Source of the DNA: Haliotis rubra
Taxonomy: Eukaryota
Direction of reading: 5' to 3'
NCBI RefSeq assembly: GCF_003918875.1
Contig: NW_025767013.1
Coordinates: 3,348,001-3,412,000, forward strand
Length of the DNA stretch: 64,000 bases
The position numbers were made by a program, and so were the translations under genes. A model generated the notes under the pieces. That model had not been told where the DNA came from and searched no databases. It saw only the letters and a list, made by a program, of their open reading frames with translations. Shown here piece after piece: positions 1-64,000 of the stretch (within the stretch, counting starts at the first letter, position 1; each line of letters begins with the position of its first letter).

Positions 1-189
1 ATATATGCCATTCGTAAATTTGTCAATTTTAGGGATACAAAGTAACAGCCTAAAAACAGGGTTTTTTTCTATTTCCGACAGTACTTTATAAATATACACT
101 TTCGAAACAGGAAGACCACTTACTGCATTACTGCATATTCTATGAGGAAACAGATTAGATAGAGATTAGATAGATATTTGATAGATTAG

Positions 190-428
190 TGAGGGAGTTT
201 AGTTTTACGCCACACTCAATATTCATGCTATATGGCGGCGCTCTGTAAATAATGGAGTCTGGACCAGACAATCCAGTGAGCAACAGCATGAGCATTGATC
301 TGCCCAATTGGGAACCGATGACACGTGTCGACCAAGCCAGCGAGCCTGACAACCTGATCCCGTTAGTAGCCTCTTACGACAAGCATGGGTTACTGAAGAT
401 TCATTCTAACCCGGACCTTCACGGGTTT
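190..428 (-). mobile_element. SINE-like family B (~250-270 bp), inserted in a GATA/GATTA microsatellite
   Basis: Matches the consensus ACCCGTGAAGATCCGGG...CCCATGCTTGTCGTAAGAGGCGACTAACGGGATCGGGTGGTCAGGCTCGCTG...GATCGATGCTCATGCTGTTGATCACTGGATTGTCTGGTCCAGAC...GGCGTAAAAC-(ACTC)n. Confidence 0.88.
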
Positions 429-1010
429 AGATAGATTAGAGATTAGATAGAGATTAGATACATTTAGACATAATATATAAAAAATAAATTAAAACAAATC
501 CCAAAAAATCGCATCCAGTATTCAATTTTACTAAAACTTTAAAACTTGTTTTTGCTCACGCTCAGTGAGGACACTTGCAGTGACGCATAAACACGATTGT
601 GATAATATTCAAATTAGATCCATGATGTGTGTCCAAAAGAGACATGGGAATTTGGGGTACGAGTTTTGCGTCGCTTTGGAAAGATTTACCATACTGATAC
701 AAAACGAGCACGAGTACCTGGACATACCTGAAACAATCGGGGGACACAGGGATTCAAACCCACTATCACAGGTTTATAGCATAGCAACTCCTGCTCCAGA
801 CAAGGTGAGCGAGCCAGACCACCCGATCCCGTTAGTCGCCTCTTCCGACAAGTATTATCCTCGATAATCTCCAGGGTATACGTTACGATCACTCTCCATT
901 ATCGAGGATGGACAAGCATGGGTTTCTGAAGACCCATTCTAACCCGGATATTCACCGGTCTCCTAAGATATTGATAATTCACTGGTCCAAACAGTGCCAA
1001 CTCAACTCAC

Positions 1011-4000
1011 CCCATCACAACTTGTATTGCAGGTTGTGAAATTGCAGTCAAATTTGATATTCTTATCATCGCCAAGGTGAAACGACACGAAGTAAGGACT
1101 GAATGAACTTTTGCCAACAGTTGTAAATCCTTCATCCTTCCGGAAAATTATTCCGTCGCCGCAGCTGTAAGAAAATACATTCAAGGTGGCATTAGAACAC
1201 AGGGGTTCGAATCACTGTTTGGACAATAATTTTTAAAATAAAAGTCTAGACTTTTGCAATCGTTTTTTAATGTTATGATTAACCTATGTTTCAAATTTGA
1301 ACGAGATCGGTGAAGGAATGAAGTTTTAAGAAAATTCCACCGCTACACTCATTACATAAAATACAAATTTATATAACGAGTGTAGCGGTAGAATTCTCTA
1401 AAAAAAAAAAGTCATTTTATTTTTGAAAATTGCCCAGTGATTCGAACCCCTGTGCATTAGACCCAGAAACCGCGACAGTGGCCGATGCGGCAATACAAAG
1501 TGTGAAGGCAAGTCCAAAGTCTGTTCTGTGTTTGAAGCGGCAATCAGCAAACTGACGTCTGCAATTGGTCCAGTCTGGATCACACTATCCTGTGATTAAC
1601 ATTATCATCAATCTATCAATTGGTAAACAGTGATGGATCAACCTGTTACAAGGATTGACAATTCCTCACTGCTGAATCCACCAATGTGGAGTTGACAACC
1701 GAAGTGTCTCGGAATGAAATCCACTCATTTAATCTTGACACGCCCGAGATGAAATCCTGCTCAGCAAATTGATTCAGAGGACGGTCTCAACTGTGCCCTT
1801 TCTTTTCACCGTCTCTTATCCTTCTATAATTTAGGAGATTTCCAGCTGTATGGTCCGTAAATAATCGAGTCTGGACCAGACAATCCAGTGATCAACAGCA
1901 TGATCAACAGCATGAACATCGATCTTCGCAATAGGGATACGACGATATGTCTCAACCAAGTCAACGAGCCTGACCACCCGGATCGGGTTAGCCACCTCTT
2001 GCGCATGGGTTGCTGAAGACCAATTCTATCCTTATCTTCACGGGTCATTCACCACCTGACTGCATACAGAATGGGTTGGGAATATCAAGGCATGACTCAT
2101 TTTAACATAAATTGTCAACCTAGTCTTGCACATGCAAAGTATTCATAAGTGCATAATCTGCAAGAATTCTACACGTTGCGTTTGTGTGAGTGAAGGTCAT
2201 GTTTTGATAGTTGTTAAGCTGCTACTTGGTTCATGCAAGGTGTTATTGTCCCACAATGCACCAGATGATCACTATGTACATACCCTGCACGAAGAACGGC
2301 ATATCTCTCCTTGGAGTTGATCCCAACCACGTCACAGGAAGATACCCTTATGCCCACTTCGCCATCCTTACCTACAGGAAACAGTGAGAATTCACGAGAC
2401 ATGTTTACAATGCACTCACCACAGTTGTGAGCAATCTTGCGTGGATTGGGTGAGAATGGTTTTACGCCACTTTTAGCAATATTCCAGCAATATCACGGGG
2501 GGCATCAGAAATGGAATCACACATTGTATCTATGTGGGGAATCGAACCCGGGTGTTCGGCGTGACAAGCCAACGCCTTAACCACTAGGCTACCCCACCGC
2601 CCCCTTGTGTGGACCTACCTTGACACCGAAGTGCAAGGTATGATACTAGTATATATACTTATCACTGCCACGGGTGCACGCAGACATGAGGGTACAGTGC
2701 AGCAATTCAAATGTCAAAAACGGAAATTTTAAATGTTACACAATGAGTAAAATATTAAATCGATTATATTTACGTTACCTTGACACTATAAAAATGTTTT
2801 ACAAATGTTTAAAAAGATAAGCATTTTCCGGCGCCTTCTAGGCAATTTAATATACTGATTCACAAAGCGGTCCTAACTATAGTGTATCATAGGCTTAGGA
2901 AGGTCCAAAAGCTACGAACGTTTTGTGGATCAACTGTCACATTACTGAGACCGGACCAGATGAACCATTTGGGCAATATGTCATCTGTAATAAGTAAATA
3001 GCCCAGTTAAAGCAACCTTCTCTACTTGGCTCTTACATTGGTGCACAGACCAATTCCCCACTCTTTCATGTACAGTTTATCTTCAGCAATGTTTCAGCCA
3101 TTTTGGGCGACTCCGATCGGGAAGCGTGTACGTTAAGTTTTGTCATAGTGTCATACCATCTGTAGTTGCCTTGATCTGAATCTTCCTCTGGGCTGGGATA
3201 TTTGGCCCAATACTGGCGCCTTTCACATCTACAAGACCCAGGTGAATCGATGAGGAAAGCCGAGGGCCTTTATTGAACTGCAGCTCTGCCGGGGCGATAA
3301 GTCTAAACATGAAGTAACGAGTGAGTGAGTACGTTTAGTTTTACGCGGCTTTTAACAATATTCCAGCTATATCACAGCGGGGGACACCAGACATGGGCTT
3401 CACACATTGTACCCATGTTGGGAATCGAACCCGGGTCTTCGGCGTGACGAGCGAACGCTTTAACCACTAGGTTACCCCACCGCCCTGAAGTAACGAGTGA
3501 ATATGGGATTTTTCCAGTATTGTTTGTGTCGGGCAAACAGGGAACTTTTAGCGTTCAAAACTGGATTTTGCTTAAAAAGGTTCCAATTTTCTTAAATTCA
3601 AAATAATGTTTAGGTATTTTAAAGGTATTTTGAAATTCCATTAATATAATAAAGCAAACAGGTTTAATGGTTACGTTAGTGAATTAAAGTCACATGATTC
3701 TTTTTCCAATCCAGTGACCAGGAAAATTCAAATATGTTGCTTTTGACAAATAATCACATTAGACAGTTCTATTGTATAAACACATCTTCCCAGTGTATGG
3801 GAACTGACTGACCAAAAATAGTTTTCACGCTTGGTCTGCAAATACTGCATCAATAATCTCAACGGCGGTCACCGTGTTAATGACCCGGATGTTGATTTCA
3901 CCAAGCGATTTTGATTGGCACCAGTCTCGTCAGCCAAATTACAAGACCACAGTACGAAACTAGTTTGGAAAGGTTAGAACCAGTCTTGGTAAAGTGCACT

Positions 4001-5100
4001 GCCTTGGGATAAATAAACCGGGGCTGCCATGTGTACTACAGAGGTGATCCGATTATGATCGTTGGGACAGCTGCTGAGCAGCGGCACCTACCCGCGTAGC
4101 GCCTGTTTTGAGGCGGTGGACTTCACACCGTAGTCGCCGAACGAACAGGAAACCACGTACTGCTCGGCATTCGTAATGATAGGACTTCCTTTTTCGCCCC
4201 ATGCTACGTAAACGGTCGTGGTGTACACTGTGGCCCCTTCCCGTTTCTGCAAAATGTTAACAACTTCTGTAAAAACAAACACTACCATTACATTTACTAT
4301 TTGTGCTTACGATGGTTTTGTGTTATGATATTCAACAATCTCACAAATTGTACATACCTCCCGAGATGACTGGGACACCAGTGCCAGTGGCTTATTATTA
4401 TACAATACGATAAAGAAGAATCGTTGGTTCAAATCTCATTCTGCGACGTGACGTCGATTACAGTTATACAACCTTCGCCCAAATCTGGTTTAATATAAAT
4501 CTGTAAACGTAGTAGCGCTGTAGGTATACTGAAACTTCAACACTGTTCTTTATTACCAGATGTTCACATTAAAGGGCAAGTTACGTACAACCAATAAAGA
4601 CGGATTTGGGTCCAGTACACTTCATGATGGAAAATGATGAGCAATTAATACTTCTTTGTCCCATATTTTTATCGATCTTATGTCAAAACGTTAGCCTCAT
4701 TTCTTCATACGAACGACCAGAAGCAACGTTAAGCAGTCATACAATGATAGTATGCTACCACTCACCGCCAGTGCAAGTTCAAATTACTGTAACTTACCTC
4801 CAATACGCAACGAGCGCCGCCATTGTCTTTGAACGTGATTGGCAGGATGCAATGTGCAGCATCGGTTGCATTGAAAAGTTGTAGGCCGTTCTTACATTTT
4901 GCTGTCACACGAACACTCAAGTCAGATATTACCTCAATGTTGCCATTTGACTTGCCATCTCCACAATGGGCAACGACTGAAATCATAAAATCAAGTCCGG
5001 TAAGATTTTACACAAATCTCTCCCATTCGGCTCCATTGACATTGTTATATTTTTATAAACCTAACCTTGACATTTTAGGAAGCAGCGAGTTGGGCTTAAG

Positions 5101-5154
<54 letters not shown>

Positions 5155-6675
5155 GCGTATGGGACTTTCACAATTGGTGAAAGCTGTTACGGATATGTGT
5201 TGACAAACCTAGAAACAATCAGAGCGAGTCGATATTCGATTTCTGGCGCGCCTAAGGGGACAACTCCGCCCAGGGAAAGAAATCTACATCAAACACTTAT
5301 CGAAAATCGGAAACCAATGTTATCTCTGGATGACACGGACATCATTGAGGCCCTCTTATGTGTATATAGAGCAGAATATGAGTGATTCATTGGTTGATAG
5401 GACAAGCAGTGAGTGAATATGATTTGACGCCGCCTTCAGCAATATTCCAGCAATATCACGGCGGGGGACACTAGAAATGGGTTTCACATTGTACCCGTGT
5501 GGAATCAAACATGCCTTCGGCGTGACGAGCAGGACGCGTCATTAGGCTACCCAACCGCCCCTGTATGACTACGAGAGCATGGCATCACAGACAAAATCAA
5601 AGAGGTAACAGTGTAACCGGCGTGTCCTCCGTGGAATGCTAAAGAATTGGTTGTGAATTCAGTACCAAGCGATGTTCAGTTTATTCCAATATCCATCCTC
5701 TGATTACATCAGTTATAGTGCCCGTTTTTCCCGATCGTTAGGCCAGTTTTAATTCACTGTATTCATCAATATTAAAGACTGGATTTTTGAAAACATTAAA
5801 AGATACATGGGTGGTACTCACCTTTAATGATGAAGTTCGAGGGCAGGCCCGTCACATACACGGGGACCTGAAATAATTTCATGCACACCCCAGGTTTACA
5901 CACAAAGAATACTTAGTGTTTAACGTTGTTTTTTCAATAAAAAGTCCTAATTGAAGACCCACTTGGGTAACATTTCCGCCCGTATCCCCGCCATATTTTA
6001 ACGATGAGGAACAATTTCTTTGAGTGGCATTTTTAGAAGTTGGATATGTCTTTGAATATATTGAGATACAATTAAACGAACATGTTAAAACTCATCCTTA
6101 TCAGATGAATATATATTCAGGTAATTATTTGACTAGAATGATACTTAAGGGGGGCACGGGCGGAAGTCTTTCCAATGTATTTTTATAAGATTCGAGTAAA
6201 AGCATGGTGTCACATTACTAACCGCTGTATCGAGTAGTAAAAGCGGCGCGAATTACAGCTACGATTTCCCAACTACCTCATTGGTTACAAATATAATGTA
6301 GACAGTTGCAGAAGAAAAGAGGTGAGGTGAGGTGAAATTGGGTTGAACGTCGTGCTTGAGAATATTTCGCTCATATGACGACGTGCATGCGGGTGTATGT
6401 GTATGTGCGGCTGCTCGTACTAGCCCAGACTGAAGCTGGTTTTATAGTGCTAGCCCACTGAGATACCATGCCGCAGTGAAGCATGAATATCCCACTCAGA
6501 CACATTATACCGACTCCGAGCCGACCAGTCCTTGTTCTATCCATTAACGCTCTAACATCTACACCACGGAGGCGGTCACAGAAGAAAGGAAAAACCCAAA
6601 TGAAAATTCGAAACAGACAATAAACACGCTACTCACAGATATTGCCAGAAGTAACCCAGCAACCCACACAGCCAT
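1011..6675 (-). CDS. Vitelline-envelope ZP-domain protein, paralogue 1 (VEZP/VERL ZP-module family); 3' end unresolved
   Basis: Exons with AG/GT boundaries and consistent phases: 6675-6637, 5867-5822, 4976-4798, 4246-4092, 3302-3157, 2371-2284, 1164-1011. Protein: signal peptide MAVWVAGLLLAISVPVYVTG, ZP-N-like Cys pattern, ZP-C end RAGCGDGIIFRKDEGFTTVGKSSFSPYFVSF...FDCNFTTCNTSCDG. This matches the remembered VERL/VEZP signature GCGDG-x-F..GF-x-T..SP-x-F..F-x-CNFT-x-C..CDG. Exon sizes 155/146/88/154 are identical to paralogue 2. Confidence 0.88.
1198..1454. mobile_element. MITE with CACAGGGG termini
   Basis: 20-bp perfect TIR CACAGGGGTTCGAATCACTG; flanks CATTAGAA and CATTAGAC (7/8 TSD). Confidence 0.85.
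1835..2047 (-). mobile_element. SINE-like family B
   Basis: Degenerate copy; further fragments at ~770-960 and ~1560-1700. Confidence 0.82.
2448..2604 (-). mobile_element. SINE family A (tRNA-derived, ~160 bp)
   Basis: Matches the family consensus GGGGCGGTGGGGTAGCCTAGTGGTTAAAGCG...GGTTCGATTCCC...GCTGGAATATTGCTAAAAGCGGCGTAAAAC-(ACTC)n. Confidence 0.88.
3325..3486 (-). mobile_element. SINE family A
   Basis: Full copy with pol III A and B boxes; TSD GAAGTAACGAGTGA. Confidence 0.92.
5106..5150. repeat. (TA)n microsatellite
   Basis: About 22 TA units. Confidence 0.97.
5408..5561 (-). mobile_element. SINE family A
   Basis: Degenerate full copy. Confidence 0.85.
6319..6577 (-). mobile_element. 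Third SINE type (Meta/MESC-like core, partly deleted tRNA head)
   Basis: Minus strand GACCGCCTCCGTGGTGTAGATGTTAGAGCG (A box)...GGACTGGTCGGCTCGGAGTCGGTATAATGTGTCTGAGTGGG...GAAATATTCTCAAGCACGACGTTCAACC-(TCACC)n. Confidence 0.7.
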
Positions 6676-7121
6676 ACCTGCAGAAGACGCCGAGAAGATA
6701 CATTACAATCTCTGTAACAAACTGCACAGCATATGGGCGAATAGTGGAAACTGAAATATTAATCTCCACATAAAGTTGTATCAAAAAATGTAGCCGAACC
6801 TAAACTATTTGAAGAAAATATATTGCAAGCATTGATAAAAATATAGTACGTATTATTACGTGAATATTATGCCAATTCACTTTACAGAATATTCCGCTGT
6901 TTGTAAATGCAGAACTCAAATGCTACGTTTCAGTTGGTTTTAATTTATTTGTAACTCAGACAAAATTTTAGAATATTTATCAACAACACATTAAATTCTG
7001 AATACATTTGTGTCCGAGGAACGAGCTAAGTATGAAGACAACGCACCTGTTTTGTTGCAGATACAAAACAAGAGCAACAATTTCACCAGTAAAGATAATT
7101 TATCTCCGGATTGAAAAACAT

Positions 7122-7387
7122 TCTTACCGACATGGAGTGAAGACACGCTCTGAGCAAGTCCACGGGGTTATGAAGCCAGGGACGGAAACACCAGTGTTAC
7201 TTTCAGGCAAAACTCGTGCATTGTTATCCAATCAAATTGGCTGTCACAAATAATCTCGTTTTGTTAACCTATCACTAACACCGTTCTAAAGAAGCTCGAA
7301 GGCATAAAAGCATGAGGCAGCGCATGGATTTTTCAGGCGTCCGCTGTCCATCGCGTGCTAGGCAGAACTGAACATTTTCAGGTAACA
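7122..7387. promoter_or_regulatory. Candidate bidirectional promoter of the ZP gene pair
   Basis: Minus-strand donor GTAAGA (7127-7122) and plus-strand donor CAG|GTAACA (7382) flank opposed CCAAT (7228-7232) and ATTGG (7236-7240) boxes and a CATAAAAG box (7303-7310). Both ATG exons begin 2 nt after a splice acceptor, implying upstream non-coding exons. Confidence 0.4.
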
Positions 7388-7474
7388 CTAACTTACAGCC
7401 ATTTTGGATAACATCTTTTGATTATTCACAAAATGAAAACAATAATGGTTGCCCGTGTCGTCGATTCTGCTATC

Positions 7475-8652
7475 AAAGAAATTAAACTGATCCAATGTGA
7501 AGCGCTCATGCATACTTCCACGGTCGTGTATTACGTTGAAATATACAATAAACATTATTTTGACTACACGACATGTATACGGCATAGGACAGAACTGAAG
7601 GAATATGAACTGATCCGATGTGAAGTGCCCATGCATATTTCCACGGTCGTGTATTACGTTGAAATGTAGGGGAGACCGGGGTCAATTGTAACATTTTTAC
7701 TTAAGTTCTTGTAATTCGATATTAGTCGACCGCTCACAAAGTTTATCGGTACTAACTAATACATTGGCATCTTGGCTCTAAACCTCGGAGTCATTTAAAG
7801 TTCACGATCATGTCGTTACAAAGTCAAAACGTATCAAATGCAATGACTGCAATTGTAACAGATGGATGGGGCAATTGTAACAAAGAAGGTTCGAACGTAA
7901 GAATCTGTTTATTTTCCAAAGACAATCAAAATGAAATGTGGAAAGATGTTACCTTGATCAATTGAGGTGGATATGGATTAACATTGAACCTTTGTCACCA
8001 TCGACATTAAAAATGTTTTTCGTTTAAAATTCTTGTTTTCGTATGCACAAAATATATAATACAAAGACTAACACCAAAATCTTTCACCGGAGGGCTGATA
8101 CTATCAACATTAGACTGAAAATGTTCTAATATGATGAAACTAGTAAAGAACTAACATAAAACCGACATCATAATTTGCTTCATTATCATTACATAAGGGA
8201 AAATTACATGGGGGCAGTTGTAACACAGTGTTACAATTGCCCCCGATGCTAGTAGCCATGTTTCATGCCACGACATATGTTAACAACGTTGGGCTTCTCA
8301 AATATTTCTACTTCAAAATAAGTCGTTATACCTCAATTTTACACATGAAAAGTTAATTTGATACCAAGCAACATTTACTGCATTAAGAACGTTTTACTGC
8401 GTTTTTTGAAAAATTTACTTATGTAAAAAAGGATGTTTCGTCCACTGTATCTCGCCATGAGCGAGCAGCTGAAAAACGCCCGGATGTGTACCGCAGGAAA
8501 GCAAAGGAAAATAACTCTACTCACCTACATTATGCTTGAGGGAAAACTTTTAGAGTAATCGCCTTTACAATTGACCCCGGTCTCCCCTACAGTAAGCGTT
8601 GTGCACAAAGTTATTTTGACTACCCGACATGTATACGGCATAAGATAGAATC
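7475..8652. repeat. Two-copy ~120-bp direct repeat, second copy interrupted by the 7669-8587 element
   Basis: AACTGATCCRATGTGAAG...TTCCACGGTCGTGTATTACGTTGAAAT...TTATTTTGACTAC.CGACATGTATACGGCATA occurs at ~7486-7592 and at 7608-7668 + 8588-8650. Confidence 0.85.
7669..8587. mobile_element. Non-autonomous TA-targeting DNA transposon (Tc1/mariner/pogo-type ends)
   Basis: TIR GGGGAGACCGGGGTCAATTGTAA, flanked by TA on both sides; internal repeats of GGGGCARTTGTAACA; no transposase ORF. Confidence 0.88.
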
Positions 8653-8725
8653 TTTCATATATTGTCTAGTTGAAACTCATTGTAGGATCGTATGGTCTTG
8701 TTCTTTGAGTAACTTGTGTTTCACA

Positions 8726-9173
8726 CACAGGGGCGTGTCACGCTTAGAAACAGCGTTAGAAAGACATATCTATAGACCCTACCCTAGAACCATATAAAAG
8801 GAAAGGGATGTAACGACAGAACCACCTCTCCTCAAATATAGATTTCACCACGTAAACTATTTTTAAGGCCCCGCCCACATAGGTGCTGTCAACGTGGATG
8901 ATAGCTGTTTTCGGTGAGTCGTTGCGTATAACTTTTGAAATAATGATCCGATTGTGACCATTTATAGCTTTTTTTGTAGGGAAATTATGTCGCTTTCGAC
9001 CCGTAGGCCTCGACTGGGCCTTAAAAAATAGTTTACGTGGTGAAATCTAACTTTGATTGAGGAGGGGGTGGTTCCGTCGTTACATCCCTTTCCTTTTATA
9101 CACTAGTAGTTCTAGGGTGGGGTCTATATACCTGTCTTTTTAACGCTGTTTCTAAGCGTGACACGCCCCTGTG
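8726..9173. mobile_element. Fold-back MITE with ~145-bp imperfect TIRs and CACAGGGG termini
   Basis: 8726-8871 is the reverse complement of ~9016-9173; flanks GTTTCACA and CTTTCACA (7/8 TSD). Confidence 0.88.
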
Positions 9174-9526
9174 CTTTCACATGTAACAGGCTGGGCTAGG
9201 CATGGGAAGCCTCTGTGAGCAGTTGGGGTGGTTTTAGGCGAGTTTAGTCTGTCATCCTCGATAATCTGCAGGGTAAACGTTCCGATAAATCTGAAGTATA
9301 CCCTGGAGATTATCGAGGATGAGTCTCAGTGTTCTACTTTATTTCCCCTGATATCTCGAGTTCTTATTTCAATGTGTTTCTCACCCCAAGCAGGCGGCGG
9401 AAAACTTATGTAACGTTTTTTATTAAATTTTAAACTTTACATCACTTTAGTCATTTGATTAATTTATGATATATTTCGGGTCGCTTTACTTCAGAAACAA
9501 ACATGCATATATAGTCCAACTACATG

Positions 9527-9725
9527 TATATGGCGGCAGTCGTGAATAATCGTGTTTGGACCAGACAATCTAGTGACCAACATCATGAGCATCGGTCTAC
9601 GCAATTGAGATACGTAATTGACACGTGTCAACCAAGTCAGACAGACTGACCACCCGATCCCGTTAGTCGCCTCTTAGGACAACCACAGGTTGCTGAAGGC
9701 CAATTCTAACCCGGATCTTCACGGC
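9527..9725 (-). mobile_element. SINE-like family B
   Basis: 3'-truncated copy. Confidence 0.85.
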
Positions 9726-9843
9726 TAGAATCTATTTGTACAAGATTGCCACAACCGGTTGAACACGATTTTCTAAAGTATTAAAATGTCTCCACTGGGC
9801 TAGGTTGTTTATTACATTTATTTCCCACTTGACTGTTGCAGCA

Positions 9844-12800
9844 ATGGCACCGACTTCAGCCGCCATCACCGTCCTCCTGATGTTTCTGTTGCCGGTACGA
9901 CTTCCAGGGAGACCGGGTGGGGGGGCTCTAGGTTAGACCAGTCTAATGACTGTCCGATCTAAATTAAAATAGGACCAGGACCACCTTATTCTTTTAGTCT
10001 GTCTAATGCATTTCTGCGTGATGCTGAGAGCCCGCCCAAAGCTGTTTTATGAGGATTTTCGAGGGGAAACTTGGGTGAGGTAAAATGCAAATGTGTAGAA
10101 TCTATATTCCTTTCATAAATCATGTTTTAAAAAATAACGGGTAATTCGGTCTCGATTGGTAAACTGGAGTAAAATGTGTTATATTTTGGGGGATCACTTC
10201 CCTTCTGATACTGTTCATGTGGAAGACATGCTCCTGATGTTTCAGCGTCATTTGGTGGCTATTCCTCATCACTTCATAATGAAGGGTGAGTAACTTCTTG
10301 GTTCATATTGAGTCAGCTAATACGAACTGCATCATAGGAGTGAGTGAGTTTAGTTTTACGCCGCACTCCGCAATATCCCAGCTATATGGTTGCGGTCTGT
10401 AAATAATCGAGTCTGGACCAGACAATCCAGTGATCAACAGCATGAGCATCGATCTGCGCAATTAGGAACCGATGACATGTGTCAACCAAGTCGGCGAAAC
10501 TGACCACCCGATCCCGTTAGTCGCCTCTTACAAGCATAGTCGCATTTTATGGCAAGCGTGGGTTGCTGAAGACCCATTATATCCCGGATCTTCACGGGTC
10601 ACTGCATCATAGGTCTTATAAACTGACAACATGCCACAGTGAGATAATATTTAATCTTCGTTACTGCATCGCCTGTTTGCAGCCCGCGGTGTTGGTTAGG
10701 TAGCCTACTGGTGAAAGCGTTCGCTTGTCACGCTGAAGGCCCGGGTTCAATTACCCACATGTTACAATGTGTGAAGCCCATTTCTGGTGTCCCTCGCCGT
10801 GATATTGCTGGAATATTGCTAAAAGCGGCGTAAAACCACTCGCTCATTTTAACCCACACATCGCGGTTTGTAAGGGCTGGTATTTAAATGGACACGGTCG
10901 GCAAGATGTTTTCGGATATCGAAAACCACACAATGACTTCACAAGAACCAGCACGTAATTAGGTATAGTGATGAACTGGTGTCTGGATATCATAGGATAT
11001 CGACGACTTTGTCCTCTTGTTTCAGCTTTGTAAGACCCTTATTCCTCACTTCAATCTTGAACCGCCCCCAATATTGAACAGGACTTGCATCCAATCAGAT
11101 TCCTTGTTTTGCCAGTCGCTCCGGAATGTGGTCCTAATGTGAAGAGTGTGGCGAAGATCAACATCGTCACCGATCTGCATATAACGGGCTTTGCCAGGTG
11201 CAAAGATGGAAAGAAATACGAATTCCGTTCCAGCAACCGCGTGAACCACTTTCTGGAAGTCTCTTATGCGGGATCTGGTTGTGTTTTCTTTGTGAGTGGA
11301 AACATAAATAAGAAATATTCTTATATTCTTTGAACTTTGCTAACGCTCTGCTGTTCGTTCCAGTATCTTCAAATAAAGACCTTTCTTGGAAATATTCCCA
11401 TCGACGACTGAAACTTGTTTGACCGATTCTATTGTATGTTGCAGTAACTAGCGTTAAGGTTTAATTAAAATGAATTTTTAATTTATATGTAACAGAAAAT
11501 GGACTCGTCTAACGTGTATACCGTCCCCATTTTCATCCAATGGGGGTCGCCCGCCAGTCCACTGCAGACAAGTGAGGAACAGTACCAAGTCACGTGTACC
11601 TTCGACAAGAATGGGGAAAGTAAAAGTGGTTCTAAGATCATTACAGACGCGTGAGTAGATCGTCTTCTCTCTACATGTAGGTCATTAATTTATTATTTCC
11701 TAGGCATGTGTCGTGCAGGTGTACCGCCCTACCGCCTGCCAGAGTCCGGTGGTTCGAATGCCAGGTTCACATCCGTATTTCCCGCGTTTTGTCAGCGTTT
11801 GCAACCAGCGCCTGTATCGCTCTTTCACTCGAGCCTTCAGAAGTGATGTCAGGAGTCTGTTAAATACTTAAACATTTAATTTCGATTTTTGATGTATTAA
11901 ATGACAGGATATAATTTGCATCAAAGTGGAAGCAGTATTCAAAATGACCGTAAATTGTTCGTTGTCCTGTTGTCTGCACCCAATTTGTTTCCATTATTTG
12001 AAGGCATGGGTCACACCAGTTTAAGCTGGAGACCCTGGTTCGGTCCCCCACATGGATGCAATGTCTGGTGTCCCCTGCCGTGATATTGCTGGAAAATTGC
12101 TAAAAGCGGCGTAAAACCAAACTCTCAGTATTTCGTTTCTGAAATACCAGGTAGGATAGTTGTCCAATCGTAACTTTTAAGCAGTCGGTTAATCTTTCAG
12201 ACTTCTCGCCCCTCGGGAGATTCAGACAAACCTTGGGCCCTTGGCCAAATCTGGATATACCCTGGACATGACAAACGTACTGGGGAACGCCCTGCCCAGC
12301 ACTGTAGACATCGGGAGGATGGTGAAGCTAACGGCAAAGTCAGATGGTAAAGGCATTTGTCTTGTACAAGATTTGCTCCAAAGCCAGATGTTCGAATTTA
12401 TGATAACCATATTATATATTTGTTTAAACGGAGAAAAGGCTGCATCCTGGCAAACATGGATTTTATTCATTACTGAAGTGGGTTATTCGATTTGAATGAG
12501 AAATACATTTTAAAGTACTTTTAAATAATACTTAAGGATATGTGAAATGTTGAAAGGATTTCTATTAACCAAATAATTCGGCCCGGTGCATAAACCTCTT
12601 CATGAACTTCCTACATTTCTTAAACCTTTAATATCTTCTGTTAAGCTGTATTCCAAGATATTTAAATATGGCTTCTTTGAAACATTATTTTCATAAGCAA
12701 ATATTGTTGCCGATCAATATACGTCATTGAAGAATTACATACACAAGTTGAAAAAAATACAAGTGGATATATGGGTTATGTTATAGTGTTTGGTTTTGTC

Positions 12801-15800
12801 AGTAACTTGAGTATGTATGTTCGCAAGCAAAGTCAGAATTAATTTGTTTACTGTGATTTATATTCTGTAACGTACGCAACTGGAGCTCTAACGAGATGTA
12901 ATGTAACCGATACATAATGTACTAGCCTCACTGAATGGGGGCGGTGGGGTAGCCCAGTGCTTAAAGCGTTCGCTAGTCACGCCCGAAAACCCGGGCTCGA
13001 TTCCCACATGGGTACAATGTGTGAAGCCCATTTCTGGTGTCCGCCGCCCTGGTATTGCTGGAATGTTGTTAAAAGCGGCGTTAAACTAAACTCACTCGCC
13101 CCTGCGTAATGGCAGTTTGTTTCTTCCAAAGGACGGGGTGGAGAGTCTGGACTCAGAGCGCTGTCATGTGATGTCGTTGGAGTCAAGACTAACAAGAGAT
13201 ACTCCATCCTTAGAGCTGGGTAAGCAACGGAAGTAAACATCAGAGCTCCGCAAACCTTCAAAATAAAGTCTGGGATGGGATTAAAATATTAAAGAGTTTG
13301 TTAGCCCGTAGCTTTGAACGCTTCTAACAGTTAGAATGACATGAAATATTAAACGACCCTTGGCCGTGTTTCTTTTTGAAATTGGTTTAGTCTTCAAATT
13401 ATTGTCCATCTAAAGAAATATTCATTCGGTTATTTTATACCTAAGTGTTACAATTAATCATGTGCAATAAGCATCATCCGAAATATGATTTCAAAACGAA
13501 GCGCATGTTTCATAACACTACCAGTTTCTTTTCTCCTTGTCAGCAAGTGATGTGGCGTTCAAAATAGGTTATTCACGATTAGTCCACCAACCAGACCTTT
13601 GTTCCTGGATATATATATATATATATATATAACTCGTATTGTGGCGTTTTTCCAATGGTGATTGTATCTCCCGCACTTGAAGGTCTTGGGCAACCCATGC
13701 TTATCGTAAGATGCGATTGGGTAGCCTCGTGGTTAAGGCGTTCACTCGTCACGCCGAAGGCCCGGGTTCGATTCCCCACATGGGTACAATGTGTGAAGCC
13801 CATTTCTGGTATCCCACGTCCTGATATTGCTGGAATATTGCTAAAAGCGGCGTAAAACCCAACTCACTCACTCACGTAAGATGCGGCAAACGAGATTGTG
13901 TTGTCAGGTTCGCTGACCTGCTTGATGCATTTTATCATACGCCATCGATGCTCATGTCATGTCTGGTACATGTTCGACTGTCTGTAGGCCACCATAATAG
14001 CTACCGTATTGCTGTCTGCAGCGTAACAGTAACACATTAATTCATGTCCACTTTACATGGCAGAATCTAGTCTTTCTAACCCTGTGACTTGTGTAAAACT
14101 GGAACATCACGTCATTGGACTGTGAAGTGAGTTTAGTTTTACACCAAACTCAGCAATATTCCAGCTATATGGCGGCAGTCCGGACCAGAAAATCCAGTGA
14201 TCAACAGCATGAGCATCGATCTACGCAATCTACGATGACGTTTGTCAATCAATCCCATTAGTCGTCTCTTACAAGCATGGGTTACTGAAGATCGATTCTA
14301 ACCTGAATTTGGATTATGAATCATATGCGAGAATAGTATTGCATATTGCATGGTATGGAAACGGTTTACGCATTAACTTTCATCTAAACGTGACAGGGCT
14401 GCTATCTGAACCCTGCTTGGTCAACATTAAAGGGGAAAGGATGCTTGTTTATGATGTCGGGTTGCAGTTGCGGTGACGGTATGATCTTCAACAAGACTGC
14501 TGGGTTCACCACCAAGGGCCTGACATCCATCAGCCCATACTTTGCCACCTTCAACCTCTTTCAGGACGAAGAAGTGTTCTTTGACTGCAACTTCACTCTC
14601 TGCAGAAAGGCTTGCGATGGGGTGAGACCGTCATGCTAGAAGGTCTCAATTGTAATGCCAGTAAAACGACGTTTAACTATATTTTCATATTAATAAACAT
14701 AACGATTTATTACGTCTTTTGTTATTTCAAAGTATGTGAACTGTTTTGAGGAAAGTGTAATCGTAAGCCTTACTCTTCGTGTTCTCAGAGTTCCTGTGCT
14801 ACGGTTCGCCGGAAGAGATCAATGGACAATGATCTGTCTGGTAGGTATTTCACCCGTTTTGCTTCAGTTTACGAACGCTGTTCTATTGATGATAATAATA
14901 ATGCCGAGACCCAAACACCCTTCTGTAAGGCCACTAAAAGTGTCTTGGGTAATTGTGTCTAGGTATGCCAACGATATGTTGGCCGTAGTAGGGCTGGGAA
15001 AACTGCGGGAGATGGGATTGTCTTGAATGTTTTTTTTAAAATACATGGTTGACTTGGTGACGTTCCAGAGAAGTGTGTGTTCAGTCATTGATAAATATGA
15101 TGACGCCGCCAAACAATTAATTTGGGTTAATGTAATCAGATTGTTGTCGAAATATTGGTGCCAGATCTCTGACGGCATGTTTCGACCAACGAGGAAACCC
15201 TTAAGAGAATATATGAATACTATAAATTTTGAAATCCACATGGCAATGTGCTTGCACATCCACGAATGGATACTCCGGGTCAGAAAAGAATCCTGTCCCC
15301 TTCTTTGATGGACTCTTTTCTGTTTATAGATTGCATGACCCTGGAATAGTTCACGTAAATTAGAAGGAAAGACAAGTTCGTATCTTCAGGAAAGACCATA
15401 TTGCTGTAACTGCTATTATGGAGATTCACAACAGGTCCTGAGCACCTAAGGCTTATCACTGAAATTAATATCTGAAATTATTACGTTGTGACCTTGACTC
15501 TGTCTGAATGTGGTGACGTATGCAACTGTTGATCATATTACAGTACAACCAGAAATTATTGAGAATTTAAAAATTGTAATATTTTTATTTTTTTCTCACA
15601 TTACTCACGTATTAAATGTGAATATTAGCAGAACATAACTCCAGATTCAAAGACAGGTGAACAGTTAGTATTTTGTCAAGTCACCATGGGCAGCAATGAA
15701 GGCTTCAATGCGGCGGGGCATACTACTGATCAAAGAAGTTACAAAGTCGTGGTCCATGCTCTCCCAATATCGGACCACCTCTTCTTTCATTTCAGCAATA

Positions 15801-17230
15801 TTTGTCAGATTTTTCGTATTGACTTTCCTTCATAAGTCCCCAAACATTTTCTATTGGATTTAGGTCTGGGCTATAGCTTGGCCAATCTAATAATGTCATA
15901 TTTTGGGTCCGAAACCAGGCCTGTGAATGCTTTGAACGATGTTTTGGGTTGTTGTCCTGCTGGAAAATCAAAAAATTTCCATAGAACACGTGAGCAGATG
16001 GAAGTAAATGTCCCTCGAGAATATATGTGTACCGCTCACTGTTCATATTCCCTTCATCTACACAGAGGGGCGTTGACCCTAACACAGATATGACACCCCA
16101 CACGTTAAATTTCAGACTGTACTTGGGCGCTGATACAAAGGTTTTTCAGTATGTTTGGTCCAGAATTTCAGTGTATTAGGAAACAGCCACACAGAACTTT
16201 CATCTTAGAAAATCACATTGTCCCAGTTAAATTTTCTATGCTGTAAGCACCAGTTCAACCTTCGCTCCTTTTGTTCAGATTTCATGATCGGTGATGGAAT
16301 TCCTCGTCTTTTCTGCCAACCCATTGCATGCAGCTCAGTTGTAATTGTCTCCTTACAGACAGCCACAGTTCCTCTATCAATCATATCCAACATTAAGATT
16401 TCTAAACGCCTTCGTTTGTTTTTAGAAACAAGAATACCAAGCCGCCTCCTGTCACCGACAGTCAATTTTCTGGGCCTACCTGCGCCTCCCTGGTGCTCAA
16501 TGCCATATCCATTTGCAATATTTTTCAAAACACGATAAACAGTGGACAAAGGGATGCCTGTTCTACATGAAATAATTTTAGCTGATCTGATGTCCTTGTT
16601 ATACTACTCTAAAATCAACTTCCTCTTCTCTAAATCATCCATACTGAGGATCACTGAAAATGTCGTCGGCTAGCAAGTAAACAAAGGGATAACTCTTCAC
16701 AAACTAATGAAAAGGATTAACAGAGTTGTCTCTCTTGAATGAAACCAAGCACTTGATAGCTGGTCAAGGTTGTTTATACTAGAAATCCAATTAAACATGT
16801 TCCAAAAATTCTCAAATTCATACTATATCAACCACTGTTTTCCTGCAACTTCATTTACTTGAATCTGACAGCTTTAAACATTCAATCAATTATTGTAACG
16901 TTTCAATATCGAGAGCACCTCTTTTTAGGAATAGTATCGACTACACTCATGTGAACTTCTGTTCCAGGAGAAAGTATCAACGGAATCGCCTCAAACACTG
17001 TCAACGTGAACGCCTACGACGATGAGCTTGTGGGGATATTAGACCCTAACGAACCCTCACCCTGCAGGAGTAGTGGGCTCTGGAAGGTTCTGGTAACCAT
17101 ACATTGGGAGTATGTGATGCTGTCCTTGTCACTAACCATCACGTTCCTGATCGTCATACTGGTTGTCAAGTCGATTTCAACAAGATCGGTTGTTAAGGAA
17201 CCAGACATGAAGCCCACTTTACACATGTAA
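9844..17230 (+). CDS. Vitelline-envelope ZP-domain protein, paralogue 2 (VEZP family), 374 aa, complete
   Basis: Exons 9844-9894, 10246-10285, 11116-11291, 11496-11650, 12201-12346, 13132-13219, 14468-14621, 14789-14840, 16968-17230 (1125 nt, open to TAA). Signal peptide MAPTSAAITVLLMFLLP, ZP module ending FFDCNFTLCRKACDGSSC, furin site RRKR, TM helix YVMLSLSLTITFLIVILVV, short tail. AATAAA near 17433. Confidence 0.92.
10338..10600 (-). mobile_element. SINE-like family B
   Basis: Full copy; TSD ACTGCATCATAGG. Confidence 0.92.
10686..10846 (+). mobile_element. SINE family A
   Basis: Full copy. Confidence 0.88.
12937..13098 (+). mobile_element. SINE family A
   Basis: Full copy ending ~35 nt before the exon-6 acceptor of ZP paralogue 2. 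Confidence 0.9.
13716..13874 (+). mobile_element. SINE family A nested in a family B copy (~13640-14030)
   Basis: TSD CGTAAGATGCG at 13705-13715 and 13875-13885. Confidence 0.9.
14127..14310 (-). mobile_element. SINE-like family B (internally deleted)
   Basis: Head and tail match the family. Confidence 0.8.
15541..16815 (-). mobile_element. Decayed Tc1 (DD34E) transposon in the last intron of ZP paralogue 2
   Basis: Transposase pieces from ATG 16642: STVYRVLK..GAGRPRKLT, RLNWCLQH..WDNVIF*DE, FQQDNNPKH-(34 aa)-SPDLNPIE, with stops and frameshifts. Left end TA|CAGTACAACC; the right TIR is only partly recognisable (AAATTCTCAA ~16806-16815). Confidence 0.88.
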
Positions 17231-17519
17231 AGGATGCCTATTAAATCATAATAGACCTGATCGTGGTTTGTTTTCATCAAGAACTCAAATCTTATCCAGA
17301 ATTAGATTTGGTTTTCTAAATGACCACTGTCAACGATTGGAATGCTGCAGTGTGGATCCCTGTGCCTGCTTAACAAACCATACATTAAGATTCGACCCTT
17401 GGCTGCATGGTGAGCTATCGTCCAGTTAAGATAATAAACCTTTGCTCTGTTTCACTTACAGGTGAATAGGACGTTAACTTTGTTGAACTTCAGTGGCCAT
17501 ACAGTTCTAACTATGCATA

Positions 17520-17686
17520 GGGGCGGTGGGGTAGTCTAGTGGTTAAAGCGTTGGCTCGTCACGCCGAAGACCCGGGTTCGAATCCCCACATGGGTACAAT
17601 GAGTGAAGCCCATTTCTGCTGTCCCCCCGCCGTAATATTGCTGGAGTATTGCTAAAAGCGGCGTAAAACCAAAGTCAGTCAGTCAG
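17520..17686 (+). mobile_element. SINE family A
   Basis: Full copy; TSD TCTAACTATGCATA; (AGTC)n tail. Confidence 0.92.
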
Positions 17687-17711
17687 TCTAACTATGCATA
17701 CTTTTGGGGAG

Positions 17712-18013
17712 TACTCGTGAAGAACCAGGTTAGAATTGATCATCAGTAACCACGGATGTTGTGGCGTTTGTCCCATGTGGTGGTTGTAATCCCCGCCCTT
17801 GAAGGTCCTGGGCAACCCATGCTTATCGTAAGAGGCGCCTAACGGAATCGGGTGGTCATGCTCGCTGACTTGACTGATACATGTCCCCTTGTCCCAATTG
17901 CATAGATTGATGCTCATGCTGTTGATCACTGGATTGTCTGGTCAAGACGCGATTCTTTACAGACTGCCGCTATACAACTGGAATAATCCGGCGTAAAACT
18001 GAACTCGCTCACT
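17712..18013 (+). mobile_element. SINE-like family B variant with extended head
   Basis: Extra TTGTGGCGTTT...CCCGCCCTTGAAGGTCCTGGGCAACC segment, also seen at ~13640-13695. Confidence 0.82.
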
Positions 18014-18655
18014 TTTTATGGGTACGACCAGCCAATGCAGTTACTCGCTATTCAGGCCTCGTTTAGGTCTGACGGCAACCTATGCTCATTGGACCCGGAT
18101 TTTATCAAGGTTAGTCAGCCGTGCTCGTGGATTGACCGGAAGGATTTGCATAAAACTTATTTCACTACAGTACTGTTCAAGACATATAGCTGTAGAAATG
18201 AGATACAACTGAGAACCACATAGTGGTGCAGGAGTGATCAGCCATAATGTTGACTGTTCTGCAACCACACACGCACAACTACATGAAAGATTAAAGAATT
18301 GAGTCTGAGCCAATATGAACAGAAGCTTAGTTGTATGGGGGACTAAAAGTTGTGAGCATACAGGAGAAAGATCGGTTAACGAGCCTGTGGCGATTACAAT
18401 TTGGCCAGTTGATCAATGATGACTATTCTTAAAAAGTGACCATTATTAACGTGTGAAATATATCCCAAGGTAAACTCATCCATTGCTGTTCAGTCCCTGG
18501 TTGTTTTGTGGTGGTTTGTAGTCTTGTGCATAGAGCTCAGGTCACAAATCAGATGAAGTTTGATAAGGTTAGGTGCAGAGATTCCTTGAATGGGTGACCC
18601 TGTTTGGCAGCTTGACTCTTGTGACTTTTTAGAACATCAGCCCTGCCCCACATGG

Positions 18656-18895
18656 AGTGAGTGAGTGAATTTAGTTTTACATCACACTCAGAAATATTCC
18701 AGCTATATGGCGGCGGTCTGTAAATTATCATGTCTGGACCAGACAATTCAGTGATCAATAGCATGAGCATTGTTCTACGCAATTGGGATAAGATGACGTA
18801 CAACAGTCAGCGAGCCTGACCACCTGATCCTGTTAGTTGCCTCTTACAAGCATGGGTTACCGAAGATCAATTCTAACCCAGATCTTCACGGGTCC
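18656..18895 (-). mobile_element. SINE-like family B
   Basis: Full copy; CCCACAT on both flanks. Confidence 0.88.
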
Positions 18896-18927
18896 CACAT
18901 CAAAGAACATGTGATACATGAAGTCTC

Positions 18928-19146
18928 ACCTTAGGCAAGGTTGGTTTGTTCAAACTTGCCTCTGTTCACCCAGCAGAAAATGGGTACCTGATGGGATAAG
19001 TCGTGTGACTATTAACCTTCTAGCGACTCACAGGCAGTTTGGGTTATCCTGGGTAATAATAATCAGATTGTGTGTTAGCTTTGAACATGTACATTATGAA
19101 TGTAAAAGGTGCATTATAAATGCACAATTATTCTTATTATTATAAT
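18928..19146 (+). mobile_element. Fourth SINE type, 5'-truncated (Deu/Nin-like core, L2-like tail)
   Basis: CTGTTCACCCAGCAGAAAATGGGTACC core and ...GTGCATTATAAATGCACAA-(TTA)n tail. Confidence 0.6.
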
Positions 19147-19436
19147 AAATAGGAATGACTTGAATGTACATACATTAAAATACTGAAGTCAATTCTTAAT
19201 AGGTCTTAATCATAATCATACCAAGGAATTTGAAGGGAGGAGGAAGTTGTGCACCAGTGTGTGTACGAACGGACCCTCTGTCATGTAACCATCCTTTTGG
19301 TCCAATGGAAAAGCCATAGATAGTACGTGAACAGAACATTTAGAAAAAGTGCCAATGTTCATAAAGTTTGGTCTTCACTATGAATACTCATACTCCAGTG
19401 AACTGACACAAAGTGAAAGTCAGTTCTTAAATGACT

Positions 19437-19597
19437 GGGGCGGTGGGGTAGCCTAGTGGATAAAGCGTTGGTTTGTCACACCCGGGTTCGAATCCCACAT
19501 GGGTACAATGTGTGAAGCCCATTTCTGGCGTCCCCCGCCGTGATGTTGCTGGAATATTGCTAAAAACGCCGTAAAAACCATACTCACTCACTCACTC
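19437..19597 (+). mobile_element. SINE family A
   Basis: Full copy with a small deletion. Confidence 0.88.
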
Positions 19598-20033
19598 AAA
19601 AGGGATAGTTGTCATTTTAAAACTCAGTCAGTCTTAAATGACTGTGGTTTTGTGTTCTGCACGTCACCAGACAGAAAGACAGCTGATTCATCAGATCATC
19701 ATCCATTTTGACAGGCGACTACCCAACTTGAACACATCCGATCAACTAATACAAGCCTCCCATTTTCAGTGTAAACATTTTATTAATAAGTTAACATGTT
19801 GTATAGTTTCATTTTCAAAGATGAGGCAAAAACCTTAACTTTGCAGTGCAAACATTTTGTTCCCCATTTAAATGAATCTGCAGACAATCCATATCCATTT
19901 TTTTCAGTTCTGTTGCAGTCGGAACTCTACAGTTTCACCTCCTGCAAATTGGTAGTTGTCACCTCCCAGTATACAAATGCCTTGCAGAATTCCTGCAATT
20001 TTGACAATGGAAGTTTGTGTTTGATAATCATCA

Positions 20034-23000
20034 TCACTTGGGGCCTTTCCCTGATCCTGCAAGAGAGGATGCTTGTGATGGCCTGTTGATAAGTGATCCT
20101 TGAGATCTGGAATGAAATAAATATATAGTTTTCTGAGAGTTATGCTTAGTAGCATCCCTGTAATTTTTGTATTTCCTACACCACAAAGCCCCACAGAAGA
20201 CCTTGATAATGTCCCAGGGTTATTCTTTGGCCAGACTGCCGTAATATAGGTGGAATATTGCTGAGTGCAGCATTAAAATATAACAAACTAAACCTCTTTG
20301 CCCTCACATATTGAAAATGTCAAATGTCTGTGGTTACATGTTCTCAAAATATTCAGGCAATTAAAAAAAAAAACTGGTTTAGGTCATAACAAAACCAGTT
20401 AAGAATAGGATTTAACGTCTTATTATGTAGTTACAATTTCCATTCCTAAAAGTATGCTTACCCTTCAAGGACAAAAGCTTATATTTCTATGTGTGTTCAC
20501 AAATCCAATCCAATGAAATGTTGGTACTGTTACCATATGTAAAGGTCATCAGAAGTTGTATTGAATATTAAGACAGCACCATATTACTGTTAGATTATTA
20601 CAAAACTGTGGCTCTAAACTTTGCTGATGACCTTCACCTGGATGTAAGTTGTGGCACACTACTAGAGTAGAAGCTTACCTTGCTGACGACCTTCACCTTG
20701 ATGTAAGTTGTGGCACACCACTAGAAGCTTACCTTGCTGACGACCTGCACCTTGATGTAAGTTGTGGCACTTCACTAGAAGCTTACCTTGCTGACGACCT
20801 GCACCTTGATGTAAGATGTGGCACACCACTAGAAGCTTACCTTGCTGACGACCTGCACCTTGATGTAAGTTGTGGCACACCACTAGAAGCTTACCTTGCT
20901 GACGACCTGCACCTGGATGTAAGTTGTGGCACACCACTAGAAGCTTACCTTGCTGACTGACCTGCACCTGCCTTTGATGTAAGCAGGTGGCCACCACTAG
21001 AAGCTTACCTTGCTGACGACCTGCATCTTGATGTAAGTTGTGGCACACCACTAGAAGCTTACCTTGCTGACGACCTGCACCTTGATGTAAGTTGTGGCAC
21101 ACCACTAGAAGCTTACCTTGCTGACGACCTGCACCTGGATGTAAGTTGTGGCACACCACTAGAAGCTTACCTTGCTGACGACCTGCACCTTGATGTAAGT
21201 TGTGGCACATCACTAGAAGCTTACCTTGCTGGCTGACGACCTGCACCTTGATGTAAGTTGTGGCACACCACTAGAAGCTTACCTTGCTGATGACCTGCAC
21301 CTTGATGTAAGTTGTGGCACACCACTAGAAGCTTACCTTGCTGACGACCTGCATCTTGATGTAAGATGTGGCACATCACTAGAAGCTTACCTTGCTGACG
21401 ACCTGCACCTTGATGTAAGATGTGGCACATCACTAGAAGCTTACCTTGCTGACGACCTGCAGCTTGATGTAAGTTGTGGCACACCACTAGAAGCTTACCT
21501 TGCTGACGACACTGGTGGTTTCTTCTTGCCGGCTTGCCCAGTCTGGCCGGCATTCTGAGCCCCTGCAGCTTGTTTTCTTGAAAATAATAAACATCATTGG
21601 CTGAATAACCTGTCTAATCCTGGCAATATTCCTTGTATTGTCCTGGGAGATAAAAACATCTAAACCTCTCGTGTCAAACTCATGACAACCTTTCTCTTCA
21701 TGGGTAGCAATAAAAAAACTGACAATAAAATGATTGTGATAAAATGTTTGTCTAGTTTCTGGGAAAAGTATTTTTTTAAAGTAACTCCTATGTATAAGTG
21801 TACTATGGGTTGTGTGACAGTAATGACTAAAATATGGCTACTGGGTATCTATACTACTCAAAACAAGTTAAGGGTCATGCGATCATGTAATGTTAGTGAT
21901 GAGGCTGGTTGCATTATGTATAAATAACATTTTACATTCTGTGTATGGTAGTTTATTCAAAACCACTGCAGAACCTGGATAAAGGCTGCAGATAACCGTG
22001 GTGCCAATAGTCATCATGTGGTAGGGTGTTAAAAAATGAACAAATTGAAACACCGAGTGCTTCACAGAAGCACCACCACTGTGCGTGTGAAAGATGATGT
22101 TTCATCATGAACAACATGGGCACGTGTTCTTCGTGGGATTAGTGCTGTGCATGCTTATTTTCCCTATAAAACTTGTAAATGTCGCATTGTTATTGTCACT
22201 TGAAATTCAACAATGGCAAGACGTCAACTGAGCATGACAGACATAGGAAGAGCTCTTGCGTGGCTTCAAGATGGCGAACCTCAACGCAGTGTGGCTCAGA
22301 GACTAAATGTGAGTCAGAGTGTCATTAGAAGGTTATGGCACCGGTTTCGTGTCACTGGAACGCTGACTAATCGACCACGTTCTGCCAGGCCTCCATCAAC
22401 AACTCCTAGAAAAGACCGATACCTGACAAATATGGCTCTTCCACAACGCAGAGTAGCTGCCAGACAATTCCGTGACTAACTGAGAACTGCCACAAGTAAC
22501 CTGGTATCTGATCAGACTCTCAGGAACCGACTGACGAGGAATAATCTTCGGGCACGGTGACCAGCAATACGACCACCGCTCCTTCAGCGACACACCACGG
22601 CAAGACATGACTGGTGTAGACGCCATGTTCGTTGGCAGCGTGCTCAGTGGGCATCAGTTCTTTCCTCCGGCGAGTCTAGGTTTACTCTACAGTACATTGA
22701 TGGCAGAACTTCCGTGTGTATCGGCGCCCAGGAGGGAGGTTTGCTGATGTTAACGCCAACCAACGTTTGCCATTTGGAGGCGGGGGTGTCATGGTTTGGA
22801 AGTGCGTTTTCCTTTCATCAAAGGACACCTCTCTATGTCATTAATGGTACCCTGACCGAAATCGCTATCACGGGGAGATTATCAGACCCCTTGTTTTGCA
22901 ATGTTTACAACGCATACCGGCGCCGGATCCATATTCGAAGGTGGCAATGCCCAACCACACCGTGCCCATGTTGTGACGGACTTTCGTAGACAGAACAATG

Positions 23001-26000
23001 TTCAGCACATGGAATGCCCGGCATATTCAGCAGATTTAGCCCCTATGGAACATGCTTGGGACGAGTAAGGACGTCGGCTTCGTAACAACCACGCCCCTCC
23101 AATCAACCGTGCAGAACTGGCCCAGCATCTCATTGCAGAATGGCAGACAATACCCCAAGCCTTCTTCCAACGACTGGTGAACAGTATGAGACAGAGGTGT
23201 ACTGCTTGTCTTACTGCTCGAGGTGGTTACATCCGTTATTAGTCCAATGTTGGCATTTGAATTTTCACTTCTGACAGTTGGTCACTTTGACCTTATTGAT
23301 CAGCAATCACTGACATTCCTGCTGTTTTTGTCTCCCGTTATGGTTATCATGAAATGTTGGCTCGAGTTGTTATATGATCGCTACATTTTATTGTTATATA
23401 TATTTGTAGTTATGGCCATTAAAAGTTTTGACCCTTAACTTGTTTTGAGTAGTATATATCTCATACAGAAGCTACAGTGTAGGGAGCGACAGCTCCAGAC
23501 TTACTTCCTATCAGCCCTGGATTTGAAGACTTTGCTTACGTCCAGCGTACTGATCACTACACTTGTGTCTGTGGCTGTCTTCTCTGGATGCATCTCCGTT
23601 ATTTCTCCATCCACTTCCAGCCTGATGGGAGCATACATGTTGAACCATTGCTGGAGACAGTAGGTACAGATTGTGGCAACATTCACATGGAACCAAGATT
23701 AAATGACTAGTTGTGTGACGATTCATCGATACGCATCGATGCATGGGCCGCCGATACAGTGAATCAATACAACGATTTACATTGTTGTATATCCCGATAT
23801 GATACTTCAAATGAGCCACGATACATTGATGTTTAACTTTTAATATTGCCAAATCGCGATATCTGTCAAGAAAAAAGATTTACTTTTGTTTAAGGATAGA
23901 AATATATGCTTACTTATTTTCCCTTCATAGGTAAATGTCTTCTTGGAAATTCTTGCGTCAAGAACTGTGTCAGACATAGCACTCACATGTTTTCAACATT
24001 CAACAAGTTCGTGTATAGACTTAATTATCTTGTTTCGAATGAACATTGAACAACGCTGGCAGAATTTGTCATAATACTTTAAAATTGATTTTGTTTTGAT
24101 CTTAAGGTGTTTTATAGTTGGTGTCAGAATTAAAGATTTTAGTATCATGTTGCCACCTTTACATCGGGATTTGTATCGTATCGCAGCTTCAGTGTACAAT
24201 ACTTTGGCAATATATCGTCGTGACTAAAATTTTAGTATCGTGATATATCATATCTCAGGTTGTATGCCAATACCAGCACTATAAATGACTGCACACATTC
24301 ACTTTTTAAACAAGAATATCAATCAGAATTTAGGATACTGTTTCTGATTTCATTAATATCAAGTAATCATAAAATATTATCCTCTGAAAATCGTTGGTTC
24401 ATCCTACCATTTTCTGAGATATTTCAGATTTTCTAATTCTCTCGAACCCACCCACTCAATAATAATCTCTATAATTCATTGTAGGCCTGAGTAGATGAGT
24501 ATGGTTTTTACGCCTTTTTTCAGCAATATCACTGCAGGGGACACCAGACATGGGTTTCACACATTGTACCCGTGTGGGGAATTGAACCCTGGTCTTCAGT
24601 GTGACGAACGGACGCTTTAACCATTTGGCTACCAACCCCCCACACCCTACACCCCCACGAAAACCCCGAAACCTGTGACACAACTTTAGGCTCCTGAGCT
24701 CAATGAATGTGTACATGTTTGTATTTAAATGCCACTTTCAAAGTTCCAGGTATATGATGGTGGACTGCAAATGGTCAGACCTCAGTCACATTTAAATCAG
24801 ACGGCTGGCTCTGATATGATGTTATATACTTTTGTACATCACGTGAACTCTTGGTAAACCAACCCACCAGTCTGAAGGAAGGATGCATGGGCTAGTCACA
24901 TATCAGTTTCATTGATGAAATGTCTTTACTACCTAAAATTATGACTTTAAAAACAACTCCAAACAACAGGGTGTATTAAACACCCACAATAATGTAATGG
25001 CACTGCATATTATTCTACTTTCGAACCTAATGTTTTAGTTTGCTTTTGAGACACTGAAAGCAGAGATTCTGGTACAAAATACTGCTTAATCATACTAAGA
25101 ATTTAGTTGCTGATTGGCTGAATAAAAGGTTCACCTTACACAACTTTCTATACAAGGGTCCCTTGGTCTTCGCCAGAGAAGAATCACTCTGAAGAATAGA
25201 TCTGAGTCCCATTCAACAAAGTGACAGCCTTCGGAGTTATGATCACCTTGGCACTATGATAGCTTTGTGGAAATTTGAATGAGATTGACTGAGTCACTGC
25301 CTGTTAACAGAGCACACATGGATCTATGAGGAATGAAAGTGGTCCTACTGAGCATACCCTGGCCTGAGCACTGAGCCCGATGTCTGTGAAGGCATACTGC
25401 CACTGTGGCAGCCCCAGGTGCATAAGCATGAGGCGGTAGTACTCCAGGAACGATGAGGCCAGGAAGTGCCACCGTCAGGGCACGGTCCAGAAACCAGATC
25501 TCCACGGTGGGCTCGCTCACTCCTACAATAAAATATTCAAATATTAGAAGACAAAAGTCTTGTGCAATACACTAATTTTCATCAATACTTGTCAAAAAGA
25601 TTTATTTGTGAAAAGCATTGTCATTGTAATATATACATAACTTCCTGAAAAGATTTTAGTAGTTTCATCTAATCAGTTTTTGCTGTTAACCTCTACATGG
25701 GTTTGGTTGGTATGTACAGGTGTTTCCAGGAGTGTTCAAGTGTGCAGAGGTGTGTCAAGGAGTGTCTAGGTGTGTCTAGCCATGTCCAGGTGTGTCTAGC
25801 CATGTCTAGGTGGGTCAGGCAATGACCAGGTGTGTCAAGGCATGTTCTGGTGTGTCAAGCATGTCCAGGTGTGTCAATGCATGTTCTGGTGTGTTAGCTA
25901 TCTCGAGGTGTGTCTGCAATGTGTAGGTATGTGTTGGTGTCTAGTCATGACTCAGAGTGTCTAGCCATGTCCAGGTGTGTCAGGCCATGTCCAGGTGTGT

Positions 26001-29000
26001 CAATGCATGTCCTGGTGTGTCAAGGCATGTTCTGTGTGTTAGCTATCTCGAGGTGTGTCTGCAATGTGTAGGTATGTGTTGGTGTCTAGTCATGACTAAG
26101 AGTGTCTAGCCATGTCCAGGTGTGTCAATGCATGTCCAGGTGTGTCAATGCATGTCCAGGTGTGTCAAGGCATGTTCTGGTGTGTTAGCTATCTCGAGGT
26201 GTGTCTGCAATGTGTAGGTATGTGTTGGTGTCTAGTCATGACTAAGAGTGTCTAGCCATGTCCAGGTGTGTCTAAGCATGTCCATGTGTATCAAGGCGTC
26301 CAGGTGTGTCAAGGCATAACCTGGTGTGTCTAGTCATGCCCAGGTTTGTCTAGCCATATCCAGGTTTGTCTAGCCATGTCCAGGTTTGTCTAGCCATGTC
26401 CAGGTGTGTCTAGGAGTGTCTAGCCATGTCCGAGTGTGTCAGGCCATGTCCAGGTGTGTCAATGCATGTCCAGGTGTGTCAAGGCATGTTCTGGTGTGTT
26501 AGCTATCTCGAGGTGTGTCTGCAATGTGTAGGTATGTGTTGGTGTCTAGTCATGACTAAGAGTGTCTAGCCATGTCCAGGTGTGTCTAAGCATGTCCATG
26601 TGTATCAAGGCATCCAGGTGTGTCAAGGCATGTTCTGGTGTGTCTAGTCATGCCCAGGTTTGTCTAGCCATATCCAGGTTTGTCTAGCCAGGTCCAGGTT
26701 TGTCTAGCCAGGTCCAGGTTTGTCTAGCCATGTCCAGGTGTTTCTAGCCACGAACAGGTGTTTCAAGGCATGTCCTGGTGTGTCTTGCCATGTCCTGGTT
26801 TGTATAGCCGTGTCCAGATGTTTCTAGCCATGAACAGGTTTGTCTAGCCATATTCAGGTCGTCTAGCAATGTCCAGGTGTTTTAGCCATGTCCAGGTTTG
26901 TCTAGCCATGTCCAGGTTTGTCTAGCCATGTCCAGGTGTTTCTAGCCATCGCCAGGTTCGTCTAGCCATGTCCAGGTGTTTCTAGCCATCTCCAGGTTTG
27001 TCTAGCCATGTACAGGTCGTCTAGCCATGTCCAGGTGTTTCTAGCCATCTCCAGGTTTGTCTAGCCATGTCCAGGTGTGTCTAGCCATGTCCAGGTTTGT
27101 CTAGCCATGTCCAGGTGTGTCTAGCCATGTCCAGGTTGTCTAGCCATGTCCAGGTGTTTCTAGCCATCTCCAGGTTTGTCTAGCCATGTCAGGGTGTGTC
27201 TTGCCATGTCCTGGTTTGTCTAGCCATGTCCAGGTGTGTCTTGCCATGTCCAGGTGTTTCTAGCCACGAACAGGTGTTTCTAGCCATGTCAGGGTGTGTC
27301 TTGCCATGTCCTGGTTTGTCTAGCCATGTCCAGGTGTGTCTTGCCATGTCCAGGTGTTTCTAGCCATGAACAGATGTTTCAAGGCATGTCCTGGTGTGTC
27401 AAGGCATGTCCAGGTATATCAAAGTGTATCAAGGCATGTCACCTATGGTGTGTCTAATCATGTCGAGATGTGTCAACGCCCTGGCATGGAGACATGGTAG
27501 CTTCTCAATACCATGCTTCTAAACTGTACATCTGCCTGCAAGATATGCATCCTTCAAATAATCAATTACCGAAAGGAATCAAACACCATCATACCCTGAA
27601 AGAAACTTACACTGAAACATCTTCATACACTGACACAAACCATGATATACAAGTCAAAAAGCAACATCTTAGAGATACAACATATACAATGTACCTCTGT
27701 GACCATCATCAATAGACAAGGGTTCCAGATATTCTATTGCTATGACCAATTTAACTTTTATGATGAAGTTACAATAAAATATTAAACTAATCACAATAAG
27801 CATTGAACTGCAAGGTATGTTTTCCCTGAAAATTTATGATGATAACAAAACTTTGTATGTATTATAAAATATATGGCAGTGTAAGGCTGTCCTGCATCTG
27901 TCATTAGCCTATATCAAAATAGGGATGTTATGATTATCTAAGAGAATAGATCATACATGGCAAGCACCTGTGTTACTGGAGTCAGCCTGATTCCCTATCT
28001 ATAATATCAAAGAATGTAACAACAGCAGGGTGAGGATATTACAGATGCAATAAGCCAATGCTGATAATACAAAGGAAGAAGACTCTTAAAATAGATATAT
28101 ATTAAATACACAAAGCAGAAAATGTAATTTTTAGAGTAAAATTGATATTTTATACTTATCCTGACTCATGCTCTTTTTGCTTGTCTTCTTCTTCTTGCGA
28201 ACATAGTGGAACACTTGTATCTCCCTAATTGAAGCTCCCTTCAATTTAAAATCACTAATTAGTATTCACCACGAGTTACCTCCTTTCCACAAGGGGGAGG
28301 CGAGGAGCAGAGCCACCCACCTCTACCCATGTGCCTCACTCTCTCCTCATATACTGAGCCCAACATTTGAATTTACAGGAAATCCAAAGTGTTATTTGGG
28401 GAGGATGGGAGGGCTGACCTCATGAGTCAGGATAAGTATAAAATATCAATTTTACTCTAAAAATTACATATTTTTCCTTATCCTGACTCATGCTCTTGCT
28501 TGTAGCATCCTACGGAACGGAGGTGGGAATATCTAATACTTTGGATTTTTAATAATTAGTGATTTGAACTGTGATGATTGTAATAACCCTATGGGAACTT
28601 CATAAAGGCACTGAACTGATGAATTCCTGCTGCTAACTTATCAGCTGCCATATAAAGGTTATTACCATGTACTTATTATGATAAAGTATATATAACATTA
28701 ATACAATGCTTAAGACTAATAGACTTAAGCTTGTTAATATGCTAGTATAAACTCCTTAGAGTTTGTTAGCTAAAATACTTTAAGATATAACATAGTACTA
28801 AGCTTAAGATATGATTAAACTTAAGCTAATTATATAATAGCAAACTCTTTAGAGTTTGTTAGTTAATATACTTATATGATATAGATATAATGCTGAGCTT
28901 AAGATATGAATAAGCTTTAGCTACATATATAATAGCAAAAACTCTGTAGAGTTTGTTAGTTAATATATTTTTATAATATGAGTATAGTACTGTGCTTAAG

Positions 29001-32000
29001 CTATAATTAACTTAAGCTACATATATAATAGCCAAACTCTGTAGAGTTTGTTAGCTAATATATTTTTATAATATTAGTATAGTACTGAGCTTAAGATATA
29101 ATTAACTTAAGCTACATATATATAGCAAAACTCTGTAGGGTTTTGTTAGCTAATATATTTTTACAATATGAGTATAGTAGTGTGCTTAAGATATAATTAA
29201 CTTAAGCTACATATATAATAGCAAAACTCCGTAGAGTTTGTTAGCTAATATATTTTACAATATGAGTATAGTAGTGTGCTTAAGATATAATGAACTTAAG
29301 CTACATATATAATAGCAAAACTCCGTAGAGTTTGTTAGCTAATATATTTTACAATATGAGTATAGTATTGTGCTTAAGATATTATTAACTTAAGCTACAT
29401 ATATAATAGCCAAAAAACTCTGTAGAGTTTATTAGCTAATATGTTTATAGTGTAACCATAGTACTAAGCTTAAGATAAGATTAGACTTAAGCTAAATGTA
29501 TATAGCAAAATAAACTCCTTAGAGTTTATTAACTAATATACTTTTTATGTTAAAAACATAGTACTGAGCTTAAGTTATGATGAAACTTAAGCTATATATA
29601 TATAATAACAAAACTCCGTCGGGTTTTGTTAGCTAATACCTTTATAATGTAAACATACTGCTTAAGATATGATGAAAACTTAAGCTAATTGTATAATAGC
29701 GAAAACAACCCTTTAGAGTTTGTTAGCTATGATATAAACCTAGTATTGAGCTTATGAAGGAAAACTTAAGCTACATATATAATAGCAAGAACTCCGTAGA
29801 GTTTGTTAGCTAATACATGTTATAATGTAACCATAAAGCTTAAAATATGATAAAACTTAAGCGAAATATATAATAGCAAAACCCTCTTTTAGAGTTTTGA
29901 TAGCTAATATACCTATATGATATAAACATAGTACTGCGCTTAAGATATGAATAAGCTTAAGTTACATATATAATAGCTAAAACTCTGTAGAGTTTGTTAG
30001 CTAATACATGTTATAATATAACCATATTGCTTAGAAATATGATGATACTTAAGCCAAATAGCAAAAAACTCTTTAGAGTTTGTTAGCTAATCTACTTATA
30101 TGATATAAACATAGTACTAAGCTTAAGATATGAATAAGCTTAAGCTACCTATATAATAGCAAAACTCCTTAGAGTTTGTTAGCCAATATATTTTAATAAT
30201 ATGAGTATAGTACTATGCTTAAGGTATAATTAGCTTAAGTTACCTATATAATAGTAAAACTCCGTAGAGTTTGTTAGCTTAATTAACTTAAGCTATGTAT
30301 AAAATAGCCAAAAACTCTGTAGAGTTTGTTAGCTAATGCATTTATCATGTAACCATAGTATTACTCTTAAGATATGAATAACTTAAGGTAAATATATATA
30401 ATAACAAACTCTGTAGAGTTGTTAACTTATATATTGTATGATGTAATAATCATAGTACTGTGATGATAAAAGGAACTTAAGTAAATTATATATAGCATGA
30501 AGCTATTTAGTATTGTTATAAGATAAGTAAAAATCTGTTAGATTGACTTATCTTCTCCGAGAACTGTCAGCTGTTGTGCGAGGACCATGGGATCGAATTG
30601 GTGTATACCTGAGACGTCCTCGGTGGTGATATCTCTCAGATAATGGTTTGCAACCACCATATCGGATTTCCAGAAATAAACCCTCCATTATTTCAATCAT
30701 ATTTGTGTACAACAATTGTAGAAGTTAGAGCTATAATATCATGAGTATTAAGCTCATGGAGGGTCGGAATAGGTCCATCCGCATATGCACGTAGTATGAC
30801 AGTTCTGATCCAAATGGAGATATAATACATGAGACTTCACTCTGCGTAAGTTGATGATAGAGAAAATAATCTGTTGCATTTTTTCCTCCTGTTTGGTTTG
30901 GTGGAGATAAATTTACAGTGCTCTTGCTGGCCATCTTGATAGAATCATCGTATCATGGGGTCCAAGTATGTCATCCAGGCGTGTTCATAAACCTCACTTG
31001 TGAGGTGTTGGAGCACTATATTCATATCCCCAGGTTGGGCGTGAAATTTCCGTTTTATTCTCCAAACAGAAGTTTAGTAGGTTTACTAACCATCTAGTTG
31101 TGTTAGTCGCTTGATGAAATTCAGCTGTAGTCTGAAACGCTGTGGATTTAGATCCACTTGTATCTTTCGTCTAGGTAATTCGCTGCGAAGTCCTTGATGA
31201 TGTAGGTGCACAACCAGGTGTGTCTGTCCTCGTTGAACTTTATGTAAAATCGCCTGACTGCCGATCCCTCGTCTTAACTTGACAGGGGAGGTCTCTAATG
31301 AAGAAAGGCAGTCTAATCATGAATGTTCAGGTTAACTGGACTGTAATGAGGCTTGCTCGTTCACTGATATATAGTTGTCACTTGTGACGTAAGTCTTGAA
31401 CTGTGAATAGAGATCGACCTCTGTGTAGGTCGTTGTCCCTCGCGGTCCAATCAGAACAAGGCATTTTGATTCTGTATAATACCCGCGCTGTGATGTCACC
31501 GGTGTAGCGGGAAAAAACCCACCTTGAATAAATTCTTGTCGTCGTTGATATTAGCATAAACGTCGGTCTTCACCGTAGCTTCCCGAAGTTATCCGAGTGA
31601 CCACGTGTTTCGAGGGTTAATGGTAACCGCGCGAAACCTCCGGCGCGAAAAATCTCGCTCTGTAATTTTATGCTGGGTAGGTTATTTTCCTGGTTGTCGT
31701 GAAAGTAATTTCAGTTTTGAATATAATTCCGACTTCCTTATATATAAGGGTATAAACAACTTGCAAGTTGTGAGCTTGTAGACTGTATACATGAATGTAT
31801 CGTCATAATTGTAGAATTAACGTTGAACTTGTACATATTTCTTCTCAGAAACTTTGACGATTAAGAGTTATACTCGCTGTAACAAGGCTGCTGTTCAATT
31901 TCGATATTGAATTGTCTGCAGATATGCGTAATGGTCACGCATGTAGATAATCGTATCGTCGTCCGGGATTGTATATTAGCAATTTATACGGAATAGTTGA

Positions 32001-35000
32001 TTTCTGTGAAGATCTATGAAATGTCGTTGACTAATAATACAGCGACGTTCTGTGTTGTAAATAGCCTGAGCAATTATCTTCGCGTAGGCTTATAGACGGC
32101 ATCTGGCATACAGTTGATAATCAACTTATGCGACGTCTTGAACGGACTGACGAGTAGCTATATATGACGAGTGGCTAGTATATGGAAACCTTGGAGGAGA
32201 CTTCCTCGGTGAACGCCGGAGACTTCGCGAAGTTCTCGAAGTATCCCTTCTAGATCTTCTGGGTGAAGTAGACTTGGAGCCACTTAGCCTTCGCGACCAT
32301 CGCGAAGGTGTCGAGTCAAAGCCCGATTAGTAGTATATATATATATATAAATATATATATGAGCGCTTGCTTCGTGAACAGCCTCTGTGTTTAACAGGAT
32401 GTGGGATCGGCGAAGCGCTTGCCTAAGTAGGGCCGCATGGATCATCTTATCATATTCAGAAGTCGTGTTACGAAGTCTGGTGATAAGTGTCTAATTGATC
32501 GTTCTAGATCTATTTAGGCCAGCGAACATACGTCTCGTCATGGATTCAACAGAACCAATATACGATTGTAGTTCTTATACTTGATATCGATGATCAACTT
32601 GTCTATGGGTTGATCTTCTCGGAGACTTGTGAGGGGAACGTTGATAGTTTCGCGAAGCTCTTGTATAGTCCCTCGATGTCCTTCTAGATGATGATGATCT
32701 GGATTCAGGTGTCCTTCGCGCATGCCTTCGCGAAGCTTCCTCTGCGTCCGGTCCGGGGGAACGACGATATGACCTTCGCGAAGGCTTCCGTGATGTCTGA
32801 TGGTCCGAGTCCACATCTAGGGATGAAACCGCATAAGGTGATGATCTATCCTGCCTTCGCGAAGTCCTTCGCGAAGGCTGTACATCTAGGTTCTTTCCGC
32901 CTTCGCGAAGGCTGTACATCTAGGTCCTTTCCGCCTTCGCGAAGGCCTTCGCGAAGGCTGTACATCTAGGTCCTTCGTCAAGGTGGTCCGTGACTTCCTT
33001 CGCGAAGGTGACATCGTCCTGGCTGCTACGTTGACGGGGGGTGCCTCTGGGGTGCTGTCTACGTTGGAGCCTTCGCGAAGGCTCGGACCCTGCTACCGCA
33101 GATATTGGTCCTCCATGATGTTCATAATTTGTCGCATCATGTCTTCTGGGATGGTCTGCGACGAGGTCGTCGGTGCTTTATCTGCGGTGTTAATGGAGGG
33201 GTCCACCGGAAAATCGTCCGACATCAGTGTAGAGGCATCAGGCTGCATGGTGATCTCTGCTGATGTCGTTGTAGCTGTCACCGGTCGTTTCTTGTGGCGT
33301 ACGTCGGGGATGATGATCAGCTGATCATCGTAGAGGTCCAGGTCATCGGCTGGAACAATCTCGGTTGAGAAAGTCCTAGTAGACTTCGTTGATTTTCCCT
33401 CAGAGGTCGACGCTGCCCTGGGTGTGCGACGTCTGCGTTGAGTGTTGGTAATGATGGGACCCTCAGGACGATCATCGCATATCTGCGTTGGTACATCAGG
33501 CTGCATGCTGATCTGTGCCGACATCGGTCAATCTTTGATGTACATCCGGTATGATGACCGGCTGATCATCATACAGGCCCAAAACTTCGATGGGAACGGT
33601 CTCGGTTGTTGAGATGTAGTAGAAAAACCCTCTAGTCTTCTGCTGCGACGATGGGATGTCTGGGGAAGCAGGATGCTTCTTGGAGATGGCGGACTACGTC
33701 CCACACCTCTCCACCACTCTAGCGGAACACCACACGGGAGGGGAGTCGGCCAACAGCAGTAGACTGGCGAGGGGTTCCGGTGTATCAGTCATACTAGACT
33801 CTGCATACGCGACCTATCTGCTGTGCGTGCCAAACGCAAAGTAAATATTAATAAAAAGGTAGAATTGGATAAATTAGTACCGCAACTGCAATGTGAATAT
33901 AATAAACATGGCGCCGTACATCATATTAAAGGCGGATCAGCAGCAGCATAAAAAACGTAATCTGCAATAGTACAGAATTTTCATCAACGTAATCCACTGA
34001 AACAAACACGGCGTCCCGTGACTAAACTGTAGAAAAACGACTAAATATCAATATATAATCGTTGAAGGATACTAGCTAAACCTCTATAGATGTCTATACG
34101 AGGTAACTAACTAAATATAATTCAAAGGATATAGTGTGTCGGGAGACACAGGCGCTCTCACGTCCAGCTCACTGGGCGAAGAAGGAGAGAGTGAGGCACA
34201 TGGGTAGAGGTGGCGCCCTCGTTCCCGCGCTTGTGGAAAGGAGGTAACTCGTGGTGAATACTAATTAGTGATTTTAAATTGAAGGGAGCTTCAATTAGGG
34301 AGATACAAGTGTTCCACTATGTTCGCAAGAAGAAGAAGACAAGCAAAAAGAGCATGAGTCAGGATAAGGAAAAATACATGGAAACGCCAATATAAACATA
34401 ATTAATATGAACTGCCACTTGGCATAGCCCACATGGTCGCTGAAAGAGAGTGAGTGCAGAGTGTCATTTATCGGAACTTTTCCCTTTTCTCTCTTAAATA
34501 ATCAAATTCTAATCAAATCAAATCATCATGCAGAGCTGACATGCGTGCACTGTAAATATGTTTTGAGCTAAAATCCAGAAAATCCACCTGTAACTAAATT
34601 AATATCGGTCGTTTCGATGGAAATGAAGAAAGAGCTAAATTTCAATAGTTACCATCAAAGTAAATGATGTAAGCTGACAATTTTTGTGATATTTTTACAG
34701 AAAGAGCTGTTTTGAAGTTTTACTTGCAGACTGTTAAGAATGAGGCTATATCCATAGATCGTGAAACATATGTACAAGGACATGGTCAGGGTCATCCCAA
34801 AATATGACATGCATTAGAGGTGGGTAATAATTAGTGCACAAAAATAGTGGATGGAACAAAGATCTGGTCCCTAAGTATCATTAGGATGGAAACATCAACG
34901 GAATGAGTGAATGTTGTTTTAAACCAGTAATACTCCAGTTACATCTACGGGCAAGACCGGGAAACAAGGATGATATCAAGATGATAAATGACACACAACA

Positions 35001-38000
35001 AGCCAACTTTATCACTGAAACTGCTTGTACAAACTCCAGGAGGGGGGACCTATTCCGCTCTGCAATCCCTTGAACATGAACAGCTTGTACAAACTCCAGG
35101 AGGGGGACCTATTCTGTTCTGTAATCCCTTGAACAAGACCAGCATGTACAAACTCCAGGAGGGGGACCTATTCCGCTCTGCAATCCCTTGAACATGAACA
35201 GCTTGTACAAACTCCAGGAGGGGGTTGAACAGCTTGTACAAACTATTCCATGTTAAACTCTTGTACAAACTCCAGGAGGGGAGGGACTTACTCCGCTCTG
35301 CAATCCCTTGAACATGAACAGCTTGTACAAACTCCAGGAGGGGGACCTATTCCGTTCTGTAATCCCTTGAACATGAACAGCTTGTACAAACTCCAGGAGG
35401 GGGACCTATTCCGCTCTGCAATCCCTTGAACATGAACAGCTTGTACAAACTCCAGGAGGGGAACCTATTCTAATCCCTCGAACCTAAACAGCCCTTGATG
35501 CTGTTTTCAGTCAACAGACAGAGTCAAAATGTGAGAGACAGAAGCATTTCATTGTACATCTCCAGACAACCTTGCAGCAGGGAATATCTGAGATGTTAAA
35601 CTGGCACTAGGCTGTATATACACAGAATATCAATTTAAGTAAGTATCTGGCTTTTTTGCTCATTGATACAGTGAGTGAGTTGGGTTTTATGTCGCTTTTA
35701 ACAATACTCCAGCAATATCATGGTGGGGACACAAGAAATGGGCTTCATGCATTGTACCCATGTAGGGAATTGAACCAAGGCCTTCAGCATGATGAGCAAG
35801 CGCTTTACCTACCAAGCTACCTGAATGCCCCCACTGATACAGGTGAAGGTGACAATGAAAGTATCTCCTGGACAACAGGTCTTATTGTTTTATATTCTTT
35901 TAAATATGAATATTACTTAGCATATATATAAACTACCAAATACAAGGAGAATACAGGGCTTTAGCTGGGATTTTCCAATTGACTTCAGAAAATCCTTACT
36001 CTATTCAAAATTCAACAGGTCATTAACATGGGTGACAACTGAAAGCATATTTTAAGACACTACTGAGGTATAACTGCATAGATGTACTAACTGCAATGGT
36101 GTAGATTTCCATGTACTATTCTACATGACAGCATTACATATCTTGATGGCCACGCCCATCACATCTCTGTGATCTCCTACATCCTGGGCTGATTCTATTT
36201 ATTACCTACTGATATACATTTATAATATTATCAGAATAGAGACCCATATTCTCTATTATGTCTATGAATGCTAATATTTATGAATATTATCTGAAAAGAG
36301 GCCCATGTGCACTTGAAGTACAGTTTATTTTTCATTCTACAATGTCTACTGGTATGTTCAGTTGTGTACTGCAGTGCTGATGTAAACTGTTGGTAAATTA
36401 AGTTGTTATGTCTCAGCTTTCTGCCATAAGGCCACTGACAAATGCAAATACACCACAAGAATTTTTGGTCACATTCAATACAACAATGAGAAACTAAAAT
36501 ACGTAGCATTTTTCTCTGAAAATATAACATTCTAAAGCAAAGAGATTGCTCTGTTTAATAACCTGAATTGGACATTTCTTTCCAAATAGGAACATTTGAG
36601 CAACATTTGCTGTAGATATTCAGATAAATCCCTGCTTTACAGTGATTTCATTCAATAACAAACCCTCTGCAATTTTTGCCTGCCACGTGCCAAAGGACAA
36701 GTAGCAAGTCAACAACCCCTGTAATACATGATGAAAGATAGAAAAAGAACAAACATACAAAGCTTAGAGCAATGGGTATACAAAGATGACAACTGATGCT
36801 ATTGAACACTCACATTCATATAATAGACACATATAAATTTTCTTTTGTGTTTCATGAACTAAAGACAATTGAAATCTCCTTAAATAATTGACCCGTGAAG
36901 ATCCGGGGTAGAATAGGTCTTCAGCAACCCATGCTTGCCACAAAAGGCGACTATGCTTGTCGTAAGAGGCGACTAACGGGATCGGATGGTCAGGCTCGCT
37001 GACTTGGTTGACACATGTCATCAGTTCCCAATTGTGCAGATCGATGCTCATGCTGTTGATCACTGGATTGTCTGGTCCAGACTCGATTATTTACAGACCG
37101 CCGCCATATAGCTGGAATATTGCTGAGTGTGGCGTAAAACTCAACTCACTCACTCACCTTAAATAATTAAGTTCCATGTGTGAGAGAATTGTTTATGGTT
37201 AGTACAAACTGTGTAAAGGAGTAAAGATAAATCAATCCACTAGCAGTGCAATACAAAGCAAAGAGTTTGTGATACAATTCTTGTATTTCTTTACAGTCGT
37301 TATCAAGGCATGAGATTACAATGAAGTGCGCATCTCAGCATACTTGCAAAATCAGTGAAGGGAAATTCAAATTCATCTGGACTTGAGTCATCAGAACCTA
37401 GTTGGGCTGGTTACATCACAAAGGAAAGTATTTCATGTATATATGTGTGTAAACATAGTTGGTTTGGTCAGTAAGACTAAAATAGGCACCTAGAAATGAC
37501 ATAAAAAATAAAGCTGAAATAAAAATCCTGAAGCAAATGAAGCACAAAAATTTAAAATAAAACAAAATTGCTAGAACTATGACTTGTTTGTTATTACCCG
37601 GCAGAAAACAAGGGTAGTCTTCAGTACGACACACTTCAACACAATCAAATTACATCAAATTACAAAAACAGAAGTAATCAAAGAAATCAAACAACATTTA
37701 TTTCATCATGACAATTGTATATCTTGTATTCAGGAGTTTGAAGAGCCACAGATCCCTACAAAGGGTCCAAGTTTAGTCTAAAGGCCAGTTAATCTTCTTT
37801 TAACCCTATATTGCTTCATCTTTAACAAAATCTTTTAAACACATTGATCAAAAGGAGATTTCAATTGAGAAAAAGGACAACTGTCATGACTGGTATAGCT
37901 ACCAGATAAGAAATTGTTTTAACACAACACAGAGGCATAACAACAAAACAACTATATATATATACAATTTTTGGTAGAATTTTCACTTTCCTGATATCAA

Positions 38001-41000
38001 CAAAATCAGACAAGTCAGACCTGTCTAAAACGTTGCATGAATGAAACTTCGGTTATCTGTTCAGTGACAAAAGGAATCCAAAGAGAAAACTGAGATTAGA
38101 AAACCATTTGGAGCATGCATACTTGCAATACATGCAATAAACACACAAATCAACACTACAGCAAGACACACTCATACAGGGTAAAATGCCTGAATTGTTG
38201 GTACCAGTATATCTGATGTACTGTAGACGAAGGATATCAATTAAATTCCTACCTGCTTTTGCTTCCTTGTACACAAGACACACTTTGCTGTAGCCATCAC
38301 AGGAGTCGAGTTCATAGAGCCGATTACGTCCAGTGAAGGTGGGCTTCTCAATGCCTGTAAAAACAATACTAATTGGTGATAAGAACTGGTTGGGATCTAC
38401 TCATCAGTTCTTATTGGTTAGGAAAGTGGGTTTTTTTGGTGGGGACAGATTTTGATAAAGAAATATGTGATTAGCAGGATAAAATGAAATAATGTATAAA
38501 ATGGATGGCACAGAATGTTTTTGAGCACCTTGAGTATGATTTGAATTGGCAAGACAAACAACATTATCTTTGTCAGAAAAGAAATAAGTTTCAGTCATAT
38601 ACAAATCCCTTGAGATATTTTTATTATAAAAAGCTCTCTTTGCCATTGTCAGTATGAAAAAATAATTCTAACTGGATTATATTGTTTAGTTTCTGTTGTT
38701 CAGGTCCGAAGATCTTACATATTACATATGAGTAAAATGACACTCAATGTGTAACTCAAACATTTCTGTTTCATGACTTATATATATAAGTACATAAAGT
38801 CAGCTGACTAAAACATATTTTATCAAACATGCACAGAAACTCCTTTCTAATAATCATAATAAGTGTGTGTTTAGCAGGTTCTGACCTGAGATGGGATCAT
38901 CGTTGTCAGAGTCTGTGTCCAGGTCGGCCAGGGAGGGTTGAATGTGTGTCAGTTTGTCACTACTGACATCAAGACGGTTGAGCTGCTCCACCCCATTGAT
39001 GTGCATCTTCCCTACAGGGAGCGTCTGGTCTATAATGCAACAATGTGTCACAAACAGAGAAACATCCCTGATCACATGTCCGGTTGCATTCTCTTCCCAC
39101 AGAGGTTACTTATCATATCTTCCTACGAACCTCTGTTCTAATACATCCCGTTCATGGTGCCAGTGTTCAGGATTCGTGATTGGTTGCAATCAGATTTAGT
39201 TGTGCAGTCAGCGACGTTGTTTCAAATGTGATCAATTGCAAGGCCTCGGTAATTTCCGTATGCTTCGGGAAAACTAGAACCTCTTCTCCTGCGCGATGCG
39301 CAAACGTTTCTTCTAGACAGAACTCAGTCGTGAAATGGTGGATCAATGGCGTCTCCATCACCCTCATTGACAACGGACAAGCTAGCCATTAAATGTCTTG
39401 TGTGTCACATTAACATATGTCCCCGGCAGAGGAGGGATATTTGTGGCCCCATATTTACTTGCATTAGTCAATTTGGATCTAAGTCGATGTAACACGTGTT
39501 CTGATTGGATAGAAAGAAGGGAGATAATTTGTGTTGCGATTTTTTGCCGCTAGGGGATTTTACGAGAACCAGGAAATATGGCTGTATTAGAACAGAGGTT
39601 CGTAGGAAGATATGACAAGGAACCTCTGTGGGAAGAGAATGGTCCAGCTGGTACCAAAGACATTTCTTACACTTGACAAATACACAGTCTGAGTGTACAA
39701 GGATGGCATTCTTTAGCCCTTTAAAAGTCATGCATCATTCTCAAATTAGAATCATACATGTTTGGTAACCATAATCCTAATATATCTTCTGACAAGTGCC
39801 AAAACGTTCAGATTTGTTGTTTCTCTTTAAATGCCCAATGGTACGTATACTTGTGAAAAGGAAAGTTCAAATAACACATATCAGTGTAAGCAGAACTTAC
39901 TGTCCAGTTTCACAGACCATGTGAAGTGAAAACCATTTGACGTCAGGTAGAAACTTTTTAAATCCTCAGGTAAAAGACAGCAGTTTCTCTGAAAAATGAT
40001 AGTCATGAAACAGTTATATATACTACACAAAGAACTTAAGGACCACCAAATTCTTTCATAGTTATCTACTTATCATTGCTTATAGTGTCAGTGAGTGAGT
40101 TTAGTTATACGCCACACTCAGCAATATTCTAGCTATATGGCAGCGGTCTGTAAATAATCGAGTCTGGACCAGACATTCCAGTGATCAACAGCATGAGCAT
40201 TGATCTGTGCAACTGGGAACTGATGACAAGTGTATACCAAGTCAGCGAGCCTGACCACCCGATCCCGTCAGTAGCCTCTTACGACAAGCATGGGTTACTG
40301 AGGAGCAATATTCTAACCCGGACCTTCACTGGTTACTTATAGTGTGACATCACAGGGGAAAAGCAATGTAATGAATTAATACCATGATGAATGGTCATCC
40401 AAACTGAACCACATCTCATACATTTAGTTGTACATAATTACAAAGTGTGTGTGTTATCCTATTTTCCCCCATCGTTATCAAATGACTTTGACTTTGAATT
40501 GTATTTTTATAATACTTATCCTAAACAATAAAAATGTCTTGTTAACTCCCCTCTTTCAGACAGGCAGTAAATAAATTAAACAAACTTTTTAACATGTTCA
40601 AAGCAGAATATTTCTTTGTTGTAAGAGCTCATAATAACATTCAGCACATGGTTTCCTTTCATGATTTCATGTATAATTTTACACAAACTGTGCCAGCTAT
40701 CCCTTGAAAAAAGGGGTGGAAAAGGAAAAGAATTCCTAAACAGATGCAAATTGAAACTTATTGTTACAAGCTGTGGCAGTGCTGTCTGCACTACTGCCTC
40801 ACAAACCTGAGTCAGCTTGTCCAGTCACAAATATTTCCTGTGGGCTAGTAGCAGAGTTTAGGGTTATCGTCATATGTTTACTATATAGGTGGGATGATTT
40901 AGTAATTGCAACTTGTTAGCTTGTAATTATAACAGACTGTAACTGTGTGAGGTGTCATTCAAGACCTTTGGTTTTCAGGTCCAATATATTATATGAAATT

Positions 41001-41849
41001 ACCTGTTCCCATGTCAATACTGCATGGCGATCTGCTGGGACTCTTTCATCAAGGGTGATCTTACATACTCCAGTTTTTTTCTCTGAAAATATATATAATC
41101 AAATTCAATTCCTTTGCCAAGCCTTTGAAAATTCTTGCTTCTTGCAAGCAGAAATGAGAAAACTTAACTGTCATAACCATTCTTTCATCAGCTTATCTAG
41201 GAAGTTGGAGGCCACTTTGTTCAACAAGATGGTTTCACCTTGACTGCACTTTACTGAGAATATTTGAGTTTCCCAATAGCACCCAAACACTTATTCTAAC
41301 TACCAAGTAGTCAAGACATGGTAGGACTGCATCGCAGCTCTCGGCTAACTACCAAGTAACCCATAGGAAGGTGTGTACAAGCCTTAGGATTGTGACTGTT
41401 TGGGGATGTTTGAGCAGACAGGCGCTTAAACAGAACATTGATTTCAACTATGAAAGCGACTCCTGGAGCCAATATAGCTGGTACAAGCAAATGCAGTTTG
41501 GGGCCTTTTCTTTCAATGTCAGTGTGGTATGTTTTGCACCATGGATAGTCTATATGAAACAATTATCAGTTTATCTTCAGTAAATAATGAAATATTATCA
41601 CGGAGTAAATTAGTTCAGCCAGCTAAACGTCTTGTTCATATATAAAGTTCTTTCATAGTGGTATTATGCCAGGAGTTTACAGCTTGACAAAAAGACGTCC
41701 AAGGGATAACACATTTCTTCTATATGTTCATTGATATATGTACCATTATATCGTATAACATTAAGGTATTTCAAGTGCAAACCTAGATATTTTTCTATTC
41801 CTATGTTCATTTGTTCGAATGAAACAGCTGAAAAATCAACGTCCTCCAT
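20034..41849 (-). CDS. TPGS2: Tubulin polyglutamylase complex subunit 2 (~313 aa), with a 1-nt frameshift in exon 6 as assembled
   Basis: Exons 41849-41783, 41082-41003, 39988-39901, 39029-38886, 38354-38253, 25522-25358, 23650-23505, 21576-21499, 20106-20034. Recognisable TPGS2 motifs: WEQRNCCLLPEDLKSFYLTSNGFHFTWSVKLD, ELDSCDGYSKVCLVYK, EIWFLDRAL/WHFL...YYRLMLMHLGLPQWQYAFT, QWFNMYAP, LDVSKVFKS. Exon sum 943 nt = 3n+1. Confidence 0.92.
20620..21510. repeat. 54-bp minisatellite (~16 copies) overlapping the TPGS2 exon 8 / intron 8 junction
   Basis: Unit GAAGCTTACCTTGCTGACGACCTGCACCTTGATGTAAGTTGTGGCACACCACTA. Confidence 0.97.
21852..23454 (+). mobile_element. Full-length but decayed Tc1-family transposon in TPGS2 intron 7
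   Basis: Perfect 26-bp TIRs TACTACTCAAAACAAGTTAAGGGTCA (21852-21877 and 23429-23454) flanked by TA. Transposase from ATG 22213 (MARRQLS..QRSVAQRLNVSQSVIRRLW..RPRS) to ~23241 (..GGYIRY), with multiple stops and frameshifts and a degenerate SADLAPMEHAWD motif. Confidence 0.93.
23708..24281. mobile_element. hAT-type MITE (TAG...CTA ends, CGATA-rich)
   Basis: Perfect 8-bp TSD TAAATGAC at 23700-23707 and 24282-24289; related in motif content to 50190-50480. Confidence 0.75.
24487..24641 (-). mobile_element. SINE family A
   Basis: Degenerate copy. Confidence 0.82.
25715..27480. repeat. ~20-bp minisatellite CATGTCCAGGT(G/T)TGTCTAGC with higher-order blocks
   Basis: About 85 degenerate units. A longer block (GTGTTAGCTATCTCGAGGTGTGTCTGCAATGTGTAGGTATGTGTTGGTGTCTAGTCATGACT) recurs four times at ~25890, 26035, 26182 and 26496. 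Confidence 0.95.
28709..30500. repeat. AT-rich ~95-bp tandem array (~19 units) inside the DIRS element
   Basis: Recurrent AAACTC-YKTA-GAGTTT hairpin at ~28750, 28843, 28939, 29034, 29128, 29224, 29318 ... 30406, alternating with GCTTAAG-N10-CTTAAGC. Confidence 0.95.
30537..31040 (-). pseudogene. Decayed DIRS tyrosine recombinase fragments
   Basis: Minus-strand PTW/DMNIVLQHLTSEVYEH (~31037-30982, frameshifted; compare PxWDLxxVLxxLxxxPFEP), THDIIALTST (H-x-x-R with R lost), and WKSDMVVANHYLRD...PMVLAQQ (30672 downward; catalytic Tyr motif HYLRD at 30631-30645). Stops, frameshifts and an apparent internal deletion. Confidence 0.8.
32575..33800 (-). pseudogene. DIRS gag-like ORF1 remnants (low-complexity, S/R/P/T-rich)
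   Basis: ORF pieces 33524-33093 and 32919-32575 lie just inside the 5' ITR, at the position of DIRS ORF1. They contain an internal duplication (MQPD..., DLYDDQ-like blocks) and PSRR repeats. Confidence 0.55.
35024..35490. repeat. 59-bp minisatellite, ~8 units
   Basis: Unit CTTGTACAAACTCCAGGAGGGGGACCTATTCCGCTCTGCAATCCCTTGAACATGAACAG. Confidence 0.95.
35670..35833 (-). mobile_element. SINE family A
   Basis: Old, CpG-decayed copy; TGATACAG on both flanks. Confidence 0.82.
36890..37157 (+). mobile_element. SINE-like family B, near-consensus
   Basis: Full copy; TSD CCTTAAATAATT. Confidence 0.93.
40090..40333 (-). mobile_element. SINE-like family B
   Basis: Full copy; TSD CTTATAGTGT. Confidence 0.9.
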
Positions 41850-42273
41850 TTCTGTCCCTGTTAGTCCGAGAATACGAATGTCACCGTTCCCAAAGCATTA
41901 TTTGGCAGCCATCTTGTAACTTAGGACGCACCTGTTTGGAGAGTCTTACAAGGGAGGTAACTGCTACGATCGTTCACATTCGTGACCAACTCGTGTTATT
42001 CCGGGACAAGCCGAATATATATCGCGATTTTCATCCTTTTTTGTATGGGTTGATTTAGTGGCAAAAATATATGTTAATTTTCTTTTGTGAAGGATATTTC
42101 ATTTATGCACACAAAAAGTAAATTGTTTGCAATGGCCTCGATGTATTTAACTTTTTTGAAATCATTATGTGATAAGTTAACAGTAGTTTATCTAATAATA
42201 TTTACTTTAGTTTGCAGTTGTGTCTTTTAATATTGTTAATTCCTAAAATACAATAACATGGAGTGGTCGGCTT

Positions 42274-42611
42274 AGGGACCGTTCATAATTTATGGCTTGG
42301 GGTTGGGGGTTCGGGGCTGGTGATAGGTGGGTGGTGGTTCACCCATTTTGTTCGGGGAAGCAATTTTGTACACATGTACTGTGTGTGTGTGTTGGGGGCA
42401 GCGATTTTGTACATTAAAATATTGTCAAATACTGCTTAGAAACTATGGGAAGGCGAGGAGGGGGGTATTGATTTTGTACATGATATGCAAAGGAGAGGGG
42501 GGGTCACTTACTTTGTACGTAAATATTAGCGGGGGCATTCACATTGTACATGTTTTTGTATACAAATCATCATTCCCCCCTTCCCCTTGCCATAAATTAT
42601 GAACGGTCGCT
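42274..42611. mobile_element. MITE upstream of the TPGS2 start
   Basis: TIR AGGGACCGTTCATAATTTATGGC and GCCATAAATTATGAACGGTCGCT; internal ATTTTGTAC repeats. Confidence 0.75.
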
Positions 42612-42913
42612 TTTTTTTCCTGATTATGGCCATTTGCTCCAACCGTTCGTAAGCATTGAGGTGCAAAGTCAAACTAATCCCTTCCATTTTCAAATACACA
42701 AATGGGTGAAACTGTACACCGCAATACTCCACATATTTTTATGCACATAACTTGTTATTTTCACATTTTAGATACAGTTAGATCGTTAAGTACGTTAATT
42801 AGTACATCGTGTTAATGTACAACTTCCATTAGCGACATAGCAGCTGTTGTATCTTGCTGCCAGACGGAATATTGATAATTGGTTCATACTAACAGATAAT
42901 GGTGTCGATAATA

Positions 42914-43155
42914 ACCCGTGAAGATCCGAGTTCAGCAACCCATGCTTGTCGTGAGAGCCGACTAACGGGATTGGGTGGTCAGGCTCGCTGACTGGGTTGA
43001 CACATGTCATCATATCACAGTTGCGAAGACTGATGCTCATGCTGTTGATCACTGGATTGCCTGGTCCAGTCTCGATTATTGTACAGACCGCCACCATATA
43101 GCTTGAATATTGCTTGGTGCGGCGTTAAACAAAACCAAACAAACACACAAACAAA
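42914..43155 (+). mobile_element. SINE-like family B
   Basis: Full copy with (AAAC)n tail. Confidence 0.88.
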
Positions 43156-43544
43156 CGTGCGTTTGTGTATGGCATGGTACTGTTATATGAATGGTAGCAT
43201 TTGTTGACCTTGTCCTAGCGTAGGTTCAGGTTTCTCGTTCAAGTTCGACCCAGTTCAGTCCGTATTCGGACATTGTAAAGACGAACCCGAAGTGTAAATG
43301 ATAATTATATGTGATTAAGGTGCAATCACTTACTGCCCATCCACCCAAACTGTTCTAGCATCGTACATATAAAGTAGAACATGCATGTCTGTAATCTTCA
43401 TGGTTCTTCGTTAACTGTTGCTAACACATCACGTAAAAAGGACACTAGTCACGAGCTGTATACACGAGCACCGTACGTTATAGAGCTACGATGTCTCAAT
43501 GTTAGAATATTGGAATTACTATCATTGCTGCGCTAAGATCGCTT

Positions 43545-43855
43545 TGTGCAAGTGGGCCCAGCAGTATACAGTAACAGGTGCAGGTAAACGTGTCCAGCTG
43601 TATAGGTGCCCAGCAACAAGTAGGTAGAGGTGTCCAACTGTATATTGGTAGATAGGGTCCGTAGGTAGAGGTGTCCAGCTGTGTATTGGGGCACTAGTAA
43701 CGGTGTCCAGCTGTAGACTGCAAGGCTGTAGGTGAGGTGCCCAGCTATATGCAGCAAGTAGGTAGAGGTGTCCAGCTGTGTATTGGGGCACTAGTAACGG
43801 TGTCCAGCTGTAGACTGCAAGGCTGTAGGTGAGGTGCCCAGCTATATGCAGCACA
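43545..43855. repeat. GGTGTCCAGCTG-based minisatellite with a ~100-bp exact duplication
   Basis: ~43661-43756 is repeated at ~43758-43853. Confidence 0.9.
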
Positions 43856-44954
43856 GTGTAAATAAATGTGTGAAGATATTTTAAACAAAAACAAACATCC
43901 CATTCATTAACATACTTTTTATTGCAAATGACTGATTACACAAGACACAAGACAGCTTCACTGCTACAATGACAATGAGCAATACTGAGATGGCAGAACA
44001 GACAAACCTACAAATAACCTGTCAATACGAATATATTTAATCAGGGTTTGCTGGCAGGAATATATGTATTCTTATTTAAAGAACACAAGAATATGTTTTC
44101 GTACTTTAGGAGCACATTATGACCTTCTAGTTAATAATGAGTTCTATATGCATGCCCGGGTTAAGTGTCCCAATTGGAGGAACAGAAATACCATGTTTGA
44201 TGTCCACAAACACCGCATTACCAGCAGCAAGTGAAGTTCTCCGTGGGATCTGTAGCAGCACCGACGTGTACTGTTAACAGGCGCCATACAATTCCTCAAT
44301 CCGTGAAGTGTTTACTCTTTGCGAATGATTAAACTCTCACATGAACTATAATCTTCCATGCAGTTCGGAAACTAAAAAAACAGATTGGTGCTTACCACAA
44401 AGCCAATGGGGCTTTTAATCGAAAGTTTAATATCTAGAATCCTTAAATTATTTTCGAATGTTTTTAACAAGTTTAATAACTCTAGCGGCATCTTCATCTA
44501 AATTAGTCAGACAACATAACGGAAAATGTAAATACGAACGTTTGTTCCTTGTTGTATCCTAAGGTACAAAAATGTCTCTCAATGTTCAATATATAGGAGA
44601 CTGAACAATAGAATGTTGTGATTAAATAAATCCCAGTAAATAGCATCAAAATACAAACTATTATGCGAAATGACATCCACTGTATGGACTCAGTCCGCGT
44701 AAAACAGCCGTCCTTCTCTACAGACACCAAACGACCTGAAACGAGGAATTCAAAACAACTAGAAAGACAATATTAAAGTAAAAAGGCACAAAACAGTAAA
44801 CTTATTTTCATTAGTGACAACGAAATGTCGGTTGAAGTAGTGGGTCAAATTAATTTAAAAACATAGATCGCAGGAATGCGTCTAAATCTATACAGGATGC
44901 AGTTATTGCTGATAAAGTTTACACACATCGTCACAGTTCACATTCTTCAGTAAC

Positions 44955-46010
44955 CTACCACTGAGGGGGGCTCCCACGTAATCTGACACGACACACTGGC
45001 TTAGCATTCTGACCCGTGCTGATTCTCTCAATCACTCCCCTTTCTCCTCTGTACGCGCCATTAACGATGCACGTTACATCCCCAACCTCAGGCACAAGAG
45101 TCATGAGGTATTTCTGGTCCACCATCAAGATATTGTCATTACACAGCACATGCGCGACGCCAGTATAAGGAGACAGAAGACCTATGATTCTGCACTTCTT
45201 CCTGTGGTTACTTCTGCCATACTTGTCTGTGATGATGGTTACCACGATCCCTGCCCGCAGCCAACTGTCCCGTCGGTTCATCCTTTCTTTCTCCTTCTCC
45301 TCTTCTTCCATTATTTCTGCGAGTGCGGACTTCCGGTTGCTGTTGGGTTTCACGTGGTTGCTGAGAGATTTTTGTGATAAAGATGTCCTTTGATCTTTCT
45401 TGTAGGGAGATCGTCGCGGGGACATTTTGAAGACGACTTTTTCTCGTTTAAGTGTCCACTTCTGATTGTTTTGTTTTAGTGGCTCTGAACCTGTGTTCAT
45501 TATCGGAGGCACTCTTGTGTTTTCGTCACACTGCGGAGTGTTGTTGCACATATCTTCTTTAGTAGGCGTGAGTCCATTACGATCACTTTGTCCTTTAAAG
45601 TTTCTATCAACGTAACGCGGTTTAGGACGTGACGGCAAAACGTGCGCGGTAGCCTCCACTTTCTGGAGATTTTTAATGTACCAGATTTTGCTTGAGTAAT
45701 CCACAAGGAAACGCCCAACTCTTCCTTGGTATCGAATAAACTCGTCAAGTGTCTTCCATTTCGTTTTGGATATATGAACATTGCCTTTGTTCAACATGTA
45801 CTTCATGTACACTTCGCTGGCTTCCACTTTCTTGTCTCCATAGCACTGCTGAAGAACATTCATAAATCCATTCTCAAATTTTGAAGATAATCTGTTTCTT
45901 CCTTCCTCGCTCACTCCTTTGAATTGTTCCATCACAATGTCGTGGAACAGTGTTAAATCAACAACCGCGCTGTTCTTCTGAAGAGTCTGAATTTTGGCAC
46001 GCTTATCCAT
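44955..46010 (-). CDS. Divergent KIN17-like protein (winged-helix plus tandem SH3-like/KOW domains, no zinc finger)
   Basis: 351-aa open ORF. FENGFMNVLQQCYGDKKVEASEVYMKY...HISKTKWKTLDEFIRYQGRVG...WYI aligns by eye with the KIN17 winged helix. KSALAEIMEEEE...WLRAGIVVTII...DQKYLMTLVP...IVNGAYRGERG aligns with the KIN17 C-terminal domain. No symbol is given because this looks like a paralogue rather than the orthologue. Confidence 0.85.
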   Translation of the reverse strand: MDKRAKIQTLQKNSAVVDLTLFHDIVMEQFKGVSEEGRNRLSSKFENGFMNVLQQCYGDKKVEASEVYMKYMLNKGNVHISKTKWKTLDEFIRYQGRVGRFLVDYSSKIWYIKNLQKVEATAHVLPSRPKPRYVDRNFKGQSDRNGLTPTKEDMCNNTPQCDENTRVPPIMNTGSEPLKQNNQKWTLKREKVVFKMSPRRSPYKKDQRTSLSQKSLSNHVKPNSNRKSALAEIMEEEEKEKERMNRRDSWLRAGIVVTIITDKYGRSNHRKKCRIIGLLSPYTGVAHVLCNDNILMVDQKYLMTLVPEVGDVTCIVNGAYRGERGVIERISTGQNAKPVCRVRLRGSPPQW

Positions 46011-46429
46011 TTGTTGGTGTTGATGCGTCCTCGTGCAGGTTCTGAACTAAATGAGCTACTAGCCTATGTCTCAAACGTTATATATAGGACCCCAATATAC
46101 GTTCACCGTACGATCCATGACGTACATGACATTGACTTGATGTGGTGTGCGAGTCGTGAACGTTATCACAACGTTTTAGAATATCTAGCATACACATGTA
46201 TAACTACATTGCAGGGCAATAACCAAATTATCTGTTTGTATTATTAGATGAACAGCTGATATTATTGCTGAGTGGAAAAATAAATAAATTTAGAACTTTC
46301 GTGCAGCGTAGAGCTCTATTATTAGAAACCGCGGGTAAACGTATGGAACGTTTTCCTCATGTTGACCACGTGATTTGTTTGGACCCAAATATAGAAATCA
46401 CATGGCCTGTGACGTCAGACATGTAGAAA
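46011..46429. promoter_or_regulatory. Shared divergent promoter of the KIN17-like gene and FBXO33
   Basis: Only 419 bp between opposed ATGs. E-box CACGTG at 46367-46372 and CRE TGACGTCA at 46410-46417; second CRE at 46848-46855 in FBXO33 intron 1. Confidence 0.6.
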
Positions 46430-49400
46430 ATGGCAGCAGGGCCGAACTGGGCATACTCGCCTGGTGTAATTATTGTTGAAATTCTTTCCTATTTGACGCT
46501 TCGTGACAGACTCAGAGCAGCGTCTATTTGCAAGAGATGGAGATCGTGCCTTTTCCACCCCTCACTGTGGAACAGTGTTGTGTTTGAACTGGGTGAAAGA
46601 GGCAGAGCGAAGTCAAAATTTCTTGCTGACAGATGTGGCCGTTTCGTGCGTGGAGCGGTTGTTAAATTCAACTCGCTCAGTGTCGCTGAAGTGAGAGAAT
46701 GTGGCAGAATACTAGCTATCCTTTCGGAAAACAAGAACCTAAGGCATTTCTCTCTCCAACCTTCGAGTTGCCACATCGAATGGCCCGACACTGAGGCTGT
46801 CCATATTATTGACAAGTAAGCATATTCCACTGTTTATGTTGTGCTTGTGACGTCAGCGGGTCAAGGCGCTCTGATGGAATTTCGTCGAATTGCGCAGTTG
46901 CATCAGTTTTTCTGACCATTTATACTAGTGACACAAATCGACATGAAAAAAACATCAGCTGAATGACTACGTTTATACAATATGTAATACCAGAGTACTT
47001 ATTAGTTGATTATTTTGGTAACATCTGGCCATGGAGGCAGCGGTCCATTTGTAAACAAACAGCTGTCAAAACCAACTGTTCCGAAACACGACGAGGAAGG
47101 AGTCGTTTCGTGTGCGATTGAAACGCTGACGAGAAAGGTCAACTCTGTGACCTAATCATATATGATATGTTGAACATTGTTGATGGCGTAAACAGTTGAT
47201 AAATAATGTAACTGAAAGCTAGCGTATGATTAGGGAGTAGTATTGGATGTTGCTCGCACATATGTTTCATAAATACGCCTGAAAAAGACTCCTAAGGATT
47301 AGGCATCACATATTGTTTGAATGCAGGAAATTGAAAACAGGAAAACAAGTGTGCAAACTTAACTGTTGGTGTGCTGCACTGCATGTTGTGTAAGGTTAAG
47401 TGCTCACAGGTCAACAAAGGCCTGCTTGGTTGATATCGCTCAAAGATAATGAATTGCACGCTGTTTTTGTTCCTTGTTCTAAATTTCTTTTAATTTTTCA
47501 GCATCTTCATTTCCTCATTTTGAAATGCTTTTTAAGGATAATAGCAATGCAACATGGAGGCAGTTTTCTACTGATATAATGGTTCTTTTTCTTTTAATGT
47601 TAAAGCATAACTGGATACAGTGTTCGAAATAAATTTCGGTCCTCAGGCCTGAAGCCGACTGAAAACCACTCGGACCCACAGCTTTTGTTTTCTGCAGGTC
47701 CTTATGGCCGACAGCTTTTTCATCCCCAATTACTAAGGCTTAAGTTAGAGTATTATTTCCATATTAAAATATAGGACCTACACATTCTGATCGGGACCCA
47801 CAACTTTTTATGGCTCTGGGCCCTGTTTCGCAAAGCTATCGTAAGCCTAAGATCTCGTAACTTTTCTTGTAGCATTCGTACCTCCTTAGTCCTATTCTGT
47901 AACATAGGGAGTATGAATGCTACGAGAAATGTTACAAGATCTTAGGCTTACGAGAGCTCTGTGAAATGGGGCCCAGGGTCCTTAAAGCCTGCCTCTTTTC
48001 AGGGTTAAGGGCAAACACTGACTGGAGACTGTCTTAAACACCACATATTATCTACAGTAGATTGCATTAATTTATCAAGACCTGTTCAGGGGCTGATATT
48101 CAGCCCTGAGTCTGCAGCAAATGACAATATAAACCTCAAATTAAAACAAAACTTCTCAAAACCTATCATAGCAAGAGTATTGAAACAAATACAATTTTGA
48201 ACAATATGATTTTTTCCAAATTTAACTGCCAACTTAGAAACTTGGTTTGGCATCCTAATTCAATCCTGGTTTTTCTTCCTTGATAATGTCTAAAACACTA
48301 CATATTATAAAAGATAGTTCTTTTGTATGACTGGCTCAACTCTTCGTTTCATCTTCATTATATGTGATAGGTAATTCTCTTCTACTGGACAATGTCTAAA
48401 CACTGCATTATCTGTGTTCCAGGTACCTGGACTTGATTGAATGTCTGATTGAGCACAGTTGTAAACTGAGACACTTGTCTCTTGGATGTGTGGAGGAGCT
48501 CCTGGTACACAGCAGTTCCCTCCTGCAGAAGCTGTCCTCCAAACACGGCTCCAGCCTCCAGTCTCTCCACCTGGCCAGTGTCAAGGAAGACAGCGAGAAC
48601 TACGGCATCATTGACCTCAGCCCCGCCAAATTTCACAACTTCTACCTTTTGCAGAGCCTCAGTTTGGACTATGATTACTTGACAAATGAACTGCTGGATC
48701 AGTTCGCTAACCCTGACAGAGCAAAGCTCCAGAAGCTCTGCATCAATGTTCATGGTATTGAAGCCGACCATGAACGCATCACAAATGATACATGGAGGAA
48801 GATACGAAACTACAGCCCCAAACTGGAGGTGACCCTCAATCTGATTCATTCCTATGATGGAGTTGCCTCCCTTCTCGACATCTTTCAGCCAGCCATGCCA
48901 CTGATTCATTTTCGACAGTTCTTCTGCTCGCATGTTAACATGGCTTCCATAAGTTATATCTCGTCACATTATCGGAACAGCCTGAAGACACTCCACATTG
49001 TTGATGGTCTGGTAGATGATATGTCTAGTCTCTATGACAACCATGACATGGAGGACCCCTTTGTCATGCTAGCATGGCAGTGTCAGAAGCTTGAGCACTT
49101 TACACTCATGGGTAGGTTCACCATATATCATTGACCTTTTGTAATCAGTATAATTACTGCTCTTCCTTTAGTAGTAGATGCCAACTAGATGTGTCACCAG
49201 CATGTTTGTGTCCAGTTCTGATCTGGGAAGCCCCACAGATTAATATTGAAGTAAGCTGATTGGTTGATTAGCATCCTCTTAAATTTGATATGGACTTTTA
49301 TTATATGACCTTATCTGAATCAATCGTCTCACCTCAGCAAGTTTTGGGTTGATTTGAAGAAAGTGACCAGCCAAATCAATAGCCCAGGGCTGAATACCGT

Positions 49401-52400
49401 TTTTTGAAAAAGGGGGGAGCACGGTTCATTTTCACCCATTTTCACGGGAGTGTCAATGGTCCTTTAATAAACTTTCAGGATTGGATGGGGTGGGGGTGGG
49501 GTGGGGGTGTGCACCCCTGCAACCCCCTCTGGATCCACCTATGTAGCCATAATGCACCGTTGTAGTGTGATATAAAGTATAGCTCTAAGTACACAGGGAA
49601 GGAATAGGAAAAATCATTGATTATCGAAATCTTGAGAGCTGCAGCAAATGTCAGTAAAATTGCCAAATGTAGAATTTGTGTATCAATATGCAGTGAACTC
49701 TGAAATCAAACTGTATATAAGTAGCAGTACTAATGAAGTGTCTCTCCCAACCTGGATAATGCTTGACAGATCCAGAATGCCCTTTGTGGCTTCCGGGCAG
49801 TGGAGTAGCTTAAAGGTTAAAGTGTTCGCTTGTCATGCCGAAGACCCAGGTTCGATTCATCACAAGGGTACAATGTATGAAGCCCATTCCTGGTGTCCCG
49901 CTCTGTGATATTGATGGAATATTGCAAAAGCGGCGGAAAACTAAACTCACTCACTCAAACACTCACTGACCTGCTTCTCTGCACATGGTGAAGATGGAAG
50001 ATGAAATAATCAATCAGTCTTCATTGTGAAAAGCTTCAAAATGTAATTATGTTCTCTACAGCGAGTCTGAGTACAGGATCACAAGGATTCTTGCCCAGCA
50101 TCATGTGTTTGACATATTTACCAGAACCATGTTAAACCTCAAAATACATGTCCTTGTACCCTGAGCATGCTGAGGGCAAAGATTGTTGCTAGAGGTGTGA
50201 CGATGCAGAAATTTCATGATGCGATACTTATCGCGATATCTTGGAATGATACGATTCGATACGATGCGTATCACGATATGCTATCTTGAGTTATTTTCTT
50301 GAAAAGTGTATTTTGATAACAAGTAACAGTGTAAATTTTGACATAACTGTCAATTTCTAGTGAAAATTCACAATTTTTAGGTCAAAGATACATATCATGA
50401 TACGAAAAAGAGTATCGATATATTTATTGTCAGAAAATGTATCACGATTATCGATACTACGATATATCGTCACAGCTCTAATTGTTGCTTACCTTATTAA
50501 TGCTGGATTGTCTTGTCATCATTTGATTATCCCCTTGTTATTATGTCCTGATCATGTTAGAAGTGGTACCTAATCATAGCGATGTGGTATCATCAGAAAT
50601 ACATCTCAAGTAAAAACAGCTGCACTGAGCAGTGCATTTACTACTATATTGTTTTGTATAACATACATATTTTTTCGCAGGTTATGTTATTGGGGAGAAT
50701 GACATTGTGGCAATAGCTCGTCTTCGAGGCCAGCAACTGAAGACGCTCAACATTCCAGCGCGCTGTATCTCCACTGCTGAAGACGAGGAGGAGTCGCACT
50801 CATGGTTCTCAGTGGGCTGTGTCAGTCGAGACTTTGCCAAGAAGGTAACAATATCACTCACTGAATAAGTGTCCCTTTTTTGAAAACATGCAACATTATT
50901 ACTGTACTTGCCATTTTTATTTGACATGTAACATTTACATGTATCTTGATGTATGCATAGCTTCCAAGTGTGGCTGCCATATTACACTCACTAAACTGAA
51001 AATATGGCAGCTGGCGCTTTGGCAGCTGCTAATGAGTAATCAGTGGTTAGAATTGGCTTGTATGTTCTTTGTGATTCATTATACATGTATAGTTGATGTA
51101 AAAAGTTATCCACTGTAATGTTGGTTCAGTACCTTAGAACAAACGGATGGAGAATGAAGTCCCAATAGTCAGTGTTGAGATGAGTGAGTGGTTGTTAGAC
51201 TGGAACAGTATAACAGTTAATATGTTGGTGCTTCCTACCGCTGTATCTGCTTCATCCCATTACAGGGGCGGTGGGGTAGCCTAGTGGTTAAAGCGTTGGC
51301 TCGTCACGCCGAAGACCCGGGTTCGATTCCCCACATGGACACAATGTGTGAAGCCTATTTCTGGTGTCCCCCGCCGTGATATTGCTGGAATATTGCTAAA
51401 AGCGGCGTAAAACTAAACTCAGTCAGTCAGTCATCCCATTACCATGATTACAGTTCACATCAGAATGACCTAGTGCAAACTTTGACCAACCACAAAACAG
51501 AGACAGAATATTTACGCATGAGAAAAAAATCAGAATAAGCATAATCAGAAAGTTACTTCCCGGAGCTTCACAGCCCCAAGGGTTGGAAATAACTTCAAAA
51601 TTACTAGTGTACTCCGGTACAGTGGCACATGTAAAATCACTTGCCCTGATACTTTTTCCACTATACCAGACGTTTTCTTGTTGATTTTATAAATAAACAA
51701 CATAATTAACATTGGAAAGTCAACTGGACACCGGTACAGTGTGATATACAAATTTGTTTGCCTGATAGAAAAAAACACTGGACTCGGACATCGGGCAATG
51801 GGTTATTTCCACCCCTGAGCTCTCAGATTCCCAACTTCCATTTCAGTCACCGCTGTGAAAATTTGCAAACTGAACACAAGATAATCCCAGAAGGCCTAAT
51901 ATATTGTAAGGCAATTTTGATGTGACCTGTAATGAGATGTCCTCAGATCATTGGGACGGTGGGTTAGCCTAATGGTTAAAGTGTCCGCTTGTCACGCTGA
52001 AGAACCGGGTTCGATTCCCCACATGGATACAGTGTGTGATGCCCATTTCTGGTGTCCCCTGCTGTGATATTGCTGGAATATTGCTAAAAGTGGGTAAAAC
52101 CATACTCACCCACTCACTCCTCAGATCGTTGTGTAGTGACAGTGGGCCCTTAAACAAGATTTTAATCAGTTTAACCAGAATTTAATTGATGCCAAGTGTC
52201 AAAGGTTGGCAGGCCACTGATAAAAATTATATTTTCTTAAATTGGGTGGGCTTTTAGACCACAAGTATTTTGACTTGACTCAACCGCCAACTAGTTTATC
52301 AGCTAAACCTCTAAGAAGGACCAATACCGGTATGTTCTGCATATTGTGTATTTTCTAACTAACCCTTTTCTTCAGGTATCTGAGAGCCTGCGCTACGATT

Positions 52401-52513
52401 GGCTGCCCATAGAAGATGATGATTTGCCAGTGGCTGTCCTGCGAGATGAAGCGGACGCTGAGGCTGCCTACATGAACACCCTCCTCTCTGACCAGGTGTG
52501 GGAGGGGGACTAG
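46430..52513 (+). CDS. FBXO33: F-box only protein 33-like (F-box plus LRR-like fold), 458 aa
   Basis: Exons 46430-46815, 48423-49111, 50681-50844, 52376-52513 (1377 nt, open to TAG). F-box IIVEILSYLTLRDRLRAASICKRWR. C-terminal EDPFVMLAWQCQKL...GYVIGENDIVAIARLRGQQLK matches the remembered FBXO33 motif EDPLVLLAWRCTKL...GY...IAIARLRG..LK. Confidence 0.88.
47618..48020. mobile_element. hAT-type MITE containing a nested palindromic MITE (47816-47976)
   Basis: CAGTGTT...AACACTG ends with TSD ACTGGATA/ACTGGAGA. The inner element is a near-complete hairpin CTGGGCCC...GGGCCCAG. Confidence 0.75.
49795..49966 (+). mobile_element. SINE family A
   Basis: Degenerate full copy. Confidence 0.85.
50190..50480. 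mobile_element. hAT-type MITE
   Basis: TAGAGGTGTGACGAT and ATCGTCACAGCTCTA ends; perfect 8-bp TSD ATTGTTGC. Confidence 0.88.
51264..51432 (+). mobile_element. SINE family A
   Basis: Near-consensus copy; TSD TCATCCCATTAC. Confidence 0.92.
51953..52119 (+). mobile_element. SINE family A
   Basis: Full copy; TCCTCAGATC on both flanks. Confidence 0.88.
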
Positions 52514-55500
52514 ATGACACGGGTACCACCTGACGGAGAAGGGGGTGACATGGCTGTGATCAAGTACCTGAGTCAGCACATGGCTGTCAGCAGGAGTTGT
52601 AATGTTTCGGGGAACCCATCCTTCAAGATCAAATTTTCCATTCTCTGATGATTTTGCAGGCGTTCTTATTTTTGACCACAAACAAAAAGTTCTGTACATC
52701 ATTAAATCAATTGGCCATGTTGGGTCTTTTTTAAAGGAAGTTTCCCTGATGATGTTAGATATTGTAACAATTTTGAACTCCTGGGTATTTCTTTAACTTT
52801 GGATGGAGAGACTTTTGACAGGTAAAGCTGGGATTGTCTATCAAAATTCCTTACTTGTTGCATGGGTTTCACTCCAGTTCTTTGTAGAATTTCGGTATGA
52901 TTCTTTGAATGCCAATTTATATCCATGTGAAACTATGAGACCATACTGCTGATGGGGTCATTTCTTTTGCCGGTATATTTTTAAGGAACCAAATTGTGAT
53001 GTATGTGAAACTGAAATTGATATAAGGCTAAGTTTAACGATTTATGAATTATTCATAATCCTATGATTAATCCAAATTGCTGTTGTGGTTTGTCCAGAAG
53101 AATTGTATTTGGTTAGTTTGTGAATTTTCTGGTAGGATAGCCGACTGGTTGTAATAAATTATTCTAAAGAAGGACCACTCGGTTCTTTCATATTACGACA
53201 GTTATGGTCATGCTATGAATGATAAAGTACAGCAGTGTGAAAGAATCGAGTAGTCCTTCACTTCTTGTGAGTAATATATTCACTCAACATGTCCCAAACC
53301 CAAGTTTCGATTACATACAACTGTACTGTGTGACTCTGTCACTGTTCGAGCTAGGATTGATCAATGTGACTTCATCACAAATCTATTATTAGTTGAACAT
53401 GCCATGATGTCGATGCAGTATGGTATTGATAAGTTCCATGTTGATACAGGTGGGGCCAGTATGGAGATGAATACTCATTGACGTAATATCAGGAATTGTG
53501 ATGGTCTGATGTAAACGTTCATAAATGTGTGTAGATTTATTGTCCATAATCAGGTCTGTGTATTAAATTCTGGGCATTACAGACTGAAACAATCAAAATG
53601 CTGAGTTTGGGCACTGAACATTCCACCATAATGAATATGGTCAATACATTGATTATCAACATGTTCAATAGTTCTGTATATTTGCGATCAGTATTCATTC
53701 AAATGAAACTTAAGGAAATCAAACATCCCCAGCCTGAAAATTATTTAAAATGTTTGAATGTCTTGTAAAATCATGCTTGTGTATGACTGCTCAAGCTGCT
53801 TACATCAAACATACACATATGCATTGCTTCAGTAAGCATGTTTGTTAAAAATGAGTTATTATTCTAGAAATACATCATGTAACTCTTTTATTATCATTAG
53901 TTACTTTACCAATCAACCATCATGAAGACAAACATTTTGACTTGAAAATTATGAAGTACAAGTACATTTTAACATGGTTTATAAAGAAAATGAACATCTA
54001 ATTTGTGCAATATGACTATAAGTGAATCTCAGAGGGGGCACAAATTTAAATCAACTTCAAGTCAATGATTGTTTCAGAATGGCATATGTGAGACATGTTG
54101 TGCCGTGTCTATGCAGCAGGTGTCATAGAATTGTTTTGACCCACCTCAGTATATATATGTATACATCCACTGTGGAGTTCAGGATTTCTTCTACATTTTC
54201 TAAACATGTTCTATTTTGAACTGAACTATTATCATGATTATAAGACCCAATACTGAATAGTGATATGGCCACCTTTGTGAAAAGTGGTAGGTAGACAGCA
54301 GGATGGTTGATAAACTGATAAGGAAAAGTGCCTGTGAGATTGAACTAGTTTCAGAGATGGATATACTGTTTAGAATTTGATTTTTAAAGATTATTATAAC
54401 CTTTTGTCAATCTACAACGTGATTGTCATGTCCAACTTGAGCAAGTAGCTCAGTGCAGTGGCTCCTAAAGGAGGATCAAGCCAGCACTGTTGATTCATCC
54501 TCTAGTAAGACGTTAGCATATCACTTGCTAGGAAAGCAAAGATGAATTTGTTGATAGATCTCATGGGGAAGATGCATATGTTCCCAGTGGTATTGGGAAG
54601 ATTGTGTGTTATCTTGATATATGGAATAAGTATGCTGCCCGAGGCCCACTTGTTTGAAGATACCTGTGTCGTTTTGTCACATCCTTTTACTGGAGCGTTA
54701 AAACACATTGTGCTAGTTAAGAAATTATTTCTGCAAGAGGGCCTCGGGAAGGGCCTTTGTGCTCTTGAGACAATACCTTATGACCATGATTTAGTAAAGT
54801 GTCTTTTTAACAGTCGTTACACAAAATCTCTATTATTACAGAGTATTCCATATTCTGCTGCAGGATTTCTTATCAGTCTTGTAATTTTGTTTTAGATTTA
54901 CCAAGTAGTACCTGAGATATATAGGTGAAAAATGTTTTGAATGTAAGAACCATGAAGAGCTTTGACAAGATGATGACCAGACAAAGATGTCAGGATGGTG
55001 GCAGAATCTTAGTACAAAAGATTTTGAATTATTTTCCATTTGAAATTTGCTGTTTATACTTCACTGAACTTGTTTATCTTTTTTTCAAAATATTAATTCT
55101 AAATAACTGTCCAGGTAATAAGGTGACAGATCTTTTATTCAGGATATGTTTATTGTAATGACAAGGTCTTTACTGTTTTTTCTTTCTTCTACTAGTTGAG
55201 CCGAGTTTGTAACTCGTGTGTTTAAAATTGTAATTGCTGTTGAACATGTTTGACCTTTCATCTGCTGGTAAGATGTATTTAGATGTATTTTCCACCATAT
55301 TTGGTAGTTTCAACCAGTGTGTTAACACATGAATGTTATGAAGCCCCAGATCCTTTGTTACTATCTGTGCATTAGCCTGGTGGTTGTTGAGATTGTGGTG
55401 CTTTGTTTGAGACCAGTATTAACGTTAACACCAGTGTCTTTGAGAGAGAATCATTACTGCCTTATATTGGACTTCACTAGGGCAGAGCGTTCGCTACAGC

Positions 55501-57544
55501 GCAGTATGAAAACTGGCCGCACGACTCTAGTACAACAAGACAATCAGGACTCATTGTTGTTCAAATCATTCAGCGGTCTTTCCATTCCAGTTATTATGTG
55601 ATATACATCAAGATACCTCGCGCTGGCTGGACCACACTGAATGTTTCTGGCTGCATGGTGTTGACTGACTAAAATCGGTTGGATTTAACTGTGATATACT
55701 GCCATACGTGCTTGTGTATTGTTGTCATCGGCATACGTGACCTGTTCATGTAAAGACTTGGAATCTCATGACATACATATACCTCCAAACCACACAAAGA
55801 CTAACTTGTGACGCCATTCAGAGAGTTGTTGCATGCTTGCCATGCTATGTTTGATATCTATCAATCGGCAGATACGGGTGATCAGGAATCTTGTTAATTC
55901 TAGCATTGTGAATATGAATACTGAGGACCAGAAGTCACATGATCCAAGTCCCACAACTCCTTTACCAGCTGTGATACCCACATTTCGTCGACATTGGAGA
56001 GATTTTTCAGCACCGAATGAACAGTTTGCCATCTTTTGTTGTTGTTTATGATTATTTATCTCAACTATTCCAGGGGAAAGAGAGAGAAAGAAAGAAAGGG
56101 ATGAGTGCTATTTCCACCATTGTTTTCACCGTCTTCATGAGTTACAGGAGATTATCATGACACATATGCAACAGGAGTTTTTCATGCCATGGTACAGGCT
56201 GTTGATGGAGGCCTGCCCCTAAACAAAGGCTGTATATGTTTTGCCTAGGGGGGCTGTTTATTATGTTCTATTATTATCTTTAACCATGGTCATTTGAGAT
56301 CTGGGGCTGAACTGATAGTAAGACCATTCAGAAAGGTTTCTCATTCATGCTACATTTTACCGAATACTTCTACAGAATGTTCAAGAACGGGAGAGGCTGT
56401 GTGTGTTGAAGAAATGTTTTAACTTGAGGTCAGGAGTTAATAGGTAAACTTTTAATCTCCAGACTTTTTGTAGATACTCCTTAAGTTTTTAAGAAAACCT
56501 GAAGAACTTGTAAGCTAATGAAGATCGTTGGTTTATTTTCTGACTGCTTCTGTTCACTGGGTATTTGAAGACCTGCTTTCATATACAACTATTGCAACAA
56601 CAGAACCCAAGGCAGTGTGCCTAAGGTGTTTCGTATCTATATATTGGAAGCGTTTCAGCCAGTGTTGTAGACCATTCTTTTCCACTATGGCTGATTAATC
56701 TAAATTGTCTTTTGACCATATATAAATAACTCAAGTTCCAGCTTTACAAAACGATTTTTAATCTTTTAGTATAAATACAAGAAAATATTGACTTTTTTTA
56801 GTGTGAAAATAAAAAAAATATTGTATTTTGTCATGAAGATGGTTGATGTAAAATATTGAAATTCCTGTGTAGATGTGTTTTCTTAAATATTTGTCTGTAT
56901 ATGTAAATGTCATGTCAAAATCTGTGCTGTTTTTCAATGTCATGCCCTTGGACATTACCCGTTTATTGGTGTTTTGAAGATACATGTATCTATAATCCAT
57001 GTTCAGACCTTTTGGTGTTAGCACTTGGAATGTAGGGAAGGTGCTCATCACATTTTAACTGATAATGCGAACAGAAAATTAAATTTGACTTCACTGTTTT
57101 CAGTAAGAGACCATATCTACCTACCTATGTAGTATATATATGAAACATCATTGACTGGGAATATTGCTTCAGGAACATTTTGAAGACTTTCATATTTTAA
57201 GTTGCTTAGCAACGTGTATCTTGTCAACTTATTATCACAGGGTTTTTTCAGCAGAATCACTTTTGTGAACAAGTTTATATCTAGTATGATAAGTAAGTGT
57301 GAGAAATCTGATGGTTATTTTTGGCTATGAAGTGATTTTTAGAAATGACTAATGGTTTGAAGCGATTTTATTAAAAACAGATCTTTTACTCCAATGCCAT
57401 ATGTCAGAATGTGAGGACACTTCCTTAGAAGGTTGTCAGTGAACCCTGCTCATACTTGACTGTCCAGTCAAAATGAAGGCTGTGTGGACGTAAGACCCAA
57501 TTCTGTGTTGGCTTTCTAAAACAGTTCAACTTTATTTATTTACT

Positions 57545-57696
57545 CAGGGATGGCAATTTTCTGCAGATTTCCGTCGATATTATTCAAACTGATCAATTCT
57601 GTGAATCGTCTAAATCCGTTGACAAACCCTGAACCCCATTCGATGACACAACATTAAGTTTTCAGCTGAAAATAGATTTTCCTGTTGCCATCCCTG
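57545..57696. mobile_element. Small MITE (CAGGGATGGCAA TIR)
   Basis: 12-bp perfect TIR; TTTACT on both flanks. Confidence 0.7.
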
Positions 57697-59288
57697 TTTA
57701 CTGCCTCACATTGGAAACTTAGATCTGCCAAAGATTGCCATATGTACCCTCTCAAAGTAAACTTTGAGCGTAGATGTCTTGCCACTCACAAGTGTCGGAG
57801 ACATATGAACATCTGGATTCAGACTGATCTTCCACAACTCATGGTTGATGTTAAGGGCAACAAATTGGATTGGTTGGTCAGGTTTTTTGACTTGGTAAAT
57901 GATTGTCATTATATTCCATTTGCCTAGATAATGCTCATAATGTCTGCTGAGGACTTATATAGCTGGGATATTGGTGATTGCAATGCTACACAACAAACAA
58001 GCAAATGAGCACACATAGGCAACAGAATGTATAACATATCCACAACAGTATCGGGTGGTATGCTTTGGACTTCAGATTATCATTTAGGTTTACAAAATCT
58101 CATACCATGAATTTTTAAGCCAGAAGATGACTGATGGATGAGAGAGTTCACCTGACAGGACCGCCCATAGAGGTGTCCTAAGATATTCATGCAGTGGAGT
58201 AAAAGATCTATTTTAATTAGATTGGGTTGGAGACATATAAACAAGTCCAACTTGATATATATATATATATGATAAGCATTATCAAATATTACATAGTCAT
58301 TCAGTAGAGCATCCAGATTTTCATGAATAGAATTTCATGCAAACATAGAAAATGTTGCATATTATCTTACAGGGCACAGTCTACTGATTTATACAGATTA
58401 TTAAATGAGTTCCAGGTTTTTTGGAAGAATAGAGAAATAATTTCAAGCTTGTGTAACATGCTTCAGTTTTCAAAGACTTTAAAAGTAGGCTGGACATAGT
58501 ATTTATTTCAAAAGCCATTGACAAATAGTAGCATGTTTTTTTGTGGATTATTAGCAGTTTTTGCAGTTTGCATGTTATAATACTTATCTTAAGGGAAGTC
58601 TAGTGAATTCTGTTTGACCTCCGTCGTTAACTTGAAATTGTCCATGTTAGAACACTACCTGTAAATCTTCCGAAAGTTATGCAAAGAGCTGCACTGTGTT
58701 GACGGAAGAAACATCAGTTGCTTGAGATATGTCTCCAACAAATTCTTGTCCACATTTCGAGGTTTTGGTTTGGTGAAGGACAAAATGATGTAGCACTTTC
58801 TAGTCTAGTTTCTAGAGTTACAAACACCGAGAGATTTATCATGTCAGTGTAAGTATTGTGTATATATAATATGTCGTACACACACTAGTGTCCTTTTAGC
58901 AGGTTTCTGCAGTGCAGTTTACAAGTCGTTTTTGCCAGATTATACTGATGTCTTGTACCTATTTTATATTATATTGCATGGAAAACATGGCAAATACAAG
59001 CTGGGGGAGACAGTCCTGTATACTGACACACTTTGAAAATGCAAATAAGGCAAGGCAAAATGGACAAATCAAGTTGCGGGTATTTTTGTGTGAGATCAAC
59101 AAACACAGCAATGGATTCAGATCTGATTTAAAGTGCTTTGAGATGAACCCAGTGCAAAAAGACATATTGTCTCATCCACTTTCAATGTGTGTCTGTATGA
59201 TTTATAACCTGATATGTTAGTTTCAGTTTTGACTTCTGAAAGTGTCCCTCTTAATTGAAATTCTTGTTTCAAGAGTGCTGTTCGAGAA

Positions 59289-59435
59289 GGGGGCGGTGGG
59301 GCAACCTAGTTCGCTAATCATGGTTCGGGTTCGAACCCAGGTTCGATTCCCCACATGAATACAATGTGTGAAGCCCATTTCTGGTGTCCCCTGCCGTGAT
59401 ATTGCTAAAAGCAGCGTAGAACCAAACTCACTCAC
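59289..59435 (+). mobile_element. SINE family A (rearranged head)
   Basis: Triplicated GGTTCG B-box segment; body and tail match the family. A 5'-truncated copy follows at ~59899-60008. Confidence 0.82.
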
Positions 59436-62356
59436 CTGTTTAAGAGGAGGTGAGTTATGCAGTTGTGAGATTGTTTGTTGACTGAAACATATGAGGGCTC
59501 CCTAAAATATGTATTTCAACTGATGGTTATTGGAGATTTTTATGTTCCCTTCGTCATTTTGACCCCAGTACCAATTTCCTCAAAGCAGTTTAGCTGTAAA
59601 TTGGCTTGAAGGGACATTCCAAATTTGTCATGTGATGTAACAGGACAACATGTGGGGAAAGACAGTGCCGAAGCTTTGATGGCTTCCTATAGAATTGTAT
59701 GATGGTTAAGAAAGATAGTTAACCTTGAATAATGTTTTTAAACAGGCTACAGTAGACTTATGAAAGGGAAGACTATCCTTCCAATAGTTGTCATATTTGC
59801 AAAATATTCCCCAAAATAGTGACAATATCTGAATGGATAAAAACTGGTAATTATATTTCTATATTTCTTTTGAGGAATTAAGGTTACTCATTGTCTTCTG
59901 ATTCGATTCCCCACATGGGCACAATGTGTGAAGCGCATGTCAGGTATCCCGGCTGTGATATTGCTGGAATGTTGCTAAGAGCAGCGTAAAACTAAACTCA
60001 CTCGCTCATTTTCTTCTCTCTGTTAGGTGTTTTGGTGATGCTGGTATTTGCCATGTTTTCTGTCTTTGACATATCCAGGTTTTGTGGTGTAGTCTTGGTG
60101 TGTAGTTACAGTAGTTAGACATTCAACTTTTCATGTTTGTGTTCTAGTTTCTGCAAGGAGCACCAGCTGTCACATGGAAGGTCACCAGGTCAAAGGTCAT
60201 ACTCAGTCACGTGATTATGTGCACATTTTGTTATTACACAGATATTTACGTATATTTTGATTATAATGGACATTTGACCTTTGACCTGCAGTTCCTATTT
60301 TCTAGCTGCAGTTATGTAACTACAAACATCTAGTCAGTTATTTATGAATGTACACAGAGAAGAGTTTTGTCAACTCCTTGCATAGAAAAGCATTGAGAAT
60401 CATGACTTTTCAGTGACTTGACATCACTGAAAACAGTTTATGCTTTTGGGAACAGCTTGTGACAAACAAATATGACAAAGAATTTCATCTGTAAATTTAT
60501 TAATTTCCAAAGTGCCAGTATAGTCAAGGCGATCACTTGTTTATGTGTCTTTTCAGTGGTAGTTAAAGCAGAGAATCTGCAATGTACATAGTGAGAGGCA
60601 ATACCAGTACACATGGTATTTGAAGATATTTTAAACATGGCTCAGAGAGGTTTACCCATGTTCTAAATGCTGGATCCAGCAGTTGGAAATGAAATCTTCA
60701 TATTTTTACTAGGCCACCCTGACTGAAAATACACAGACTCGCTATTCTAAAAAATATTGAGTATGGAACCGTAATGGGTGTACAAGCAAGCCAACAAGTC
60801 TAGATCAAGCCAACAAGTCTAGATCATGGACAAAGAACACAAGCTATGATGCCATTTTCAGTGTTGTCATTTTAGGGGTTGTTTTGTCAGGGGACATAAC
60901 TGCAGCTAGAAGCGAGTCCTAATGTAACACCATGGTGTACAGAAGTAACACACGCAAGCTTTACATATTCATGCACTTGTGTGTGAAATGCAGCGGCATC
61001 ATCCATAGGGCTATACCTAGTTTTAACACCGTGATGAGGAGTGGCTGCAGGCTTACTGAGGCCCCACTCTGGTTTGTGTACATACGGTATGTTTTTACGA
61101 TGTCTTTCAGAGCTTAGACAGGGAACAATCTGCCAACGTATAGATCCGGGTTTTAGAGCAGATGCGATGTTCTCTAGAAAGGGCTACCAACGTGTTCTGT
61201 AGTCAGGGTGTTCATCCTACATGTGTTGGGCCACTTGTCTGAGAGGTCCTGCATCAAACTGACTATTCTACCTCAGAGAGATAACTTGAGGCTTGTAGAA
61301 TATCAAATATCACTGGGAAGAAAAATGTAGGTATCACGGTTTCATAATTTACTATGAAACCAGACATATTTTATTTTCATTCACTCTGTCATTTCAAAAG
61401 TTGGAACAGTTTCTTTTTTAAAAAATCATTTGGAAGTCAAAATCAGATGACTGCAGAATTTTGAAATTTGTTATTTTCAATGACCAAAGAAAATAATCCT
61501 AGTCATTATGGACAAACCTGCAGGTTGACAGGATTAACAGTCTTCCGTTTTGTTAAGTATAATTGATGAAAGGTGGGCCTCACTTTGATTCTCCATGTTT
61601 ACATGTATCTATCAGGTGAAGACATTTGTTCCATATAAAAATGTCTTATCTGGTACAGTGTTGATGCAGGAGGTTCTCACACACCCCCCATCTTGGGTCC
61701 TGAGACCAAGTTTCATCTGTCATTGAGAATGGTGGCCTCACCCACAAGGGATCACTTTTAAAGATGTAAATTATTGATGGATATCACATGCATGCTATAT
61801 AGACTGATATCACACACTGTTATTGACTGATATCTCATGCATGTAATACCAAGTGATATCCCACTGCAATATGCGGGGAGAGTGGTACGAAGAGTCTTTC
61901 ATCATTACATTGCCAGCAACCATCACGCCAAGTGCCAAGTGAGTTGAGATCGTCGAGTCATGTCTTGCCAGATCACATGACCCTCGATACATTGTTCAAT
62001 TGTTATCAAATCAAGCAAGTCAACTGTTACTATTTAAGAAGAGAAGATGGGGTGTTTGAAGGATGTTTTAAGTGTATGAATGGCTGTACACAACGTCAAT
62101 AAAAGCTTGCATCTGTGCTCCAGCCCTGATTTCTGTCTTCTTTTCCACAGTCACCTTGACTGGCTTAGAATATCAGTCTTAGAAAACAATGGCCAGTAGT
62201 TTCAGGCTGGGATCAATGCTCAGCAGCCATTATGACTACCTAATGCCCCTTTCTTGTTTGACACTGGACTTTGGCATTGTGGTCGAGCACTTTAATCATG
62301 AGGCTGCCCCACCACCTCTTGTGCCTACACTAAGCTGAACTTTATGACACTATGAG

Positions 62357-63083
62357 CAGTGTAGGAAAGATGTAGAAAATCTAGCCTGTCCACAGGACTG
62401 GCTGGTCAATTTTTTTACCAGTCCTGCCAAAATCTAGCCTGTCCTCCAAATATAAATAAGACACCATTTCAAGACTTAAAACTGGTTTGTTTTATTTTAA
62501 GCTATAATTTAATATGCACACACAGAGCTTGGACTGTTAAATCTCTCCTAGTGGAATTATCTGGTTACAACATGACAGAACTAGTCTTCAGACAAGTCAT
62601 CAACATCTCCATCAAGATCTGAAAAGTCAGAGTCATAGTCTGAATCTGCATCCTTGCCAGTTGCACATTCAACATTGACTAAAATAAGAGTAAATTCGCT
62701 CAGTCATAGCAGCAGACCGACCGATGAGGGTCGCGCCATTTTGGTTTGAAATTGGGGGAAACAAGAAACACGTTTTCCTATTCGTTGATTCTGTGACAAC
62801 CGGCCAATCATGCACTTCCTTACTAAACTCGTTTCAAGAAGCTAAGGGAGAGAACTCTGTTCTTATAGCAAACATCTCGATTTCGTTTGCGATAATTTTA
62901 TCTGTTTGATTATTCTAGTATCCTTTGGCAGTAAACATTCAAAAAGGTTATAATATAATAATGATTATGTCATTGGTTTGCTAAAACTGACCCGACATGA
63001 GGACGGACCAGATTTTTTTTTAACCCGTCCTCCACAAAATTCACCCGTCTCGGACGTTGGGACGGGCTATCTTTCCTACACTG
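62357..63083. mobile_element. Non-autonomous hAT-like DNA transposon
   Basis: TIR CAGTGTAGGAAAGAT and ATCTTTCCTACACTG; CTATGAG duplicated on both flanks. Confidence 0.8.
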
Positions 63084-64000
63084 CTATGAGGTTTGTCACA
63101 AAACTGGCCAATCAGTCACCAAGGGCACAGGTGGCCCACTGTATAGAGGAGCAGCTCATGGGTGTGCCTGAAACCAATCCTGGTTCACCCAGATTATGTA
63201 CAAGTTTGTCAGCACCATGCCCCGTTTGTAGGTTTCACCAAGTGCTTCACTTCCAGCTTTCCTCCAACATTAAGCTGACACGTCTTGTTAAAACTGGAAT
63301 ACTGTTCAGATAAAACTCACTCTCAACATTTCGTTAATATTCAATCCAAAATGCCAACTCCTGAAACAATGACATTTTTTGCAAACATACAACAGGTAAA
63401 AGTTAGATGACTCAAGACTTTATTCAGTTTGCCATCATTCTACATTGTACTCTAACTTTCACATCAGCATATACAAAATGAAGAGCTTATAACTATTTGG
63501 AACAACATCTGTTGGAGGATGATTAATGATGTCCATCGAAAAAAATAGGTTCCAAGTCATTTCTTGTGCATACATACCAGAATACACTTTCAGAACAGTT
63601 CCCAGCTTGAGGATGGCTATGAGGAAGTGTATCATATCACACTTAAAGAGATACTTGTTTATAACACCAATGTCTAGATCATCCTGCTGAACTGATAGGG
63701 TCAATATCACTTATGTCTCATGCTTGTGTGCAAATCTTTGTTCTGCTTTAACAATAAATATCCCCAAAATATTCATGATCCATAACTTTTTTTGTTAAGT
63801 ATGGAAATAACGTATTTGGTGGATATATTGTCACATCTTTTGTCTTCATTTGTTGTTATTGAAGATAGCTGACACAGTGAGATATGGAGCATAAAATACC
63901 ACTGTTTGGAATTCCTCTACTTTTGTTGCATTCTTGGCACCTTAACCTCACTTTGTAACCTGACATCAACACTGACGGCAACTGGAGATTGTCATCCTCT

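What the first reader, a model, noticed from the sequence alone, without database searches (positions are those of the whole stretch)
28709..30500. ~95-bp array whose units each carry two conserved hairpins, between the YR end and the ICR
Seen: each unit has hairpin 1, AAACTC-(TGTA/CGTA/CTTA/TTTA)-GAGTTT, where changes concentrate in the 4-nt loop and some stem changes stay G.T-compatible (GGGTTTT at ~29138 and ~29621). It also has hairpin 2, GCTTAAG-N~10-CTTAAGC, with a variable loop. Linkers drift more than stems. Inference: structure rather than sequence may be maintained. The array could act as RNA/ssDNA packaging or protein-binding sites, recombinase-type inverted-arm sites, or a small-RNA source. 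Alternatively it is a satellite being spread by a DIRS vector.
Basis: partly seen in the sequence, partly recalled or inferred. Interest (0 to 1): 0.7.

Follow-up and report, generated by a model that had tools for sequence, protein, structure and literature searches.

The report
Repeat array inside abalone DIRS retrotransposon
A 95-base repeat carrying two small palindromes is a multiplied piece of the non-coding tail of a DIRS retrotransposon, copied about 20 times in a crippled, hitch-hiking version of the element; its motifs are kept by selection on sequence, but nothing shows that a folded structure is what is kept.

Summary
The array is real: period 95, about 19 units, 28709-30494. It lies on the minus strand of a 6.25-kb DIRS-type element, between a ruined tyrosine-recombinase (YR) end and the internal complementary region (ICR).

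It is neither local nor a free satellite. About 200-430 near-identical element copies carry it, with 17-25 units each.

Autonomous relatives with RT, RNase H and YR hold the same unit at the same place, but only 1, 2 or 3-4 times. So the array is a tandem amplification of the element's own tail module, largest in a deletion derivative.

Stems are conserved: between-unit diversity is 0.06-0.07 against 0.26-0.32 elsewhere, while neutral decay after insertion is equal. The variable hairpin-1 loop is a CpG hotspot, and the unpaired block TTAGCTAA is as conserved as the stems.

No covariation was found, and most stem changes break the pair. The G.T argument does not hold up.

My reading is that the module is a cis motif under sequence constraint, multiplied by slippage or template switching. 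Whether it acts as a hairpin is open.

The scan found this before on other DNA of this genome (s1-349470) and read it the same way. This kind of thing is known; it is a new member.

The parts
28112..28350 (-). 3' inverted terminal repeat of the DIRS-type element (the element reads on the minus strand), with its terminal extension at 28112-28148
   Evidence: Arms 28149-28293 / 34230-34374 are 99% complementary, and 28317-28347 / 34183-34213 are 100%. Alignment. 28112-28170 is complementary to ICR half 28421-28479 (I3).
28421..28497 (-). Internal complementary region (ICR): two abutting halves complementary to the two element termini
   Evidence: I3 and I7, and D20 (28138-28175 / 28460-28497). 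The same arrangement is present in all relatives.
28498..28708 (-). Conserved non-repeated spacer between the array and the ICR. It holds a 9-bp inverted repeat at 28580-28588 / 28657-28665.
   Evidence: 97% identical across 40 scored copies. It aligns across subfamilies, with matched C-run and G-run changes.
28709..30494 (-). The 95-bp tandem array, 19 units. Each unit reads, on the + strand: AAACTC-N4-GAGTTT, TTAGCTAA, linker, TAGTACT, GCTTAAG-N10-CTTAAGC, linker.
   Evidence: The array is 99-100% identical at 40 or more other loci. Unit number varies among copies.
30258..30312 (-). Half unit (55 bp) inside the array; a once-per-array marker
   Evidence: The 26-mer across its junction has 180 exact genome hits, each about 222 bp from the YR-side junction marker.
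30495..30970 (-). Short spacer and remnant of the C-terminal part of the tyrosine-recombinase gene, broken by stops
   Evidence: 77% DNA identity to the YR end of the autonomous relative L065. Open pieces only. No Pfam hit in this copy.
30983..34182 (-). Ruined interior. Three short patches are homologous to the autonomous element (30983-31207, 32165-32419); the rest is unrelated or low-complexity. No RT, RNase H or intact YR.
34183..34410 (-). 5' inverted terminal repeat with its terminal extension

Best explanation
The array is a VNTR-like tandem amplification of a ~95-nt module in the non-coding tail of an abalone-type DIRS1-like retrotransposon. The tail here means the stretch between the recombinase stop codon and the ICR.

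Shown:
- The module is single-copy in older autonomous lineages, present 2 and 3-4 times in younger autonomous ones, and present 17-25 times in a deletion derivative. That derivative has lost RT, RNase H and most of YR, and now stands at roughly 200-430 nearly identical copies.
- Edge units are orthologous to the edge units of the short arrays. Most inner units descend from the 'middle' unit.
- Within units, the two palindromic motifs and the block TTAGCTAA are held constant. Linkers diverge, although all positions decay equally fast after insertion.

Inferred:
- The derivative is mobilised in trans by the autonomous elements.
- The module is a cis-acting signal of the element, read by one of its own proteins either as a hairpin in the RNA or the single-stranded cDNA, or as duplex palindromes.
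- Units are gained and lost by replication slippage, unequal exchange, or template switching of the reverse transcriptase between repeats.
- Multiplication itself is probably tolerated rather than required.
For: DIRS anatomy: inverted terminal repeats and an ICR complementary to both termini.

Autonomous relatives: Pfam hits to RVT_1, RT_RNaseH and Phage_integrase/SAM-like in L065, L064 and L062, which carry the same repeat at the same place over only 258-375 bp.

Unit number by lineage: 1 unit at 84-87% YR identity, 2 at 91%, and 3-4 at 89-97% and in L065. Many of these copies have open frames of 995-1317 aa.

Unit tree: single-unit lineages separate at 98/99 support. The ICR-proximal units form a 12-row group (98/76, inner forks left open) and the middle units a 19-row clade (94/91); each contains window units.

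Copy number and length variation: 430, 199 and 180 exact hits for three once-per-array markers, with controls at 0. Steps of one unit: -1 x4, 0 x16, +1 x19, +2 x1, +6 x1.

Constraint: between-unit diversity in the stems is 0.055-0.073, against 0.26-0.32. Variable columns are 8/24 against 47/56 (p 1.7e-5). Private substitutions are 24/12707 against 63/27315 (p 0.49). The ratio of between-unit to private changes has an odds ratio of 0.33, p 0.002.

Deletion-derivative structure.

Trans action of DIRS-1 proteins, and a 3' hairpin proposed as primer: PMC7192593.
Against: - No compensatory change supports a fold, so 'hairpin' is only one possible way the motif is read.
- Inverted-repeat content of one unit is near chance for this base composition.
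- Single-unit lineages have long open frames and many copies, so extra units are not needed.
- Related DIRS in other Haliotis species (69-71% YR identity) have no array. Only one of four keeps a hairpin-1-like motif, and one has it deleted. The module is therefore not general to DIRS.
- The constraint test rests on 18 related units of one array and 130 private substitutions. Units are not independent, so p-values are optimistic.
Confidence: 0.62

Rival explanations
1. Functionless VNTR. The tail of this DIRS is simply prone to slippage. The palindromes persist for mechanical reasons (they promote slippage, or are self-corrected by intrastrand pairing) and do nothing for the element.
For: - Unit number changes freely among copies.
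- Single-unit lineages do well.
- The module is absent from related DIRS of other species.
- No covariation.
- Palindrome content is near chance.
Against: Position-specific conservation among old units, with equal neutral rates, is not expected without some filter. Hairpin 1 is kept across lineages down to 84% YR identity in an otherwise fast-changing tail.
Confidence: 0.2
2. One reading: the two hairpins are structures kept by selection in RNA or single-stranded DNA, for packaging, dimerisation or priming. Pairing, not sequence, is what counts.
For: - Both arms of each stem are conserved.
- Loop length of hairpin 1 varies from 3 to 6 nt among lineages while AACT/AGTT stays. A hairpin tolerates this better than a spaced duplex site would.
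- Units fold better than shuffles.
- DIRS-1 uses single-stranded cDNA, and a 3' hairpin has been proposed as primer (PMC7192593).
Against: - Covariation is no higher than in shuffled or slid controls.
- 82% of departures break the pair.
- RNAalifold finds no consensus pair.
- Loop variability is explained by CpG decay.
- TTAGCTAA and TAGTACT, which cannot form hairpins by themselves, are conserved too.
- Wobble-compatible changes occur on both strands.
Confidence: 0.15
3. A host satellite that was captured and is being spread by a DIRS vector.
For: The array is dispersed with the element at hundreds of loci.
Against: - The unit is single-copy, at the same place, in older autonomous lineages.
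- The 3226 motif hits are accounted for by about 430 arrays with 5-8 hits each.
- Internal and junction markers co-occur at fixed distance.
- No cluster longer than about 2 kb appears among the first 100 motif hits listed, and the one array of about 25 units is still bounded by both junction markers.
Confidence: 0.02
4. Stuffer. The array restores the length of a deletion derivative to that of a full element, because replication or packaging prefers about 6 kb.
For: The derivative is 6.2-6.3 kb. Local autonomous relatives are longer than 5.8 kb.
Against: - Autonomous lineages also grew from 1 to 4 units.
- Copies with 17-25 units coexist.
- A related H. asinina element is only 5.1 kb.
- No known length rule for DIRS.
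Confidence: 0.04
5. Recombinase target sites, or a source of small RNAs such as piRNA triggers or hairpin precursors.
For: Inverted arms are present. TE tails are common small-RNA sources (general knowledge).
Against: Arms of 6-7 bp around 4 or 10 nt do not match tyrosine-recombinase core sites, which have 11-13-bp arms around 6-8 bp (general knowledge). DIRS integration uses the joined termini, not the tail (PMC7192593). No Rfam match. Reads could not be consulted.
Confidence: 0.05

Closest known systems
DIRS1-like retrotransposons (DIRS-1 of Dictyostelium; mollusc elements such as LgDIRS and AcaDIRS in PMC3266345)
   Same: Inverted terminal repeats with unequal terminal extensions. An ICR complementary to both termini, placed before the 3' repeat. 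RT, RNase H and tyrosine recombinase in the autonomous relatives. Proteins that can act in trans (PMC7192593).
   Different: This copy has no working gene. It carries a 1.8-kb tandem array in the tail. The DIRS overview and the Xenopus DIRS paper do not mention tandem arrays. The overview also has no mention of non-autonomous derivatives, and the Xenopus paper uses the word only in a cited title.
Tandem repeats in the untranslated regions of LTR retrotransposons that seed satellites (plant Ogre-type elements; PMC7004042; reviews PMC9659126 and PMC12628747)
   Same: A short array inside the non-coding part of a retroelement, variable in unit number among copies, spread by the element.
   Different: Here the carrier is a DIRS, which neither review mentions. 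No free long array was seen. Growth can be traced from one unit.
SVA elements of hominids (non-autonomous, with an internal VNTR)
   Same: A non-autonomous retroelement mobilised in trans, whose internal VNTR varies in unit number between copies (my own knowledge).
   Different: Unrelated sequence, a different mobilising machinery (LINE-1), and a composite origin. Here the VNTR comes from the parent element's own tail.
3' stem-loops of stringent-type LINEs, and the 3' hairpin of DIRS-1 proposed as primer
   Same: A small conserved hairpin-capable motif in the 3' non-coding part of a retroelement, thought to be read by its own reverse transcriptase (my own knowledge; DIRS-1 hairpin cited in PMC7192593).
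   Different: The motif here lies upstream of the ICR, not at the RNA 3' end. It is reiterated, and its recognition is untested.

Membership tests
DIRS1-like retrotransposon (the carrier) | Inverted terminal repeats | tested here: met
   99-100% complementary arms at 28149-28347 / 34183-34374
DIRS1-like retrotransposon (the carrier) | Internal complementary region made of the complements of both termini, next to the 3' repeat | tested here: met
   28421-28497; I3, I7 and D20. Conserved in all relatives.
DIRS1-like retrotransposon (the carrier) | Genes for RT/RNase H and a tyrosine recombinase | tested here: not met
   None in this copy. They are met in relatives L065, L064 and L062. So this copy is a non-autonomous derivative.
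Element-borne tandem array (VNTR in a transposon's non-coding region) | Head-to-tail units inside the element, same place in all copies | tested here: met
Element-borne tandem array (VNTR in a transposon's non-coding region) | Unit number varies among copies | tested here: met
   1590-1886 bp in 29 copies. Steps of one unit in 41 copies.
Satellite DNA | Long free-standing arrays outside the element | tested here: not met
   Motif hits are accounted for by element-borne arrays. The assembly could still hide collapsed arrays, and raw reads were not available.
Structured RNA element | Base pairs kept through compensatory changes | tested here: not met
   Covariation score 0.047 against 0.040 shuffled. 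Slid controls reach 0.056-0.060. No RNAalifold pair.
Structured RNA element | Match to a curated RNA family | tested here: not met
   Rfam 15 scan of 28000-34500 at E up to 1 gave only a chance-level miRNA hit elsewhere.
Structured RNA element | Folding energy beyond composition | tested here: inconclusive
   z from -1.5 to -4.3 depending on piece and strand. Perfect inverted-repeat content is near chance.
Tyrosine-recombinase core site | Inverted arms of about 11-13 bp around a 6-8-bp crossover spacer (general knowledge) | tested here: not met
   Arms are 6 and 7 bp; spacers are 4 and about 10 nt.

The most novel reading that the evidence does not exclude
The reiterated module is a decoy that pays. 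By carrying about 20 copies of the signal that the DIRS machinery recognises, the gene-less derivative out-competes its autonomous parents for their trans-acting proteins. This would explain why unit number rises stepwise (1, 2, 3-4, about 20) and why the largest array sits in the most recently amplified, parasitic family.
Probability: 0.2. Interest if true: 0.6.

Novelty: new member of a known kind. Interest (0 to 1): 0.35.

Why it matters
Very little is known about the cis signals of DIRS elements. The primer of reverse transcription is still unknown (PMC7192593).

A short motif that one family keeps constant while everything around it drifts is a concrete candidate signal to test. So is the fact that a parasitic derivative carries it twenty-fold.

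The case also shows, step by step, how a tandem array is born from single-copy transposon sequence. This is the presumed first stage of satellite DNA birth. The carrier here is a DIRS, a transposon class that the two reviews I checked on the subject do not mention.

The structural claim that made the finding look special does not hold.

Tried and rejected
- RNAalifold on 55 units from 20 or more elements: no consensus pair.
- An extended stem, TAGC/GCTA flanking hairpin 1: a few double changes, but no more than slid controls.
- Rfam: nothing.
- Pfam on ten open pieces of this copy's interior: nothing.
- Strand argument from wobble pairs. Cells favour the + strand in hairpin 1 (15 against 2), but these reduce to about 6 against 2 events. 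Within the window it is 4 against 1. Not significant.
- Perfect inverted-repeat count against shuffles: near chance.
I tried no other route.
- One ENA contig of a 47%-identical YR had no DNA on hand.
- Literature searches for DIRS-borne tandem arrays found none.

Full report
**1. What is there**

Tandem Repeats Finder reports a 95-base period, with a 190-base higher order, from 28708 to 30494. I cut the array into 19 units: 17 full, one half unit at 30258-30312, and a degenerate last unit.

On the + strand each unit reads as follows:
- AAACTC-N4-GAGTTT (hairpin 1)
- GTTAGCTAAT
- an A+T-rich linker
- TAGTACT
- GCTTAAG-N10-CTTAAGC (hairpin 2)
- a second linker, ACATATATAATAGCAA

Hairpin 1 is exact in 15 units. 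The CTTAAG pair of hairpin 2 is exact in 14.

**2. Surroundings**

The array lies inside a 6.25-kb element bounded by inverted repeats. Arms 28149-28293 / 34230-34374 are 99% complementary, and arms 28317-28347 / 34183-34213 are 100%.

At 28421-28497 there are two abutting segments complementary to the two element termini, including their unequal outer extensions (I3, I7 and D20). This is the internal complementary region (ICR) that defines DIRS elements.

The element reads on the minus strand. A remnant of the recombinase (YR) C-terminus ends near 30541. The array, a 210-base spacer, the ICR and the 3' repeat follow it.

The interior has no open frame above 144 codons and no Pfam hit. Against an autonomous relative it keeps only three short patches and the YR end, so RT, RNase H and most of YR are deleted. 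It is a non-autonomous deletion derivative.

The best named protein relatives of the family's recombinase are from Haliotis. The host is therefore an abalone or a close relative. This is an inference.

**3. Not a local oddity and not a free satellite**

- A three-unit probe is 99-100% identical at 40 or more scored loci out of 1127 candidates.
- The terminal-repeat/ICR stretch has 3224 candidates.
- The motif AAACTC-N4-GAGTTTGTTAGCTAAT has 3226 exact hits, against 0 for the reversed control.
- Three 26-mers that occur once per array give these counts, controls 0: 430 for the ICR-side junction, 199 for the YR-side junction, and 180 for the half-unit junction.
- The last two markers lie at a fixed 222 bases from each other.
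- With 5-8 motif hits per array, about 430 arrays account for nearly all 3226 hits.
- No cluster longer than about 2 kb appears among the first 100 motif hits listed, and the longest array in the marker comparison, about 25 units, is still bounded by both junction markers.

In the assembly, then, the repeat exists only inside the element.

Array length varies in steps of one unit. It is 1590-1886 bases in 29 copies. In 41 further copies, relative to this one, the steps are -1 x4, 0 x16, +1 x19, +2 x1 and +6 x1. The modal form has one unit more than the window's copy.

**4. Origin**

Isolated motif hits led to relatives with long open frames. These hit RVT_1, RT_RNaseH and, weakly, Phage_integrase with its SAM-like domain.

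These relatives carry the same repeat at the same place, but over only 258-375 bases.

The recombinase of one of them has more than 11000 candidate matches in this genome. At least 118 are at 84-100% identity, and many sit in open frames of 995-1317 codons. The family is large and probably active.

I fetched twenty tails across that identity range. They show a gradient:

| Units in the tail | YR identity of the lineage |
|---|---|
| 1 | 84-87% |
| 2 | 91% |
| 3-4 | 89-97% and in L065 |
| 17-25 | the deletion derivative |

A tree of 55 units gives this picture:
- Single-unit lineages separate from the rest (98/99 support).
- The ICR-proximal unit of this window groups with the ICR-proximal units of the short arrays.
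- The YR-proximal unit groups with their YR-proximal units.
- Eleven inner units fall in one clade with the 'middle' unit of the three-unit arrays (94/91).
- Four inner units form a second type.

This matches the partial 190-base alternation. The array therefore grew from the element's own single-copy tail sequence, mostly by multiplication of inner units.

**5. Is structure, or sequence, or nothing kept?**

All positions of a unit share the same duplication history. Position-specific differences therefore reflect mutation rate or selection.

Between-unit diversity by class:

| Class | Diversity |
|---|---|
| Hairpin 1 stem | 0.073 |
| Hairpin 2 stem | 0.055 |
| TTAGCTAA | 0.083 |
| TAGTACT | 0.18 |
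| Hairpin 1 loop | 0.32 |
| Hairpin 2 loop | 0.30 |
| Linkers | 0.26 |

Variable columns number 8 of 24 in stems and 47 of 56 elsewhere (p 1.7e-5).

As a neutral yardstick I counted private substitutions in 29 young copies aligned over the whole array:
- Overall: 130 in 49776 site-copies, or 0.0026.
- Stems: 24/12707.
- Linkers plus hairpin 2 loop: 63/27315 (p 0.49 against stems).
- Hairpin 1 loop: 0.0125.
- CpG sites: 0.045.

The ratio of between-unit to private changes is 14:24 in stems and 160:90 elsewhere (odds ratio 0.33, p 0.002).

The stems are therefore under constraint that mutation rate does not explain. The caveat is that units are related and the counts are small.

The hairpin 1 loop is different. 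Its ancestral CGTA holds one of the few CpGs of the unit, and its variants TGTA and CATA are CpG decay products. Scaled by its own mutation rate, it is no less constrained than the stems (17:27). Only two of its four positions vary.

The unpaired block next to hairpin 1 is as constant as the stems.

**6. Covariation**

I aligned 55 distinct units from this window and 20 autonomous copies, sense strand. RNAalifold predicts no consensus pair.

For the two hairpins as named:
- 87.8% of cells pair.
- Three pairs show a change on both sides, against 1.5 in shuffles (72 of 500 reach it).
- The covariation score is 0.047, against 0.040 shuffled.
- The same structure slid by one or two columns scores 0.056-0.060.
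- Of 101 departures from the commonest pair, 83 are unpaired, 14 are one-sided and 4 are two-sided.

Adding a flanking TAGC/GCTA helix does not change this.

On the RNA they are C-A mismatches. Other units (29707, 29880) carry the mirror change.

Counted as cells, hairpin 1 shows 15 antisense-only against 2 sense-only wobbles. These come from about six and two events, and in the window the count is 4 against 1.

Single units fold better than shuffles as RNA or DNA on both strands (z -2.3 to -3.9). Longer pieces range from z -1.5 to -4.3. Perfect inverted-repeat content is matched by 22-41% of shuffles in three of four units.

One point mildly favours a hairpin over a spaced duplex site. Among lineages the hairpin 1 loop ranges from 3 to 6 bases while AACT/AGTT stays.

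**7. Depth**

In the fast-changing tail of single-unit lineages, AACTC...GAGTT, AGC and GTAC remain as islands. The CTTAAG pair is lost in some lineages.

In other species:
- One H. asinina element (YR 71%) keeps a recognisable GCTC-TGCA-GAGT at the homologous place.
- Another H. asinina element has that stretch deleted.
- Three H. cracherodii elements (YR 61%, 69% and 70% identical) have different tails.
- None has an array.

The module is thus a feature of one lineage, not of DIRS in general.

**8. Mechanism**

What is shown:
- Where the array comes from.
- That it travels with the element.
- That unit number changes often.
- That its motifs are filtered at the sequence level.

What is inferred:
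- The gene-less derivative is mobilised in trans. DIRS-1 proteins can act in trans (PMC7192593).
- The motif is a cis signal read by an element protein.
- Units are gained and lost by slippage, unequal exchange or template switching during reverse transcription.

DIRS-1 replicates through single-stranded cDNA. Its primer is unknown, and a 3' hairpin has been suggested (same paper). A hairpin reading is therefore plausible but unproven here.

Single-unit lineages thrive, so I take multiplication to be tolerated rather than needed. The alternative is that many copies help a parasite compete for the machinery. I give that about one chance in five.

**9. What is known**

Arrays in the untranslated parts of retrotransposons that vary among copies and can seed satellites are well described (PMC7004042, PMC9659126, PMC12628747). 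The two reviews do not mention DIRS.

The DIRS overview and the Xenopus DIRS paper do not mention tandem arrays. The overview also has no mention of non-autonomous copies, and the Xenopus paper uses the word only in a cited title.

I therefore file this as a new member of a known kind.

The scan met the same family on another piece of this genome (s1-349470). That note reached the same reading, which I saw only after my own analysis.

**10. Limits**

Noticed in passing
window 28580-28588 and 28657-28665; loci L073-L086 (alignment): There is a 9-bp inverted repeat (GTAATAACC / GGTTATTAC) in the spacer just before the ICR. In other subfamilies the homologous arms read CCCCCC...GGGGGG or ACCCC...GGGGT. 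This looks like matched change on both sides, so it is a better candidate for a selected long-range stem than the array hairpins.
   Followed up: partly
L077-L086, about 230-260 bases past the YR end: Single-unit lineages share GGGTCGCTTCTCCA-CTT-TGGAGTCGCT. In L084 and L085 the CTCC/GGAG stem reads CTCT/AGAG, a possible compensatory pair. Multi-unit lineages lack this stretch.
   Followed up: no
window 32772-32975: Short tandem copies of the palindrome GCCTTCGCGAAGGC (34-base and 12-base periods) lie inside the ruined interior of the same element.
   Followed up: no
window 25748-27415: A 20-base minisatellite of about 83 copies, with higher-order periods of 145-165, lies 700 bases outside the element's 3' end.
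   Followed up: no
window 24537-24633 and 35725-35821; also 35670-35718 / 37106-37154: Copies of a tRNA-like SINE sequence (76% alike), and an inverted pair of a second short repeat, flank the element.
   Followed up: no
G000 genome-wide: The DIRS family is very large: more than 11000 recombinase candidates. Many copies have open frames of 995-1317 codons that run from RT into the recombinase, so the family is probably still active.
   Followed up: partly
L061-L063 (G000:C69:2093000-2119999): Three autonomous-type DIRS copies with short arrays lie within 27 kb of each other.
   Followed up: no
window 30521-30557: Immediately after the recombinase stop there is a further small inverted repeat (GATAAGT...ACTTATC). 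Other lineages have GAGAC-NTA-GTCTC at the same place.
   Followed up: no
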